IMG/VR virus record: IMGVR_UViG_3300015607_001184
Location: 4,082 to 68,081 of that record
Reading direction: 5' to 3' (one strand)
Source: a virus
Taxonomy: Duplodnaviria > Caudoviricetes
Length of the DNA: 64,000 nt
The position numbers were made by a program, and so were the translations under genes. The notes under the pieces are model-generated. The model had not been told where the DNA came from. It did not search any database and was given only the letters and a program-made list of their open reading frames with translations. Position 1 is the stretch's first letter. The number at the start of each line of letters is the position of its first letter. Below are positions 1 to 64,000 of this stretch, one piece after another.

Positions 1-132
1 CTGCGTACCCCTACGACGACGGGACTGCGCTCACTGCTGAAGTCCCATGCCAACTCACCCGCGAGCGTGAACGGCTGACTTGTGCGAATCCGGCATATTG
101 CGCAAGGTTCTGGCGGCATCCGGAGCGCCTGC

Positions 133-2904
133 ATGTCTGCTGACCTCGACTACCGTCACTCCCGTCTTGGCCTTGGCCAACTGGTCCCCGGGACGGAGCA
201 GGGCGACGAGCCCGCCATGATCATCGACATGGGCGATCAGGGCATGGGCGAGGTCCAGAAGAAGCCGGGATCGTCCACCGTCAAGATCGAGCACCCTGAC
301 GGGACCATCACCATCGCCTTCGGGCAGGTGAAGCCAAAGCGCGAGAAGGTGGGCTGGTTCGACAATCTGGTCGACGACATCGACGACGATCAGCTGGGCA
401 TCATCGCCAACAGGCTGGTGACGGCGATCCAGTCCGACGACGACAGCCGCAAGCAGTGGCTGGAGGACCGGGCGAGGGGCATCGAGCTTCTGGGCCTGAA
501 GCTGAACACGCCACGCGGCGATCTGGCGGCCTCCACGACGCTTCTGGAGGGCATCTCGCAGGTCAACCATCCGCTGCTGCTGGAGGCGGTCCTGCGCTTT
601 CAGGCGAACGCGCGCGGCGAGATGCTGCCCACCGACGGACCGGTCAAAATCCGGGTCGACGACCTCAACACGCAGCAGGCGCAGGCGCAGGTGGGCCACA
701 ATGGCGGCCCGCCCATGGCCGAGGACGACGACAGCGAGGCGCAGCTGCTGGAGACGGCGCTGAACCACTACCTGACCGCCGTCGCCAAGGAGTATGTGCC
801 AGACACGGACCGCATGCTGTTCATGCTCGGCTTCGGCGGATGCACCTTCAAGAAGGTCTACAATTGCCCGATCCGGCGCCGCCCGGTCAGCGAATCGGTC
901 GACGCGGTCAACATCATCGTCTCCAACGCCACCACGACGCTGGCGAATTGCGGGCGCATCACCCACGAGGTGAACATGCGCCCGTCGATCCTGAAGCGCA
1001 TGCAGATCATCGGGGCCTACCGGGACATTGATCTCGGCTACAATTCACAGTCGACGCCGAACGCCGCGCAGGACGCCGCGAACAGCGTGCAGGGCATCGA
1101 GGTCGGCAACCAGCAGCCGGAAGACGCCGACCGCACGCTCTGGGAGTGCTACTGCGAGCTGGACATCCCGGGCTTCGAACACAAGCACAAGGGCAAGATC
1201 ACCGGCCTGCCACTGCCATACGTCGTCACCATTGACAAGCTGTCTCAGCAAATCCTGTCGATCCGTCGCAATTATGAGAGAGACGACGACATGGCGATGC
1301 CGAAGACGTATTTCGTCAAATACTCATTCGTGCCCGGCATGGGCTTCTATGATCTGGGCCTGCTGCACATCCTTGGGAACACGACGAGCGCTGCAACGGC
1401 GGCGTGGCGCGAAATGCTGGACGCTGGCATGTTCGCCTCGTTCCCGGGCTTCCTCTACGCCAAGTCGGCGGCCAAGCAGCGGACGAACCAGTTCCGGATC
1501 CCGCCGGGCGGCGGTATGCCCATCGAGACGAATGGCATGGCGATCTCCGACGCAGTGATGCCGTTGCCCTATCGCGAGCCCGGCCCGGCATCGATGCAGC
1601 TGGTTGATAACATCACGCAGATGGGCCAGCGCGTCGGAGGCACTGCGGAGATCAATGTCGGCGAGGGCCGTCAGGACGCGCCGGTGGGCACGACCATCGC
1701 CCTGATCGAGCAGGCGACGAAGGTGCTCGACGCCGTCCACAAGCGCATGCACGCCTCGCAGGCCGAGGAGTTCCAGCTGCTCAAAGAGCGCTTTCAGGAG
1801 GATCCCGAGGCGCTCTGGCGGTTCGACAGGAAGATGGCGTCGATCTGGGATAAGGAGCGCTTCCTCAACGCCCTCAACAATGTCGACCTCGTCCCGCAGG
1901 CCGACCCGAACACGTCGAGCCAGATGATGCGCGTCATGAAGGCGGTGGCCATCAAGCAGCTGCAGGCGCAGAACCCGAACCTCTACGACCCCATCGCGGT
2001 CGACACCCGGGTGCTCAAGGTCATCGGCGTCTCCAACCCGGAAGCGCTGTTCACGCAGAACCAGCAGCAGAACACCGATCCGAACGCCGCCAAGGCGCAG
2101 GCCCAGATGGCCACGGCGCAGATCAACGCCCAGCAGAAAGACAACGCCCACATCCGCGAGCTGGCTTTCAAGGCGTCCGAGGCCGACAAGGATCGCATGC
2201 TGCAGGTGCAGGCGCAGCAGGCCAAGGATGCCCTGTCGGGAGCCCAGCTGCAGCAGAAGGTCGAGAGCGACGAAAGGGCCCATGCGCTGTCTGCCGCGCA
2301 GCTGGAGTCCAGCCACGGGCTGGCGCAGGCCGACCTCGCGATCAAGGACAAGGGGCTCGCCCTCGCCGCCCAGCAGCACGCCCAGACCGTGCAGGCGCAG
2401 CAGGACAAGACCATGGCCGATGCCCAGACCAAGGTCTTCACCAACGTGCAGGACAACAACACCGCCCTCACGCTCAACCGGGAGAAGATCCAAGGCGAGC
2501 TGGCGCAGCAGTCGCAGCAGATCGAGCACGACAATCAGCAGGGCGAGGCGGACCGGCAGTTCCAAGCCTCCCAGCACCACGAGGATCTGGCCTATCAGGC
2601 GCACGAGAGCGAGCAGGCGCGCCAGCACCAGAGCCGCGAGGCCGCAGAGGACCGCAGGCACGGCATCCACACGGCCGAGATGGGCCATGCCGTGGACGCC
2701 GCCAAGACCTCCTCGCAGCGTGATTTCGAGCGCGAGAAGATGGACATCCAGCACCAGCACGGCATGGAGCAGACCCGCGTGACGCAGGACCACGAGGCCC
2801 GCGAGGCCAAGGAGGATCGCAAGATCGCGGCGAAGAAGATCAATCAGGGCGGTCTGAAGAACGGAAAGGGCCTCGGTCGCGGCCCCAACCCGAGCAAGCG
2901 CTGA
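133..2904 (+). CDS. Portal protein (P22-like podovirus type) with long Gln/His/Ala-rich C-terminal tail
   Basis: Motifs HPLLLEAVLRFQA, TDRMLFMLGFGGCTFKKVY, FVKYSFVPGMGFYDLGL, APVGTTIALIE typical of this portal family; ORF track starts at 82 (GTG), ATG 133 or 217 more likely. Confidence 0.9.
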   Translation: MSADLDYRHSRLGLGQLVPGTEQGDEPAMIIDMGDQGMGEVQKKPGSSTVKIEHPDGTITIAFGQVKPKREKVGWFDNLVDDIDDDQLGIIANRLVTAIQSDDDSRKQWLEDRARGIELLGLKLNTPRGDLAASTTLLEGISQVNHPLLLEAVLRFQANARGEMLPTDGPVKIRVDDLNTQQAQAQVGHNGGPPMAEDDDSEAQLLETALNHYLTAVAKEYVPDTDRMLFMLGFGGCTFKKVYNCPIRRRPVSESVDAVNIIVSNATTTLANCGRITHEVNMRPSILKRMQIIGAYRDIDLGYNSQSTPNAAQDAANSVQGIEVGNQQPEDADRTLWECYCELDIPGFEHKHKGKITGLPLPYVVTIDKLSQQILSIRRNYERDDDMAMPKTYFVKYSFVPGMGFYDLGLLHILGNTTSAATAAWREMLDAGMFASFPGFLYAKSAAKQRTNQFRIPPGGGMPIETNGMAISDAVMPLPYREPGPASMQLVDNITQMGQRVGGTAEINVGEGRQDAPVGTTIALIEQATKVLDAVHKRMHASQAEEFQLLKERFQEDPEALWRFDRKMASIWDKERFLNALNNVDLVPQADPNTSSQMMRVMKAVAIKQLQAQNPNLYDPIAVDTRVLKVIGVSNPEALFTQNQQQNTDPNAAKAQAQMATAQINAQQKDNAHIRELAFKASEADKDRMLQVQAQQAKDALSGAQLQQKVESDERAHALSAAQLESSHGLAQADLAIKDKGLALAAQQHAQTVQAQQDKTMADAQTKVFTNVQDNNTALTLNREKIQGELAQQSQQIEHDNQQGEADRQFQASQHHEDLAYQAHESEQARQHQSREAAEDRRHGIHTAEMGHAVDAAKTSSQRDFEREKMDIQHQHGMEQTRVTQDHEAREAKEDRKIAAKKINQGGLKNGKGLGRGPNPSKR

Positions 2905-3359
2905 TGCCTCGCGTTCTCATCTGCGGTGGCCGCACCTACGGATACATCCCGGCCTATCCGGAGCCCGGCCATGTCGAGGAGTGGCGTGCCGCCGTCCAGC
3001 GCGGGCAGAGGCAGCGTGACGCGCTTAACCACCGTCTCGACAGGCTGGTGAGCCGCTACGGGCCCGAGAACCTGACGATCATCCACGGCGCGGCGAGCGG
3101 GGCGGATGAGCTTGCCGGGGCATGGGCGCACGACAGCGGCATTGACGTGATCGCCTTTCCCATCACCGACGAGGAATGGGCGCGCTGGGGCAGGGCTGCA
3201 GGTCCCAAGCGCAACGCCCGCATGCTGCTGCAGGGCGAACCCGACCTCGTCATCGCCTTCGAAGGCGGCAAGGGCGCCCAGAACATGGTGCGTCTGGCGC
3301 GCGGCGCTGGCGTGACTGTCGATATCGTGGAGGCGGATCAATGCGCCGTGCTGACCTGA
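2904..3359 (+). CDS. YspA/DUF2493-like SLOG-fold protein
   Basis: RVLICGGR, IIHGAASGAD, GRAAGPKRNARML, PDLVIAFEGGKGAQNM; TGATG overlap with portal stop. Confidence 0.88.
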   Translation: MPRVLICGGRTYGYIPAYPEPGHVEEWRAAVQRGQRQRDALNHRLDRLVSRYGPENLTIIHGAASGADELAGAWAHDSGIDVIAFPITDEEWARWGRAAGPKRNARMLLQGEPDLVIAFEGGKGAQNMVRLARGAGVTVDIVEADQCAVLT

Positions 3360-6300
3360 ACGCATTGATGGACCGCTTGCGCCAGTCTTATGGCGACGAC
3401 GCGGCGCGGCGTGTCGAAAGGGCGGCTGACGAGGTCCATGGCCTCGACCAACGCTACACAGACACGGCCCTTCATCATGCATTTGCAGGTAACGCGGATT
3501 CGGCGCTGGTCGCCATGAAGCCCGGCGATTTCGAGAAATACGCGGCTCGCCTGCCCGAGAAGGGCTATCCGGATTACGGCTATTTCGACTGGGATACGGG
3601 CGCCGACCTCGATTACGACCAGTACATGGACTACCTCAACACGATTGAGCACAGGGGCGGTCTGTCGGACGTGCCGTTCCTCAATGTCGGCCACGAGGAA
3701 GGCGCGGACCTGCCTTATGTCGGGGCTCATGAGGGGCGCCATCGCATGCGCGCCATGGCCAAGGCAGGCAAGCCGACGGGCCTCGTCATGATCCGCCCGT
3801 CGGGACGGCTGGAGGAGAGCCTCCGGCACGGGCCGACCTATGAGACGGCCTACCGCGATTCCAACCAGAAAAGGCAGGCCCTGCTGGATCACCTCGCGGC
3901 GCATGACCGCATGGTCTACCCGCAGAAAGAACGCGACAGGCAGGACGACATTCGCGGCCCGGAGCAGCTTCCGGAGGCCTTTTCCAAAGGCGGGATCACT
4001 GGGAAGCCCTCGACAGTGAAGATTCCCGGCCACGGCGAGATCGCGGCCGACGAGATCCCCGAGGTGATGGCGGCCAAGCGCTCCTATATGGGACACCGCT
4101 TCGGCGACCCGCGTAAGGCGGACATCGACGGCTATACGCCATTCGACGAAGCGCACGCCCGCAAGATCGCCGAGGCCTACGAGGCCATGCAGCACGCCCC
4201 GCACGATCCGGCCGTGCGGCGCTCCTACGAAGCCATGATCGACGAGACGCTCGACCAGTACCACGCGCTCAGGAACGCCGGATACGACTTCCATTTCATG
4301 CGCGACGGCGAGCCTGACCCCTACGCGGAATCGCCCGCGCTGGGCTATCTCGACGCCAAGGATGGCCGCCTGACGGTGTTCCCGACCGATCAGGGCTACG
4401 GCATGTCCATGCTCCACAGCGAGGAGATGAACCCGCTGCTGAAGCGCGTCGGCCGCATCGGCGACCTCGACAACGCCACGGCCAACGACGCCTTCCGGGC
4501 GGTCCACGATATGTTCGGCCACCACGGCCCGGGCAACCCGTTCTTCCGCCACAAGGGCGAGGAGCGGGCGTGGGAAGCGCATTCCAGAATGTACTCCGAC
4601 GACGCGCTCCCGGCGATGACCTCGGAGACGCGCGGCCAGAACAGTTGGCTGAATTTCGGCCCGCACGAGGAGTACAACCGCACCGCCAACGGCGCCGACA
4701 CGATCTATGCCGAGCAGAAGGCAGGCCTGATGCCGGAGTGGACGTGGCGCCGCCACAGGCGCGCCGACGGGGGCTCGATCCCCGGCCGCGAGCTGAACGA
4801 GCTTGGCATGTACTCCAAGGCTCTGGAGGAGGCCAAGGCGATCAGGCAGCCCAAGGGCAAGCTGTCCGATTTCCTGCGCTATCTGAAGGGCGGGCTGGAG
4901 GAGTTCCGGCGTGGCGGGTGGGTGGATCGCGGTGGCTATGCCCGGGGCGGCATCGCCGACTATCAGGACGAACTCGACAGCGCCAACCGCATGATGAGCC
5001 CGGACGAGGAGGGGCTTCTGGCCTATCCGCGCGACCGCTACATTGACCCACACTACCGCGTGGGGGCGCTCAAGGGCTGGACCTTGAACCCGAACCTGAG
5101 GCAGGACAGGTTCCTCGACTACCCCAGCGTCAACGACGACATCGGGGCGCCCTACTTCAACGGCTGGAACGAGAACAAGGGGCGCTTCCGCAACTACGCC
5201 GACGGCGGTGCGGTCGAGCGTGAGCATTTCGAATTCGGCGGCTTTCAGGACAACTCTCGCCCCGGGCAGGCGGGCGACCCGGGTAACTGGGGAGCGTGGG
5301 GCAATGGCACGGAGGACGTGTCGGTACGCGATGCGCAGGCAGCCGGGCTGCGGGCGGGCCTGTCACGCGCCGAAGTGGCCTACGGGCAGGTTCCCGGAGG
5401 TCTTGGCTACCGTGGGGGCAGTGGCACGAGCCTGACGAACCTCCCCGAGCTGAGCGCTGCCAACCTTGCGCGCGCTGGTATCTTCAACCCCGGCGAGCGC
5501 CGGGTGTCAGGAAACCCGGCGGACGCGGCGACGGGCATGGCGCAGCCGGGATCCGTCCGCGAGGCTCTTGGGCTCGGCAAGATGCCCGAGCAGACCCAGA
5601 CGCCGGAGCAGGCGGTGCAGCAGGTTGAGGCGCAGCGCAGGCAGGCTGCCGCCGCTTCCGACCCTTCCGGCTTCAACGGGCTGGCTGGCGGCACGGTGGC
5701 GCTGGCGGCCTTCGGCGCGCTGCCCGGGCAGCACAAGCCCGGCGAGGACATGACGACGCCTGCCGACACAGGGTTCATGTCGACGCCCGAGCAGAACAGC
5801 TACAACCGGTTCATGGACACCGCCCGCAACACCTACATGGAGGCGGGGAACCAGAGCGACGAGGGCATGCTGGGTGTCGCCTTCTCGGCGCCGAACCGCA
5901 CCGCCATCAATTATGGCGGCATTGGCCCCGGGGGCATCGACACCACCGGCTACAACGACCCCAATGCCTCGTTCGACGAGAACGTGACGCGGAATATCTA
6001 CGCCCCCAAACAATACAGCTGGACGAACCCGGCCCTGAACAGAAAGACCGGCGTGGTGAATGTCGACCGCGCTCGCGACATCGCCGACGCCGAAATGGCC
6101 GGGGCGCCGGATCGTGCGCAGCGTGCCTATGCGGCTGCCTATGCGCAGCAGTTCGGAGGGGCGACGGACCCGACCTATGGCGCCGTGTCCTACCACGCCG
6201 ACTATGTCAGCCCGGCGTGGCGCCGGGACGCAGCTTCGCTGGGGACGCCCACGGTCATTGGCGACCACACCTTCTACGGCGGCAGCCCGCCCACGGCCAC

Positions 6301-7795
6301 GCAGGTGGCGGGCCCCGGCGCAGCAAGCGTCCTGTCCACCATGGCGGACCCGTGGGGCTTCTCGCACATGACGCCGGTGAACGATCTGGCTACGGCGCCG
6401 CTGTCGTGGACGGACCGCATCGGCGCGCCCCCGGCAACACCTCTCGGTTCCCCGCGCACGCCCACTCCCGCCTCTGCCTACAGCGTGGGGGAGGATGCCA
6501 CGCCTCTCGGCTCTCCGCGCACGCCGACCCCGGCCACGGCCTATGCCCCGGAGGGCGCCACGCGCACATGGGCGAACCCGATTTCGGTGCCCTATTCCGA
6601 CCCCGGCTTCGAGCGCCCGGGCTACGACATCTCGGTCTATCAGGGCGTCCCGCTGGCCGACATCACGCCGGTGCGTCCTTCCGCGCCGACGCTCACGGAG
6701 CAGGCCTACAACCCGCTGTCGTCGATTCGTGCACCTTCCGTTGTCGACCCGTTCACGGCGAGGAAGGTGCAAACCGAAAGGATCTCGCCGCCCTCCGAGG
6801 AGCCCAGCTACACCCGGGCGCCCTATCACGACACGGTCTACGATGCGCCTGCCGCGACGGCAGCCGCCGTGGCGCGGCGCATGGGATGGCACGACAGCGT
6901 CTACGACGCACCTTCGGCACAGGCATCGCCGCTTGGATCCCCCCGCACGCCGACGCCCGCCAGCGCCTATGCCAGCCCCGAAGCGGCCCCGGCTGCCCCG
7001 GTGGCGCGCCCGGCGGCGCCTTACGGAACGCGCGGGAACCCCCTTTCGGCCGCAGACATGGCTGCCGTCGGGCTCGGCGACGCGACACCGGCGCAGCTGC
7101 GCAGCTATCGCGCCGATATCCCGCGCGGGTCCATGATCAGCTCTGACTCTCCGTACTATGGCACCCGCAACAACCCGTTGTCGGACGCCGACATGGCGGC
7201 TGCAGGCCTTGGCGACGAGCAGTCCTTCTCGAAGAAGTACCTCGGCTTCCGGTCGAACGACGAGGTCGATGCCGACAACAAGCCCTACAAGGATCCCGAG
7301 ACTGGCCAGTGGGTCGATCCGCGTTTCTCGCGCACGCCCGTCGGCATGGCGGCTCTCGGCCTTCTTGGGCTCGGCCTGACCGCCGTCTCGCCGCCGCTGG
7401 GCATCGCCTACGGCCTGTCGGCGCTCATGGGCAAAAGCCCCCTCATCAATGGCGCTGACAGGCTGGCCAGCCGCTTCGGCTTCGACGGCCGCACGACGAC
7501 TACGGATCCCAATGCACCGAGCGCGTGGGGCAGCCTGAAGAGCGGCGTGCAGGGCCAGTCTTACGCGCCCGGCTATGATGGCGCCGGGACAGGGCGCTCG
7601 CTGTCATCGTTCAACGGCAATAGCGGTGGAAACGGCTACAGAATGTACGACCCCGTTCCCGGGCCCGTTGCGAATCCAATCGATGTGAAGTCCAAGAAGA
7701 AGGCAGCGGAACCGAAACCGGAACCGGTCAGGCCCTCCGATTGGAATGACATGGCCTCGTGGCAGCAGGAACTCTGGAGTGACACCTATGGCTGA
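3341..7795 (+). CDS. Large multidomain (polyvalent) virion/internal protein: ParB-like domain, HDxxGH domain, SleB-type cell wall hydrolase, repeat tail
   Basis: ATG 3341 with GGAGG upstream (track start 3176 too early); HEGRHR motif, RAVHDMFGH..GEE motif, EA..GM..V..NR / QYSW / D.TYGAVSYHA.YV.P.W / IGDHTFY hydrolase motifs. Confidence 0.75.
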   Translation: MRRADLNALMDRLRQSYGDDAARRVERAADEVHGLDQRYTDTALHHAFAGNADSALVAMKPGDFEKYAARLPEKGYPDYGYFDWDTGADLDYDQYMDYLNTIEHRGGLSDVPFLNVGHEEGADLPYVGAHEGRHRMRAMAKAGKPTGLVMIRPSGRLEESLRHGPTYETAYRDSNQKRQALLDHLAAHDRMVYPQKERDRQDDIRGPEQLPEAFSKGGITGKPSTVKIPGHGEIAADEIPEVMAAKRSYMGHRFGDPRKADIDGYTPFDEAHARKIAEAYEAMQHAPHDPAVRRSYEAMIDETLDQYHALRNAGYDFHFMRDGEPDPYAESPALGYLDAKDGRLTVFPTDQGYGMSMLHSEEMNPLLKRVGRIGDLDNATANDAFRAVHDMFGHHGPGNPFFRHKGEERAWEAHSRMYSDDALPAMTSETRGQNSWLNFGPHEEYNRTANGADTIYAEQKAGLMPEWTWRRHRRADGGSIPGRELNELGMYSKALEEAKAIRQPKGKLSDFLRYLKGGLEEFRRGGWVDRGGYARGGIADYQDELDSANRMMSPDEEGLLAYPRDRYIDPHYRVGALKGWTLNPNLRQDRFLDYPSVNDDIGAPYFNGWNENKGRFRNYADGGAVEREHFEFGGFQDNSRPGQAGDPGNWGAWGNGTEDVSVRDAQAAGLRAGLSRAEVAYGQVPGGLGYRGGSGTSLTNLPELSAANLARAGIFNPGERRVSGNPADAATGMAQPGSVREALGLGKMPEQTQTPEQAVQQVEAQRRQAAAASDPSGFNGLAGGTVALAAFGALPGQHKPGEDMTTPADTGFMSTPEQNSYNRFMDTARNTYMEAGNQSDEGMLGVAFSAPNRTAINYGGIGPGGIDTTGYNDPNASFDENVTRNIYAPKQYSWTNPALNRKTGVVNVDRARDIADAEMAGAPDRAQRAYAAAYAQQFGGATDPTYGAVSYHADYVSPAWRRDAASLGTPTVIGDHTFYGGSPPTATQVAGPGAASVLSTMADPWGFSHMTPVNDLATAPLSWTDRIGAPPATPLGSPRTPTPASAYSVGEDATPLGSPRTPTPATAYAPEGATRTWANPISVPYSDPGFERPGYDISVYQGVPLADITPVRPSAPTLTEQAYNPLSSIRAPSVVDPFTARKVQTERISPPSEEPSYTRAPYHDTVYDAPAATAAAVARRMGWHDSVYDAPSAQASPLGSPRTPTPASAYASPEAAPAAPVARPAAPYGTRGNPLSAADMAAVGLGDATPAQLRSYRADIPRGSMISSDSPYYGTRNNPLSDADMAAAGLGDEQSFSKKYLGFRSNDEVDADNKPYKDPETGQWVDPRFSRTPVGMAALGLLGLGLTAVSPPLGIAYGLSALMGKSPLINGADRLASRFGFDGRTTTTDPNAPSAWGSLKSGVQGQSYAPGYDGAGTGRSLSSFNGNSGGNGYRMYDPVPGPVANPIDVKSKKKAAEPKPEPVRPSDWNDMASWQQELWSDTYG

Positions 7796-9467
7796 TCTCG
7801 GCAAGGGCATGAGGGACAGGGCTCGCCGCCTGACGGCTGACGAGAAGACCTCCGGAATGGTGACGGGGCCGGTGTGGGATAGCGAGGAGCCTGCTGGCCA
7901 GATGCCGAGCCGCTCCAAGTTCGCTCATGGCGGCAAGATCGCGATGGGCAAGAATGCAGCCAAGCGGCTTGACCAGTACGCCCGGGGCGGCGCGGTGAAG
8001 CGCAAGACCGGAAAGACCACGATCAACATCATCATCGGCGACAAGCAGGCCGCGCCACCGGCGCCACCGGCTGCCGTCGTGCCCCCTCCGATGCCTCCGA
8101 TGGCGCCGCCGATGGCGCCCCCCATTGACCCGACTGGCGGAGCCGGTCCCGGACCAGCAGCAATGCCGCCCGTCGGCCCGATGAATCGCGGAGGCTCCGT
8201 CGGCTTCAAGAAGGGCGGATGCGTGCGCCCCGGGCGCGCCTTCGGCGGGCGCACCGAGATCCGCTCGCAGGGGTCAGACCCGGAACCCGGAAAGAAGCAC
8301 CACAAGATTTCTGCCGCCAGCGCGCGTGGCCGCAAGGGCCTGAAGACAGGCGGATGCGCCGAACCTGACGCCGACGACCGACCGGCCCGCGTCAAGCGCT
8401 ACGCCGGTGGCCGTGTCGGCTATGACAGCGGCGGCGTTCTCATGGATGGGCCGCAGGAGGGCTACTACGAAGCCCCGGCATGGCTGCGCTGGCTGATGGG
8501 GCGCGGCGCGCAGGCCGCGCCGCAGGTCAACACCCGCGCCCCCTACCACGACACCGTCTATGACGCCCCTCCGCCGCCGCGCCCGCAGTACCTGCCGGAG
8601 AACTCGATGCGCCCGAGGCCCCCCACCATGCAGGGGCCTCAGACGGCGGTTCAGATGGCGGCCATCCGCGCTGCGCAGGAGGAGATGCTCCGCCGCGCTG
8701 CGGTCGCTGCCGCCGCCGCTAGGCAGCCGCCGCTGCCGTTGCGCCGCCCTGCTGACCTAGCGGCCAGCCCGTCCTTCATGCAGCGCTTCGTGTCTGGTCA
8801 GTGGACGGCACCGCAGATCGACACCGCGCGCACCTTCGCGCATGGCGGTCGCGTCGGGCGGGCTTTCGGTGGCCCGATGGGCTTCCCCGCCTCGGCGCAG
8901 TCCTCGTCCTCGTCCTCCACGTCGGCCTCGGCTGGCGGCGGGAACTGGGGCGGTGGATTCAGCAGACCGGCTCCGCAGATGCCGCAGGCCCCGCAGATGC
9001 CGCAGTACCAGCTGCAGGCTCCTCCGGGCTTCACCATGCAGAACATACCGACGCCTCCGGGCTGGACCGGACCGCAGATGCAGGCCCCGGTGTGGAACGG
9101 AATGCAAATTCCTCCGCAGATGCAGACGCCGCCGCAGATGCCGCAGATGTCCGCTCCGGGGCAGGGCGCCGTGCCAACGGGCGACCCGCAGGGCACGCCC
9201 ACGCAGGCCCAGCAGTTCGCCCAGCAGCTGATGGGCGGAGGGCGCAACTTTGCCCAGCAGGCCATGGCGCGCTGGGGGCAGGGCGCTCCGGGCATGGGCG
9301 CTGGGCGCTGGGGCGGCGGGCCCGGAAACTGGCACCGCCAGAGCGAAGTGCAGGGGTCTGGGGCGGCCCCGGGCGGGTTCAAGAAGGGCGGTGCCGTCCA
9401 CATGACCGCCGGATCCCGCAGCGGAGAGGGGCGGCTGCAGAAGGTGAAGCTGCAAAAAGGGTGCTGA
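7788..9467 (+). CDS. Low-complexity Pro/Gly/Gln/Met-rich protein with 11 xxxGG motifs, probable internal virion protein
   Basis: ATG 7788 with GGAG upstream, overlapping previous stop; composition and position in head module. Confidence 0.6.
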   Translation: MADLGKGMRDRARRLTADEKTSGMVTGPVWDSEEPAGQMPSRSKFAHGGKIAMGKNAAKRLDQYARGGAVKRKTGKTTINIIIGDKQAAPPAPPAAVVPPPMPPMAPPMAPPIDPTGGAGPGPAAMPPVGPMNRGGSVGFKKGGCVRPGRAFGGRTEIRSQGSDPEPGKKHHKISAASARGRKGLKTGGCAEPDADDRPARVKRYAGGRVGYDSGGVLMDGPQEGYYEAPAWLRWLMGRGAQAAPQVNTRAPYHDTVYDAPPPPRPQYLPENSMRPRPPTMQGPQTAVQMAAIRAAQEEMLRRAAVAAAAARQPPLPLRRPADLAASPSFMQRFVSGQWTAPQIDTARTFAHGGRVGRAFGGPMGFPASAQSSSSSSTSASAGGGNWGGGFSRPAPQMPQAPQMPQYQLQAPPGFTMQNIPTPPGWTGPQMQAPVWNGMQIPPQMQTPPQMPQMSAPGQGAVPTGDPQGTPTQAQQFAQQLMGGGRNFAQQAMARWGQGAPGMGAGRWGGGPGNWHRQSEVQGSGAAPGGFKKGGAVHMTAGSRSGEGRLQKVKLQKGC

Positions 9468-9671
9468 TTGATCACAGTCGACATTCGCTTCAGGCAGCTG
9501 CTTGAGCGGAGAATCGCCTCCCTTGTTGAGGAGGTGCGAGACAAGTTGGAGGCCGGTCTGCAGGAGAAGGAGTATCTCCAGCAGGTCGGCTTCTTGCGTG
9601 CTCTGAGGATGCTCTCAGAGGAAGACGGCCTTCTCGACGAAATCGAGACGGAGATACTGGAGGGAAGATGA
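9468..9671 (+). CDS. Hypothetical helical protein
   Basis: Fills gap between adjacent genes, coupled stop/start, protein-like composition. Confidence 0.65.
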   Translation: MITVDIRFRQLLERRIASLVEEVRDKLEAGLQEKEYLQQVGFLRALRMLSEEDGLLDEIETEILEGR

Positions 9672-10099
9672 GCGAAGTTTACGAGATAGGTGGCGGCGCC
9701 ATGCGCAAGGCCACGATGAAGATGCACCACGATGTCGATCCCAAGAAGGATCTTCTGGACAGGATTGGAGACATCAGTGAGATGGAATTGTTCCATAACC
9801 TGATCCTCGTCGCCATGTACGTCCGGCCGGAGAAGACGGCATCTGGCATCCACCTGCCCAATTCGGTCCGCAAGGAAGACGAGTATCAGGGCAAGGTCGG
9901 CCTCGTCCTGAAGGTCGGGCCGATGGCGTTCGTGGACGACGCGGTGAACTCGTTCGGCGGCATCAAGGTGTCGCCGGGGGAATGGGTAACCTTCCGCACG
10001 TCGGACGGCTTCCAGATCACCATCAACGGGGTGCTGTGCCGGATGCTGCAGGACTCGCACATCAAGACGCGCATTCCTGATCCAGACTACGTGTTCTAG
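9668..10099 (+). CDS. groES: GroES-like co-chaperonin
   Basis: PEKTASGIHLP mobile loop, GLVLKVGP, VSPGEWVTF..SDG, RMLQDSHI. Confidence 0.85.
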   Translation: MSEVYEIGGGAMRKATMKMHHDVDPKKDLLDRIGDISEMELFHNLILVAMYVRPEKTASGIHLPNSVRKEDEYQGKVGLVLKVGPMAFVDDAVNSFGGIKVSPGEWVTFRTSDGFQITINGVLCRMLQDSHIKTRIPDPDYVF

Positions 10100-10103
10100 T
10101 TTC

Positions 10104-10574
10104 ATGAACAATATCAAAGACCTACTAATCTACGAACCGGTCACTGGCTGCCTTATCTGGAAAGTAGACAGAAACTGGCGAGTCAAGGCAGGGGATAGGG
10201 CTGGCTGCATCAACGCGGCCGGTTATCGGGTGGTATTTGTTTTTGGTGGTCCGAAATTGGAGCACAGGTTGGCTTGGGAGTTGCATTACGGGGAACCGCC
10301 CCCGGGATCCTTGGATCACGTCAATGGCGACCGAACGGACAACCGCATTGCCAACCTACGTGTCGCCACGCACGCCCAGAATATGCAGAACAAGCGCCCG
10401 TGGAGCCGCACTGGCTTCAAGGGCGTGAAGCGCGCCAAGTCTGGGCGGTATGAGGCCTCCATTCAGCGTGAATACCTCGGGGTGTTCGACACCCCCGAAG
10501 CGGCCCACGCTGCCTATTCCGCCGAGGCAAAGCGGCGGTTCGGAGACTATGCAGGAGGACTGCATGTCCAGTGA
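10104..10574 (+). CDS. HNH homing endonuclease with AP2-like C-terminus
   Basis: HRLAW..HYG, LDHVNGDRTDNRIANLR, GFKGV, YLGVFDTPEAAHAAY; lower GC than neighbours. Confidence 0.9.
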   Translation: MNNIKDLLIYEPVTGCLIWKVDRNWRVKAGDRAGCINAAGYRVVFVFGGPKLEHRLAWELHYGEPPPGSLDHVNGDRTDNRIANLRVATHAQNMQNKRPWSRTGFKGVKRAKSGRYEASIQREYLGVFDTPEAAHAAYSAEAKRRFGDYAGGLHVQ

Positions 10575-11505
10575 AGACACTGCATTAGACGAACGTCCTG
10601 CCATGGAGGTCACCATTGGCGAGGACAAGGAAAAGCCCAACGTCCGGCACATCGACGACGATGGAGGGCTTGAGCTGCGCGTGAAGCGCGGCGAAGACAA
10701 GGTGGACGGCGCCGAGGAGCTGCGGCAGCAGCTGGAGACGGAACGCCGGGCCCGTGAGGCGGCCGAGCGCCGGGCCAATGAGGTCGAGACAGGCTTCGCA
10801 GCCGAGCGCCAGAACGTCCAGATGGGGCGCATGGCGGCGGATTACCGCGAGGTGTCGACAGCACTGGACGCCATCAACGTCAAGACAGAGGACGCCGCCC
10901 GGCGCTATCAGGAGGCCTTGGAGCAGGGCGATTTTCAGGTCGCCGCGAAGGTGCAGGTCGAGATCGCCGAGCTGGCGGCAGACAAGCGGGACGCAGAGCG
11001 CTTCAAGTACAAGGTCGAGAGAGCCATCGAGCAGGCGAATAGGCAGCCGCCGGAAGCGCGTCAGCAGCCGAAGCAGACCGGAGACACTCTGGAAGACGCT
11101 CTGGCGCAGATGTCGAAGCCGACTGCGGACTGGCTGCGCAAGAATCCCGAATACGTCACGGATCCGCGCAAGAATGCGCTCGCCATGTCGGCGCACCACG
11201 CCGCTCTGGCGGAGGGCATCCTGCCGGATTCGGGTCCCTACTTCGCCTTCATCGAGGAGCGCCTCGGCATGCGCGACGGCAATGAGAAGCAGGAGCGCCC
11301 CCGGGCGCGCGTCGTCGAGCGGGAGGCCCCGGTGGCAGCGCCGGTGAGCAATCGGGCGACATCGTCCTCGGTAGGCATCGCCCAGCAGCGGGTGACGCTG
11401 ACGCGGGCGGAGGTCGAGTTCTGCAATCTGAACGACATCGACCCGGAAGTTTACGCCAAGGAAAAGGTCCAGCTGGCGGCTGAGGGCCGTCTGGGAGTGC
11501 GCTGA
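10564..11505 (+). CDS. Capsid scaffolding protein
   Basis: ATG 10564 after GGAGG; acidic coiled coil, APVAAPVS linker, C-terminal LTRAE....YAKEK helix; upstream of capsid genes. Confidence 0.75.
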   Translation: MSSEDTALDERPAMEVTIGEDKEKPNVRHIDDDGGLELRVKRGEDKVDGAEELRQQLETERRAREAAERRANEVETGFAAERQNVQMGRMAADYREVSTALDAINVKTEDAARRYQEALEQGDFQVAAKVQVEIAELAADKRDAERFKYKVERAIEQANRQPPEARQQPKQTGDTLEDALAQMSKPTADWLRKNPEYVTDPRKNALAMSAHHAALAEGILPDSGPYFAFIEERLGMRDGNEKQERPRARVVEREAPVAAPVSNRATSSSVGIAQQRVTLTRAEVEFCNLNDIDPEVYAKEKVQLAAEGRLGVR

Positions 11506-11506
11506 C

Positions 11507-12088
11507 ATGAGCGACAACATCAACCGCGCCGCCGGGCGCCGCCCGAACCCGCTCGCCGCCCGCATGCGGGAAAGCGACATCCGCGAGGATGATGTCCGCA
11601 TGACGGGGACCCACAAGGTCGCCACAGACCGCATGGGGCGCCCCGTGGTCCGCAAGCGGCTGTCCTCGATGGACCGCTACTACGTCAACCCGGACCGCAT
11701 CGAGAAGGGCTGGTCCTACGAGTGGAAGCGCTGGTCGGTCTTCAATCAGGAAGACCCGTCCTACATGATCTCCCTGCAGGAGAACGGCTGGACGCCGGTC
11801 CCCGCCGAGCGCCACCCGGAGCTGGTCCCGAACGGCGTCGGAGGCGATTCCGCGATCATCCGCGATGGCATGATTCTGATGGAACGTCCTGCAATCTTGA
11901 CAGAAGAGGCAAAACAAGAAGACATAGACATCGCGCGCGGCATGATTCGCGAGAAGCAGCGCCAGTTGGGGGAAGCCCCCAACGGAACGCTTCCGCGAGA
12001 TGTGCATCGCGATACCGCGCCCCGCCTGAAGCGCGGTTACGAGGCGATCCCGGTCCCCGACGACGCGGACCAGCCCCTCGACCAGTAA
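11507..12088 (+). CDS. Conserved head-module protein
   Basis: WSYEWKR, NGWTPVPAERHPE, GMILMERP; lies between scaffold and capsid genes. Confidence 0.65.
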   Translation: MSDNINRAAGRRPNPLAARMRESDIREDDVRMTGTHKVATDRMGRPVVRKRLSSMDRYYVNPDRIEKGWSYEWKRWSVFNQEDPSYMISLQENGWTPVPAERHPELVPNGVGGDSAIIRDGMILMERPAILTEEAKQEDIDIARGMIREKQRQLGEAPNGTLPRDVHRDTAPRLKRGYEAIPVPDDADQPLDQ

Positions 12089-12180
12089 GGCACCAAACGC
12101 CTCCACGCGCCGTGGCGGCTCCCATCCCTGACCGAGGCTCCCCACGCCGGGGCGCGTAGGTCACCGATCAGGAGCGCGCC

Positions 12181-12771
12181 ATGCCCAATACGCAGGCCCC
12201 CTTCGGTTTCCAGCACATCGGCTATCTGGAGGGGGCTGCCCCCACCAGCGGCAACGCTGTGCGCAAGATCGCCTCCAACTACAACACGGCGATCTATTTT
12301 GGTGACCCCGTCGTTTCCGTCTCTACCGGCTACATCCAGCGCGCCGCTGCAGGCACGACCCAGATCGCTGGCATCTTCATCGGGTGCAAGTATCTGTCGA
12401 CCTCGCAGGGCCGCACCATCTGGATGCGCTACTGGCCCGGCTCTGACGCCGCAGCCGATGTCGAGGCCTACATCATCAACAGCCCGCAGGCGCTGTTTCA
12501 GGTGCAGGCGGGCGGCGCGGCGACGGCCATCGGCTTCGCCGACATCAACGCGAACGCCAACTTCGGCCTCGGTACGGGCAATGCCACGACCGGCCAGTCG
12601 GGCGCGTTCCTCGACCAGACCACCCTCGGCACGACCACGACGCACCCCTTCAGGGTCGTCGACATCGTGACGTTCCCCTCCGGTGCCAACGGTACGGACG
12701 CTGCTTCTGCCTACAATTTCGTCATCGTGACGTTCAACTGGCAGGACTTCAAGTCCACGACCGGTATCTGA
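12181..12771 (+). CDS. Probable capsid decoration/cement protein
   Basis: NTQAPFGF start, IYFGDPV, G..AGIFIGC; RBS AGGAG; immediately upstream of MCP. Confidence 0.7.
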   Translation: MPNTQAPFGFQHIGYLEGAAPTSGNAVRKIASNYNTAIYFGDPVVSVSTGYIQRAAAGTTQIAGIFIGCKYLSTSQGRTIWMRYWPGSDAAADVEAYIINSPQALFQVQAGGAATAIGFADINANANFGLGTGNATTGQSGAFLDQTTLGTTTTHPFRVVDIVTFPSGANGTDAASAYNFVIVTFNWQDFKSTTGI

Positions 12772-12789
12772 TCTGAGGAGATCTGAACC

Positions 12790-13704
12790 ATGGCTGTCAA
12801 TCTTTCTGCCATCAAGGATCTCCTCCTCCCCGGCCTTCGCGGCATCACGGGGAAGTACGACCAGATCCCGACCCAGTACGACAAGCTCTTCGAGAAGTCG
12901 AAGTCGAACATGGCTCTGGAGCGCACCGCTGAGATGCGCTACCTCGGCCTCGCTGCCCTGAAGAACGAGGGCGGCCAGACCTACTTCGACAACAACGCCG
13001 GTGAGCGCTTCGTCTACAATCAGGAGCACACCGAGCTGGGTCTTGGCTACGCGATCACTCGCAAGGCCATCGACGACAACCTCTACAAGACCCAGTTCAA
13101 GCCGTCGAACCTTGGCCTGATGGAGTCCTTCGTGCAGACGAAGGAGATCCTCGGCGCCTCGATCTTCAACACGGCGACGACCTACAACTCCTCCTTCGGC
13201 GGCGACGGCAAGGCCCTGCTGGCGACGGACCACCCCATCGACGGCGGCACGTTCGCCAACAAGCCCACGACCGAGGTCGACCTCAACGAGGCCACCCTCC
13301 TGAACGGCATGCTGGCGATCCGCCAGAACATGAAGGATCAGGCGGGCCTCAAGATGTACGCCCGGGCGCGTAAGCTTGTGGTTCCTGTCGCTCTTGAGCC
13401 GGTTGCTGTACGTCTTACCAAGACTGAACTGCGCCCCGGCACTGCCGATAATGATGTCAATGCAATCCGCAGCGTATCGGGAGGCCTTCCCGAAGGTTAT
13501 ATCGTCTGCGATTTCTTGACGTCTAACTTCGCTTGGTTCCTTCTCACTACGGTGAAGGGGCTGATTTACATGGAGCGCGTAGCATTCGAAATGGACATGC
13601 AAGTGGACTTCACGACAGATAACCTGTTGGTGAAGGGCTACGAGCGGTACAGCTTCGGCTACTACAACCCGCGCGCTCTCTGGGGAACTTTTCCGACATC
13701 TTAG
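12790..13704 (+). CDS. Major capsid protein (Mu gpT-like family)
   Basis: LLLPGL, LGYAITRKAIDDNLY, GDGKALLATDHP, DLNEATL, KLVVPVALE, DFTTDNLLVKGYERYSFG; RBS GAGGAG; strong codon bias. Confidence 0.92.
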   Translation: MAVNLSAIKDLLLPGLRGITGKYDQIPTQYDKLFEKSKSNMALERTAEMRYLGLAALKNEGGQTYFDNNAGERFVYNQEHTELGLGYAITRKAIDDNLYKTQFKPSNLGLMESFVQTKEILGASIFNTATTYNSSFGGDGKALLATDHPIDGGTFANKPTTEVDLNEATLLNGMLAIRQNMKDQAGLKMYARARKLVVPVALEPVAVRLTKTELRPGTADNDVNAIRSVSGGLPEGYIVCDFLTSNFAWFLLTTVKGLIYMERVAFEMDMQVDFTTDNLLVKGYERYSFGYYNPRALWGTFPTS

Positions 13705-13727
13705 ACTGTAGAACAGGTTCCCCTCCA

Positions 13728-14228
13728 ATGCTCAATGCAGATCACCTCCGCAGCCTTCTGGACTACGACCGGGCCACGGGCGTCTTCGTGTGGAAGATGC
13801 CCGCTGGCCGCTACGGTCGCATTCCGGCTGGGACGCGCGCAGGCAGCTACACGAGCGCCGAGGGGTATGGCTACGTCACGATTGCGGGAAAGAGCTACCG
13901 CCTTTCCCGCCTCGCGTGGCTCTACGTCCATGGCGAGTGGCCGAAAGATCAGATCGACCACGTCAATGGCGATCCTTCCGACGACCGCATCGCCAACCTG
14001 CGCGAAGCGACACAGTTCCAGAACAAGGCGAATTGCAGGCGCTACGCCAACAATACGTCAGGGTTCAAGGGCGTCTCGCTCGACCGGTCAAAGGGCCTCT
14101 ACAGGGCCTACACGAACAAAGATGGCCGCCGGGTCTATCTCGGCCGCTATCGCACCCCTGAAGAGGCTCACGCGGCCTACGCCGCTGCGGCCATGTCCAT
14201 TCACCGCGATTTCGCGAGGTTCACATGA
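13728..14228 (+). CDS. HNH homing endonuclease with AP2-like C-terminus
   Basis: RLAWLYVHGEWP, IDHVNGDPSDDRIANLR, NNTSGFKGV, YLGRY.TPEEAHAAY. Confidence 0.9.
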   Translation: MLNADHLRSLLDYDRATGVFVWKMPAGRYGRIPAGTRAGSYTSAEGYGYVTIAGKSYRLSRLAWLYVHGEWPKDQIDHVNGDPSDDRIANLREATQFQNKANCRRYANNTSGFKGVSLDRSKGLYRAYTNKDGRRVYLGRYRTPEEAHAAYAAAAMSIHRDFARFT

Positions 14229-15124
14229 CCGTCACTGCTCTGCAGGGTCCGGTCGTCGCCTACGGGAGCGACGTTCCGGACTACAACCCGGATCTCGGCC
14301 CGTCCCTCTTCTGGGGCGGCGTCGGGATCATGGACCCCCGGTTCGCATGGCGTCCGGGCTCGTCCCGCACGGCTGTGGGCTGGCTCGGCTCCGACATGCC
14401 GATGGTCATCGACGCTGTCCCGTCGGCGATCTCGGCCACCAACATCGCGACCGCGCAGGTCCCGGTGGCGGGCACGGCGCTCACCTTGACGGCGGGCACC
14501 GGTATCACCTCCGGCGTCACGCTGACCAACCAGCTGACGGGCCTCAATGTCACGGTCCTCGCCATCGACACGGCGATGACCCCGGTCAATCTGGCCACGG
14601 CTGTCGTGGGTCAGGCTGGCCAGATCGGCATGTGGGACCCGACCAAGGCCATTGCCCGCAACGTCAGGATCACGTCGGTCGGCAACGACTCGGCGGCGAC
14701 CTTCTCGGTGCGCGGCTATGACCTCTACGGCTTCCCGGTGTGGGAGACGATCACTGGCGCCAACGCTGGCGTCGCGTCGGGCGTCAAGGCCTTCAAGTAC
14801 ATCTCTTCCATCGTCCCCGCTGGCACCCTCTCGGGCTCCAACGTGACGGTCGGAACCGGTGACGTGATCGGCCTGCCTCTGGTGTCGACCCGCTTTCAGG
14901 ATCTGCAGATCTACTTCAACGCAGCCCTGATCTCGGCGACCACCGGCTACACGGCGGCGGTGACCACCAACCCGGCGACTGCGGTCACCGGCGACGTGCG
15001 TGGCACCTATGCCCTGCAGACGGCTTCGGACGGCACCCGTCGTCTTCAGGTGAAGATCCAGATCACCCCGGCGAAGCTGGCCTCCACGGCGGCTCTCTAC
15101 GGCGTGACCCAGTTCAGCGCCTGA
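14225..15124 (+). CDS. Virion structural protein
   Basis: TALQGPV start, Thr/Gly/Ala-rich beta composition, strong codon bias, follows MCP. Confidence 0.65.
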   Translation: MTVTALQGPVVAYGSDVPDYNPDLGPSLFWGGVGIMDPRFAWRPGSSRTAVGWLGSDMPMVIDAVPSAISATNIATAQVPVAGTALTLTAGTGITSGVTLTNQLTGLNVTVLAIDTAMTPVNLATAVVGQAGQIGMWDPTKAIARNVRITSVGNDSAATFSVRGYDLYGFPVWETITGANAGVASGVKAFKYISSIVPAGTLSGSNVTVGTGDVIGLPLVSTRFQDLQIYFNAALISATTGYTAAVTTNPATAVTGDVRGTYALQTASDGTRRLQVKIQITPAKLASTAALYGVTQFSA

Positions 15125-15135
15125 GGAGGATCGTC

Positions 15136-15381
15136 ATGAAGGGTCGCAAGGGGTCGCATCCGGCGAAGGCTCGCCTTGGGAACAAGGTCCACGCCCCGCA
15201 CGGAGACGGCAAGCAGCCGCCGTTCTCGGACGCCCCCGCCGCGCGTGGCAAGGTCACGCCGACGGAGGTCCCGATGCTCGGCAAGATCAGCGCCATGCGG
15301 CTCGACCGGCCCGGGCGGAAGCGGGGAGGGGCCTGCGGCTCCGAGCTGTCGCCGCTCTCCATGGCCGCCAAGAGCATCTGA
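15136..15381 (+). CDS. Small basic protein with RKRGG motif, possible core/internal protein
   Basis: RBS GAGGAGG; K/R/P/G-rich; carries one xxxGG motif. Confidence 0.6.
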   Translation: MKGRKGSHPAKARLGNKVHAPHGDGKQPPFSDAPAARGKVTPTEVPMLGKISAMRLDRPGRKRGGACGSELSPLSMAAKSI

Positions 15382-15415
15382 GATGGCCCACGGGCCGTCT
15401 CTCCACCACCACGAT

Positions 15416-15443
15416 GGGCGGCCTGACCAGCCGCCCGTTTCGT
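15416..15443 (+). terminator. Possible weak intrinsic terminator/hairpin
   Basis: GGGCGGC-CTGACCA-GCCGCCC followed by GTTTCGT; second hairpin GATGGCCC-AC-GGGCCGTC just upstream. Confidence 0.35.
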
Positions 15444-15457
15444 AAGGATCGGGCCTC

Positions 15458-15769
15458 ATGGCGAACCCTATCATCCTGTCGGTCACCGGCGTGGGCAACT
15501 CGCAGTGGATCATGCCGGACTGGCGCGCGGTGCCGTTCGCCGTGGCGCTCAATGTCTACGTCAGCGGCACGATCACCTACACCGTGCAGGACACGCCGGA
15601 CGACTGCATGGTCGGCACACCGTCGAACATCAACAACCACCCGACGCTGGCCGCGCTCTCGGCGCAGGCCACCGGCAACTACGCCTTCCCGGTGCGAGGC
15701 ATACGCCTGAACACCTCGGCAGGGTCAGGTACGGCCACTCTCATCATCGTGCAGGGAGAAGCGATATGA
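15458..15769 (+). CDS. Small beta-rich virion structural protein
   Basis: ITYTVQDTPDD, PVRGIRLN..GSGTATLIIVQ; RBS AAGGA. Confidence 0.65.
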   Translation: MANPIILSVTGVGNSQWIMPDWRAVPFAVALNVYVSGTITYTVQDTPDDCMVGTPSNINNHPTLAALSAQATGNYAFPVRGIRLNTSAGSGTATLIIVQGEAI

Positions 15770-16362
15770 GCCTGTCGGCTGACACGGGCATCTCGCCCGA
15801 CCTGCTTCTGGTGGCCAAGGGCGGCGATGCCTTTGCCGAACGCCTTACCCAGCTGGATGCGGCCAAGAGCGAGGCAGTGGCCGCGTTCGAAGCCCTGCGT
15901 ATCGGCAACGATGCGAAGGCGGCGTGGGACGAGGCGAACGCCGCCAAGGCGGAGATCAAGGCCAAACGCGAGAAGGCGCAGGCTGACATTGACGAAATGC
16001 TGCAGATAGCCCGCGCCCAGTGCGACACCATGCGCCACGAGGCGGGTCTAGTTGTCGCAGACGCCGCGCAGCGCGCCAAGGAGACGGCAGCGGAGGCCGA
16101 TGCCGCCCTCGCCGACGCCAAGGCCGAAGCCGCCCAGATCGTCAAGGACGCCAAGGCGAAGGCCATGGAGGCCGGGCGCAAGGCCAAGGCGGCGGAGGAG
16201 GCCAAGGCCATCTACGAGGAGCAGACGGCTGCCGCAGAGGCCGCCATCGCCGCCGCGCAGGCCTCGCAGGCCAAGTACGACGCCCTCGTGAAGAAGCTGA
16301 TGGACCACATCACCGACACGCTCATGGCCGAGCAGCAGCCGGAGGCGCCCGATGCGCAGTGA
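15766..16362 (+). CDS. Ala/Lys/Glu-rich coiled-coil protein
   Basis: ATG 15766 overlaps previous stop, GGAGA RBS; heptad-like composition. Confidence 0.65.
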   Translation: MSLSADTGISPDLLLVAKGGDAFAERLTQLDAAKSEAVAAFEALRIGNDAKAAWDEANAAKAEIKAKREKAQADIDEMLQIARAQCDTMRHEAGLVVADAAQRAKETAAEADAALADAKAEAAQIVKDAKAKAMEAGRKAKAAEEAKAIYEEQTAAAEAAIAAAQASQAKYDALVKKLMDHITDTLMAEQQPEAPDAQ

Positions 16363-16960
16363 GATCTATATCATCGGCGCCCCGGACAGCGGCGGCGTCG
16401 TCGACACGCTGCACGTCACGGACGCCTGCTCCGCCCAGATGATCATGGGCGGCGTGATGGCCGAGTCCATCGGCAAGATCCGGGGCTTCTTCACGGCGCA
16501 GCACATTCGCGATGGCGAGGTGATCTGGGAAGACGTGATCCACAATCTGGTCACGACGGTCGGCAAGAACCTCGTCCTCGACGCGGTGTTTGCTGTCGCT
16601 TCCTCGGGCTCCGTCTTCATGGGCCTGAAGGGCACCGGCTCGGCGGTCGTCGGCGACACGCAGGCCTCGCACGCAGGCTGGAACGAAGTTGGCTCTGCCA
16701 ACGCTCCGACCTACTCCGGAACCCGCAAGACGCCGACCTTCTCCGCAGCATCCGGATCGTCGAAGACCACGTCCTCGGCGGTGGCCTTCACTTTCACCGG
16801 CTCCGGCACCGTGGCGGGCTGCTTCATCAACGTGGGCGGCACGTCGGCCATCGACAACACCACGGGCACGCTGTTCAGCGCTGGCGACTTCTCGGGCGGC
16901 TCCCGCACCGTGGCCTCTTCGGATGTAATCAACGTCACCTATACCGTAACCATCACCTGA
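16352..16960 (+). CDS. Tail-associated structural protein
   Basis: NLVTTVGKN, TGTLFSAGDF..RTV..SDVINVTY pattern common in phage tail modules. Confidence 0.65.
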   Translation: MRSEIYIIGAPDSGGVVDTLHVTDACSAQMIMGGVMAESIGKIRGFFTAQHIRDGEVIWEDVIHNLVTTVGKNLVLDAVFAVASSGSVFMGLKGTGSAVVGDTQASHAGWNEVGSANAPTYSGTRKTPTFSAASGSSKTTSSAVAFTFTGSGTVAGCFINVGGTSAIDNTTGTLFSAGDFSGGSRTVASSDVINVTYTVTIT

Positions 16961-16973
16961 CGAGGGCTCGCCC

Positions 16974-17954
16974 GTGCTCATCACGCACGCCAAGAGCCTG
17001 ACGGTATCACCGGCGACGGGCACGCTGACCATCTGGAACGGCGGCACGACATCGTCGATTGCCGCATCCGATGTCATCCAGCCGAACGACTGGAACTCGC
17101 AGCACGCGCTGTCGTTCGTCTTTGGCGGGAACACGACCAACATCTCATCGGTATCGGGAACGCAGGTTCCTTTTGCCGCGACTGGCGGCGTTTCCATCGG
17201 CGCAAGCAATGGGTCGCTGCTGATCTCGGCGCCGATAAATGTCACCGTGTCGACCTACTCCCCCTACTTCCCGGCATCGACCTCGTCGCAGACGCATGGG
17301 GCGATGGGGACCAGCACGGCGAGAGCTCTGGTTTTCCCAGTTCCTGTGTACCAAGACGTTGCGTTCAATGCTCTCCGGATCATTCAATCCGCATCATATG
17401 TCACGTCTACCGTCTCTGGAAGGCAGACGATCACGTCTGCTTATGGCATCTATAGCAACAATGGCGGCACTCTAAGCCTTATATCGTCAGGATCGCATTC
17501 CATTGCGATGACGGTATCATCCGTCAGCGCGACAATATCTCTTCCGACATCTTCAAATTCTGCCGGATACACATACGGAAGCGTCTCGATCACGGCTACC
17601 GCGCAAGGCCAATCCCTGATCGGGACGGCCGGGAACCGCGTTGCCGATCTCGTCTTCGGCAACACGCTCAGCCTGTCTCCGGGCATCTACTGGGTGGGCG
17701 TTCATCAGAGGCAAAGCTCCTCGTCTGCGAACGTCGGTATCTCGACCGCTCTTGTCGGAAACGCCATGAACGCCACGAGCGGCGTCGGGCCAATGGGCTC
17801 GTCAACGGCGGCGTTTACGAATAATTCGGCCTATCACCTCGGCGCGCACGGCTTCTACACAGCTACCAGCACCACGCTGCCTTCTGCGATGTCGCTCACG
17901 GGTGTATCAAATGCCGTGAACGTCATGCCGATGATCACTCTCTTGAGCACCTGA
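16974..17954 (+). CDS. Ser/Thr-rich virion protein (tail appendage candidate)
   Basis: GTG start; P.DWNSQH N-terminal motif; very S/T-rich; 3' two-thirds with atypical codon usage. Confidence 0.6.
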   Translation: MLITHAKSLTVSPATGTLTIWNGGTTSSIAASDVIQPNDWNSQHALSFVFGGNTTNISSVSGTQVPFAATGGVSIGASNGSLLISAPINVTVSTYSPYFPASTSSQTHGAMGTSTARALVFPVPVYQDVAFNALRIIQSASYVTSTVSGRQTITSAYGIYSNNGGTLSLISSGSHSIAMTVSSVSATISLPTSSNSAGYTYGSVSITATAQGQSLIGTAGNRVADLVFGNTLSLSPGIYWVGVHQRQSSSSANVGISTALVGNAMNATSGVGPMGSSTAAFTNNSAYHLGAHGFYTATSTTLPSAMSLTGVSNAVNVMPMITLLST

Positions 17955-18670
17955 TGAAGCCAGAACTCGTCATGCTCTCCCCCTCCGGGCGCAACAACGA
18001 GGGGATCGAAGAGTCCTTCCAGCGCATCCTTGAGGGGGCGACGTGGAAGAAGCAGCGCGTGATCGTCATCATCCCGGCGGGAAAGGACATCCCGACGAAG
18101 GTGGCGCTCAGCCATTGGAACCTGATCTTCCCGCCCAACCAGCCCGTTGCCAAGCTGGCGGCCATCGGCATGGAGGTTGGGCAGGCATACTCTCTGGCCA
18201 TCGAGAGCGTGCTCAATCACTCGGAACTCTCGCAGTGGGAGTTCATCCTGACGGTGGAGCATGACAATGCGCCCCCGGCGGACGGCGTTCTGCAGCTGAT
18301 CAGGCAAATGGAGGCTCACCCGGAGTTTGCCTGCATCGGAGGCCTGTACTGGACGAAGGGGGAGGGCGGCGTGCCCCAGATCTGGGGCGACCCAGCGGAC
18401 CCCGTCCTCAACTTCCGGCCGCAGGCGCCGCGCCCCGGCGAGCTGCAGGAGTGCAATGGCACCGGCATGGGATTCAATTTGTGGCGCATTTCGATGTTCA
18501 AGGACGAGCGCATTGCCCGCCCGTGGTTCACCACCAAGGCCAGCATCGAGGGTGTCGGGACGCAGGATCTGGCCTTCTGGTCGGAGGCGAAGAAGCACGG
18601 CTACCGGTGCGCCATCGATAACTCCGTTCTGGTCGGGCATTGGGAAAAAGAGCGGGGGATCATGTGGTGA
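17954..18670 (+). CDS. GT-A fold (family 2-like) glycosyltransferase
   Basis: ILTVEHD (DxD-like), GTGMGFNLW, PWF, TQDLAFW..A..GY..AID.SV.VGH. Confidence 0.8.
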   Translation: MKPELVMLSPSGRNNEGIEESFQRILEGATWKKQRVIVIIPAGKDIPTKVALSHWNLIFPPNQPVAKLAAIGMEVGQAYSLAIESVLNHSELSQWEFILTVEHDNAPPADGVLQLIRQMEAHPEFACIGGLYWTKGEGGVPQIWGDPADPVLNFRPQAPRPGELQECNGTGMGFNLWRISMFKDERIARPWFTTKASIEGVGTQDLAFWSEAKKHGYRCAIDNSVLVGHWEKERGIMW

Positions 18671-19209
18671 AGCTTTGCCTCGATTTCGGCTGCGGACCCA
18701 ACCCCAGAGAGGGCTTTGAAGGCGTCGACCAGTACCCCTTCGACGGCAAGGTGAAGCATGTCTGCGACCTGACGGACCCCCGCAGCTGGGAGCGCTGGGA
18801 AACCGATTCCGTCGATGAGGCGCACGCCTCGCACTTCGTCGAGCATCTTGAGCCGGAAGAGCGCACCCTGTTTTTCAACGAGGTGTGGCGCATCCTGAAG
18901 CCGGGCGCGCAGGTCACTATCATCACTCCGTTCTGGGCCTCGGGGCGCGCCTATGGCGACCTGACGCACAAATGGCCTCCGGTGTCGGAGATGTTCTATT
19001 TCTACCTTAACCGTGACTGGAGAAAGGTGAACTCTCCGCACTATGACTTCGACACGGTCGGCGTCGGCTTCAAATGCCACCTGACCGGGAAGTGGGGCTA
19101 CGCCCCGCACGAGGAGCTGAAGACCCGGAACCCGGAATACGGGCAGTTCGCGGTGCAGTGGTACAAGGAGGCTGCTCAGGATCTGCACGCCACCCTGACC
19201 AAGGAGTAG
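18667..19209 (+). CDS. Class I SAM-dependent methyltransferase
   Basis: LDFGCG motif I, GVD, SVDEAHASHFVEHL, EVWRILKPGA; GTG start overlapping GT stop. Confidence 0.85.
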   Translation: MKLCLDFGCGPNPREGFEGVDQYPFDGKVKHVCDLTDPRSWERWETDSVDEAHASHFVEHLEPEERTLFFNEVWRILKPGAQVTIITPFWASGRAYGDLTHKWPPVSEMFYFYLNRDWRKVNSPHYDFDTVGVGFKCHLTGKWGYAPHEELKTRNPEYGQFAVQWYKEAAQDLHATLTKE

Positions 19210-19219
19210 GGGGTGCGAT

Positions 19220-20872
19220 GTGCCGATCAGCCTTGTTCAAAGGGGGTCTGAGGGGCGGCAGGCTGGCGTAAGCAGCGTCACGTCCGTCTTCTCGGCGAAC
19301 CCGGCTGTCGGCAGCAAAATCATCGTCACGGTGGCGATGTGGAACAGCGTGGCTGGCGTCACCGGATCCGTCGCAGACAATTACAGCAACACCTATACCC
19401 AACGCTCCTTCATCGCCAACACCGACAATGGGCGGCTGGAGATCTGGGAGGCCGATGTCACAACGACCGGGGCGACCTTCACGGTCACCCTGACCGCTTC
19501 CCTAAGCTCCAGCGAAATGAACTGCGTGGCGCTGGAATATAGCGGCGTCGGGTCATTCGACCTGCAGGCGACGAATAACGTCGCGGCAGCCGGGACATCG
19601 ATCAGCGTCGGCCCGACCGCGAACCTAGCCAACGACGAATCGCTGGCGGTGACGCTGGCCACCGAACTCGGCAACAGCAACGCCGCCTATCAGACACCGT
19701 CCACTTTCACGACGATCATCATCCAGAACGACAGCTCGACCGTCTATTCATACGGATCGGCCTACCAGATCACGCAATCGGCCGTCCCGCTCAACCCGAC
19801 GTGGACGATGACCAACCAGACCGACAGGGCGTGCATTCTGGCGGTCTTCTCGCGCGGCCCGGCTACCTACAACGTTTCGATCACGGAGAATATCGGGGCG
19901 ATCTACGAGACGCTGGGGCTCTATGGCGCCACGCTTGGCCAACCATGGCAGCCCAACGCTTTCGGCATCTTCCCTCAGGCCACAGGCGGCACGATCTTCA
20001 ACGTCTCGATCTCCGAGAGCATCGGGACGATTGCCGAGACGATCACCAATACGGCAGTGTTTCAGGTATCGCTTTCCGAGCCCATCGGCACCATCGCCGA
20101 AAGCCAGAGCAACACCGGGACGTTCGGCCATTCGATCAGCGAGCCCATCGGGACGATTTCCGAAACGCAGTCGGCGCAGGCGTCGTTCGCGTCCTCCCTC
20201 ACGGAGAACATCGGCACCATCGCAGAGAGCGCGCAGGGCGCGGCCACCTATCAGGTGACGATCTCCGAGCCCATCGGCACCATCGCAGAGACGGTCGCCA
20301 GCGGGTCGCTGTACTCGGTCACCATCACCGAAAGCGTCGGCACCATCGCCGAAACACAGACCGGGCCAGCCACCTTCGCCTCGTCCGTCACTGAGAACGT
20401 CGGGTCCATCGCCGAGAGCCAGAGCAACACCGGCAGCTTCAATCATTCCGTGTCCGAATCGATTGGTACGGTGGCCGAGACGCAGACATCTCAGGCCGTC
20501 TTCGCGTCGGCTGTGAGCGAGGCGGTCGGCACCATCGCCGAGACGCAGACGGGCCCGGCCACCTTCCAGAGCGCGGTGACGGAGGGCGTCGGCACCATCG
20601 CCGAGACGCAAACCGCGCAGGCCTCTTTCTCGTCTTCCGTGAGCGAGAGCATCGGATCCATCGCCGATGCCGTGGCCGTCGCGGGCGGCAGCGTGTTCAA
20701 TGTCACCATCACCGAAAGCATGGGCGTCATCACCGACACGACCAACGCGACAGGCGGCGGCGGGTCAACTTCGTTCTACGAACTGGGAGGCGACACGGTG
20801 ACAGAGAAATATCTGCCCGCCGAGACGCTGCAGCAGCCCGACTATCTGCTTAAGAAGACGCGGGGGACCTAG
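19220..20872 (+). CDS. Tail/appendage protein with 13 imperfect 21-aa repeats
   Basis: N-terminal beta domain then repeats of type F.xSISEPIGTIAETQ. Confidence 0.7.
   Translation: MPISLVQRGSEGRQAGVSSVTSVFSANPAVGSKIIVTVAMWNSVAGVTGSVADNYSNTYTQRSFIANTDNGRLEIWEADVTTTGATFTVTLTASLSSSEMNCVALEYSGVGSFDLQATNNVAAAGTSISVGPTANLANDESLAVTLATELGNSNAAYQTPSTFTTIIIQNDSSTVYSYGSAYQITQSAVPLNPTWTMTNQTDRACILAVFSRGPATYNVSITENIGAIYETLGLYGATLGQPWQPNAFGIFPQATGGTIFNVSISESIGTIAETITNTAVFQVSLSEPIGTIAESQSNTGTFGHSISEPIGTISETQSAQASFASSLTENIGTIAESAQGAATYQVTISEPIGTIAETVASGSLYSVTITESVGTIAETQTGPATFASSVTENVGSIAESQSNTGSFNHSVSESIGTVAETQTSQAVFASAVSEAVGTIAETQTGPATFQSAVTEGVGTIAETQTAQASFSSSVSESIGSIADAVAVAGGSVFNVTITESMGVITDTTNATGGGGSTSFYELGGDTVTEKYLPAETLQQPDYLLKKTRGT
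19867..20750 (+). repeat. Coding tandem repeat array, mostly 63-nt period
   Basis: Recurring ggcaccatcgccga(g/a)acg core; 13 peptide units counted by eye. Confidence 0.85.
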
Positions 20873-20916
20873 CGAATCCAAGCCATTAACGGCACGAAGG
20901 AAACGAGGAGTGCAGC

Positions 20917-21594
20917 ATGGCGGTCAGCGGAACGATCACGTTCAACCCCACGATGGCAGATTGCACGGTCAATGCTTTCGGGCGGCTGCTCATCAGGGCC
21001 GACCAGCTGACGCCGCAGCATCTGCGCGACGCGCGGTTCGAAGCCAACCTCCTGTGCCAGACGTGGCAGCAGAAGGGCGTCAACCTGTGGACCGTGGAGC
21101 TGCAGACCCTGACAACCGTGCAGGGCACGGCAACCTATACGCTGGCGGCCGGGACGATCAGCCTGCTCGACACCTACATCACGGCTGAAGGGCAGGACAT
21201 GGTGCTGCCGCCCGTCTCGCGCACCGACTATGCAAGTCAGCCGAATAAGACTCAGCAGGGGCGCCCGAACATGATGTGGGTGAACCGGCAGTCGCCGACG
21301 CCCACCATGACCCTGTGGCCGACCCCTGATGCGGCCTACGTCATCAGCTACTACCGCCTGCGGCAGCTGTACGACGTGAACCTCGACAGCACCGGCAACC
21401 CCGACGTGCCGCTGCGCTTCACCGACGCCTTCATCTCCGACCTGTCATGGCGGCTGTCGCGCCTGTGGCGCCCGGACCTTGAGGACAAGCGCAAGCAGGA
21501 CGCCATGGACTCGTGGAACCTTGCCTCCGGCGACGATGTCGAAGAGGGCATCCAGATGTTCATCTCGCCGTCCATCGGGGCCTACTTTCCATGA
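20917..21594 (+). CDS. Head-tail adaptor/connector protein
   Basis: MAVSGTITF, WQQKGVNLWT, QGRP..W..RQ....LWPTPD, DVP.RF.DA; RBS GAGGAG. Confidence 0.7.
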   Translation: MAVSGTITFNPTMADCTVNAFGRLLIRADQLTPQHLRDARFEANLLCQTWQQKGVNLWTVELQTLTTVQGTATYTLAAGTISLLDTYITAEGQDMVLPPVSRTDYASQPNKTQQGRPNMMWVNRQSPTPTMTLWPTPDAAYVISYYRLRQLYDVNLDSTGNPDVPLRFTDAFISDLSWRLSRLWRPDLEDKRKQDAMDSWNLASGDDVEEGIQMFISPSIGAYFP

Positions 21595-22124
21595 TCGTCT
21601 ACCGCGTGACCAACCGGCTGAACGGAGACGCCTACATCGGTGTCACCGGGCGCTCGGCCAAGCGCCGGTGGTGGGAGCATCGCCGCAACGCGCGGCGCGG
21701 CGAGCCGGGGCGGCTTTGTGACAGTATCCGCAAATGGGGCGAGGACGCCTTCACTATGGAGGTTGTCGCGCGCTTCTCGTCGAACGTCGAGGCGTGGGCC
21801 GCAGAGGTGCGTCTGATCGCCGACGAAGAGCCCGTTTTGAACATGGCACGAGGCGGCCACGGGAACGCCCGCCCGGCGTCACCCAAGACAAAAGCCAAGC
21901 TGGCCGAGGCGGCGCGAGGCAAAGCCTTCAACGGCTACGCCCACCTCGGACCCATAGCTACCGCCAAGGCTGTGCGCTGCGTCGATGACGGCATCGTCTA
22001 CCCAAGCGCAGCAGCGGCGGCTCGCGCATACGGCGCAAGACCGAACTGCGTATCGATGGTGTGCGCAAAAGTAAAATATCGCCATAGTGCTGCTGGCAGA
22101 CGTTTCGAATACGTGGAGGCTTAA
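21591..22124 (+). CDS. GIY-YIG homing endonuclease with NUMOD-type DNA-binding tail
   Basis: IVYRVTNRLNGDAYIGVT, RWWEHR, LN..GG, KAVRCVDDGIVYPSAAAAAR. Confidence 0.85.
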   Translation: MIVYRVTNRLNGDAYIGVTGRSAKRRWWEHRRNARRGEPGRLCDSIRKWGEDAFTMEVVARFSSNVEAWAAEVRLIADEEPVLNMARGGHGNARPASPKTKAKLAEAARGKAFNGYAHLGPIATAKAVRCVDDGIVYPSAAAAARAYGARPNCVSMVCAKVKYRHSAAGRRFEYVEA

Positions 22125-22126
22125 TC

Positions 22127-22390
22127 GTGGCTTGGAGACAGCACGGAAGGGCTAAGGTAAATGCCAGATGGCCTCAAGCATTCGCGATTTGCGACGCTTG
22201 CGGGTTCGTCTACAATTTGGTGGATCTGCGCTGGGGGCAGGAGTGGCAGGGGCCGAACCTCGTCAACAGGCGCATTCTGGTCTGCTCGGTCTGCATCGAC
22301 ACGCCGAACCCGCAGCTGCGGTCCATCACCCTCCCGGCGGACCCTCCGCCTATCGAAAACGCGCGCCCGCCGCGCTACTCGGTGACCTGA
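22127..22390 (+). CDS. Small Zn-finger protein of tail module
   Basis: ICDACG and VCSVCID Cys pairs, PNPQL, DP..IENARP. Confidence 0.7.
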   Translation: MAWRQHGRAKVNARWPQAFAICDACGFVYNLVDLRWGQEWQGPNLVNRRILVCSVCIDTPNPQLRSITLPADPPPIENARPPRYSVT

Positions 22391-22391
22391 C

Positions 22392-23030
22392 ATGGCGATG
22401 GACTACAACACCTACCTGACCCGTCTGGCGGCCATGGCGACCGCCTCGACGACCGACACCAAGTTCACGACCATCGTGCCAGCGGTCATCGACTATGCCG
22501 AGCAGCGCATGTATCGCGAGCTGCAGCTCGTCTCGACGCAGTCGCGCAATCAGGCCGGGCTCACGTCGTCCGGCGTCCGGACTTTCAATTTCCCGACACG
22601 CTTCGTCATCGCCGAGGCGATAAACCTGATCATCTCCAGCCAGCGCTTTCCGCTGATGCCAGCCAGCCGGGAATTCATCGACTTCGTGTACGGCACGGCA
22701 TCGAACGGCGTCCCGGTCTATTACGCTATGGAGACGGACCAGAGCATCTCTCTGGGGCCCACCCCGAACGGCGCCTATACGGTCGAGATCGTCGGCAGGG
22801 TCCGCCCCACGCCCCTGTCGTCCGGAACGCCGAACACCTTCCTGACGGACTACCTCCCGGACGCCTTCCTCGCCTGCTCGATGATCTTCTATTCGGGCTT
22901 CCAGAAGAATTTCGCGGCGCAGTCATCCAACCCGCAACAGGGCACCAGCTGGGAGGACCAGTACACGAAACTGATGGCCTCGGCGCAGGTCGAGGAATTG
23001 CGCAAGCGCTTCACCCAAGCGCCGCAGTGA
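22392..23030 (+). CDS. Tail adaptor/tubular protein
   Basis: IDYAEQRMYREL, GVPVYYA, LGPTPNGAYTVE, TFLTDYLPDAFL; position before hub. Confidence 0.65.
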   Translation: MAMDYNTYLTRLAAMATASTTDTKFTTIVPAVIDYAEQRMYRELQLVSTQSRNQAGLTSSGVRTFNFPTRFVIAEAINLIISSQRFPLMPASREFIDFVYGTASNGVPVYYAMETDQSISLGPTPNGAYTVEIVGRVRPTPLSSGTPNTFLTDYLPDAFLACSMIFYSGFQKNFAAQSSNPQQGTSWEDQYTKLMASAQVEELRKRFTQAPQ

Positions 23031-23038
23031 GGTGAGGC

Positions 23039-25102
23039 ATGGCATTCGGATCCCTTCGCCTTCGGCCGGGCGTGCAAGTTGAGGCGACGCCTGCCTTGAA
23101 CGAGGCGGGCGTCTCGGCAAGCCAGCTGATCCGCTTCCGCGACGGCCTGATCGAGAAACTGGGCGGCTGGACCAAATATTATGGCTACCCGTCCAGCGGG
23201 AAGATCCGGCACCTGCATGCATGGCAGGATCTGACGAAGGTCGGGCGCCTCGCCATCGCGGCCGAGCAGTCTCTGGTGTCGGCATCGAGCACCACGACGG
23301 GCGTCACCATCACGCCGCAGCGAACCACCTCGTCGATTGCCGTGGCCCTGTCGACCGTCAACGGGTCCCCCACGGTCACGGTGACCGACAACGCCTCCAA
23401 CATGACGACCAATGACGTGGTCGTCTTCCAGACGCCTGTCTCCGTCGGCGGCCTGATCATCTTCGGCGCCTATGCCGTCGCATCGAGCATCAGCGCGAAC
23501 CAGTACACGATCACGGCCACGGATCTGGTGCAGGGGTCGCCGACCTATGGCCAACCAAAGAACGCCACGTCGACCGTCGTCTCCGGCGGCGCGGTGCCAT
23601 CCTTCGCCACCACCAACGGCTCCTTCGAAGTCACGGTGACGCTGAACAACCATGGCCTGACGACGCCGGGCCAGATCGTCGCCTTCCCAGTGTCGACCAC
23701 CGGCGGCGGCGTGACGATCTACGGCACCTATTCGGTGATCACCGTCCCGGGCGCCAACACGTTCACGATCTATGTCTCCAACTCGGCCTCGTCGACGACG
23801 ACCTTCTCGATGAACGCCGGAAACGCCTATCTGGACCGCTGGATCGCCGTCGGCCCGGGAGCGGCCGGTTCGGGCTACGGCATCGGCGGCTATGGGTCCG
23901 GCGGCTACGGAACCGGTTCCCCGACGCCGGGCCACACCGGCACGCCGATCACCGCGACCGACTGGGATCTGGATAACTGGGGATCGTATCTGCTGGCGCA
24001 ACCTGCGCAGGGCCCGTGCTTCTGGTGGGACCCCGTCGGCGGCTTCCAGACGATGCGCATCATCACGAACGGGCCGATGATCGGAACCGGCATGTTCGTC
24101 GCCATGCCGCAGCGGCAGATTGTCGTCTACGGCGCCGAGCTGGGCGGCTATCAGGACCCGCTTCTGGTGCGCTGGTGCGACGTGGACGACTTCTCAAATT
24201 GGATCGCGTCCACGACCAATCAGGCGGGCTCCTACCGCATCCCGCGCGGATCCGGCATCATCTCCGGCATCCAGACATCCCAGCAGGCCCTGCTGTGGAC
24301 GGACCTTGCCCTGTGGTCGATGCAGTACCTCGACGGCCTCCTTGTATGGGGCTTCAACGAGATCGGCGCCGGGTGCGGCATCATCTCCAAGAAGGCCCGG
24401 GCCGCGCTTGGAGGGACCGTCTACTGGATGGGGCGCTCGCAGTTCTTCCGTTACTCGGGGTCTGGCGTCGAGCCGGTGGATTGCTCGGTTTGGGACGTGA
24501 TTTTCCAAGACCTAGACACCGACAACGCCAGCAAGATCCGCATGGGCGCGAACTCGATGTTCAACGAGATCGTGGTCTATTACCCATCCCTCTCCGGCGG
24601 AACGGGCGAGAACGACAAATATGTGAAGCTGAAGGCGACGACCGGAGAGTGGGACTACGGCACCCTCGCGCGCACGGCATGGATCGACCAGAACGTCCTT
24701 GGCCAGCCCTTTGGCGCCGGGACGGACGGTTTCACCTACCAGCACGAGAGCGGGCGCAACTCCGACATCAACGCCATGACCAGTTGGTTCGAAACGGGCT
24801 GGCTCATGCTCAACGAGGGCGAGCAGTTCACCTTTGTCGACTGGCTGCTGCCCGACTTCAAATGGGGGCTCTACAACGGGTCGCAGGACGCCGACATGCT
24901 GATCACGGTCAGCTGGGTCGAGTACCCTCAGGATGCGCCAAAGTCAGCCGGTCCATTCACGGTGACGCAGCTGACGCAGGCCATCACCGACATCCAGTTC
25001 CGTGCCCGGATGGTCAAGTTCAGGATCGAGTCGCAGGACATCAATTCGTTCTGGCGCATTGGCAACGTGCGCTACCAGTACGCCCCAGATGGAACGTGGT
25101 GA
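23039..25102 (+). CDS. Tail hub / packaged-DNA stabilisation protein (P22 gp10-like)
   Basis: IRFRDG..EK.GGW, DNWGSYL, LLVRWCD, AGSYRI..GS.I, WTD.AL.SMQY, YWMG..QFF.Y.G..V..VDC.V.D. Confidence 0.8.
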   Translation: MAFGSLRLRPGVQVEATPALNEAGVSASQLIRFRDGLIEKLGGWTKYYGYPSSGKIRHLHAWQDLTKVGRLAIAAEQSLVSASSTTTGVTITPQRTTSSIAVALSTVNGSPTVTVTDNASNMTTNDVVVFQTPVSVGGLIIFGAYAVASSISANQYTITATDLVQGSPTYGQPKNATSTVVSGGAVPSFATTNGSFEVTVTLNNHGLTTPGQIVAFPVSTTGGGVTIYGTYSVITVPGANTFTIYVSNSASSTTTFSMNAGNAYLDRWIAVGPGAAGSGYGIGGYGSGGYGTGSPTPGHTGTPITATDWDLDNWGSYLLAQPAQGPCFWWDPVGGFQTMRIITNGPMIGTGMFVAMPQRQIVVYGAELGGYQDPLLVRWCDVDDFSNWIASTTNQAGSYRIPRGSGIISGIQTSQQALLWTDLALWSMQYLDGLLVWGFNEIGAGCGIISKKARAALGGTVYWMGRSQFFRYSGSGVEPVDCSVWDVIFQDLDTDNASKIRMGANSMFNEIVVYYPSLSGGTGENDKYVKLKATTGEWDYGTLARTAWIDQNVLGQPFGAGTDGFTYQHESGRNSDINAMTSWFETGWLMLNEGEQFTFVDWLLPDFKWGLYNGSQDADMLITVSWVEYPQDAPKSAGPFTVTQLTQAITDIQFRARMVKFRIESQDINSFWRIGNVRYQYAPDGTW

Positions 25103-25153
25103 TGTCAGTCGCGTCCTACAATGTTCTAGAAACAAAATCAAAGGAACAAGAAC

Positions 25154-25363
25154 ATGCTTAATGACCTCGTGACCGCTTTGAAAAATGCAGTAACGGCCAT
25201 ATCGTTAATCAATCAGACGCTGCGCAGCGTCTTCCCCTACGCCACGGGGACATCATCGACCGCAACAGCCGGTGCCGCATCGCTTCCGGCAAATCCGGTC
25301 GGCTTCATCACGATCACCCTTCCCGACGGCACGTCGGCGAAGGTGCCGTACTACAACACTTGA
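25154..25363 (+). CDS. Small tail protein
   Basis: C-terminal LPANPVGFITI..G...KVPYY motif seen in phage tail proteins; RBS AAGGA. Confidence 0.55.
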   Translation: MLNDLVTALKNAVTAISLINQTLRSVFPYATGTSSTATAGAASLPANPVGFITITLPDGTSAKVPYYNT

Positions 25364-25370
25364 GGGCGGC

Positions 25371-27971
25371 ATGGCTGACGATTTCACAGAAGACCTCGCC
25401 TCGACCGCCGATCTGGCAGACGCCACCACGTCTGACGAGCAGCATCGCATGGAGATCGAGCGAGCCAAGCGCCGCACGATCAAGACCGTCTCGCTGACCG
25501 ACAACGAGAAGGCGCTGCTAGACCGCGTGGCCGACAAGAACCAGCGCAAGAAGATCGCGGAATCGATTAAGAGGACCAAGGGCCGTTTCCCGGTGTCGGA
25601 GGGCTGGGCCGCACCGGAAGCGAGCAAGCTGGTCACCAACAAGGCGGGTGAGCTGAAGACCGACAAGAGCGGGACGCCAAAGATCGGCTACAAGGGCATC
25701 GGCTTCAACTACGACCGCGACGACGCCGGAAAGAAGCTGCAGCGCTACACGCCGGAGTACGACCGCGCCGTCAAGGCGGTAACCAACCGGGCGCTGAACG
25801 AGATCCGTAAGACAATCGCGCGCGCCGAGGCCGGTGACCTGAATGCCCAGAAGACGCTGCGGCAGGTCGGCTGGTATCGCGAGGCGATGAAACGCGAGAT
25901 CGACCGGCGCGGCGGTGCCCACATGGCCTTCGCCGACCTGCTCGGGGCGACATCCCCAAACACCGTCGTCTCGGAGAACTATAAGCTGGCCGACCTTGCC
26001 CAGCAGGGCCACGCACGGGGCGACTTCGACGCACAGAACGAGTTCATGGCCCGGTACAACGGCAACATGAACGACTACCCTGAAGATCAGCTGATCAGAA
26101 AGAAGAGCGGGGCCCAATTCGGCATGAACAGCCGAACCGCCTCCATGGCGATGACTGACCGCTGGTCGCAGGAGGAGCCCGGGCAGGCACCCAAGGCGCG
26201 CAATTTCTCCGGCAACCTGTCGGGCCGCTCGGACAAGGCCACCATCGATGTGTGGGCGGCGCGCTTCCTCAACCGCATGGCCCAAAAGGCCCGCGTCCCG
26301 GTGCCGTCGCAGATGGGCGTCGAAGGCGACATGCGCCCTGACAGACCCGACCGCAAGATGGTCGGCCCGGTCCGGCTGCGCGCCTCCGGTGAGTTCGGCT
26401 TCGGGCAGGACGTGTTCGACATGCTGGCCAAGCGCCTGAAGACGACAGGCGAGCTGGCGCCATACCTGAAAGAGCTTGGCTACAAGCACGCCACGCCAGC
26501 CGACCTGCAGGCGCTGACGTGGTTCATCGAGAAAGAGCACTGGGCCAAGAACGACTGGACCTCAGCGGCAGGCGAGGGTGGCTCATTCGAAGATGAGCAG
26601 GCGCGCCAGCCCTTGCACCGCTATCAGGCAGGGTTCTCGATCCAGCAGGACGCGCCGCCGAGCGACGAAATGATGCACGAGGCCGCCCAGCACATCCACA
26701 ATGGGTTGGCGAGCGACGACAAGGTGCGCGTCTTCCGCGTCAATCCGACCTATGGCCGGTACGGCGGCGAGAACGAGCGCAGTTTCGACTCCGAGGTCAC
26801 CGCGCACCCGGACTGGGATCCGAGCGACTGGATGATCCGTCATCTGGAGCTGGCCAAGCAGCACAACCAGAAGGACGTGTTTTTCTCACGCCGCCTCGAC
26901 CCGGAGGAGGCCGACGAGCACCCCAACGCGCGCCCGGGCGTCGAGATCTATTTCAAGAACCGCAAGGCCATGGAGGCGGCCCAGCCGGTCCTCGACAGGT
27001 TCACGAACAAGGGCATTGACGGCTTCACCTACATCACCGACCTGCGTCACTCCCACCGCACCGCCAAGGGCGCCGACAGCAAGGACTACGTCGGCGTCAG
27101 GCTGCAGTGGGTGCCGGAGATCTCGCAGCGCTGGGACGACGAATTGCGCGACCGCTGGGAGCAGGATCCAGAGGCCCTGAAGGCCGACAAGATGGACGCT
27201 CTGGAGCGCATGCAGGACGTGATTCACCATCTTGATAAGCATAAGCACGGCATTGTTGACGCACGCATCCATAATTATGATACAGTGGTATCTGGGAAAG
27301 AGGACTACGATGACCACATCCGTGAACTCAGAGAAGCCCAGCGCACATCTGGAAATGCTGCGGGAGCAGCTCGCACGGTCGCTCCGCAAGTACGGGGAGG
27401 ACTCTCTCTCCACGAGAACATTGCGCGCCGAAATCGCGCGCTTCGAACGGCGGAGGAAGGAGGGTCGTCAGGACCACCACCAGCACTGGACGGCGGGCCG
27501 GACCTGAAATTCAAGAAGGGCGGCAAGGTCCCGCCCTACGAGCCGGGGTCGCCGATCCACCATCCGGTGGCCGACGATCCTATCATCATTGGCGCCATCG
27601 AGAGCGACGTGCCCGGCAGGACCGACAAGCACGAGTGCTCGGTCCCCGCCGGTTCCTACGTCATCCCCGCTGACGTGGTGAGCGCGCTCGGCCAAGGCAA
27701 CACCTTGGCTGGGCAGCGGGTGCTTGACCAGCGCTTCCGGCAGGGCCAGCACGGCCTCCCCGACATTCATGCCCACATGGCCAGAGGCGGCCCCGCCACG
27801 ACGGTCCCCGTCGTTCTGGCGGGTGGCGAGTATGTCGTCGCCCCGGCAGCCGTGGCGCGCGCTGGTATGGGCAACCTTGACCGGGGGCACCGGGCGCTCG
27901 ACAAGTTCGTGCGAGCAACCCGCGCCAAGACCGTGAAGACGCTGCGCAAACTGCCTCCGCCGAAGAAGTGA
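25371..27971 (+). CDS. Polyvalent internal/ejection protein: helical DNA-acting domain, SAM-lyase-like domain, tandem GEYV domains
   Basis: ATG 25371 after GAGGG; motifs GWY, LLGATSP, KARNFSGNL.G..ATIDVWAAR; GRY..ENERSF..LAKQHNQKDVFF; GRTD...GSYVIPADVV..LG and GGEYVV. Confidence 0.7.
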   Translation: MADDFTEDLASTADLADATTSDEQHRMEIERAKRRTIKTVSLTDNEKALLDRVADKNQRKKIAESIKRTKGRFPVSEGWAAPEASKLVTNKAGELKTDKSGTPKIGYKGIGFNYDRDDAGKKLQRYTPEYDRAVKAVTNRALNEIRKTIARAEAGDLNAQKTLRQVGWYREAMKREIDRRGGAHMAFADLLGATSPNTVVSENYKLADLAQQGHARGDFDAQNEFMARYNGNMNDYPEDQLIRKKSGAQFGMNSRTASMAMTDRWSQEEPGQAPKARNFSGNLSGRSDKATIDVWAARFLNRMAQKARVPVPSQMGVEGDMRPDRPDRKMVGPVRLRASGEFGFGQDVFDMLAKRLKTTGELAPYLKELGYKHATPADLQALTWFIEKEHWAKNDWTSAAGEGGSFEDEQARQPLHRYQAGFSIQQDAPPSDEMMHEAAQHIHNGLASDDKVRVFRVNPTYGRYGGENERSFDSEVTAHPDWDPSDWMIRHLELAKQHNQKDVFFSRRLDPEEADEHPNARPGVEIYFKNRKAMEAAQPVLDRFTNKGIDGFTYITDLRHSHRTAKGADSKDYVGVRLQWVPEISQRWDDELRDRWEQDPEALKADKMDALERMQDVIHHLDKHKHGIVDARIHNYDTVVSGKEDYDDHIRELREAQRTSGNAAGAARTVAPQVRGGLSLHENIARRNRALRTAEEGGSSGPPPALDGGPDLKFKKGGKVPPYEPGSPIHHPVADDPIIIGAIESDVPGRTDKHECSVPAGSYVIPADVVSALGQGNTLAGQRVLDQRFRQGQHGLPDIHAHMARGGPATTVPVVLAGGEYVVAPAAVARAGMGNLDRGHRALDKFVRATRAKTVKTLRKLPPPKK
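27310..27507 (+). CDS. Overprinted 65-aa protein in +1 frame inside the 25371-27971 gene
   Basis: GAGGA 6 nt before ATG; GC-ending codons in this frame; helical sequence LREQLARSLRKYGEDSLSTRTLRAEIARFE. Confidence 0.55.
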   Translation: MTTSVNSEKPSAHLEMLREQLARSLRKYGEDSLSTRTLRAEIARFERRRKEGRQDHHQHWTAGRT

Positions 27972-28029
27972 CGGGATAGCGAATCCGTGCGCGCTCGTGC
28001 ATGCATGTGATGCCGATCTGGGGAAGCGA

Positions 28030-28512
28030 ATGGTCGACTACGCCACAGAGGTCCGTCTCGCGGTCCAGTCCGACGAAGAGGACATCATGGTCCTGTGCCG
28101 GTTACTCCACAAGGAGAACGGCCTGTGGACGCTCAACGAGCAAAAGGTGCGCCATATGCTTCGGCGCGCGTGGCGTAAAGAATTTGCCATTGTCGGAATT
28201 GTCGGGAAACCCGGCGCCCTTGAGGGCATGATCTTGCTGGTGCTCGACCAGCCTTGGTACTCGGACGACTGGATGCTTGAGGAGATGCTCAACTACGTTC
28301 ACCCGGAGCATCGCAAGTCGGGCCACGCGAAGCGCCTTGTCGAGTTCGCGAAGAAGACATCGGAGGGGCTTGGTATCCCTCTGATGATCGGCATCATCTC
28401 AAATGAGCGCACGGAAGCGAAGGTAAAGCTGTACCAGCGGCAACTGGGAAGCCCGGCTGGAGCCTTCTTTGTCTACGGAGCCCGAACGGGCGACGTGGGG
28501 GCGGAGCACTGA
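28030..28512 (+). CDS. GNAT-fold acetyltransferase preceding ejection proteins
   Basis: PWYSDDWMLEE..YVHPEHRKSGHAKRLVEFAK acetyl-CoA motif A. Confidence 0.75.
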   Translation: MVDYATEVRLAVQSDEEDIMVLCRLLHKENGLWTLNEQKVRHMLRRAWRKEFAIVGIVGKPGALEGMILLVLDQPWYSDDWMLEEMLNYVHPEHRKSGHAKRLVEFAKKTSEGLGIPLMIGIISNERTEAKVKLYQRQLGSPAGAFFVYGARTGDVGAEH

Positions 28513-28513
28513 C

Positions 28514-31500
28514 ATGGGTTCGAAGAGCAGCAAGCCGACCACCACGGTAACTCAGGCCGGGATCCCCGACTACCTGAAGAAGAATTACGAGACGCTGACC
28601 AAGGCGGCGACCAAACTGGCGACGCAGCCATTCAACCCGTACAAGGGCGAGATGGTCGCGGGCCTGACGGCGGCTCAGGAGCAGGCCATCGCCCGCATGG
28701 GCGAAATTCAGGGCATTGGCGACCCGTATTTTCAGGCTGGCGCAGACGCGCTGAGCAAAGTCGGGCAGTTCACCGACAAGGCGCTGGAATACGGCGACAA
28801 GGCGCTAACCTACACCGACAAGGGGTCGCAGTACGGGGCGACCGCCGCAGAGATCGCGGGCGACCTCCGGAACACGCAGATCACGCCCATCGAGTGGAGC
28901 CAAGAACAGCTCGACAAGTACATGAATCCCTATCAGGCCGAGGTCATTCGGGCTACGATGGGGAACATCGCCGAGAACAACGCCCAGCAGATGCAGGGCC
29001 TCATCGGCAACGCCATTTCCAAGGGCGCATGGGGCGGCGACCGGGCAGGCATCGCTCAGGCCGCCATGGCGCGCCAGCAGGATTTGGCGGCAAACCAGAC
29101 GCTGGCGCAGCTCAACGCGCAGAACTACCAGCAGGCGATGGCGCAGTTCAACGTGCAGCAGCAGGTTGACTTGCAGCGGCAGCAGGCCAATGCGGCCCTG
29201 AAGGCGCAGGCTGGCGGCATGTACACGGGCCTTGGCGGCCTGCAGGCACAGCTGGGTGGCGTGACCGGCCAGCTGGGGAGCATGGCGGCGCAGCTCGGGC
29301 AGGTGCAGGCTGGCGTCGGATCTGCCTATGGCTCTCTCGGCACGGGCATCTCACAGGCGGCGATCAATCAGGCCATGGGCCTTCTGCAGGCGGGGACCGT
29401 CGAGCAGCAGACCAATCAGGCCTACGACAATGCCCAGTATCAGGAGTTCATGCGCAGGCAGCAGTTCCCGTACCAGCAGCTTGGCTTCCTGTCGAACATC
29501 TACTATGGCCTCCCGGCGACCAACACCGGCACTTCGTCGACTTACGCTCCGGCCCCGTCCATGGGGTCGCAGATCGGTGGCGCGCTGCTCACCGGCCTTG
29601 GCGCCCTGTCTGACCGGCGGGCGAAGAAAGACATCGAGGGCCTCGGCCAGCTGAACGGCCATAACCTGTACAAATTCAAGTACAAGGGCGATCCGGACGA
29701 GCGCGAGCAGGTCGGCTTCATGGCCGACGAGGTCGAGAAGACGCACCCCGAAGCCGTCTCGGTGCGCCCCGACGGCCTGAAGCAGGTCAATTACGCTCTC
29801 GCCATGGCGGCCAAGTCTGCCGACGAGGTGACCCGCCAGAAGCGCGCATTTGGCGGCGGCCTCGGCGTCATGGACGATCCGTCCTTCGACCCCACCGCCG
29901 GAGGGTTCTCCGGCGTCGAGATGCCTCTGGATCGGCTGGCCCGGGCGCGCGCTGCGACCTCGGCAATCGAGTCCGGCGGGCGCTATGACGCTCTCGGCCC
30001 CATGGTGAAGGGCGACCGCGCCTATGGCCGCTATCAGGTCATGGGCAAGAACATTCCCAGCTGGACGGAGATGTATGCCGGGCGCCGCATGACGCCGGAC
30101 GAGTTCCGCGCCGACAAGGGGGCTCAAGACGCGGTCTACAACGGTCGCATGGGGATGTATCTCGACAAGTACGGCCCGGAGGGCGCCGCCCGGGCGTGGT
30201 TCACAGGATCCCCGACGGGCAAGGGCTCGGATGGGTACACCAGCGCCGACGACTACGCCTCCCGGTTCATGAAGGGGTACAACGGCGGAAACGCCGACAT
30301 CCCGCGCGGGGAGGAGGCGTCTTACACGCCGCCCGCTTCGGCCAATGATGGGTCCGATTTCAAGGGCGGTCTGGGCTGGTTCGACAAGCCGGGGCTGCTG
30401 ACCGGGGACATGATGTCGGGCGACATCCGCATGGGCCTCATGCAGGCTGGCGCGGCCATGATGGCTTCCAAGAGCCCCTATGCCGGGCAGGCGATTGGCG
30501 AGGGGCTGCAGTCCGGCCTTGGCGCCTATGCGGAGCTGCAGGAGAAGCGCCGCCGGGATGCTCTGGCGCAGTCGCAGATTGCCCACAGCAAGGGCGCACT
30601 GGGTCTGGCCGAGCGGCGGCTCAGTGCGGAAGTTCCGGAGATCGAAGCAAGGACCGCCGAGCTGAAACAGCGCACTGCGGCAGAGCGTTGGGATATTCGC
30701 CCCGGGCTCACTGGTTGGCAGGTCATCGACAGGACCAACCCGCAGGCTGGCGCTGTGATGGTGCCGTTTGGCGGACGATTCCCCGATGGCACAAAAGCCC
30801 CTCCCGCACCGGCTGGAGCATCGCCTGCCGGTGGCGGAGGCGCGGGCGGGGCTCCTACATCCCCTCCGGCTTCGCCCGCGCCAACCGCGCCCGCCGCGAC
30901 CACCGACCCAACGTCGGAATCCGGCAACCATTACGATCCGATCACCGGCAATGTGCGCCCCGGCCTGCCGCAGGACGGCTTCGCGCCGCCGCCCGCGCGC
31001 AGCGAGCCCGGCATCACCGAGATGGACCACAACGGCAACCGCTATCTGTCGGACGAGCCCGACGATCTGGCTCAGCCGGAGCAGTACCCGACCAACCCGC
31101 AGGCCTTCAACCCGGAAGCGCAGCCGGGCCTGTTGGCGGCGGGGCGCGAACAGTTGATGGCCGGGCAGGAAGCGGCCGAGAAGGCGCAGCAGGCCAAGAT
31201 CACCGCGCAGAACATGCGCGAGGCCATGTCGATCTTGAACAGCAATCGCTTCACCAAGGGCGGCGCAAATTTCGAGGAGAGGCTTGCGCTGGTGAAGAAG
31301 ATCAACATGATCGCTAACCTGATGGGCAAGCAGGCGCCCTACCAGAACGAGGAGGCGGCAGCCAACTCGCTGCAGAAGGACACGTTCCGCATGGGCATGC
31401 AGGCGCTGCAGTCGCTGGCGGGCGGCCAGCGCGAGGCGGGCTTCATGCAGCAGGCTGGCATCGGCGCCGTACCCAATGGCGAGCAGAACGGGCTTGGCCA

Positions 31501-31786
31501 GCAGCGCCTTATGGCGTCGCTGGAGGTGCAGTCACAGCGCATGATCGACATGCAGCGCTTCCGCGAGCAATGGGCGCGGGGGACCGGCGGCGACCTGACC
31601 GGCGCCGACAGCTACTTCAACCAGAAGCGGCCACCTTCCTACTACGCCCGCAAGACGGTGCTCCTGTCGGTGCCGCAGCCCGCCATCGCCGAACTGATGG
31701 CCGACCCCACCCCGTCCAAGATGCGTATCTTTGACAGCCATTTCGGCGCTGGGACTGCCCGACTTATCGTGACAGGGGGGCATTGA
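28514..31786 (+). CDS. DNA ejection/pilot protein with internal S74-type autocleavage domain and lysozyme-like domain
   Basis: TTTVTQ..IPDYLK, YMNPYQ, GAWGG.R, Q.PYQQLGFLSN; LSDRRAKKDI..YKFKYK..GFMADEVEK..P.AV; AIESGGRY..AYGRYQVM. Confidence 0.78.
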   Translation: MGSKSSKPTTTVTQAGIPDYLKKNYETLTKAATKLATQPFNPYKGEMVAGLTAAQEQAIARMGEIQGIGDPYFQAGADALSKVGQFTDKALEYGDKALTYTDKGSQYGATAAEIAGDLRNTQITPIEWSQEQLDKYMNPYQAEVIRATMGNIAENNAQQMQGLIGNAISKGAWGGDRAGIAQAAMARQQDLAANQTLAQLNAQNYQQAMAQFNVQQQVDLQRQQANAALKAQAGGMYTGLGGLQAQLGGVTGQLGSMAAQLGQVQAGVGSAYGSLGTGISQAAINQAMGLLQAGTVEQQTNQAYDNAQYQEFMRRQQFPYQQLGFLSNIYYGLPATNTGTSSTYAPAPSMGSQIGGALLTGLGALSDRRAKKDIEGLGQLNGHNLYKFKYKGDPDEREQVGFMADEVEKTHPEAVSVRPDGLKQVNYALAMAAKSADEVTRQKRAFGGGLGVMDDPSFDPTAGGFSGVEMPLDRLARARAATSAIESGGRYDALGPMVKGDRAYGRYQVMGKNIPSWTEMYAGRRMTPDEFRADKGAQDAVYNGRMGMYLDKYGPEGAARAWFTGSPTGKGSDGYTSADDYASRFMKGYNGGNADIPRGEEASYTPPASANDGSDFKGGLGWFDKPGLLTGDMMSGDIRMGLMQAGAAMMASKSPYAGQAIGEGLQSGLGAYAELQEKRRRDALAQSQIAHSKGALGLAERRLSAEVPEIEARTAELKQRTAAERWDIRPGLTGWQVIDRTNPQAGAVMVPFGGRFPDGTKAPPAPAGASPAGGGGAGGAPTSPPASPAPTAPAATTDPTSESGNHYDPITGNVRPGLPQDGFAPPPARSEPGITEMDHNGNRYLSDEPDDLAQPEQYPTNPQAFNPEAQPGLLAAGREQLMAGQEAAEKAQQAKITAQNMREAMSILNSNRFTKGGANFEERLALVKKINMIANLMGKQAPYQNEEAAANSLQKDTFRMGMQALQSLAGGQREAGFMQQAGIGAVPNGEQNGLGQQRLMASLEVQSQRMIDMQRFREQWARGTGGDLTGADSYFNQKRPPSYYARKTVLLSVPQPAIAELMADPTPSKMRIFDSHFGAGTARLIVTGGH

Positions 31787-34700
31787 GTGGAAGACGATCC
31801 CTTCGTCAAATACACCCGGCCGGGGTGGAACACGGAAGGCCAGCCGCCCGACATCCCGGAAGGCGGCGAGGATCCGTTCGCCAAGTACGTGCCCGGCTAC
31901 CGCAAGCCGTCGCAGACCAGCCGCACCAAGGATTTCGTACGGCAGCTGGGTGTCGGCGCCGTGCGCGGCGTCGAGATGGGCGCTGGAGCGGTCGGGAGCG
32001 CTCAGCATTCGTGGGATCAGGGCTGGGGCGGCATGATCAACCGTGGCGTCGCCCGCGCCGGGGCCGGAGCCTACAAGCTGTTCGGTGGCGACCCCAAAAA
32101 GGCCGACGAGTTCGTCGCCGACATCGACAAGCTCAACCCCATCGGCGAGGAGGAGGGCGATAGCTATAACGGCATGCCGACTGCTTCCGGCATGTTGAAG
32201 GCGGGAGAAGCCGTGCACGGCGCTCTGCCGGAGCCCGAAACCGACGATGGCAAGTATGGCCGCACCATCGGCGAGTTCGTCCCCTTCGCCACCAACCCCG
32301 CAGGCGCATTCAAGCAGGGCGTTCGTAAGGGTATTTGGCGGGCAGCAACGGATCTAACTGTTGGCGCCGCTGTCCCGGGGGCAGTCTCGGAGGCCGCCGG
32401 GCAAGCGACAGAAGGGACCCCTTTTGAAAGCGCGGCGCGTTTTGGTGCTGGCCTCTTGGGCGGCGCCGGGGCTGCTGGTGTGCGTGGTGTTGCTGGCGCC
32501 GCCCGCGAGGCCCGCGTGGCGCAGAGGCAGCTGAACAATTCCGAAGGCCAGATGCAATTGGCTGGACAGCGCATTGCCGACGCCGCCAATGCCGAGACGG
32601 CGGCAAAACGCGCCCGTCTTGCTGACCAGCTGGAGACAGAGCCAGTTGGTGCCCCCGGCGTCCATGAAACGACGGCGCAGCGCATCGGAACAAATTCCGG
32701 ACTCTATGATCTAGAAGAGCGGATGCGCGGCACCGATGCCGGTAGGCGCCCCTTCGCGGCGTTGGCGGAAAGCAACAACCAGCGCCTGACAAATGCACTG
32801 GAGGGCATGGAGGGGCAGACCAGCGCTGGGGAAGTGTCGCAGCAACTGCGTGCTTTGCGTGACGATATGGCCAGACGGGCGGATCAGGCTGTGGAGGCGG
32901 AGCGCGCCCGGGCGCGCGCGTCATCAGCCGCCATTCCGGATGAGCCCGCCCAAACGGTTGGGCAGGGCATCCGCGCCACCGCGCAGGACTGGCAGGACCG
33001 CGTGCGCCGCTATGTCTCGGGGCTCTACGGCATCGCCGAAAAGCATGGTGTTAACGCCGTCGATCACGGCCCGCTACTGAACAAGGTCGATGAGGTCTAT
33101 CGGCCCGATCTGTTCAAAGAGTTCACTGCGCCGGAAGTGAAGTTGGCTGAAGAAATCCGATCCTCTGCCGGGCAGATGCCAACCCTGAAACAGCTTGACA
33201 GTCTGGCGGGGCGAATATCGCGAGAGATGCGTGAAGCCAATAAAACCGGCGACCGACAGGTATATGGCCGCTTGACGCAGGTTCGGAGCGCTATTGAGCA
33301 GTCAATCGACGACACCATCGCGGCGCGCATCGCTCGCGAAAACAGCATGGTTGCAGCCGGAAGGATGATGCAAGAGGATACGCTTGGTAGGGCTATTGGG
33401 CGATATCATGCTGATTCCGACCTCATCCATGTCGACGCAAGAGCAGCTGGTGTGGGGGGACCGCCTTCTGGACCATCTGGATACGCTTCGACCCGGATTC
33501 CGCGAGATCCTGCTCTACAAGATCAGAACCGACCCGAACCCGGAACCGGTGGCCGTCGCAGCCCTGCGGGGCTATTACGAGATCTTCGGGGACGGGATGT
33601 ATCTGGATCTGGCGAACGATCCTTAGGGGTAGGCGCGCGGGCCTTGCGTCGGGCGCGCGGTGCCGCGCGCATGCAGCACGAAGTGTTCGATCAGGGCCCC
33701 CTTGACGATATTCTTGCGCCCGGGCGCGGCGTGAGAGGCTCTTATGGAACGCCCGAAAGCGATGTCCCCGGAAAGGTCTGGATAGCGGGGCGCCGGGGCG
33801 GCGAGACGATCCAGCAGTTCCTGCGCGGCCAGCAAGCGGCACGGCGCCCGGCTGATCAGGCTCTACAGCAGGTGTCGCAGGCAGCGGCCCTGTCCCTGCG
33901 CAACACGCGCGGCGCCTTCCGGCCGGACGGCACGCTCGACCCGGCCGTATACAAGGCGTGGGCCGAACGCCATAAAGAAGCGCTGAACGCCCACCCTCAA
34001 CTGAAGCAGGTGCTTGGGTCGGTGCAGCGCGCCTCCGAGACGCTCGACGCAACGGCCAAGACCGGCGCCCAGAAGATCGCCAATTTTGAGAAGGGAGCGG
34101 TTGCTGACCTGATCGGGCTACGCGACTCTAGTAGCGTGACCAAAGTAGTGGGCTCAATCATGCGCTCGCCTGACCCTGTCCAGAACATGCGCGAACTGGC
34201 GCAGCGCGTCGGTCGCAACCCGGACGGGTCGCGCAACGAGACGGCTTTGCGCGGCCTGCGTCGCGCCATCGTCGAAGACATGATGGGAAAGATCCAGAAC
34301 AAGACCGACATGGGTGTCACCGGTGGCCAGAAGTTGTCGTTTGGCCAAATGCGCAGCTATCTGAAGCAAAATCGGGCGGCAATGGCCACCGTCTTCCCGT
34401 CCGAGCAGATCCGGCAGATGGATCGTATCCTTGCCCAGATGGGCAGGCTGGAACGCTCGCGTACAGCCACCGTGTCGGTGCAGGGTGGTCCGGGAACAGC
34501 TGAAAAGATCCTCGCTCAGGGCCACAAGATGGCCAGCACCTCGCCAAGCTTTCTCGATGTGCTGTTCTCCTCGCAGGCTATGGGCGAAACGGCCGGAGCG
34601 GTGGCTGGAAGCGCCGTCGGCGCGCCGGGCGTAGGCGCCATGGTTGGGCGCCATATTGGGTCGGGTTACGCGCTGGCCAAGTTCCTGCTTGGCAAAAGCG

Positions 34701-34903
34701 CTCGCGCGGGACTTGCCACAGTCGACGATCTTGTTGCGCAAGGCATGATGGACCCTCAGTTTGGCGCCATGCTTCTGCGTAAAGTTCCGCTAGAATTCAA
34801 ATCCGTTGCGCACATGAAAATGTTCGCAAATAGCTTTGAGCGAACTCTTCTTGCTTCAATGAACTCTGCCAACGCACCCCGGGGCGAAGACGATGGCCAG
34901 TAG
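31787..34903 (+). CDS. Large helical DNA ejection protein (P22 gp16-like position)
   Basis: DPFVKY/DPFAKY N-terminal repeats, Gly/Ala-rich segment, long helical body; GTG start coupled to previous stop. Confidence 0.65.
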   Translation: MEDDPFVKYTRPGWNTEGQPPDIPEGGEDPFAKYVPGYRKPSQTSRTKDFVRQLGVGAVRGVEMGAGAVGSAQHSWDQGWGGMINRGVARAGAGAYKLFGGDPKKADEFVADIDKLNPIGEEEGDSYNGMPTASGMLKAGEAVHGALPEPETDDGKYGRTIGEFVPFATNPAGAFKQGVRKGIWRAATDLTVGAAVPGAVSEAAGQATEGTPFESAARFGAGLLGGAGAAGVRGVAGAAREARVAQRQLNNSEGQMQLAGQRIADAANAETAAKRARLADQLETEPVGAPGVHETTAQRIGTNSGLYDLEERMRGTDAGRRPFAALAESNNQRLTNALEGMEGQTSAGEVSQQLRALRDDMARRADQAVEAERARARASSAAIPDEPAQTVGQGIRATAQDWQDRVRRYVSGLYGIAEKHGVNAVDHGPLLNKVDEVYRPDLFKEFTAPEVKLAEEIRSSAGQMPTLKQLDSLAGRISREMREANKTGDRQVYGRLTQVRSAIEQSIDDTIAARIARENSMVAAGRMMQEDTLGRAIGRYHADSDLIHVDARAAGVGGPPSGPSGYASTRIPRDPALQDQNRPEPGTGGRRSPAGLLRDLRGRDVSGSGERSLGVGARALRRARGAARMQHEVFDQGPLDDILAPGRGVRGSYGTPESDVPGKVWIAGRRGGETIQQFLRGQQAARRPADQALQQVSQAAALSLRNTRGAFRPDGTLDPAVYKAWAERHKEALNAHPQLKQVLGSVQRASETLDATAKTGAQKIANFEKGAVADLIGLRDSSSVTKVVGSIMRSPDPVQNMRELAQRVGRNPDGSRNETALRGLRRAIVEDMMGKIQNKTDMGVTGGQKLSFGQMRSYLKQNRAAMATVFPSEQIRQMDRILAQMGRLERSRTATVSVQGGPGTAEKILAQGHKMASTSPSFLDVLFSSQAMGETAGAVAGSAVGAPGVGAMVGRHIGSGYALAKFLLGKSARAGLATVDDLVAQGMMDPQFGAMLLRKVPLEFKSVAHMKMFANSFERTLLASMNSANAPRGEDDGQ
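33384..33626 (+). CDS. Overprinted ~80-aa protein in +1 frame inside the 31787-34903 gene
   Basis: AGAGGA 5 nt before TTG; strongly GC-ending codons in this frame; globular-looking sequence while the host frame is G/P/R linker. Confidence 0.55.
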   Translation: MVGLLGDIMLIPTSSMSTQEQLVWGDRLLDHLDTLRPGFREILLYKIRTDPNPEPVAVAALRGYYEIFGDGMYLDLANDP

Positions 34904-35804
34904 CTACACTACCAACAAAAACATCGAGAAGCCCGCTTCCGGCGACTACCCCGGAGCTTGGGCTGCTCCGATCAATGCTAACTGGGACCTGATCGACAGC
35001 GCTCTCGGGGCGACGCTTTCTTTGGCGCTGACCAACGTCAACGTGACGCTGTCGCGCGTTCAGGCCGGAAACCTGATCATCAAGCTGACCGGCACCCTGA
35101 CCGGGAACGTCCAGATCACTTTCCCGGCCTATGGCGGCTTCTGGGTGGTTTCGAACGAGACGACCGGGTCGTTCACCGTGACCATCGCCTGCGCTGGCGG
35201 CGGCACGACGATCACGGCAGCCCAGTCGGCGCGCACCATCGTCATGACGGACGGCACCAATGCGCGCATCGCGGATGACCGCGTCGTGCCCTCCACCGTG
35301 GCCGGGCCTCCCACGGGCGAGATCTCCATGTATGGCGGTTCGACGGCCCCCACCGGCTGGCTGGAATGCGACGGGGCGGCCATCTCGCGCACCACCTACG
35401 CCGCGCTCTTCACGGCGATCAGCACCAACTATGGCGTCGGAAACGGCTCGACCACGTTCAATGTCCCCGACTTCCGTGGCTACTTCGCGCGCGGCTGGGA
35501 CCATGGGCGCGGCATCGACACGGGCCGCGCGCTCGGCACGACACAGACCGGAAACGTCGGCACCCACACGCATTCCGGCACCACGGCGTCGAACGGCGAC
35601 CACACCCATAACGTGACGAATGCCGCTTGCGGCCTTGGCGGTGGCGCCTACAGCAACAGGCCCTCGTCGTTCGCCTCCACGGGGCCGACGCCGGGCACCG
35701 ACACGGCTGGCGCCCATACCCACACCTTCACAACCGACAACGGCACGCAGACAGGCGAGACGCGGCCGGTGAACCTGTCTGTGATGTTCATCATCAAGAC
35801 CTAA
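34893..35804 (+). CDS. Tail fibre protein with tail-collar domain
   Basis: PTGEISMYGG..APTGWLECDG..ISRTTYAALF..I...YG.GNGSTTFNVPDFRG.F.RG; HTH repeats; ETRPVN. Confidence 0.9.
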   Translation: MASSYTTNKNIEKPASGDYPGAWAAPINANWDLIDSALGATLSLALTNVNVTLSRVQAGNLIIKLTGTLTGNVQITFPAYGGFWVVSNETTGSFTVTIACAGGGTTITAAQSARTIVMTDGTNARIADDRVVPSTVAGPPTGEISMYGGSTAPTGWLECDGAAISRTTYAALFTAISTNYGVGNGSTTFNVPDFRGYFARGWDHGRGIDTGRALGTTQTGNVGTHTHSGTTASNGDHTHNVTNAACGLGGGAYSNRPSSFASTGPTPGTDTAGAHTHTFTTDNGTQTGETRPVNLSVMFIIKT

Positions 35805-35815
35805 CGGAGGGAACC

Positions 35816-36025
35816 ATGAGGCTGCTCGGCATGGCCCTGATCGCCACGGGCCTCCTCATCTGCGCGGCAGCCTGCATGCCAGCTCTCCGGAACGGAAACG
35901 GCCTGATCGGGAACAAGCAGTCTCGCCCGGCCTGCCATATCGAAACCGACTACGGCATCAAGTTTTTCGACATGGAGGATCCGCAATGCTCTCGCTCCTC
36001 GCGATCCCGGTCTGCGCGGCCCTGA
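35816..36025 (+). CDS. Small secreted/lipoprotein-like protein
   Basis: GGAGG RBS; hydrophobic N-terminus ending in AAAC. Confidence 0.4.
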   Translation: MRLLGMALIATGLLICAAACMPALRNGNGLIGNKQSRPACHIETDYGIKFFDMEDPQCSRSSRSRSARP

Positions 36026-36504
36026 ATCGGTTTCGGGGCGGTGGCCTCGGCGCTTCCGAGCTGCCGGGCCATCCGCGTTTCTATGTCTGGCCATTCGTCG
36101 GCCTCGTCGCCGCTCTGGTTCAGGAAAGCTGGTGGGGCTTCCTGTTCGGGGGCGCCTATCTGGCGTGGTCTTTCCTGCCGTGGGGTCACTTCATCGGCAT
36201 GGGCCGCTTCGTGCCGAACAGGCCGTGGACCAAGCTGGAGGAGACGGTCGACCGGATTGCGGATGGCGACCCGCGCCTCGCGCTGGGCCTGCTCTACGTC
36301 GCGGCGCCCGTGGCGCTGTTCCCGTGGGTCTACATGACCGACGCCTATCTCGCGGGCCTGATGTCGCTTCTCTTCCCGATCCTCGCCCCGCGGGCCTACG
36401 AGGCGTCGTGGGGCATGTCTCCCAAAGGTGAGGAGATCCGCAACGCCGAAATCGCCGTAGGCGTCTGGTGGGGTGTTCTGGCGTTTGCAGGGGGCATTGC
36501 GTGA
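35986..36504 (+). CDS. Multi-pass membrane protein in lysis region
   Basis: Several hydrophobic segments; GGAGGA upstream; directly upstream of endolysin. Confidence 0.6.
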   Translation: MLSLLAIPVCAALNRFRGGGLGASELPGHPRFYVWPFVGLVAALVQESWWGFLFGGAYLAWSFLPWGHFIGMGRFVPNRPWTKLEETVDRIADGDPRLALGLLYVAAPVALFPWVYMTDAYLAGLMSLLFPILAPRAYEASWGMSPKGEEIRNAEIAVGVWWGVLAFAGGIA

Positions 36505-37628
36505 CGACCACCGCGCAGGTTCTGCGGGCCGTCTGCCCGAACGGACGCCCGGATCTCATGGACGGTTTTGCGCAGGAGCTTGACCGCTCCGGCGAGGCGC
36601 ACGGACTTGGCGTCGACCATGCGCTGCGCCGGGCGCACTTCATTGCCCAGTGCGCGCATGAGTCGGATGGGTTCCGCACCTTTCAGGAGTACGCCTCCGG
36701 AAAAGCCTATGAGGGGCGCAAGGATCTCGGCAATACCAAGCGCGGCGATGGCCCGCTGTTCAAAGGGCGCGGCCCGATTCAGATCACCGGACGCGCCAAT
36801 TACCAGAGGTTCGGCTCCCTGATCGGCGTCGATCTCATCCGCGACCCATCAGCGGCGGCGCGCCCGGATGTGGGCACCAAGCTGGCGCTGGCCTATTGGG
36901 ATGATCGCAATCTCTCCGCCTACGCTGACCGCGATGATGTGCGAGCCGTCACCAAGCGCATCAACGGGGGCTACAACGGCATCGAGCAGCGCCGGGCCTA
37001 CCTTGCCCGGGCCAAGGCCGCCTTGGGGCTGCAGGACCCTCCCGTGGCCGCTGCGCAGCCTGTCGGGCTTCTCTCGACGGGGATCGCCGAACCGCCAGCG
37101 CAGGGCAAGGTCAAGGTGGTGCAGGAGCGCCTCGACGCTCTCGGCTATCACATGGTCGGGACCCCCGACGGCCAAATCGGGCCGCGCACCGTCGCCGCCC
37201 TCTCCGCTTTTCAAGCCGAGAACGACCTGCCCGTCACCGGCGCCCTCGATATGACCACGGAGGAAGCGCTCTGGAGCGCCGACCCCCACCTCGTGCCAGA
37301 CGAGCGTGCCAACGGAAAGCCGGGCGATTCCCAGATCCTCAAGACCGCGACAAAGCTTCGTAATGGCGCGGCGGTCGGCGGCGTCGGCGGTGGCGCCCTG
37401 CTGCAGGTCATCCCAGACAGTCCGGATGCTGTCCTCGACAAGGCTGAGCAGGCGCATTCCTACTTCGCCCGGGTACAGGCCCTCCTGTCTCCCCTCTCGT
37501 GGGTTCGCGACTTTGTCATGGAGCACCCCGGTCTTGTCCTGATGGCCGGGAGCGCCGTCGTCGTCGGGCTCGCTCATGTCATCTACTCCCGCAGGCTGGA
37601 AGACTACCGGACTGGGAGGGTGCCTTGA
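36501..37628 (+). CDS. Endolysin: GH19 chitinase/lysozyme-like domain, peptidoglycan-binding domain, C-terminal membrane anchor
   Basis: RRAHFIAQCAHES, YEGRKDLGN..GDG..FKGRGPIQITGRANY, TKRINGG.NG..QR; VQERL..LGY...DG.IGPRT.AAL..FQ. Confidence 0.92.
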   Translation: MTTTAQVLRAVCPNGRPDLMDGFAQELDRSGEAHGLGVDHALRRAHFIAQCAHESDGFRTFQEYASGKAYEGRKDLGNTKRGDGPLFKGRGPIQITGRANYQRFGSLIGVDLIRDPSAAARPDVGTKLALAYWDDRNLSAYADRDDVRAVTKRINGGYNGIEQRRAYLARAKAALGLQDPPVAAAQPVGLLSTGIAEPPAQGKVKVVQERLDALGYHMVGTPDGQIGPRTVAALSAFQAENDLPVTGALDMTTEEALWSADPHLVPDERANGKPGDSQILKTATKLRNGAAVGGVGGGALLQVIPDSPDAVLDKAEQAHSYFARVQALLSPLSWVRDFVMEHPGLVLMAGSAVVVGLAHVIYSRRLEDYRTGRVP

Positions 37629-38074
37629 TCACCGCCGCTCTGTCGTTTCTGCAGGTCGGGTGGTCCATTTTGACCTCGCGAATCGGATTGGCTGCATGCA
37701 CTTTCGCCGTCGGCTACGGCCTGTGCTGGTGGCAGACGATTGACGACGCCGCGCTGCGCGCCGCCAAGGGACGGGCCGAAGCGCTGCAGCGCGATCTCGA
37801 TGCCGCCAGACTGGCGGCCAAGTACGACGAGGTGATCCTCACAGAGCAGCGCGAGCGCGCGACGAAGGACAGGAAGCTGATCGATGACTATGCAGCAGAA
37901 CTCGCCAAGCGCGAGATCGTTCCTGAGCCCGTCACGCCAGAGCCGCCCCCGGCGCCGACGCCCGCCGTCGCCGAGCCGACCCCTCCCCTGCGGATCCCGG
38001 CGCTCCCCCGCCGCCCCGATCCTTGCCGCCTTACTGACCATGACCTTGGGCGCCTGCGCCCCATCGGCCAGTAA
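37625..38074 (+). CDS. Rz-like inner spanin
   Basis: N-terminal TM, coiled coil, C-terminal C.L motif; follows endolysin. Confidence 0.7.
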   Translation: MITAALSFLQVGWSILTSRIGLAACTFAVGYGLCWWQTIDDAALRAAKGRAEALQRDLDAARLAAKYDEVILTEQRERATKDRKLIDDYAAELAKREIVPEPVTPEPPPAPTPAVAEPTPPLRIPALPRRPDPCRLTDHDLGRLRPIGQ

Positions 38075-38255
38075 GGTTATGCTGCCACCTCTCCCGGCAG
38101 CCGTCTCCGAAGTTCCTGCGCCAGAATTGCGCCGGGGTCAGGACGCCCGCATCGCGCTTGCCGAGTGCCGCTCTGCACTTGCTCAGGCGAATGCGGTCAT
38201 TCGCAGCGTGGACGTGTTCTACGCAGATCTGGTGGCGCGTTATGGCGGGCAATAA
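37884..38255 (+). CDS. Rz1-like outer spanin lipoprotein (true start uncertain, downstream of 37884)
   Basis: Lipobox LGAC, Pro-rich then helical; overlaps 3' end of Rz in another frame. Confidence 0.65.
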   Translation: MTMQQNSPSARSFLSPSRQSRPRRRRPPSPSRPLPCGSRRSPAAPILAALLTMTLGACAPSASKVMLPPLPAAVSEVPAPELRRGQDARIALAECRSALAQANAVIRSVDVFYADLVARYGGQ

Positions 38256-38706
38256 CATGCAGATGCAACAGGAGACGGCGGACCACGTCGCGAAGATTGA
38301 TTCGCGCGTCACGGGGCTGGAGGTCCAGTTCAGGGCCCTCGACGCGAACCTCACAGCGCTAGGAGCCGACACCAAGGCAAACTTCCAGAACCTCTCGGCG
38401 GCCATCAACCAGCTGGGCGCCAAGCTGGAGGGCTCACAGCGCACCAACTGGCCAGTGCTGATCTCCGGGGCGCTCCTGATCGTCTCGATCCTGTCTGCCC
38501 TTGGCGTCACCTTCTGGAGCCCGGTAAAGAGCGAACTGGAGCGTCTCACCGCCGAGACGCGGGTGCTCGCGAAAGAGAAGCTGGATCGCGAGGAGAGCGC
38601 CATGTGGACGCGCTTGCGAGACGAGCAGTTTGCCCGGCGAGACGAACGCGACCGGGACCTGCAAGCGCGCGTGGATAGGCTGGAGCACAAAGCCTATGGG
38701 TTCTAG
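38242..38706 (+). CDS. Coiled-coil plus single TM protein (holin/XhlA-like candidate)
   Basis: RVTGLE coiled coil, TM WPVLISGALLIVSILSALGVTFW. Confidence 0.55.
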   Translation: MAGNNMQMQQETADHVAKIDSRVTGLEVQFRALDANLTALGADTKANFQNLSAAINQLGAKLEGSQRTNWPVLISGALLIVSILSALGVTFWSPVKSELERLTAETRVLAKEKLDREESAMWTRLRDEQFARRDERDRDLQARVDRLEHKAYGF

Positions 38707-38811
38707 ACATCAGCCTCTACGTGTGCCAAGCTTATGCTATCCTCCGGAATGGTTCCGGATGGCGAGTGGCTCCTGCCACTGCATTTGTTGGCCTCAGTTC
38801 CAAGACCGACT

Positions 38812-38837
38812 GGCCGGGCTTCGCGCCCGGCCTTTTT
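38812..38837 (+). terminator. Intrinsic terminator ending the late operon
   Basis: GGCCGGGC-TTCGC-GCCCGGCC-TTTTT at the convergence point. Confidence 0.85.
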
Positions 38838-38839
38838 CG

Positions 38840-39346
38840 TCAGGCCTCGATGGTCAGGCGCGTGATCAGCAGGCTCCGCATGTGCTTCCGCACGGCCGCC
38901 ATGGCATCGGCCAGAGCGAACGCACTTGCGGGGCTGGCCCCATCGAGGGGCGACCCGTCGCCGTCGATGTTCAGGGCGTCTTCCACAATGATCTCGTCCA
39001 TCGCCGCGTCGGCGGCCATGAAATACCCACGCTCTTCGTCTGCCCAGTTGAGCGCATCGCTACAGGCCTTGATCAGCTCCGGCCCGGTGCAGCGGATCCA
39101 AAGGTAGGACAGGCGCCCCTCTCCGCGCCGGATCTGATACACGACGTGCGGATCGAGAATAGTGGCGAGGACCCTCAGGGTCGGCTTCAGCTTGGCGTCT
39201 GAAATGCCTGCGCCCGTGTAGGCATAGCCCTTTTCGATGCGCGTCGGCAGGCGCTTGCGCGTCGCAAACCACTGAACAAGCTTGTAAAGATCCTTGTTCG
39301 TGCGGATGCTCACGGCAAGGGCGTGAACCTTCTTCTGTTCGATCAT
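38840..39346 (-). CDS. Hypothetical protein (moron-like position)
   Basis: 168-aa ORF with AAGGG upstream and own AT-rich upstream gap. Confidence 0.6.
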   Translation of the reverse strand: MIEQKKVHALAVSIRTNKDLYKLVQWFATRKRLPTRIEKGYAYTGAGISDAKLKPTLRVLATILDPHVVYQIRRGEGRLSYLWIRCTGPELIKACSDALNWADEERGYFMAADAAMDEIIVEDALNIDGDGSPLDGASPASAFALADAMAAVRKHMRSLLITRLTIEA

Positions 39347-39489
39347 GTCGCAGCCCTTCTTCTTGGCGGGATAGCCAAGCTATGAAGTGCGGCAAAACCG
39401 AAAGTTCTGCAAGAGGAAAATTCTATATCATTGAATTTCAGATCGGAGAACGCCAAAGAACACGCGCGAACGCCAGCAAACGCGAAAAT

Positions 39490-39771
39490 TCATTGCATTG
39501 TAGCGGCTTGCTTCGCTTCCTTCTGCTCAGACAGCACCAGAGTGACGACATCCTGCAAATTAGCGGCAGCTTCGATCAAGCGCAGCATCTGGCCCATCGT
39601 CGTCAGCGATCCCGGGTCGGCGGTCTTCATGATCTCGGCCCGGATCCCGCGCGCGATGGAGCGATAGTCAAACGGGCGGAAGGCCACATAAGCACCCACC
39701 ACGAGATCGGCGACATGGGCCAGTAGCTCGGCCTCAGTCGGAGGGGGAGGTGTGTCTGCCGGTTCGCTCAC
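39490..39771 (-). CDS. Hypothetical protein
   Basis: GTG start inferred, GAGG upstream; helical. Confidence 0.5.
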   Translation of the reverse strand: MSEPADTPPPPTEAELLAHVADLVVGAYVAFRPFDYRSIARGIRAEIMKTADPGSLTTMGQMLRLIEAAANLQDVVTLVLSEQKEAKQAATMQ

Positions 39772-40159
39772 GGGGCGGCCTCTTCGGGAAGGGGCGGGAC
39801 GGGATCTTTGCCTTGGGACGAGGTTGATAGTCGGCGGGCAGGAAGGCGGGCACGGGCGCCTTTTCCAGAAGGCGGGCACGGAATTCCTGTTCCGTTTTTG
39901 ACAAACGCCTCGACTTCGCGATGGCGTGAATATCGGAGCCAGCTGTGGTAGCGGGCTTCCCCCTCGATTTCTGCGAATGACACTGCTTGTGGACCCCTCT
40001 GATGTTACTGGGGCGGTCCTCGCCGCCAAGGGCGAGCGGCACGGCATGATCGTATTCGATTCCCTCCTTGCCGAGCCGCTCGCCGCACAGCGGGCATACG
40101 GCCTGCGCCAGCAGGATTTCAACCTTTTCCATCAGCGACAATTTTTTGCGCTTGGGCAT
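39734..40159 (-). CDS. HNH endonuclease (CxxC...DH..PL..GG...N..H..CH)
   Basis: VCPLCG, EYDHAVPLALGGEDRPSNIRGVHKQCH. Confidence 0.85.
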   Translation of the reverse strand: MPKRKKLSLMEKVEILLAQAVCPLCGERLGKEGIEYDHAVPLALGGEDRPSNIRGVHKQCHSQKSRGKPATTAGSDIHAIAKSRRLSKTEQEFRARLLEKAPVPAFLPADYQPRPKAKIPSRPFPKRPPRERTGRHTSPSD

Positions 40160-40466
40160 CGGCTCGCTTCCTGTCGTAATGGCGCTGCTGGTTTTGCGAC
40201 CGCGTAGTAGGCTCAAGATGGTCCGGGTTCACGCACAGCGTGTTGCGGCACTTGTGGTCGATCTCCAGACCATCAGGGATCGGCCCTCGGTGCAGCTGCC
40301 ACGAGTACCGGTGTGCGTACTCGTTCCACTCGCGACCGGGCTCGCGAGAGTGGATCGTCGCGTAGCGCAAGTTCCACCGGCCGAGCCAGATCCAGCACCC
40401 GCTATTCGGTTCCGGCTGGTACTGCTTCTGGAACCATTCCGGCAGGCTCTCCTTCCGCTTTCGCAT
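40119..40466 (-). CDS. HNH homing endonuclease (short)
   Basis: SGCWIWLG, AHRYSWQLHRGPIPDGLEIDHKCRNTLCVNPDHLE. Confidence 0.88.
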   Translation of the reverse strand: MRKRKESLPEWFQKQYQPEPNSGCWIWLGRWNLRYATIHSREPGREWNEYAHRYSWQLHRGPIPDGLEIDHKCRNTLCVNPDHLEPTTRSQNQQRHYDRKRADAQAQKIVADGKG

Positions 40467-40779
40467 CCTCAGCCCCCTCGATGGCCGCCAGAATACGGCC
40501 GACAATCTCTTCCAGCCTGTCAATCCGGGTGGCCACCTTCGCCAGACCGACAAAGGTCGCGAGGTCGATGGCTGCCGGGGCGGGGACCTCACTCGCCTTG
40601 GCGCCCTTCACGAGGTCGCCAAATGCCCACGGGTCTTCGCACTCAACCGTGCCGTCGCCGAGGAACTTCAGCGTGATCATCTCGCTCATCCCGGCCCGGC
40701 GAAGCTGGATCACCAGAGGGAAGTGCGGCTGCACGCTGACCGGCTGGCCTGCGCCGTTCAGGAGAGGCGGCTGGCTCAT
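40402..40779 (-). CDS. Hypothetical protein
   Basis: ATG after GGAG; GC-ending codons; overlaps neighbours. Confidence 0.5.
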   Translation of the reverse strand: MSQPPLLNGAGQPVSVQPHFPLVIQLRRAGMSEMITLKFLGDGTVECEDPWAFGDLVKGAKASEVPAPAAIDLATFVGLAKVATRIDRLEEIVGRILAAIEGAEDAKAEGEPAGMVPEAVPAGTE

Positions 40780-41230
40780 TGTCGCTCCACAGGTCCCCGT
40801 ATGACATCCCCAGCATCTGCTCGACGGGGGCGAGCAAATCCCTGCGCCGGACATCCGGCACGATCTCGCTCAGGATAAGCTGCAGCGCGTCGTCAAAAAA
40901 GGCCTTGAACTCGACCTGATCCATTTTCGCGAAGCTGGTGCTGGATACGATGGGGATAACCTCGCCGTCGTGCAGGGTCAGCTTGTCGAAGTAGCCCAAG
41001 CTGTACTTCAGGGCGAGGTGCAGCTGCTCCGCCTTTTGATAGACCGGGTGCCCCTTGCACACATGTGCCAGCAGCGCCCAAAAGAACCGGTGATGCCGGG
41101 GCGACCGGCTCTGGCGCACCAGAACCGTCACCGGCTTCATCGGAGACAGCTGCTCCAGAATTTCAAGGTCATGCGGGGTCATCGGCACCAGACGGGAATA
41201 CTCCCGTCGCATCATCATCTCGTGTGCCAC
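40643..41230 (-). CDS. DUF1367/NinB-like protein
   Basis: RS..HHRFFWALL, LK...GY, STSFAKMDQ.EF..FFD; AGGAGG RBS before GTG. Confidence 0.75.
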   Translation of the reverse strand: MAHEMMMRREYSRLVPMTPHDLEILEQLSPMKPVTVLVRQSRSPRHHRFFWALLAHVCKGHPVYQKAEQLHLALKYSLGYFDKLTLHDGEVIPIVSSTSFAKMDQVEFKAFFDDALQLILSEIVPDVRRRDLLAPVEQMLGMSYGDLWSDNEPAASPERRRPAGQRAAALPSGDPASPGRDERDDHAEVPRRRHG

Positions 41231-41579
41231 GCGCAGTCCTCCTGATGCGGGGCGGCTCGGGATGAGCCTCCCATTGCGAGCATGCCGCAGCATAGTGCGG
41301 GACGCCGTGCTTGGGGCGCTGCCCGGTCATCATCCACGCCTTGTGGCAGCGCCTTGGGTTGATGATCCTGTCGGGGCCATACCCGGTCGACGAATAGGTG
41401 GGGACCCAGTCGCTGAACACTCGGTCCCAGACCCATTTCCTGCCCAAGTAGAGGCAGGATCCGCATGTCGTGCCCGGCGGCCCACGACCTGCAAACGAAG
41501 CCATCCCCTCGTAGGTTCCCGCCGCCATCAGATCGGCGTCGGTGGTCTTCAGATTCGGGTTGGGGCCGAGCGGCTTCAC
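41169..41579 (-). CDS. Cys-rich hypothetical protein
   Basis: G.ASFAG.GPPG.TCGSC, RC.K, ACSQW. Confidence 0.6.
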   Translation of the reverse strand: MKPLGPNPNLKTTDADLMAAGTYEGMASFAGRGPPGTTCGSCLYLGRKWVWDRVFSDWVPTYSSTGYGPDRIINPRRCHKAWMMTGQRPKHGVPHYAAACSQWEAHPEPPRIRRTARGTRDDDATGVFPSGADDPA

Positions 41580-42583
41580 TGGCCACCATCGAGTTCGCGC
41601 GACCGCTCGTTGAAGGCAGTGTCAAACTCTGCCCGCTCGTTCGCCGACCATTCCTCGCGGGGCCCGGCCCACTGGTCGAGCACGGACGACAGCTCGAAAA
41701 TATCCACAGCGCTCTGAATATCGAGCAGGGCCTGTGCATAAGCCTCATTGGGCGCGTCGGTGAAGTCCGCGTCCTCCGGGTCGTCGAGCGGCGGCGGGCC
41801 CTTGGGCTTTGCTGCCTCTGCGTAGGGCGTCGTCGACCGCCCGCTGGTCACCTTCACTGCAGCTCCCCGCGTGTCGGATCCCGTGCGCAGGTCAAGGACG
41901 ACCTCCTCGACTTTCTTGGCCTCGATGGCCGGGGCCGGGTCCTCGATCACCGGCGGGCGCTCGACCACGCGCAGCTGCTCGGCCTGCTCGATGCGCTCGG
42001 CCTCGTCCTCGTCATAGATCCCGGCAAATCCGAAGGCGAGGCGGGCGCACTGGATCCACGCCTTGTGCCGCAGCATGCGCTTCGTGTGGCTCTGCCACGG
42101 CCCAGCGTAGCGGTTCTGGCCGCGCGGCGGCTGGTAGACCTCATCGAGGTACTCGCGCACGACGATGGGCCGCGAGCGGTCCTTGCGGGTGATCGAGCAC
42201 TCGATCCACGCCGGGCACGGCTTGTGCTCGTTCCCCGGGTGAACGGTGATGGCGCTCGCGTAGGAGAACTCGACGCCGTCCATCGCCTTGTGCTCGTTGA
42301 TGATGCGGGCCCAGCCATCGACGCTGACGATGGGGATGATCGCGTCCTTGTCGGCGAAGGCGTAGATCTCTTTCGTCCACGGGTTCAGGCCATGCTGCTC
42401 GGCGACGATGAGCAGGGCCTGCATCTGCTCGTCCGTGATCGGCCTGTTGTCGCGCTGGCGGAACGCCGTGGCCTTCAGGGTCGACAGCAGCCTGTTGGGT
42501 TCGACGCCGTAGCGCTCTGCAAATCGCGCCACGAGCTTCTTGGACTTCTCGGTCGCCACCGGAACGACGCTTTCCTCGGTCAC
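41576..42583 (-). CDS. bet: Bet-family single-strand annealing recombinase
   Basis: LKATAF, GLNPWTKEIYAF, PIVSVDGWARIIN, GPWQSH.KRMLRHKA.IQCARLAFGF.GIYD.DEAERI. Confidence 0.92.
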   Translation of the reverse strand: MTEESVVPVATEKSKKLVARFAERYGVEPNRLLSTLKATAFRQRDNRPITDEQMQALLIVAEQHGLNPWTKEIYAFADKDAIIPIVSVDGWARIINEHKAMDGVEFSYASAITVHPGNEHKPCPAWIECSITRKDRSRPIVVREYLDEVYQPPRGQNRYAGPWQSHTKRMLRHKAWIQCARLAFGFAGIYDEDEAERIEQAEQLRVVERPPVIEDPAPAIEAKKVEEVVLDLRTGSDTRGAAVKVTSGRSTTPYAEAAKPKGPPPLDDPEDADFTDAPNEAYAQALLDIQSAVDIFELSSVLDQWAGPREEWSANERAEFDTAFNERSRELDGGQ

Positions 42584-42798
42584 GGCATGCCCCTTTCGTA
42601 GTGATCCTTGATCCACCTGCGGATCCTGCGCCGGGCGTCCCACGACGACGGCGCTGTTCGAATATGAGGGCGCCGGTTGGGGCGCTGCAGCAGATAGCTG
42701 ACGCGCCCGTGCCCGATGTCCTCGATGATCCCGGCCCGGAAACCGTCCTGCTCGATGCACACCTCCAGCAGGAAGAGGATGCCGTCACGCGGGGGCAT
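42580..42798 (-). CDS. Hypothetical protein
   Basis: Coupled overlaps at both ends. Confidence 0.5.
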   Translation of the reverse strand: MPPRDGILFLLEVCIEQDGFRAGIIEDIGHGRVSYLLQRPNRRPHIRTAPSSWDARRRIRRWIKDHYERGMP

Positions 42799-43249
42799 TT
42801 AGCCTCGCAAACTCACCGAAATGCTCTTTGGCGGAAGCATCATATGCTGCTGCTGCCTGTTGCTCGGTTGCAAACAGTCCAAGGTGAATGCTCTTTCGGT
42901 TCACCTTGATTCCCGCTTGCCATTTGCGGCTGGCTTTGTTCCAACAGACGCCCTTGAAACTGGACGACGACCCCTTCTTGCTGGAGCTGTTCCGGCTGTT
43001 GCCGACGCGGTCGCAAAGCCGGAGGTTGACCTTCCGGTTGTCGAGTGGGTCGCCATTGATGTGGTCGACCCACACGCCATCGGGTGCGTCGATCACGTCG
43101 CGGTGGATGCCGCGCTTGATCTTGCCGCGCTGAATCGATCGGTGGACGTGTCCGCTTTGCTTCCGATGCCAGCGGAACGCCGACAGGCGCTCCACATCCT
43201 CGTCGTCAACCAGAACGGGCGTGCCGCAGTGTGTGTAGATGGTTCCCAT
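42785..43249 (-). CDS. HNH homing endonuclease with AP2 domain
   Basis: LVDDED, VDHINGDPLDNRKVNLR, SSFKGVCWNK...W.A.I....IHLGLF..E.QAA.AYD. Confidence 0.92.
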   Translation of the reverse strand: MGTIYTHCGTPVLVDDEDVERLSAFRWHRKQSGHVHRSIQRGKIKRGIHRDVIDAPDGVWVDHINGDPLDNRKVNLRLCDRVGNSRNSSSKKGSSSSFKGVCWNKASRKWQAGIKVNRKSIHLGLFATEQQAAAAYDASAKEHFGEFARLNAPA

Positions 43250-43251
43250 AG

Positions 43252-44328
43252 CTAGGCTCGGTGTTCGTCCCTGATCTCGACGCCCACCACCGGGACCCCG
43301 GCGGAGATCATCCGCTTGGCCGCCTTGCGAATCGCGTCGAGGAGGTCCGGCTGATCCGGCACCTGCTGGAGAATGTGCTGGGCCGCTGCGGCGGCGTCCG
43401 TCACCACGACAACCTGCACGGTCCGGAAGCCCTTGGGGGCCTCCCTTAGGGGCTCGGAAGGCACCGGGCCGTCCGCTACCTGAGCGGCAGCCTCGCGCGC
43501 CTTCTTGGCTTCCTCGCGGCGCTTCCTGTCGCGCTCCACGCGATAGGCTGTGAGGATGTCCGACAGGCGCTTCTTGACCGTGTCGGCGCGCTCGCGCACC
43601 AAGCGCCACTTGTCGTCGACAGCCTTCCCCGCCTTGACCAGAGGGTCCTTCTCGGCGCGGAACCCATCCTCGATGGTCTTCGCCACGTCGGCCACGAGCT
43701 TCTTGAACTGCTCGCCCTGCGCGTCCTTCTCTTCATTGTCCACGGCACCGATCTGATCGATCCACGCCTTGATGCGGCGCTCGACCGACTTCAGCTCATC
43801 AAGCGCGACTTCCTCGGGAAGGCCAGAATTGTGGCCGATGCCCGTGTAGACGGGCGCGTAGGACGGCTGATCGATTGTCTCGGTCTGTGTGACCTCGACG
43901 CCCGGACCGAAATGCTTCTCGGCTGCGACGACGACCTGCTGGATCGTTTCGGGACCGGAGGCTATCGCCGCCGCCGTCTTCGCGGCCTGCAGCGCCTTCC
44001 CCTCCTCGTCCTCGATGTGATCGATCCCGTCGGGCCACGGGTTCCCCGCCATCACGGAGGCGTAGATCGCCGCCCTGATGGGGCGCGTCGCGCAGTGCGT
44101 CCAGATCTCGTATGGATCGGTCTTGATCTCGCCGCGCAAGGCCTTCAGGCGACCGTCGTCGTCAATCCAGATTGCGACCGGGTCCCATCCCTTCCCATCG
44201 CGGCTCTTGGCCCTGTAGCGGCCCGGCTGCGGCTCGTTTTCATGGATGGGAAGGGTCGGCGTGCCAATCAGCTTCGGGTTGGCCAGCGCGTTGCGCCACC
44301 AGTCGTGTGGATCTGTCTTGATAGGCAT
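43252..44328 (-). CDS. Conserved early protein with coiled-coil C-terminus, possibly recombination-associated
   Basis: GAGGA RBS; PQPGRYR, WDPVAIW, AEKDPL.KAGKAVD.KW; next to bet. Confidence 0.6.
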   Translation of the reverse strand: MPIKTDPHDWWRNALANPKLIGTPTLPIHENEPQPGRYRAKSRDGKGWDPVAIWIDDDGRLKALRGEIKTDPYEIWTHCATRPIRAAIYASVMAGNPWPDGIDHIEDEEGKALQAAKTAAAIASGPETIQQVVVAAEKHFGPGVEVTQTETIDQPSYAPVYTGIGHNSGLPEEVALDELKSVERRIKAWIDQIGAVDNEEKDAQGEQFKKLVADVAKTIEDGFRAEKDPLVKAGKAVDDKWRLVRERADTVKKRLSDILTAYRVERDRKRREEAKKAREAAAQVADGPVPSEPLREAPKGFRTVQVVVVTDAAAAAQHILQQVPDQPDLLDAIRKAAKRMISAGVPVVGVEIRDEHRA

Positions 44329-44470
44329 CTTTGCAGTCCTCTCTGTCTCCGTCATGCGACGTGGCCCCATGGAAGAACGCCCAGATCAGGACGTTCAGCG
44401 CGGCCCACGCGGCGATCACAAGCCACCAGTCGTGGAACGCCTGTATCAGCACCGATCCCACGACAGTCAT
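44240..44470 (-). CDS. Small membrane protein
   Basis: TM WWLVIAAWAALNVLIWAFF; GGGGG upstream. Confidence 0.4.
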   Translation of the reverse strand: MTVVGSVLIQAFHDWWLVIAAWAALNVLIWAFFHGATSHDGDREDCKDAYQDRSTRLVAQRAGQPEADWHADPSHP

Positions 44471-44472
44471 TG

Positions 44473-44754
44473 TCACCCCCTTTTCCGTTTGATGTCCGAC
44501 CAGATGTCGCGGAGGATCTCCCCAAGAGACTGCCATCCCTCACCGGGAGCGTCCTCGGGCAGGCGTTCCGCGATCATCATCTTCAGCGTGAAGAAGACCG
44601 GCGTCAGGGCGGAGGCTCGGTTGTTCCACAGGAACCACTCTTCGCTGCCGTCTGGGTGCCGATCCCTCTCTGCCTTGTAGCGCAGATCCAGCTTCTCGAC
44701 ACTCTCCCTGAACTCGCGCAGGGCGTCAACGGGCTGTTCACTTGTCTGAAGCAA
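44473..44754 (-). CDS. Hypothetical protein
   Basis: GGAGGAGG before TTG. Confidence 0.55.
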   Translation of the reverse strand: MLQTSEQPVDALREFRESVEKLDLRYKAERDRHPDGSEEWFLWNNRASALTPVFFTLKMMIAERLPEDAPGEGWQSLGEILRDIWSDIKRKRG

Positions 44755-45010
44755 GGCGCCTCCTCCACCGGCCCGCAGCGAGGCCACCCTTGCGGCCAGC
44801 CTTAATCGCCAGTTCCCTGTTTTGGCTGAAGGCACGATTGTCGGCCTTCACGCTCTTGCCACCTTTGACGCCAGCTACGGAAGCCAGCACCTTGTTGCGG
44901 CTGAAGGACCGCTTCTCATGCGGAACGGCCTTCCCGCCCATGGATGCAATGCGGCGCCGCTCCTCAGGCGACATCACCGCAAACCCGCGTCTCTTTTTCT
45001 GCTCGCTCAT
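44738..45010 (-). CDS. KGG-motif general-stress-type protein
   Basis: RGFAVMSPEERRRIASMGGK, FSRNKVLASVAGVKGG, FSQNRELAIKAGRKGG. Confidence 0.88.
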   Translation of the reverse strand: MSEQKKRRGFAVMSPEERRRIASMGGKAVPHEKRSFSRNKVLASVAGVKGGKSVKADNRAFSQNRELAIKAGRKGGLAAGRWRRRLASDK

Positions 45011-45258
45011 GCTTTCCTCTTTTTCGAACCCGCCTTGACGATGGGCCTCTCGTACCCAAGGCACCTGACGACAGCTTCTACCGTGGCGTTGTTGGGACGC
45101 TTGGTGTTTCCAGCAAACCAGTTCTGCAGTGTCTGCTTGGTCACGCCGCTTTTTGCCTCGATATAGGCGTATGTAACTTTCTCATCCGCGATGATCGTTC
45201 GCAGATGATCGATGACAGGATCCTTGTCGATGAAATTATAACTCAGGTAAAGCTTCAC
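45007..45258 (-). CDS. XRE-family HTH regulator
   Basis: IEAKSGVTKQTLQNWFAG.TKRP..ATV..V...LG. Confidence 0.8.
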   Translation of the reverse strand: MKLYLSYNFIDKDPVIDHLRTIIADEKVTYAYIEAKSGVTKQTLQNWFAGNTKRPNNATVEAVVRCLGYERPIVKAGSKKRKA

Positions 45259-45291
45259 CTTGCTTCTCCCTTCTGTTGTCCACAGCTCAGG

Positions 45292-46038
45292 TCACGGAAC
45301 TACGCGGTAGACGGTCTTGCGCGGAACGCTCGGGTCGCCACGGCGATGGCCGCGCACATTGACCAGACGCCCGTCGCGCAGGCGCCGGGTGAATGGCCGC
45401 ACCTCGTGCTCGCACACCTTGCGGCCGGTCGGCTCGCCCTTGGGTTGCGCCAGAAGGCTGGTCAGGCTGGGGAGGGCGTCGCCGATCAGCACCGTCTCGG
45501 GCTTGGTCAGCGATACCGTGACCACGCGCTCGTGCCGATGGGCGTTCAGGCGCTGCCGAACCCCCTTGGGGGCAGCCCGGCGCATCTGGAACTCTTGCGG
45601 CCGGTTTTGTTCGAAATGCAGGTAGGTCATCACCCAGAGGCGGCACAAGTACACCACCGTCAGGTTCTGGTCATCGGCATCCTCATCGACCGGGATGAGA
45701 TCGCCACCCAGAGACTCGAACACCACTTCGACACCAGTGATGCCGCCAGTGACGATCCAGAGGCAGATGATGCTGTTCTCGCTGTCTCCATCCCAAAAGC
45801 CGAGCCGCATGATGAACGGTTCGATCCGGCTGACTTTGAAGATCCTGTCCATGTAGGCAAAATCGTCGGACCGGTCGCCAATCAGGTGGTCGAACTCGGC
45901 GCCCTTTCGAGCAAGGAGGCGCCACGCCTCGTGCGTGACATCAAGGCGGCGCAGCTTGCGCGGATCGCGCTGGCCGGGGCGCAGCGACAGGTTCAGCCAC
46001 GCCATGTCGCAGAATTTGTCAAAATCCATAGCCATCAC
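45292..46038 (-). CDS. Hypothetical phage protein with C-terminal HEVR..TRR...G..V.VRGH.RG motif
   Basis: GGAGGAG RBS; recurrent phage C-terminal motif. Confidence 0.6.
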   Translation of the reverse strand: MMAMDFDKFCDMAWLNLSLRPGQRDPRKLRRLDVTHEAWRLLARKGAEFDHLIGDRSDDFAYMDRIFKVSRIEPFIMRLGFWDGDSENSIICLWIVTGGITGVEVVFESLGGDLIPVDEDADDQNLTVVYLCRLWVMTYLHFEQNRPQEFQMRRAAPKGVRQRLNAHRHERVVTVSLTKPETVLIGDALPSLTSLLAQPKGEPTGRKVCEHEVRPFTRRLRDGRLVNVRGHRRGDPSVPRKTVYRVVP

Positions 46039-46310
46039 AGGCTCCTCCAGTCTTCGGGCCCCGACTGCTCGGCGAGAGCAAGAGCGGCGTCCATCGCGCC
46101 CTTGGCCTTGTCGCGCACGCGCTCGATCTCGGCTTCGTGCTTGGCACGGTCGACGCCGTACTCGGCGTCCCGTCCGATGTAGTCGCGAGGGTGCGGCGCG
46201 CTGAGAATCAGCGCGTCAAACAGCTGGTCGTAGGCCTTTTTCAGGGTCAGCTGATGGCGCACGAGGTCCTTCAGGCTGGTTCCGTTGACGTTGACGTGGG
46301 CGGCCATCAC
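46035..46310 (-). CDS. Conserved small phage protein
   Basis: VNVNGTS..L, APHPRDY. Confidence 0.6.
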   Translation of the reverse strand: MMAAHVNVNGTSLKDLVRHQLTLKKAYDQLFDALILSAPHPRDYIGRDAEYGVDRAKHEAEIERVRDKAKGAMDAALALAEQSGPEDWRSL

Positions 46311-46603
46311 GCAGCCTCCCCAAACTGAGGAACGGGCTTGATGGAGAAACGGGTCACCTCGGTGAGGCGCTGGAATTCCGGCAGGCGGTCGCCGAGGTAT
46401 TCCTTGACCTCTCCCTGATCGAGCACCAATGACGTGGTGGTCGTGATCGTGATGTTGAAGGCGCTGCCCTCCGCGACTTCGACGCGGCGCTTGCGCAATT
46501 CGGCCTTGAGAGCAGCCACACGGGCCTCGGCATCCTTGCGCTGCGCGTCGGCGGCGCCAAGCGCGTCGGCAATCTGGACGAGGGTCATCTTGGTCGGGGT
46601 CAT
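46307..46603 (-). CDS. Hypothetical early protein
   Basis: GGAGGA RBS; coiled coil then beta strands; first gene of leftward operon. Confidence 0.65.
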   Translation of the reverse strand: MTPTKMTLVQIADALGAADAQRKDAEARVAALKAELRKRRVEVAEGSAFNITITTTTSLVLDQGEVKEYLGDRLPEFQRLTEVTRFSIKPVPQFGEAA

Positions 46604-46648
46604 CGCAGTCCTCCGTTCTGACCAGATGAAGCTACACCAGATTGCCGC

Positions 46649-46677
46649 TTGACGCAATGCCTTTTTGGCATGATGAT
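46649..46677 (+). promoter_or_regulatory. Sigma70-type promoter containing an ATGCC-N5-GGCAT operator
   Basis: TTGACG, 17 nt, GATGAT; palindrome ATGCCTTTTTGGCAT at 46657-46671. Confidence 0.6.
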
Positions 46678-46683
46678 GAGGGT

Positions 46684-46968
46684 ATGAGGACTGCACCCAT
46701 CCCCATCATCCGGTTCATCCGCGAGCGCTACTTTCATGCGACGCAGGAGTCTTTTGCCGCCCTTCTGGGGGTGCATCAGGCCACGGTCGCGAAGTGGGAG
46801 CGCTCGACGTTCTCGCCGGACATCGATCTGCTGCGCCGCATCCGCAGCGCGGCGCATGGCGCTGGCCTGCATTGGCAGGATGACGTGGTTTGGGCCTATG
46901 CCATGGGAGACGGCAGCGTTTCTCCACAGGTGTGGATTACGCCGCGAATCCACCTAGACGAACCGTAG
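46684..46968 (+). CDS. Cro/XRE-like HTH regulator
   Basis: TQESFAALLGVHQATVAKWER; divergent from early operon. Confidence 0.85.
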   Translation: MRTAPIPIIRFIRERYFHATQESFAALLGVHQATVAKWERSTFSPDIDLLRRIRSAAHGAGLHWQDDVVWAYAMGDGSVSPQVWITPRIHLDEP

Positions 46969-47060
46969 CGCTCAGGCCAAGATCCCCGCCGCATCATGTG
47001 ATTCGGGGGTTTGATGACACTGCCGTGTCTGCCAACGCGCCAGCCGCCAGAAGGTTCCCC

Positions 47061-47522
47061 ATGACGGGGCACCCACCTGATCTGGTAGAGGCTGTCGTTA
47101 AGGAGTACGGCAGAAAACGTGCGCAGGACGTGGCGGCCGAATATGGCCTCCCGTCCCGATCATCTGTCATTGCACTCTGGTATCGGGCGAGGCGGTCTGG
47201 TCTGATTGACAAAAAGACGGCGGTCGCAAAGACCGTAGACAGATCAGATAAACAGAACAGGAAGTCATTGATGTCCGCCCCAGCCAGAAAACATGATCCC
47301 GAACCCGAACCGAGGGTTGCATTGCCTATCGATGGCGATCCGCAATCGCGCGGATGCAACATCATGGGCCTTCATTATTTGTCGTGCAGGTGGATCGTCC
47401 GTGGATCCGGCGTGTCCGCGATCTATTGCGGTGAGCGCAAGAGCAAGGGTGCCTACTGCACTGCGCACGCAAAGCTGGCCTATGTGCCGATCCGCCTCAT
47501 CCAGAGCAAGCGCGCCCGGTGA
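47061..47522 (+). CDS. gcrA: GcrA-like transcription regulator
   Basis: A..VA..YGL.SRSSVI N-terminal HTH; C-terminal L.Y.SCRWI....YCG....AYC.AH...AY. Confidence 0.8.
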   Translation: MTGHPPDLVEAVVKEYGRKRAQDVAAEYGLPSRSSVIALWYRARRSGLIDKKTAVAKTVDRSDKQNRKSLMSAPARKHDPEPEPRVALPIDGDPQSRGCNIMGLHYLSCRWIVRGSGVSAIYCGERKSKGAYCTAHAKLAYVPIRLIQSKRAR

Positions 47523-47956
47523 GACTGATGCGCGGGACGGTCCATCGCATTCCTTCTGGCCCGCCGACCCGCCGGGCGCTGAAGACCGCCGAGGACCGGC
47601 TGCAGGAAGCCTGCGTTGCGTGGGCTCGGACGCAGATGCCCAGCCTTCTGATCTTTGCCATACCGAACGGCGGGGCTCGCAGCAAGGCTCAGGGTGGCAT
47701 CTTGAAGGCGACAGGCGTGAAGCCCGGCGCCCCTGATCTATGCGCGGTGCTACCGGGTGGGCGTTGCCTTTGGCTGGAGGTCAAGACGCCGGAGGGGCGC
47801 CTCTCGCCGGATCAGCGCAAGTTTCACGCGGCTCTCGCGGAGCGCGGCCACACCGTGGTGACCGTCTACGGATTTGATGAGTTCCGTCAGGTTTTTGTCA
47901 GAGCCGGGATCTGGACCCCTAGAGGCGCCGATGGAAAGCGGGGGGATCCGCCATGA
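47519..47956 (+). CDS. VRR-NUC domain nuclease
   Basis: E..LQ, FAIPNGG.RS, GVKPGAPDL, LEVKT..GRLSPDQ..F. Confidence 0.88.
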   Translation: MRLMRGTVHRIPSGPPTRRALKTAEDRLQEACVAWARTQMPSLLIFAIPNGGARSKAQGGILKATGVKPGAPDLCAVLPGGRCLWLEVKTPEGRLSPDQRKFHAALAERGHTVVTVYGFDEFRQVFVRAGIWTPRGADGKRGDPP

Positions 47957-48432
47957 TACCTACAGCGGATCGCTTGCGCGAACTAGTGTCCTACGACCCA
48001 GAGACGGGTGTGTTCACCGCCTTAGTAAAGCGGAGAGGGCTTAACGTCGGCGAAAGCATCGGGACAGCACATCATTCGGGGTATCTTATTTGCAGCATCG
48101 ACGGCCACCGCAATTTGCTGATGCACCGTCTAGCATGGCTATACATGATGGGCGAGATGCCCGTTGCACAGATCGACCACCGCAACGGGAACAAGTCGGA
48201 TAACCGTTGGGAGAACCTTCGTCTGGCAACCTTTGGCCAGAACCAGATGAACAAGGGTGGTTGGAACAAGCATCTGAAGGGTGTCAACGCTGGTAAGAGG
48301 GGGTTCACCGCGCGAATCATGGCGTGCGGGCGCTCTTATTATTTAGGGCACTTCAAGACAGCGGAGGCCGCCCATGCCGCCTATCAAGAGGCAGCCACGC
48401 GGCTTCATGGCGATTTTGCGAGGCTGGCATGA
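47953..48432 (+). CDS. HNH homing endonuclease with AP2-like C-terminus
   Basis: YDPETG.F, HRLAWLYM.G, IDHRNGNKSDNRWENLR, YLGHFKT.EAAH.AY; low GC. Confidence 0.9.
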   Translation: MIPTADRLRELVSYDPETGVFTALVKRRGLNVGESIGTAHHSGYLICSIDGHRNLLMHRLAWLYMMGEMPVAQIDHRNGNKSDNRWENLRLATFGQNQMNKGGWNKHLKGVNAGKRGFTARIMACGRSYYLGHFKTAEAAHAAYQEAATRLHGDFARLA

Positions 48433-49025
48433 CCAGTTTCTCCGACTTCACAGACATCCCGCTCGGCCGCTACAGCGCCATTATGGCAGACCCGCCTTGG
48501 CGGTTCGCCACCTTCAGCGAGAAGGGGCGCGGGAAGTCGGCCGAGCGCCACTACCAGACGATGACGTTGGACGCCGTCAAGCATTTGGGCGTCGAGCGCA
48601 TCGCCGCCGCCGACTGCATGCTGTGGCTGTGGGCGACAGCGCCGATGCTCCCGCAGGCTCTGGAGGTCGTTGAGGCATGGGGATTCACCTACAAAACTTC
48701 CGGCGTCTGGGTGAAGACTACGCGGGGCGGCGCACCGGCTTTTGGAACAGGGTACATCCTGCGCTCCGCGCACGAGCCCTTCATCATCGCCACGCGCGGC
48801 AAGCCGCCGATCTGCTCGCGATCCATTCGCTCCGTGGTGATGGATCATCGTCGCGCCCACAGCCAGAAGCCAGACAGTGCCCGCGTCATGTTTGAGCGCA
48901 TGACGGTGCCGCAGCGCATCGAACTTTTCGCGCGAACCACCCCAGAGGACTGGGACGTGTTTGGCAACGAGACCGACCACTTCACGGAGGGCTGCCATGT
49001 CGAAGTCGCGGGTCAGGCTTCCTGA
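48429..49025 (+). CDS. MT-A70 family N6-adenine methyltransferase
   Basis: IMADPPW, HY.TMT, LWLWAT, V.EAWGF.YKT..VW.K, GTGY.LR..HE, HSQKP, RIELFAR. Confidence 0.92.
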   Translation: MTSFSDFTDIPLGRYSAIMADPPWRFATFSEKGRGKSAERHYQTMTLDAVKHLGVERIAAADCMLWLWATAPMLPQALEVVEAWGFTYKTSGVWVKTTRGGAPAFGTGYILRSAHEPFIIATRGKPPICSRSIRSVVMDHRRAHSQKPDSARVMFERMTVPQRIELFARTTPEDWDVFGNETDHFTEGCHVEVAGQAS

Positions 49026-49224
49026 CTACCTGATTGCAGAGGCAGAGCTTCTGGGGCTTCCGCCACCCGTGATGGAGGTCGGGGCTCGGCACCTGAAGGT
49101 CTACATCGACGGTCATCTGGTGACGGTCCTGTCGCACGGGTCCACGAAGGAGGGATGCCGCACGACGCGGCTGAACACGCTGCGCGCCATACGGCACTTC
49201 GCTCGGGAGCGCGCGCATGGATGA
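48997..49224 (+). CDS. Small protein, HicA-like pattern possible
   Basis: GGAGG RBS; G.RHLKV...G..VTV. Confidence 0.45.
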   Translation: MSKSRVRLPDYLIAEAELLGLPPPVMEVGARHLKVYIDGHLVTVLSHGSTKEGCRTTRLNTLRAIRHFARERAHG

Positions 49225-49447
49225 GATTACCCGGCAGGCGGACGAGATCGAGCTGCTCTGCGCCGAGCGGCGCGACCACATCGCCGCGATGAAGCGCAGC
49301 AAGAAGATCCACTACGCCCCGGAGATCATCGCCTTGGCCGAGGTCCGCTTGGACATCCTCCGCCGGGCCGCGCGCACCATGCGCGCCATCGCCAACAATG
49401 CCGAGGCCGTCAGGGCCGCGCTGAAGAAGGGAGTTAACCATGGTTGA
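49217..49447 (+). CDS. Hypothetical helical protein
   Basis: Coupled overlaps; GGAG upstream. Confidence 0.6.
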   Translation: MDEITRQADEIELLCAERRDHIAAMKRSKKIHYAPEIIALAEVRLDILRRAARTMRAIANNAEAVRAALKKGVNHG

Positions 49448-50216
49448 CTGGTTCCGCTCGTGGCACGGCGCTCCGATGGACGCCAAGTTTTTGGTCGTGG
49501 CGCGTAACGCAGGTGTAACGCCGGGTATCGTTTCGTGGCTGTTTTGGCACCTCTGCGACATCGCATCGAGCGACTCCGAGGACCGGGGAAGCATCTCTTC
49601 CTTCGACCCCGAAACCGCCTCGGTGTGGACGGGATGGCCGCAGGAACAGATTGAGTCAGCGCTTCATGCGATGCGTGAAAAAGGAATGATAACTAACGAA
49701 AATCGCTTACATAATTGGGAGAAGAGACAGCCGAAGCGAGAGGATGATTCGAGGGATCGTGTCAGAGCGTTTCGTGCACGGCGTGACGCAGAGAAACGCG
49801 ATGTAACGCAGTGTAACGCCCCAGAGGAGAAGAGAGTAGAGGAGAATCCCTCTACGGAAGAGTCTCCTCCGACTCCAACTGAGACTCGGACTCGTTCCTC
49901 GACGCGAAAAACTCGCGTCTCGGCGACCGAGCCTCCGCCGGGCTTCGACCTGTTCTGGCAGGCGTACCCCCGGCGAGACGCGAAGCGCGATGCGATGCAG
50001 GCGTTCCGCAAGGCGCTGGAGACAGGCGCCACGGCCGAGGAGCTGCTGCGCGGCGCCCGGTCCTACAGCGAGCACTGCAGCCGCCTGAAGGCCGACGAGA
50101 GGCGGTTCATCAAGCTTCCGGCGACATGGCTCAACAAGGGCTGCTGGGAGGACGAGGGGCTGTTCAGCCGGGCCAGCGGCTTCACGCTGTCGAAGCGCGC
50201 GGCGAGGGCGACATGA
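49440..50216 (+). CDS. Phage replication initiator / replisome organiser
   Basis: WFRSWHG..D.KF, I.NW.KRQ, FDLFWQAYPRR.AK, FIKLPATWLN.G.WED. Confidence 0.78.
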   Translation: MVDWFRSWHGAPMDAKFLVVARNAGVTPGIVSWLFWHLCDIASSDSEDRGSISSFDPETASVWTGWPQEQIESALHAMREKGMITNENRLHNWEKRQPKREDDSRDRVRAFRARRDAEKRDVTQCNAPEEKRVEENPSTEESPPTPTETRTRSSTRKTRVSATEPPPGFDLFWQAYPRRDAKRDAMQAFRKALETGATAEELLRGARSYSEHCSRLKADERRFIKLPATWLNKGCWEDEGLFSRASGFTLSKRAARAT

Positions 50217-50530
50217 GCGGCGCGGCGGATATCCTTGCCCGGGAGGGCATCCGGTGCTCGTCGGCGCCGGGCGACCACCACACCACCTGCCCTAGGTGTT
50301 CCTACTTACGCCGAAAGAAAACGCAGCGCTGCCTTTCGGTCACGGTGACGAATCAGGAAACGTTGTGGCTATGCTGGCATTGCGGCTTTTCGGGAGGACT
50401 GCGACATGACGGAAATCAATCCGGATCACAGACGATGGCTAATCGAGGAAAGGCGGCTGGACCCGGACGTGGTCCGACGCATGGGGATCTACTCCGTCGC
50501 GCGGCAGCCGGATGGGTCCGCCGTGCCTGA
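50213..50530 (+). CDS. Stand-alone primase zinc-binding domain
   Basis: TTCPRCS..R.K...CLSV, LCWHCGFSGG. Confidence 0.75.
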   Translation: MSGAADILAREGIRCSSAPGDHHTTCPRCSYLRRKKTQRCLSVTVTNQETLWLCWHCGFSGGLRHDGNQSGSQTMANRGKAAGPGRGPTHGDLLRRAAAGWVRRA

Positions 50531-51896
50531 CGCCACGGGGCGGGTCATGGCCTTCCCGTTCTGGCGCGACGGCGAGGAGGTCAACACCAAGTACCGTGGC
50601 CCGCAGAAGCTGTTCTGGCAGCGCAAGGGCGGCCGGAAAGTGTTCTGGAACCGGGATTGCCTGAAGGACGAGCGTCTGGCCTCTGGCGCCCTGCCGCTGG
50701 TGATCTGCGAGGGCGAGATCGACGCGATGAGCCTGATGGCGCTGGTGCCGACCGTGGTGAGCGTGCCGGATGGCGCGCCGCCCGCCCGGGGCGCCGACGG
50801 CAGGCTGATTGAGGTCCCCGAGGGCGCTGACGACATCGTGGTCGGGGACGACACGAAATTCGAGTTCCTGCACGCCGACTGGGGTCTGCTGGCGAAGGTG
50901 AAGCGGATCATCATCGCGGTCGACGCGGACGAGCCGGGCCAGAGGCTGGCGAAGGAGCTGGTACGCAGGCTTGGCAAGCCGCGCTGCGAATTTGTCGAGT
51001 GGCAGGGCCACAAGGACGCCAACGAGGTGCTCTGCCACGAGGGGCTGCAGGCGCTATCGGATTGCTTCTACGACGCCAAGCCCTACCCGGTGAGCGGCAT
51101 CTACGGGCCGGACGACCTTCCGCCCCGCCAGCCGTTCGAATATGGCTCGACGCCGTGGGGGAGGCTGGACGAGATCCTGAAGCCGTACTGCCCGGCGCTG
51201 ACCATCGTCACCGGGTTCGCCAACCACGGCAAGAGCGCATGGACCATGCAGCTTGCCGCGCACCTCATGGCGCGCCACGACTGGCCGACGGCGGTTTCCT
51301 CTTTCGAGATGCTGCCGGAGGTGGTCCTGCACGCCATGGAGAGGGCGGCGGCGGAGAGCATCCCGGGGCCGAAGGTGGACGCCATGCGCCGGGCTCACGA
51401 GCTGATGCGAAACCGGCTGAAATTCATCTCGCCCGACCCCGAGCAGGACGAGGTGACGGACGTGGACTGGCTGCTCGACAGGGCGACGACATGCGTCATC
51501 CGCTATGGCATCAAGCACCTGATCCTCGACCCGTGGAACGAGATCGAGCACAACCGCCGCCGTGACGAATCGCTGACCGAGTACACCGGGCGGGCGTTGC
51601 GCAAGATCCACCGCTGGCGGCGCCAGATGGAGTGCTCTGTGACCATCGTGGCGCACCCGACCAAGAGCGCAGCGGCCAAGGACCCGGAAGACCTGACGCT
51701 CTACGACGTGAGCGACTCGGCGCACTTCGCGAACAAGGCCGACGTGGGCATCGTCGTGGCCCGTCTGGGGGACGTGGCGAACCCGCAGGAGCGCATGACG
51801 GGCGTCTACGTCAAGAAGGTGCGCTACCAGCCAGAGACGGGCCTGTTGGGCTCTGTGGAGCTTGTTTTTGACAGGGACGCGCGGACCTTCCATTGA
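50406..51896 (+). CDS. Toprim primase plus DnaB/RecA-like helicase (T7 gp4/Twinkle-like) lacking ZBD
   Basis: VNTKYR, ICEGEIDAMS, SVPDGA, VDADEPG, KDANEVL; Walker A TGFANHGKS; LILDPWN, VAHPTK, DVSDSAHF.NKAD. Confidence 0.92.
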   Translation: MTEINPDHRRWLIEERRLDPDVVRRMGIYSVARQPDGSAVPDATGRVMAFPFWRDGEEVNTKYRGPQKLFWQRKGGRKVFWNRDCLKDERLASGALPLVICEGEIDAMSLMALVPTVVSVPDGAPPARGADGRLIEVPEGADDIVVGDDTKFEFLHADWGLLAKVKRIIIAVDADEPGQRLAKELVRRLGKPRCEFVEWQGHKDANEVLCHEGLQALSDCFYDAKPYPVSGIYGPDDLPPRQPFEYGSTPWGRLDEILKPYCPALTIVTGFANHGKSAWTMQLAAHLMARHDWPTAVSSFEMLPEVVLHAMERAAAESIPGPKVDAMRRAHELMRNRLKFISPDPEQDEVTDVDWLLDRATTCVIRYGIKHLILDPWNEIEHNRRRDESLTEYTGRALRKIHRWRRQMECSVTIVAHPTKSAAAKDPEDLTLYDVSDSAHFANKADVGIVVARLGDVANPQERMTGVYVKKVRYQPETGLLGSVELVFDRDARTFH

Positions 51897-52020
51897 CAGG
51901 CCCTGCGCGCCGGTGCAGTGTCGCATCACGAGGTGGCGAGCCGCACGACACTTGCTGCCTCTCTTGGCCCCGACGCTATGGCAGATTTCGCAGTCCTCCA
52001 CGAGCGTCGGGGCCGCTCAA

Positions 52021-52131
52021 TCACCGCACACACCAAAGATACCAGCGCACCAGCAGAAACCCCGCCGCAAGCGCGAGGCCTGCGACGGGGCAGAGAAGCC
52101 CTGTAAGGGCGATGGCGATGGCGACGGCCAT
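52021..52131 (-). CDS. 36-aa hydrophobic membrane peptide
   Basis: Hand translation MAVAIAIALTGLLCPVAGLALAAGFLLVRWYLWCVR; below track cutoff. Confidence 0.35.
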   Translation of the reverse strand: MAVAIAIALTGLLCPVAGLALAAGFLLVRWYLWCVR

Positions 52132-52135
52132 GCGG

Positions 52136-52420
52136 TCAATCCACGTAGAACTGGTCCCGGTAGAGCAGGCCGCGCTTGGCGTAGCCGCACCATTTCTTTT
52201 GGGCGGTCGTCAGGTCTGTGAGAACCGCCGGAGGCAGCTTGCAGGTGCTGCTGAGCGCCAGCAGGTCGCTGAGCATGCGGCATCCCGTGTCGCCCGTCAT
52301 GCCCTGTGGACCGCTCAGCCACGAGGCTGTCTCACGATGCTTGGCTTCGTAGGTGGTGCAGTCGGCGAGCGCCGGGGCCGTAGCCGCGACAGCCGCCGCA
52401 ATGATGAATGCACGCAACAT
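52136..52420 (-). CDS. Small exported protein with signal peptide and four Cys
   Basis: MLRAFIIAAAVAATAPALA-D cleavage pattern; GGAG RBS. Confidence 0.65.
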   Translation of the reverse strand: MLRAFIIAAAVAATAPALADCTTYEAKHRETASWLSGPQGMTGDTGCRMLSDLLALSSTCKLPPAVLTDLTTAQKKWCGYAKRGLLYRDQFYVD

Positions 52421-52485
52421 GGTCGTCTCCGTTCTGGGCTACCCGCCCCTGAGCCGGGCACCGTGGCGCCCGGCTGGGGGGAAGG

Positions 52486-52767
52486 TCAGGCCCGCTCTGG
52501 GGCGTGCTCAAACCATGCGTTGGCGATTAGCCCAACGACGGAGCGTATCTTGCCCTCGACCAGCAGCTTCCCGGCTTTCACGCCCCGGTCATAATGATTG
52601 GTGCGCTCGTGGTGGACGATGGCAACCAGCGCGGGCGCGTGCTTGTGTGGGAATGCGGAAATGGTGAGCCAAGGCTCGCCGTCCTCGGCGTTGCTGATAA
52701 CGGAAACGCCGCTCGTTGTCTCGATGCTGAATGTGCCGATGCCGGGCACGGTGAAGATGTCGGCCAT
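52486..52767 (-). CDS. Hypothetical protein
   Basis: AAGGA RBS. Confidence 0.6.
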   Translation of the reverse strand: MADIFTVPGIGTFSIETTSGVSVISNAEDGEPWLTISAFPHKHAPALVAIVHHERTNHYDRGVKAGKLLVEGKIRSVVGLIANAWFEHAPERA

Positions 52768-52792
52768 GTCGCAGTCCTTTCGGTTGAGGTGG

Positions 52793-53266
52793 CTATCCAC
52801 CCGTGCCCTGCCGCAGGTACGCGGCGAGGCGGTCAAAAACGGTGGGGTCGGTGACCCCGCCTTTGATCTTATTCGCGGCCCACGAGATGACGTGGACGTT
52901 TCCCTTCACGTAGCCCTTGGAAGGCACCAGCCGGTCCAAGGTAGGCGAGCCGGGAGCCAACTTTCCCTCGCCGATGGAAAGGGGAATGCCGAGCACCGGG
53001 CAAGCATCTGGCGCCGTGATGTCCTCCGGCGTCAGGTCGAAGGGCACACCCTCTGCCCGAGCCCGCCGCCGGGCGCCTTGCAGGACCAGCGCCGCCCAGC
53101 GTCTCGGCGTCCGGTACTTTTCGCGTTGCTTGGCGCGGTACTCCGGCGTTCGCCTCTTGGCTAGGTCGCATGCCTTGCAGTCGGGAGCCCGGCCATCCCT
53201 CACCCCAACCTGCCGGTTGAAGGCAGGTAGGGGCTTGGCGATGCCGCAGGAGCGGCAGGTCTTCAT
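52793..53266 (-). CDS. HNH-type endonuclease with N-terminal Zn finger
   Basis: KTCRSC..KP..F, CKAC, CPVLG, PTLDRL.P.KGYVKGNV.VIS..AN.IK. Confidence 0.85.
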   Translation of the reverse strand: MKTCRSCGIAKPLPAFNRQVGVRDGRAPDCKACDLAKRRTPEYRAKQREKYRTPRRWAALVLQGARRRARAEGVPFDLTPEDITAPDACPVLGIPLSIGEGKLAPGSPTLDRLVPSKGYVKGNVHVISWAANKIKGGVTDPTVFDRLAAYLRQGTGG

Positions 53267-54162
53267 CAGGCAGCCTTTTTCAGCGAAGCAAAGTGTTCCG
53301 TAATAAGCCACAAAGCCTGATTTACGCGAACCGTCTGGTCGATGCCCTTCACCTCGCGGGTCCGGGTGATGCGCTGAGCGCCCTCGCGGCGGCCGGTGAG
53401 CCCGCCCCGGATGGCATTCTCCTGCACGATGTTGAACGTGGTCCACAGCTGGTTGCGGGTCTGGCGATCCTCCCAGCGGCGCGTCGTGAGGAGCTGCTCC
53501 GGCTGGATCGGGGTCTGCTCCTCTTCCGTCTCGGCGACGCCGAAGCGGGCGACGTGGGCGGCCTGAGCGAGCAGCAGCTGCTCGTCGCGGTTGACGCCGA
53601 TCTGGGCCCAGTCCTCCGCTTTCCCGAGAACCGTCTCGGCCGTCTGCAGCACCTTGAAGGTGCCGTCGATGACCTTCGACTGCACGTCGCCGGAGTGGCG
53701 CACCTTGACCGAGTCGACCTCACCGGCGTTGGCCACCAGCGAGTTCAGGCACAGGATCCGGAACAGGCCAGCGTAGAGGTCGTAGGCGGCGGTGCCGTCG
53801 TTGGCGTTGCGCAGCAGGATCTCGAAAACCGAGTCGCCGGTGCGAAACTGGCGGCCACCGTTGATGTCGTCGAGGCGGCGCAGGCGAAGCAGGTGCTTGG
53901 TGAACTCGCGCTTGCTGGCGTCGCGGGTGCGGGACTGCACGGCGCCGACGACGGCGAAGCCCTCACGGCGCAGGCCGCGCAGCACTTCGATGGTCGGGAT
54001 CGGCTGGAAGCGCTCGGAACGGCTCTCGTGCTTGTCGAGCGCAAAGACGGACGGGGCGGCGCGGTAAAGCTCGGCCTCGGTCAGCTCGCGGGCGGCGCCG
54101 TCGAAGCGGGCGGTGTTGGTGTAGACGCGGGCGTCGGCGATGTTGCGGGTGATGGTGTTCAT
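53266..54162 (-). CDS. DUF932-family protein
   Basis: APSVFA..HESRSERF..IPT.EV..L..EGF, FTKH.LRLR, L.NANDGT.AY...AGLFR..CLN.LV. Confidence 0.88.
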   Translation of the reverse strand: MNTITRNIADARVYTNTARFDGAARELTEAELYRAAPSVFALDKHESRSERFQPIPTIEVLRGLRREGFAVVGAVQSRTRDASKREFTKHLLRLRRLDDINGGRQFRTGDSVFEILLRNANDGTAAYDLYAGLFRILCLNSLVANAGEVDSVKVRHSGDVQSKVIDGTFKVLQTAETVLGKAEDWAQIGVNRDEQLLLAQAAHVARFGVAETEEEQTPIQPEQLLTTRRWEDRQTRNQLWTTFNIVQENAIRGGLTGRREGAQRITRTREVKGIDQTVRVNQALWLITEHFASLKKAA

Positions 54163-54211
54163 GGAAGCAGTTCTCTCGATGCCCGGGGTCACCGCGACCC
54201 CGTTGATGTGA

Positions 54212-54242
54212 TCTATATGCCGATATGGCATCTTTGTCTAGA
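54212..54242 (-). promoter_or_regulatory. Sigma70-type promoter with ATGCC-N5-GGCAT operator in spacer
   Basis: Minus strand TAGACA, 17 nt, TATAGAT; palindrome at 54217-54231. Confidence 0.7.
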
Positions 54243-54264
54243 CAGAAAATGAAGGTGGGTAGAA

Positions 54265-54522
54265 TTATTTTTCGGGGCGCATGGCGGCGCGGGCGCGGCC
54301 AATGAGCCGGAAATACACGTCGGGGCGCTTCGCCTCTAAGGGCAGATCTTGGAAGTCAACGATGTCTCGAAGCGCTTCCCGCAGCCTGTCCCGCTCGGCT
54401 TCCAGCGCCTCGATGCGGTCGGCGGCCTCGTCGTCTAGCTTGGCGTGATATTCCTTGTGTGAACGGTTCATAGCGCGCGTGGCAAATGCGCGATGCCGCA
54501 ACCTCTCCACCAAATCACTCAC
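54265..54522 (-). CDS. Hypothetical protein
   Basis: SDLVERLR...EAADRIEALE pattern typical of phage small-gene clusters. Confidence 0.65.
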   Translation of the reverse strand: MSDLVERLRHRAFATRAMNRSHKEYHAKLDDEAADRIEALEAERDRLREALRDIVDFQDLPLEAKRPDVYFRLIGRARAAMRPEK

Positions 54523-54740
54523 CCCACCCTCCTCTTGCTCCCGCCCGAGGCGGGCTGCTGCCAACGCTTGCGCGACATAGCGACGCCGCCGTTGCAGTCA
54601 CGACAGACCCACGCATCCCAGAATGAGCGGTCGGCTGCATACTCAGGCTCGCCAATGTCCCAGCAGAGGGAAACGCCGCAATCATTGCAGATCGGCGTCA
54701 GGGAACCGTCCATGGTTCCTTTGTGCTTGTGGACGCCCAT
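54519..54740 (-). CDS. Small Zn-finger protein
   Basis: CNDCG and CRDCN. Confidence 0.6.
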   Translation of the reverse strand: MGVHKHKGTMDGSLTPICNDCGVSLCWDIGEPEYAADRSFWDAWVCRDCNGGVAMSRKRWQQPASGGSKRRVG

Positions 54741-54753
54741 CCCATCCCTCCCT

Positions 54754-54966
54754 TTATTCGCCTTCGTCTTTGTCTTCGTCTTCCTCGGGCGGGAGGAGGC
54801 TGTTGCCGTCCTCGTCTTCCCACCCCATCGCTATCCGGCGCTGGCGCTCGCGCTCCGTCCGAGCGCGCCTCTGCTCGATCTTCTCGGGCGTGCTGCGGCG
54901 GTCGTGGTCCGCTGCGTTTTCGCGGGCGACTTCGGCAAACGCATCGTCCATCCAATTGTCACTCAT
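54754..54966 (-). CDS. Hypothetical acidic protein
   Basis: ORF with GGAG upstream. Confidence 0.6.
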   Translation of the reverse strand: MSDNWMDDAFAEVARENAADHDRRSTPEKIEQRRARTERERQRRIAMGWEDEDGNSLLPPEEDEDKDEGE

Positions 54967-54967
54967 C

Positions 54968-55165
54968 TCACTGCTCCAACTTGTTGAGGTTGTGGTCGGC
55001 GGTTAGTACGGCGCGGCACTGCTCAATGCGCCGCTCTGCCTCTTCGGCGTTGCGCCGATAGATGCGGGCGCCTTCGACCGTCTTTGCCGTCTTCGCGAAG
55101 GCACGGCATGACGCCGCATACATTGGGAGGCTGCGAAGGTAGTAGCGGGCTTCGTCGGCGGTCAT
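54968..55165 (-). CDS. Hypothetical protein
   Basis: AGGAG RBS; first gene after promoter. Confidence 0.65.
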   Translation of the reverse strand: MTADEARYYLRSLPMYAASCRAFAKTAKTVEGARIYRRNAEEAERRIEQCRAVLTADHNLNKLEQ

Positions 55166-55189
55166 CTCGTGTCTCCTGACTTAACCCTA

Positions 55190-55218
55190 CATATATGCCA
55201 TATCGGCATGAAGATCAA
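55190..55218 (-). promoter_or_regulatory. Sigma70-type promoter with ATGCC-N5-GGCAT operator in spacer
   Basis: Minus strand TTGATC, 17 nt, TATATG; palindrome at 55195-55209. Confidence 0.7.
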
Positions 55219-55310
55219 GCACTACCTCAGCCTGTGGAGAACCTTTTTTCGAGCCTTGCCGCAGCCGCAGAAATGATAGACTGGACAACAGATTCGCGAG
55301 GGGCTGCTGC

Positions 55311-55673
55311 ATGTCCGAGCTGGATGAGACGCGGGCGCTGTACGAGGCGCGGCTCAAGGTCTTTGAGACGGCAGCTCGGCTGTGCGAGGCGAGCGTCACC
55401 CCTCAGCGGGTGTCGGAGATGATCGACGTGGTCGAGGCCCGCCTGCTGTCGGCCAATTTGCAGCGGTGCTTCGCGGTCGCGATGAAGGAAGACGGGAAGA
55501 CGCTGTTCTTTGCTGGATGGGCTGGCCCGTACCCGGCGTGGTCCGATTCGGCGCGCACGGCCATCGCCTTCGCCCGGCAGAGCGACGCCTCCGAGTTCAT
55601 CGAGACGCTGCCTCTGGATGAGCCGGAGGGGCGCGAGCGGATGTTCGTTCAGGTGATTGGAGGTCCGCTGTGA
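55311..55673 (+). CDS. Hypothetical protein
   Basis: GAGGG RBS; GC-ending codons. Confidence 0.65.
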   Translation: MSELDETRALYEARLKVFETAARLCEASVTPQRVSEMIDVVEARLLSANLQRCFAVAMKEDGKTLFFAGWAGPYPAWSDSARTAIAFARQSDASEFIETLPLDEPEGRERMFVQVIGGPL

Positions 55674-55900
55674 TGCTCGACCGACCCTCGCCGGGGGAAT
55701 TCGTGGACGCCGAGCCGGACTTCTCCGGCATGGGCGCCCGCCTCGTCGGCGGCTTTCTGTTCACGCTGTTGTCGTTCCTCGCGGCGTGCTGCGCCAGCGT
55801 CCTCGACGACAGCTTCATTCGCATCTGGTTCGTCTGCGCCGCCGCCATGATCGGGCTGGTGGCGCTGATCTGTTTTGTTTGGGCCGTGGTGGAGGCGTGA
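55670..55900 (+). CDS. Two-TM membrane protein
   Basis: Two hydrophobic segments; GGAGG RBS. Confidence 0.6.
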   Translation: MMLDRPSPGEFVDAEPDFSGMGARLVGGFLFTLLSFLAACCASVLDDSFIRIWFVCAAAMIGLVALICFVWAVVEA

Positions 55901-56274
55901 TGAGCAAGGGCGAGAAGAGCGCGCTGGATCGCGTGTTGGAAAATGCCGACGCGGAACTGGCAAGGATCAGCGCGGAGGCGGAAGAGGCGGACGACGACGC
56001 TGCGTCCGAGTTTGGCGACTTTGAGGCAGCGCAGGCTCCCCAGCCGCAGGATCTGCCGTTCTGGGCGCCCCCCTTGGACCCCGGCCTCGACGCTCTGGTG
56101 CGCATCGCCGAAGGCGAGGCCAGCTGCGGGGCGTGCGTGTTCTTCGCGGCAGCCGAGCGCGAGTGCCGCAAGGCGCCTCCGCCGCGCGGATCTGGCCAGC
56201 AATGGCCCACCGTGGCCGCCAATGCGTGGTGCGGGGAATTCCTCGCCGCCGACCTGTTCCTGACCGGCACCTGA
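55900..56274 (+). CDS. Acidic protein with C-terminal Cys cluster
   Basis: SCGAC.FF...EC...PP, WP.V...WCGEF. Confidence 0.6.
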   Translation: MSKGEKSALDRVLENADAELARISAEAEEADDDAASEFGDFEAAQAPQPQDLPFWAPPLDPGLDALVRIAEGEASCGACVFFAAAERECRKAPPPRGSGQQWPTVAANAWCGEFLAADLFLTGT

Positions 56275-56504
56275 TGGCGCGGGCCTACCAGCGCGGCGAG
56301 ACGGTGTTCGCGGCGATGCTGTCGCATGCGACGTGGCGCAGAGGCTTCGGCTATGCGGCGCGCTTCGACCGCACGAAGCCCCTGACGGCGCATGTGGCGC
56401 ATGACCTGATCCGCAACGAAGGCTGCGACACGATGGACGTGGCCCTCTGGTGGGGCGTCCCCGAGCACTTCGTCTACAATCTGCTGCGGCAGGTGACGGC
56501 ATGA
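56274..56504 (+). CDS. Hypothetical protein, possible HTH
   Basis: TGATG coupling; DVALWWGVPEHFVYNLL. Confidence 0.55.
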   Translation: MARAYQRGETVFAAMLSHATWRRGFGYAARFDRTKPLTAHVAHDLIRNEGCDTMDVALWWGVPEHFVYNLLRQVTA

Positions 56505-56941
56505 CCGCGCTGCAGCGGAAGTCCGATTACACGGCGCAGGTCGAGATCGGCGACGCCTTGGCGCAGGCGTTCGGCGTGGTGGTGCGCCATCATTTCGACC
56601 AGTTCGCGCCCATCGACACGTATGCCCTCATCGACGACCGCACGGTGGGTTACGCGGAGATCAAGGATCGCGACCACGCGGCGCACTTCAAGACGGTCTA
56701 CGTGTCGGTCCGCAAATGGGGGAACCTGCATCTCTACGGCAGCAGGCTGAAGGTGGTGCCGCTCTTTGTGGCGCGCTTCACCGACGGCACGATCCGCTGG
56801 CTGGATGTGCGCGGCACGGGCGGCGACGTGTGGTATCGCGGGCGCCGCGACAGGGGGCTCAACAACGACATGGAGCCGATGCTGGAGGTGCCCACGACGC
56901 TGTTCTCGATCCTCGGCGACGGGCGCAACCCGTGGATGTGA
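56501..56941 (+). CDS. PD-(D/E)XK restriction-endonuclease-like protein
   Basis: PID....YAEIK.R catalytic pattern; R.DR...D.EP. Confidence 0.75.
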   Translation: MTALQRKSDYTAQVEIGDALAQAFGVVVRHHFDQFAPIDTYALIDDRTVGYAEIKDRDHAAHFKTVYVSVRKWGNLHLYGSRLKVVPLFVARFTDGTIRWLDVRGTGGDVWYRGRRDRGLNNDMEPMLEVPTTLFSILGDGRNPWM

Positions 56942-57117
56942 TCGAGCACTGGCTGAACATCTATGAGCGGCCCGACGGCACGCAATATGCCGGTATTGCA
57001 TGGACGAACAGGGCGCTGTGCCTGAGGCAGGTGAGGGTGGCTGGCGTGCGCCTCGTCTATCGCCTCCACGTCCGTCTGCACAACCGGCCCCAAGCTGTGG
57101 TAGGGGCTGGAGAATGA
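56938..57117 (+). CDS. Hypothetical protein
   Basis: Coupled GTG start; WLNIYE. Confidence 0.5.
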   Translation: MIEHWLNIYERPDGTQYAGIAWTNRALCLRQVRVAGVRLVYRLHVRLHNRPQAVVGAGE

Positions 57118-57308
57118 GCGATCCTGACGAGCCTGAAAACGATGAGGTGGTGGATGTCCCGTGGGCGCGCATCCGCGCTGGCGAGTGGCGTCCTGCCACG
57201 GTGCTGGAGGATCGGGTGAAGGATCTGGAGCAGGCGTTCGCGCAGCTCGACGAGCGCCTCAACGCGCTGCAGGGAACCGTTGACAGGCTGGGGAGGGCTG
57301 TGAAGTGA
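57114..57308 (+). CDS. Small coiled-coil protein
   Basis: GGAG RBS; LEDRVKDLE heptads. Confidence 0.55.
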   Translation: MSDPDEPENDEVVDVPWARIRAGEWRPATVLEDRVKDLEQAFAQLDERLNALQGTVDRLGRAVK

Positions 57309-57508
57309 ACGTCGCAATCGAGAACGCCAACTTTCAGGCCTTCCACAAGCAGATGCCCAACGGCGAATCGATGTATGTCGTGGTCGACACGGGCAATGAC
57401 GTGCCCATCTGCTGGTGCACGGACGAGGGTGCTGCCCAGTGCATCGTGATCGCCCTGCAGACGATGGTCCGGCTCTCGCAGGAGAAGGGCACGGGGAGGC
57501 ATCACTGA
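57305..57508 (+). CDS. Hypothetical protein
   Basis: Coupled overlaps. Confidence 0.55.
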   Translation: MNVAIENANFQAFHKQMPNGESMYVVVDTGNDVPICWCTDEGAAQCIVIALQTMVRLSQEKGTGRHH

Positions 57509-57627
57509 TGCTGGTCTACACGCTGGACGAGGTCCTGTTCTTCGGCGGCAGCGCGGCGATCGTGCTGCTCGTCGTCGTGGGCGCCTGCGTCTCATGGGTG
57601 ATCCGCACCATCATGGGAGTGGAGTGA
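57508..57627 (+). CDS. 39-aa membrane peptide
   Basis: GGAGG RBS; single TM. Confidence 0.45.
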   Translation: MLVYTLDEVLFFGGSAAIVLLVVVGACVSWVIRTIMGVE

Positions 57628-57694
57628 GACAAATGCCGCCATTCGACCCCATGGGCGACGATGATCTCGACGACGACACAGAGGAGTGCGCCTG

Positions 57695-58360
57695 ATGCCC
57701 AGCCTGCCGAACGCGAGATGGGAAGCCTTCGCGCAGGCTCTGGCACGCGGCGAGACGCAGGCCGAGGCGTATCGGCAGGTGTATGGGAAAACCAGCTACG
57801 CCAGCGCCAGCACCCTTGCGAACCGACCCCCGGTTATTAAAAGGGTCGCCGAGCTGAGGCAGAAGGTTGAGGCGAAGATCGTTGCCAAGGTGGCTGCACC
57901 GGCGATTGCGGCCAACATTTCCAAGGCGCGAGTGGCTGAAGAGCTTGCGAAAATCGCTTTCGCTGACATTTCCAAGGCGGTTGTCTGGGGCACGCGGAAG
58001 GTCGCCGTTCAGCAGCAGGGGCGCAATGCAGGCGCCGTGGAGCTGACCGTCGAGGAGACGCGCACTTTCGTCGAGTTTCTCGACAGCGAGAGCCTGCCGC
58101 CTGAGATCACGGCGGCCATCTCTGAAATCAAAATGTCAGCAGAAGGCGCCATCACACTGAAATTCCACGACAAACGTGCCGCCCTCATGGACCTTGCGAA
58201 GCTCTTCGGCTGGGTGATCGAGCGCAAGGAGATCGGGCAGGCTGGGGAATTTGAGGACCGGACCGATGACGAGCTTGCCGCCATTATCGCGGGACGAGTT
58301 GATCCTGCGGGCCGCCGCCGCCAAGGAGCTAAGCCTGCGGGAGGTGAGACGCTTAACTGA
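57695..58360 (+). CDS. terS: Terminase small subunit
   Basis: N.RWEAFAQAL..G..QA.AY, IAFAD, ITLKFHDK..AL..L.K..G; upstream of TerL. Confidence 0.85.
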   Translation: MPSLPNARWEAFAQALARGETQAEAYRQVYGKTSYASASTLANRPPVIKRVAELRQKVEAKIVAKVAAPAIAANISKARVAEELAKIAFADISKAVVWGTRKVAVQQQGRNAGAVELTVEETRTFVEFLDSESLPPEITAAISEIKMSAEGAITLKFHDKRAALMDLAKLFGWVIERKEIGQAGEFEDRTDDELAAIIAGRVDPAGRRRQGAKPAGGETLN

Positions 58361-59927
58361 GAAGCCGCGCGGCGGGTTAATCGAGTTTGTGAGAGAATTC
58401 TGGCATGTTGTTGAACCTGTTAGAGAATTGCAGGAAGGCTGGGTTCTAGACGCGATCTGCGAGCATCTGGAGGCGGTGACAGACGGGCGCATCACGCGCC
58501 TGCTCATCAACGTGCCGCCCGGATCGATGAAGAGCCTGCTGTGCAACGTGTTCTGGCCCGCGTGGATGTGGGGACCAAGGGGTTACGACAATTATCGCAT
58601 CCTTTCGTTTAGCTATGCGGCGCATCTCACTGAAAGAGATAACGAAAAGTTTCGCGACATCCTGCAGAGCCAGCTGTTCCGCGATTGCTGGCCTTCGGTG
58701 CGGCTGGTGAAGGCGGGCGCCACCCGTGTGAAGACGGCGCGGCAGGGCAGCAAGATGGCCTCGTCGGTGGGCGGCGTGGTCACCGGCGAGCGCGGCGACA
58801 TCGTGGTGCTGGACGACCCTCACAACGTGGCGGAGGGCGAGTCGGAGGTGGTGCGGCAGGCGACCGTGGAGTGGTTCAGGACGGCCATGTCGAACCGCCT
58901 CAATGATCTGGAGAAGAGCGCCATCGTGGTGATCATGCAGCGCGTGCACGAGGGCGACGTGTCGGGCTGCATCCTGTCCGACTTCAACGGCGAGTACACG
59001 CACCTGATGATCCCGGCCGAGTATGACCCGGGGCGCCATTGCGTCACGTCCATCGGCTGGGAAGACCCGCGCATGGTCGAGGGCGAGACGTTCTGGCCGA
59101 GCCGCTTCCCCAAGCGGGTGCTGAACAACGCCAAGACGGTGCTGGGCAAGTACGGCTACGCCGGGCAGTACCAGCAGACGCCGGAGCCGAAGGGCGGCGG
59201 CATCATCAGGCGCGATCACTGGCAGCTGTGGGAGCACGCCACGTTCCCGCCGATGACGACGCTCGTGGCCAGCCTCGACACCGCCTACACGGAGAAGCAG
59301 GAGAACGACATGTCGGCCCTGACGCTGTGGGGCCTCTTCGAATGGAGCGGCTTCTACGGCGAGGGCGGCGAGCAGCTCAACGCCATCGTCAGCTATCAGG
59401 GCGAGCGCATGAGCCGGTCGAACGCCCACCTGTCGTCGTCGGTGCCGCAGCTGATGCTGATGTATGCGTGGGCGGAGAGGCTGGAGTTCCCCGAGCTGGT
59501 CGACAAGGTCCACGCCACCTGCAAGAAGTTCAAGGTGGAGACGCTGCTGATCGAGGCCAAGGCGGCGGGCCACAGCGTGGCGCAGGAGCTGCGGCGCCGG
59601 GCCTCGACGCTGGGCTTCAGCGTCCACCTGATCGATCCCAAAGGGCAGGACAAGGTCGCCCGGGCTCACTCGGTCGTGCCCTTCTTCGACGCCAAGCAGG
59701 TCTGGGCGCCGGACCGCAGCTGGGCCGACATGGTCATCAACCAATGCGCCCGCTTCCCCAAGGGCGAGCACGACGACGCTGTGGATTCCGTAACGCAGGC
59801 GTTGCGGTGGATGCGCGTTAATGCTCTGCTTACGTCGCCGGAGGAGATCGACGAGGACGAGCGCGAGGCGGCCGACTGGGGTCAGGCCAAGCTCTTGCCG
59901 CCCATATATCCGACAGCTGGATACTGA
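58266..59927 (+). CDS. terL: Terminase large subunit
   Basis: LINVPPGSMKS, TGERGD..VLDDPH, IMQRVHE.D, YAGQYQQ.P.P..GG, SLDTAY, LIEAKAAG, DKVARA, FPKGEHDD.VDS.TQA. Confidence 0.95.
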   Translation: MTSLPPLSRDELILRAAAAKELSLREVRRLTEKPRGGLIEFVREFWHVVEPVRELQEGWVLDAICEHLEAVTDGRITRLLINVPPGSMKSLLCNVFWPAWMWGPRGYDNYRILSFSYAAHLTERDNEKFRDILQSQLFRDCWPSVRLVKAGATRVKTARQGSKMASSVGGVVTGERGDIVVLDDPHNVAEGESEVVRQATVEWFRTAMSNRLNDLEKSAIVVIMQRVHEGDVSGCILSDFNGEYTHLMIPAEYDPGRHCVTSIGWEDPRMVEGETFWPSRFPKRVLNNAKTVLGKYGYAGQYQQTPEPKGGGIIRRDHWQLWEHATFPPMTTLVASLDTAYTEKQENDMSALTLWGLFEWSGFYGEGGEQLNAIVSYQGERMSRSNAHLSSSVPQLMLMYAWAERLEFPELVDKVHATCKKFKVETLLIEAKAAGHSVAQELRRRASTLGFSVHLIDPKGQDKVARAHSVVPFFDAKQVWAPDRSWADMVINQCARFPKGEHDDAVDSVTQALRWMRVNALLTSPEEIDEDEREAADWGQAKLLPPIYPTAGY

Positions 59928-59929
59928 GC

Positions 59930-60430
59930 ATGCCGACGACTGACGTGTCTCGCCTCGATCCAAACGAAGTGCGCGCCGCTTTTTCGTACGATCCAGAGAC
60001 TGGCGTCGTGACGTGGCGCGTCAGGCGCAACGGTTATGGCGGCGGGGTCTGGCCGGGCAAGCCCGCAGGTGGCGTCGACAAATACGGTTATCTGCTGACC
60101 GCGTTCAAAGGCGTACGCATCCCGAACCACAGGCTTGCGTGGTTTCTGCATTACGGGCGTTGGCCGGTCGGGCAGATAGATCACCGCGACCTCGACCCGA
60201 TGAACAACCGCATCGCCAACCTGCGCGAGGCGACGATGACGCAGCAGCGTGCCAATCAGGCCGTGCGGCGAGACAGCCAGACCGGTGTGAAAGGTGTGAG
60301 TAACTACCGTGGGCGCTACCGCGCCCGCTGCGCAGGCTCAGAGATAGGCGTATACGACACTATGGTCGAGGCGCAGGTGGCATATGAGCGGGCCGCGCGT
60401 GCCCGTTGGGGGGAGTTTGCGCGGACCTAA
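59930..60430 (+). CDS. HNH homing endonuclease
   Basis: YDPETG, HRLAWFLHYG.WP.GQIDH.DLDPMNNRIANLR, TGVKGV. Confidence 0.9.
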   Translation: MPTTDVSRLDPNEVRAAFSYDPETGVVTWRVRRNGYGGGVWPGKPAGGVDKYGYLLTAFKGVRIPNHRLAWFLHYGRWPVGQIDHRDLDPMNNRIANLREATMTQQRANQAVRRDSQTGVKGVSNYRGRYRARCAGSEIGVYDTMVEAQVAYERAARARWGEFART

Positions 60431-60442
60431 AAGGAGGACTGC

Positions 60443-60697
60443 ATGAGCAATTGGAAAGAGCTTGACGGCATGGACGAGGAGGTCCCTGCCGACCTGAACC
60501 TCAAGCGCATGATCGACAGCATCAGGGAGGCGGCCGAGGACGCTCAGGCGGATCGCGCCGAGGCCGTCCGCGCCACCGTGGTGAAGTGGCTGATCAAGGA
60601 TCCCAGCCGCGCGGCGTGGGATGGCAAGCGTCTGGTCAAGGAGGCGGCCATCATCGCTGCCTTCATCATGGGGGTGCGCGATGGCGAGGCTGGCTGA
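60443..60697 (+). CDS. Hypothetical protein
   Basis: AGGAGG RBS. Confidence 0.65.
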   Translation: MSNWKELDGMDEEVPADLNLKRMIDSIREAAEDAQADRAEAVRATVVKWLIKDPSRAAWDGKRLVKEAAIIAAFIMGVRDGEAG

Positions 60698-60833
60698 GAC
60701 GTACCGGGGCAACGTGCGCAACAGGGCGCGCGAGATCCGCAAGCTGACGAACCGCATGCGCGACCCCTCCAAGACGGGGCGCATGCCGTGGTGGGCCGCG
60801 CTGCAGCAGGCCAAGCAGGAGGTGTCGAGATGA
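60681..60833 (+). CDS. Small basic protein
   Basis: Arg-rich, coupled overlaps. Confidence 0.45.
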   Translation: MARLAETYRGNVRNRAREIRKLTNRMRDPSKTGRMPWWAALQQAKQEVSR

Positions 60834-61312
60834 AGCCGCAGAAGACCACGATCCTCGACCGCTGGCTCGCCGCCATGCGGATGCCGGGCCTCTACCAGCA
60901 GGTTCGCCACAAGTATTGCGACGAGCACGGCTTCTGTGGGCTGGGCGTGCTGGCCAATGAGAGCGGCATGCTCGGCGACGACGTGCGTCAGGCATATTGG
61001 CGGTATCTGGAGCGCAAGGGGTGCGGCGGCTTGAAGGTAAGCGACGTGGAAGCCGCGGGTCAGCTATCTAAGGGCGTCGGCCGCCTGCTGGTGGCCATGA
61101 TGGTGGAGCAGGGACTTGGGCCGGAGCACGCCACGTTCCTCTCCACAATCGTTCCGCGCTGGAACGACATGGCTCTGATGAGCCTCAGCGAGATCGCCGA
61201 TCACGTCGAGGCGCTGGTCAAGGAATGGAAAGCGAATCCAAAGGCAGACCCGATCGATGGCCTGCTTCTCGATGGAACGGCTTTCAAAGCGCTGAGTGCG
61301 GCCCATGTCTGA
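60830..61312 (+). CDS. Conserved phage protein
   Basis: W.AAMR.G.Y.Q, FCGLGVLA; GGAGG RBS. Confidence 0.6.
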   Translation: MKPQKTTILDRWLAAMRMPGLYQQVRHKYCDEHGFCGLGVLANESGMLGDDVRQAYWRYLERKGCGGLKVSDVEAAGQLSKGVGRLLVAMMVEQGLGPEHATFLSTIVPRWNDMALMSLSEIADHVEALVKEWKANPKADPIDGLLLDGTAFKALSAAHV

Positions 61313-61475
61313 CGAGATTGGCCCTCAGGGTCTGCTGGACCACGTCGAGAGCGAGCTGGCGCGCGAGTTGCGCCTGCAGCGCCGGGAGCGGGAGGCGGGC
61401 ATTCCCGCCCCCGAAAGCAAGGCGGCTATCGACGACCTCGTGCAGCGCGTCCAGAAGCTGGAGAGCGGCAAGTGA
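61305..61475 (+). CDS. 56-aa helical protein
   Basis: Hand translation MSDEIGPQGLLDHVESEL...KLESGK; fills the gap. Confidence 0.5.
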   Translation: MSDEIGPQGLLDHVESELARELRLQRREREAGIPAPESKAAIDDLVQRVQKLESGK

Positions 61476-61699
61476 GGCGCAAACTGCTCAACGGCAGGCA
61501 CGTCGTTCGCGGCGACCCGTCCAAGCGCAAGCTGACGGGCGAGCAGATCAGCGCGCTGCTGGCCGAGTACGAGGCGGTGAAGGCGTCACGCCCGGGCAAG
61601 CGCAACGCGCCGAACGGCTGGCGGGCGGCCAAGGCGGCTGAGCTGGGCGTCAGCGAGAGCCTGATCCGGAGCGTGCTGGAGGGAAGGATCGCAACGTGA
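61472..61699 (+). CDS. Small HTH protein
   Basis: KLTGEQI, AKAAELGVSESLIRSVL. Confidence 0.65.
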   Translation: MRRKLLNGRHVVRGDPSKRKLTGEQISALLAEYEAVKASRPGKRNAPNGWRAAKAAELGVSESLIRSVLEGRIAT

Positions 61700-62286
61700 G
61701 TGGATTGGCATATGCGCTGGCGGTCTTTGGGCTCGCCTGCCTGATCATCATCGGCGTCAGCACCGTCGCCGTCACCGTCGCGCTGGCGCTGCGCGTCAGG
61801 TGGCTGGAGGAAAGGTTCGTCGCGCTGGACCAAGCAGGCATGGAAATGCAGGTCAGCCTGCGCGACCTGCAGCAGACGACGGGCAACGCCAACCATCGCA
61901 TCGACGAGCTGTACAGACGCACCGGCGAGCTTGCATCGCGGATCGAGTCGGCGTTCGCGTCCATCGATGCGGTGAAGAATGGCCTGCGCGGCGCCGAGCT
62001 GACCATGTCGGAGATAGAGACGAAGCTCTCCGACAGCGAGCAGCTGCATGTGATGTTCACGGATTGGCGCGCCGATTTTGGCCAGCGCCTGCACGCGACG
62101 GAGACACGTCTGGAAAACGTAGATGCGGCCCTGACTTTGCTGAAGGAGACTTCGTTCAACAGATACAACGACTTGGAGAAGAAAATTCGCGCAACTCAGG
62201 AGGGGAATGGGGAACATGACACACCGAAAAAGCACGTCGGCGATATGTTTATTGGTACTGGCGTTCAGCCTGCAGCTGGGGAGTGA
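61696..62286 (+). CDS. N-terminal TM plus long coiled-coil protein
   Basis: Hydrophobic N-terminus, heptad repeats. Confidence 0.6.
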   Translation: MSGLAYALAVFGLACLIIIGVSTVAVTVALALRVRWLEERFVALDQAGMEMQVSLRDLQQTTGNANHRIDELYRRTGELASRIESAFASIDAVKNGLRGAELTMSEIETKLSDSEQLHVMFTDWRADFGQRLHATETRLENVDAALTLLKETSFNRYNDLEKKIRATQEGNGEHDTPKKHVGDMFIGTGVQPAAGE

Positions 62287-62289
62287 GAC

Positions 62290-62472
62290 ATGGGCGGGGG
62301 AAAAATGTACTGGTTCGCCGCCGGATGCTGGGCCGTCTCAGCCGCCCTCTCCACCGTCGCCGCCGTCCACACCTCCGACGACGCCTCCGTCGCCGCCCAC
62401 ATCGCCAACGCCCTCGCGTCCGCCCTCGGCGCCCTTCTCTTCGGTGTCATCGCCCGGAAAGGGGTGCGATAG
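62290..62472 (+). CDS. Small two-TM protein
   Basis: Hydrophobic; GGAG RBS. Confidence 0.5.
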   Translation: MGGGKMYWFAAGCWAVSAALSTVAAVHTSDDASVAAHIANALASALGALLFGVIARKGVR

Positions 62473-62708
62473 CTACGTGCTCGGCCAGCGCGTCTGCGCC
62501 AACCGGGACGTGCTGATCATCCACGACGACCGTAACGTCGTCAGGGCGCTGTACTGATGGGCGGGCGGAACTTAAGGCGTGGCGCGACAAGGCGGCCAAG
62601 GCGAAGAGCGAGCCGCGCATCGTCCTGAAGCACGTCAAGGTGAAGCGCGGCACTTCCGAATCGTCGAAAAGGGTGGTATAGTCCACCCTTCTTTGGATGG
62701 AAGACTGC

Positions 62709-62804
62709 ATGGACTGGTGGCTCGATCACGTTGTTTTTCCGTTTCTCGGCGGGGGCGCGGTTGGCTGCGTGATCGGGCTCGTCAGCGCCATGGTCAGGCG
62801 ATGA
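62709..62804 (+). CDS. 31-aa membrane peptide
   Basis: Hand translation MDWWLDHVVFPFLGGGAVGCVIGLVSAMVRR. Confidence 0.35.
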   Translation: MDWWLDHVVFPFLGGGAVGCVIGLVSAMVRR

Positions 62805-62819
62805 TTTGGAGGACTGCGC

Positions 62820-63416
62820 ATGACTACTGAAGACGGACCGGCCGCCAGCCCTGCCGAGCCGACTGAGCGTGAACGCCTGTACGGGATTGCGAAAGCTGGC
62901 GGCAACTGGTACGCCGCCGCCAAGCCCCTACCCGACGAGGCGTTTGACGCCCTCGCCGCCCCGCCCGCCAGCCCTGCCGCCACGGACGAGGAGGTGGCGA
63001 GGATGGTGGAGAGGCTGCTCCACGACTGCTCACGCATCGGCGAGCCGCACGATCACATGATCATGGCGCAGGCCGCCGACCTCCTCGCCCGCGTGGCGCG
63101 GGAGCAGGATGAGGCGCGAGATTGGTTGCGGCTGCGGGCGCATGACATCGTGGAGCTAGGCCAGCAGCTTGCCGCAGCCGAACAGCGTGCGGAGGCGGCG
63201 GAGAAGGTGCTCGCCATCGCAAACCGTGGTGGTCTCGATCTTCTTTATGCCGTCCGCAAGGCCATCGGCTGGACGGACAAGCATGCGCTATCGCTGCTGC
63301 CGGACGAGTGCGCGCGACTGAAGAAAGCCGCTGTCCGCAATGCGCCGATCTGGCCGGGCAAAGATTTCGATCACTCTCAACCCGGCGGTTTCGACGGCCC
63401 GACAGGAGCGGACTGA
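62820..63416 (+). CDS. Hypothetical protein
   Basis: GGAGGA RBS; coiled-coil EQRAEAAEK. Confidence 0.65.
   Translation: MTTEDGPAASPAEPTERERLYGIAKAGGNWYAAAKPLPDEAFDALAAPPASPAATDEEVARMVERLLHDCSRIGEPHDHMIMAQAADLLARVAREQDEARDWLRLRAHDIVELGQQLAAAEQRAEAAEKVLAIANRGGLDLLYAVRKAIGWTDKHALSLLPDECARLKKAAVRNAPIWPGKDFDHSQPGGFDGPTGAD
63183..63207 (+). repeat. 25-nt direct repeat, second copy at 63849-63873
   Basis: CAGCGTGCGGAGGCGGCGGAGAAGG identical in two different genes. Confidence 0.8.
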
Positions 63417-63417
63417 C

Positions 63418-63651
63418 ATGGCATCCCTTGGCGACCTGACCGACGAACTGGTCAACCTCACTCAGTTTTGGAACAACCACGAGGATATTCCGAAATCGCA
63501 GCAGCATTGCTGCCGAGCCATTGGCCGGAAGCTGCACGAGGCCGGCGGCTTGCGATACATGACCGATGCCTACTACCACGCCAAAGCGCGCAACAGGCAC
63601 GTTGCTGTCATCCAAGCGTATTGGGACGGCATCGGCGCATGGAGGTGGTGA
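63418..63651 (+). CDS. Conserved small phage protein
   Basis: R.IG.KL...GG..M, WDGIG.W; AGGAG RBS. Confidence 0.65.
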   Translation: MASLGDLTDELVNLTQFWNNHEDIPKSQQHCCRAIGRKLHEAGGLRYMTDAYYHAKARNRHVAVIQAYWDGIGAWRW

Positions 63652-63653
63652 TC

Positions 63654-63989
63654 ATGGCGATTGTCACCAGCCAGCGGCAGGCATCATTGAACGAAATAGT
63701 TGCTGAGATGGATCGGCGTGGGCTTGTCATCCAACAGCTTGAGGAACTTCGCGACCGGCTTTGCGACGACATCAAGACACTTCGCGACGATGTCGAGATG
63801 GAGAAGCGCGTCCGTGAGGAATGGCGGCAGCGGTGCGAATGGGCCGAGCAGCGTGCGGAGGCGGCGGAGAAGGCGTTGGCCCTGCTGGTGGCCGACGTGG
63901 CCGACTATCCGGCTTGGCAGCGCCCTTGCCATGCACTGGATGTAGCCCGCGACCATCTCGCAAAGCACGCAGGAGGGGACAATGGCTGA
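63654..63989 (+). CDS. Coiled-coil hypothetical protein
   Basis: GGAGG RBS; EQRAEAAEK; next gene starts at 63982 and runs off the window. Confidence 0.6.
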   Translation: MAIVTSQRQASLNEIVAEMDRRGLVIQQLEELRDRLCDDIKTLRDDVEMEKRVREEWRQRCEWAEQRAEAAEKALALLVADVADYPAWQRPCHALDVARDHLAKHAGGDNG

Positions 63990-64000
63990 AGAGGGGCAGA

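Follow-up and report, generated by a model that had tools for sequence, protein, structure and literature searches.

In phage lambda, the small spanin gene Rz1 lies completely within Rz and is read in the +1 frame. The locus described here lies in a stretch of 64,000 nucleotides (the window; positions 4,082 to 68,081 of IMG/VR record IMGVR_UViG_3300015607_001184) of a virus of the Caudoviricetes. It resembles the lambda pair in that a small candidate gene is found entirely within a larger gene of the same strand, again in the +1 frame. Rz and Rz1 are both translated and act in the late phase. Clear differences also exist. The lipoprotein Rz1 carries a signal sequence and a lipobox Cys, whereas the peptide from the window contains no Cys and no signal-like N-terminus. 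Rz is an inner-membrane spanin, while the host gene of our locus encodes a virion protein of roughly 1000 amino acids with nothing tying it to lysis.

A second parallel is provided by hepatitis B virus, where the spacer of the polymerase overlies preS/S (PMC8227390). As at our locus, a disordered spacer between two conserved domains is combined with an ordered protein in the other frame. However, hepatitis B virus belongs to another virus realm, the proteins are unrelated, and in the phage the nested gene is tiny and located wholly inside the spacer. For overlapping genes, the frame with genome-like codon usage has been taken as the ancestral one (PMC8227390). Complete genes embedded out of frame, as here, are also found in phiX174, in which A contains B and D contains E (Barrell et al., 1976, as cited in PMC8227390). 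The B protein of phiX174 is an assembly helper. Its tiny ssDNA genome is under strong size pressure, whereas the overlap in the 68-kb dsDNA phage studied here is confined to a spacer.

We consider it probable (roughly 0.7) that positions 33408-33626, possibly starting from 33384, represent a real nested gene in the +1 frame of the gene at 31787-34903. What makes the open reading frame (ORF) look real is a selected small gene that related phages and two bacterial prophages retain at the same spot and in the same frame. The support is strong in these relatives and moderate for the window phage itself. An earlier note on this DNA had proposed that a small gene is embedded, in the +1 frame, in a disordered linker of an ejection protein, and this central idea was largely supported by the relatives.

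The nested reading frame and its host gene

The host gene (31787-34903, plus strand) encodes a virion-module protein of 1038 amino acids. Its N-terminal and C-terminal halves are conserved, with a spacer of approximately residues 541-616 (33407-33634, plus strand) between them. The spacer is rich in G, P, S and R and uses rare A/T-ending codons. The host gene follows a phrog_4287 "DNA ejection protein" gene (28469-31786) and precedes a gene for a tail collar fiber (34893-35804). This gene order hints at a role of the host protein in ejection. The earlier note had called it the largest ejection protein. With 1038 amino acids it is shorter than two other virion proteins of the window, the products of 3176-7795 (1539 amino acids) and 28469-31786 (1105 amino acids), and the label itself goes back to gene order, as no match to a known ejection family, or any other match, was found in Pfam, PHROG or PDB sequences, the last of these searched with the host profile.

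Distant homologs of the host protein were found at 23-33% identity. The spacer aligns with variable low-complexity spacers of these homologs and is absent from five of them (L013, L015, L017, L018, L019). Protein P0003 carries an in-frame PF18763 domain at the spacer position. Closer host relatives were sought by exact-pattern scans of metagenome and genome contigs, which yielded none; the alignment A1 was too divergent for use in scanning. Among the INPHARED phages no match was obtained for the nested ORF, a member of the small-protein family described below, or the host homolog P0006, and protein P0001 matched a single phage, Rhizobium phage RHph_N65, at 37% identity and with 16% of P0001 covered.

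In its preferred form the nested ORF (33408-33626, plus strand) comprises 72 codons from ATG 33408 to TAG 33624-33626. It is located wholly inside the host gene on the same strand, in the +1 frame relative to it. A second TAG follows two codons further downstream (33630-33632), and a +1 stop is found upstream at 33366-33368. The 72-amino acid product has already been called as protein P0013 in a public assembly and is acidic, with a net charge of about -5 as counted from the sequence.

Two start codons were considered. The earlier note had proposed an 80-codon version beginning with TTG 33384, preceded at a distance of 5 nt by the Shine-Dalgarno-like AGAGGA (33373-33378, plus strand), and direct reading and translation confirmed these elements, including the +1 frame to the TAG. 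The AGAGGA was not kept in the one close relative, L001, an IMG/VR contig from another sample with 96% nucleotide identity to the window, which reads AGAAGA at this site (G33376 to A). L001 also differs at position 33394, where Leu becomes Pro in the +1 frame and the host frame undergoes a synonymous change. Both changes argue against constraint on 33384-33407, the possible N-terminal extension (plus strand). As the position of ATG 33408 is conserved and the AGAGGA is altered in L001, ATG 33408 appears the likelier start, and translation would begin there. Nevertheless, the translation signals are weak overall, with a clear Shine-Dalgarno sequence missing in front of the ATG. A scan for internal promoters and terminators found none.

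Codon usage and selection in the two frames

The earlier note had pointed to a marked codon bias, which was confirmed. The +1 ORF reached a codon log-odds score of 62.5 bits, compared to a mean of 62.7 bits for true in-frame windows, and all 1269 off-frame (+1) control windows taken from other genes stayed below this value (maximum 61.3). In contrast, the host frame with its rare A/T-ending codons scored -5.8 over the spacer, which ranks among the lowest 1.3% of in-frame scores. The base composition changes correspondingly: between 33362 and 33661 the GC3 of the host frame falls to 0.36-0.46, against 0.69-0.82 in the +1 column, and the GC content of the spacer core by host codon position (0.78/0.66/0.40) is the profile of a normal gene if read in +1. 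Within the 64 kb, the nested ORF is the sole gene-internal site with such a coding signal. The earlier note had counted two independent cases in the same relative frame; the first of these (27310-27507) shows a much weaker signal, and a second case is not established.

An open +1 frame on its own is weak evidence. With the host peptide fixed and genome-typical codons redrawn, the +1 frame was open in 27% of the draws. When the codons actually used were shuffled among synonymous sites, this value dropped to only 1.5% of the permutations. Conversely, with the small peptide fixed, the host frame was open in only 9% of the codon redraws, which indicates that the openness of the host frame is itself selected. 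Judged by codon usage, the small frame is probably the older reading and the spacer the overprinted one, the reverse of the overprinted small gene that the earlier note had proposed. The spacer would be a secondary reading and would be tolerated since hardly any specific sequence is required of it. With selection sitting on the nested frame and the spacer of the large protein nearly free, the usual view of overprinting would be reversed.

Only 2 substitutions separate L001 from the window in the 219 nt of the ORF, where about 6.7 were expected from the local rate. Both (33437 and 33623) fall on third positions of the +1 frame and are synonymous there, while one of them replaces Ala by Ser in the host frame. 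As just one close relative is available, the signal of selection on the window ORF is made up of these two substitutions.

A nested small-protein family in host homologs

Among the spacer-bearing host homologs L005, L010, L011 and L012, the +1 frame was found open in all and encodes similar peptides. Pairwise BLASTP comparisons yielded E-values of 1e-5 to 1e-13 for the +1 peptides versus 0.02-3 for the host-frame peptides of the same DNA, and nucleotide identity by +1 codon position was 0.48/0.54/0.41. The close pair L041/L042 differs at 29 positions, distributed 5/4/20 over the +1 codon positions; 18 of these differences are synonymous in the +1 frame versus 4 in the host frame. By these comparisons, an equivalent nested gene is conserved and under purifying selection in the relatives. 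The family alignment (A8) contains 22 aligned members with the motif LPFLAHxEQ...LRAIxDYR. Members are 56-75 amino acids long, roughly neutral in charge, and share an invariant Glu and the EQ motif.

Further loci (13 out of 14) were found nested in ORFs of 998-1665 amino acids with the same frame relation. Two bacterial prophages show the same nesting, one in Aureimonas jatrophae DSM 25025 (NZ_FNIT01000002.1, near 690.8-698.0 kb) and one in Rhizobium sp. BK316 (NZ_JACHZR010000006.1, near 9.7-16.9 kb). As both hosts are cultured bacteria, translation and function of the family are directly testable. A start codon, mostly ATG, precedes the family motif by 20-32 codons in 14 of the 17 loci. Some relatives keep the +1 frame open far upstream (154 amino acids in L036, 150 in L046). 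The sole member located outside a long ORF, on the 1045-nt contig L048, was rejected as a free-standing copy, since this contig carries no convincing gene. The earlier note had suggested checking whether relatives lack the linker and the ORF alike, and this is the case for L013, L015, L017 and L018. These linker-less homologs form one clade nested inside ORF-bearing lineages, so that by this branching order the clade lost spacer and ORF jointly. No ORF copy was found elsewhere on the linker-less records, 4 of the 5 records searched being fragments.

The window ORF and this family have in common the host gene family, a location flanked by the same pair of conserved host blocks, the +1 frame, and a low-complexity, low-GC3 spacer in the host frame. 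Its ATG is located 17 codons after the conserved host "AG.M" anchor, compared to 18 codons in L010 and 17 in L005, and its stop 89 codons after the anchor versus 87 in L010. Start and stop thus differ by 1-2 codons at most, and the peptides are of similar length. A single-sequence AF2 prediction of the window peptide gave a pLDDT of 69.6 (core 77-83) with three helices at residues 10-24, 29-41 and 45-60 counted from the ATG, versus 12-20, 25-42 and 45-62 in the AF2 model of the family. The common layout of the predicted helices is soft evidence, as three-helix bundles are generic. On the other hand, the invariant Glu and the EQ motif are missing from the window peptide, which is also acidic where family members are roughly neutral. 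Its sequence was not recognized as a member by the family profile (hmmsearch E = 18, 1.4 bits; hhalign probability 0.1-0.2%). The search for free-standing homologs, which the earlier note had proposed, brought up no relative of the window ORF besides the close one among 1.84 billion representative proteins. We infer that the window ORF is a diverged counterpart of the nested gene of the relatives.

Alternative explanations and possible roles

The missing similarity to the conserved family would also fit a relic. The spacer DNA would then derive from a once-functional small gene, ancestrally nested or inserted, this phage would use the host frame only, and the +1 ORF would still be open for want of time to decay. 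The weak and non-conserved start signals agree with this, an open +1 frame is not unlikely in GC-rich DNA (27% with typical codons), and the sole relative is 96% identical, so that decay could not show yet. However, the codon adaptation of the ORF is complete and not eroded. The branch of the host lineage is very long, and without selection neither the openness nor the bias of the frame should have survived on it. Moreover, with the A/T-ending host codons that are present, the +1 frame is seldom kept open by permutation, the peptide is predicted to fold from its single sequence, and both substitutions within the ORF are silent in the +1 frame. We therefore regard a relic as unlikely. Somewhat less likely still is a programmed frameshift, by which ribosomes would slip +1 near 33381-33386 (AGAGGA, 4 nt, CUU GGU) and join the N-terminal half of the host protein to a three-helix tail ending at TAG 33624. 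The Shine-Dalgarno-like AGAGGA 4 nt before CUU, with UUG read in the +1 frame, is loosely reminiscent of the prfB site. Weak internal start signals and the +1 frames open far upstream in L036 and L046 would also fit. Yet the sequence does not match a prfB-type programmed +1 site, in which a slippery codon is followed by a stop or slow codon and preceded by a Shine-Dalgarno sequence 3 nt upstream: the A site holds neither a stop nor an evidently slow codon (CUU is followed by GGU). The motif is changed to AGAAGA in L001 and is not conserved in the relatives either, and the stop at 33366-33368 restricts slippage to within a few codons. In L010, a +1 stop immediately precedes the ATG, and the start codon kept before the family motif in most loci is not needed for frameshifting.

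Error-prone runs of G (G6 at 33453-33458 and G4 runs near 33620) raised the question of an artefact. The assembly might contain paired frameshift errors, or the frame might be open by chance and biased by the Gly/Pro/Ala-rich linker, given that Gly, Ala and Pro codons lift the GC content at host positions 1 and 2 without any second frame. Members from JGI, ENA and Logan assemblies share an identical host protein sequence across the spacer, the DNA of L001 is identical to the window across the G runs, and the analogous layout is present in isolate genomes. Assembly error, which the earlier note had asked to be checked, is excluded by the same frames in independent assemblies and isolate genomes. 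Amino acid composition can produce neither the drop in host GC3 nor the protein-level conservation of the +1 frame in the relatives, and the artefact is thus effectively refuted already.

For the nested gene, which remains our preferred reading, a late structural mRNA would be translated in both frames. The small protein, acidic and probably composed of three helices, would be made from its own internal start codon, while the host frame of this DNA would provide the flexible G/P/S/R linker between the conserved halves of the 1038-amino acid protein. The product might cooperate with its carrier virion protein, as a partner or assembly helper, a proposal we put forward tentatively. More speculative is the notion of the spacer as a cassette slot, in which different lineages keep different out-of-frame genes (the A8 family, or an unrelated three-helix protein in the window phage) or in-frame domains (PF18763 in P0003) and the small proteins serve as cis-encoded partners. 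If this were true, each carrier virion protein would have its cis-encoded chaperone, lock or inhibitor, nesting would enforce co-inheritance and co-expression, and partner genes nested in virion-protein linkers would be a general, unannotated principle of phage genomes.

Small proteins of this kind are missing from phage annotation because gene callers forbid nested genes. The family described here is a conserved, hitherto unannotated one, defined inside a virion gene of Rhizobiales-infecting phages. Small phage genes may regularly go unnoticed in the linkers of large virion proteins. Searches for function and fold in Pfam and PHROGs (window ORF and family members), by Foldseek against PDB and BFVD, and in the Atlas gave no match. 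Five long repeat proteins (P0014-P0018) matched the ORF with E-values of 3e-12 to 5e-6 and were rejected as homologs, as their totals are sums over near-identical repeats of about 25 bits each. The repeats belong to beta-helix or FG-GAP proteins, where they form Ca-binding units of the DxDGDG type.

A nested +1-frame ORF in the spacer of a virion-module gene

The window's source record, an uncultured phage genome of 68,081 bp, was rated complete by CheckV. The host gene at 31787-34903 (+) encodes the 1038-aa protein P0001, and its low-complexity G/P/S/R spacer is overlapped in the +1 frame of the same strand by an ORF from TTG 33384 to TAG 33624-33626. A second TAG follows two codons past this stop, an AGAGGA motif (33373-33378, +) is separated from the TTG by 5 nt, and in-frame ATG codons occur at 33408 and 33429. 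The +1 frame and the AGAGGA-N5-TTG layout were found as described in an earlier note on this DNA, but the TTG start proposed there was not retained. In the close relative L001, an IMG/VR contig from another sample with 96% DNA identity to the window, AGAAGA replaces AGAGGA and one Leu of the +1 frame is changed to Pro, silently in the host frame. As both changes lie upstream of ATG 33408, this codon was preferred as start. Over 33408-33626 L001 differs by 2 substitutions, compared to ~6.7 expected from the local rate. Each falls on the third base of a +1 codon and leaves the +1 amino acid unaltered; in the host frame, one of the two replaces Ala by Ser.

Over 33362-33661 the host-frame GC3 falls to 0.36-0.46. 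The spacer core shows a GC content by host codon position of 0.78/0.66/0.40, which becomes the GC3/GC1/GC2 pattern of an ordinary gene when read in +1. Using a codon log-odds score trained on the window's other genes, 62.5 bits were obtained for the +1 ORF, close to the mean of true in-frame windows (62.7 bits) and above all 1269 +1-frame control windows (best 61.3 bits), so that the ORF and its gene-like codon bias were corroborated. Read in the host frame, this DNA scored -5.8, which places it among the lowest 1.3% of in-frame windows. In a scan of all window genes, 33384-33626 was the only gene-internal site with such a signal; the other matches were gene starts or doubtful ORFs. The earlier note had counted two nested cases. 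The other one, at 27310-27507 inside the gene 25272-27971, gave a weaker signal, with a +1 score that exceeds the host-frame score only moderately (29-31 versus 15-16), a host-position GC of 0.80/0.61/0.52 and a single relative, 99% identical there.

We are aware of the fact that the openness of the +1 frame by itself is weak evidence, as it stays open in 27% of redraws with genome-typical codons. When the A/T-ending codons actually present were permuted synonymously, this figure dropped to only 1.5%, and with the small peptide fixed the host frame was open in only 9% of redraws; therefore, both frames are maintained open. A relic coding signature, explaining the codon bias as a leftover, is improbable in our estimate, and the same holds for access to the +1 frame by +1 frameshifting at AGAGGA-N4-CUU in place of an internal start. 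An artefact of composition is judged still less likely, and an artefact of assembly was rejected, since independent assemblies share frames and spacer: the 90%-identity cluster of P0001 comprises JGI, ENA and Logan assemblies with an identical or nearly identical host-frame spacer, and L001 agrees with the window in its frames and G runs. Overall, the observation of the earlier note is confirmed and its interpretation largely supported, with start codon, direction of overprinting and host label corrected.

A family of nested small proteins in distant homologs

Distant homologs of P0001 (23-33% identity) align on either side of the ORF, with an upstream conserved block ending in AVAAG.M..EDT and a downstream block starting with AL.RL..A..AT...FD.G. 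Between these blocks they carry a variable G/A/S/P spacer, a large in-frame insertion, or nothing. The DNA of four spacer-bearing homologs was readable (L005, L010, L011, L012), and all four showed a host GC3 dip at the spacer, an open +1 frame and +1 peptides similar to one another. Pairwise BLASTP gave E = 1e-5 to 1e-13 for the +1 peptides versus E = 0.02-3 when the same stretches were translated in the host frame. Broken down by +1 codon position, nucleotide identity was 0.48/0.54/0.41; thus, conservation is highest at the host third position. Between the closely related L041 and L042 there are 29 differences, falling 5/4/20 on the three +1 codon positions; 18 of them are silent in the +1 frame, compared to 4 in the host frame. 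The four measures taken from these comparisons speak for selection acting on the +1 frame of the relatives.

Profile searches yielded six already called small proteins (P0019-P0024) plus 16 further loci. Fourteen of these new loci are metagenomic or viral, and at 13 of them a long ORF of 998-1665 aa contains the small one in its +1 frame; prophages of the isolates Aureimonas jatrophae and Rhizobium sp. BK316 show the same nesting. Family loci include L010:4978-5187, L041:3001-3207, L051:3447-3698 and L052:3456-3671, among others. The motif LPFLAHxEQ(R/K)AK...DLxxLRAIxDYR is common to the 22 aligned members, and at 14 of 17 loci a start codon, mostly ATG, lies 20-32 codons ahead of it. Members are unannotated, 56-75 aa long and predicted to form three helices (12-20, 25-42, 45-62; AF2 pLDDT 77.9), with no match to a known fold or family. 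Nested phage genes are of a known kind; the conserved small-protein family is newly defined here, and its cultured hosts allow testing. The exception among the 14 loci, L048:415-585, is the sole member outside a long ORF. It comes with a strong GGAGGG Shine-Dalgarno sequence, but the soil contig that carries it, 1045 nt in length, shows no convincing genes nearby; this member could be a free-standing copy or reflect a poor contig.

Relationship, joint loss and probable direction of overprinting

In sequence the window's ORF shows no detectable resemblance to this family (family HMM E=18; hhalign probability 0.1-0.2%), and no family member was found elsewhere in its genome. The free-standing homologs suggested as a check were not encountered: among 1.84 billion representative proteins the ORF retrieved only its own entry, a called protein of 72 aa (P0013), and spurious repeat matches. 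Position and shape nevertheless tie it to the family. Downstream of the conserved AG.M anchor of the host protein, ATG 33408 follows at 17 codons and the stop at 89, compared to 18 and 87 codons in L010 and an ATG at 17 in L005. Single-sequence AF2 (pLDDT 69.6, core 77-83) predicted helices at 10-24, 29-41 and 45-60, counted from the ATG. In the host-protein tree, window and L001 form a long basal branch with 23-28% identity to all others, and at such divergence a 70-aa protein is expected to become unrecognisable. The ORF is plausibly an ortholog by descent; alternatively, an unrelated small gene may have replaced the original at the same slot.

No spacer is present between the blocks in L013, L015, L017, L018 and L019, and the rest of these five records, only one of which is near complete, yielded no family member. 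The check proposed in the earlier note, whether relatives lack linker and ORF together, was positive: L013, L015, L017 and L018 lack both. They form one clade in a quick ML tree (support 99), sister to ORF-bearing L012 and inside ORF-bearing diversity (support 97). The simplest reading would be a secondary deletion taking spacer and ORF together, so that the nested gene seems to be the reason for the spacer.

By the codon-usage criterion, the frame with genome-like usage is ancestral (PMC8227390). As this is the small gene, the spacer would be the overprinted reading, reversing the direction assumed in the earlier note; the hepatitis B virus polymerase spacer over preS/S offers a parallel. Both frames would be read from late mRNA, the host frame giving a flexible spacer and the +1 frame, from its internal start, a small three-helix protein. 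Our best guess, tentative and clearly short of even odds, is that this protein acts as partner of the virion protein carrying it, or helps in its assembly.

The host protein and its spacer site

P0001 matched no Pfam, PHROG or PDB sequence entry. Its gene is flanked by a phrog_4287 "DNA ejection protein" gene on one side and a tail collar fiber gene on the other; since only these neighbours speak for it, the label "ejection protein" is a guess from gene order. P0001 is also not the biggest protein of the virion module. The large in-frame insertions of P0003, carrying PF18763, and P0009, both available as protein records only, align to residues ~555-615 of P0001, exactly at the spacer site, which therefore behaves as an insertion hotspot.

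With an overall GC3 of 0.69, the host gene is the lowest of the window's large virion-module genes (neighbours 0.82-0.85). A second, milder GC3 dip at 32312-32760, with the +1 column up to 0.76-0.84, contains no long +1 ORF (57 aa at 32361-32534). Between window and L001, substitutions show strong clustering within the host gene's first 300 nt (31787-32100), many of them non-synonymous, and are absent from long stretches elsewhere. This pattern points to either a recombination mosaic or a rapidly evolving N-terminus.
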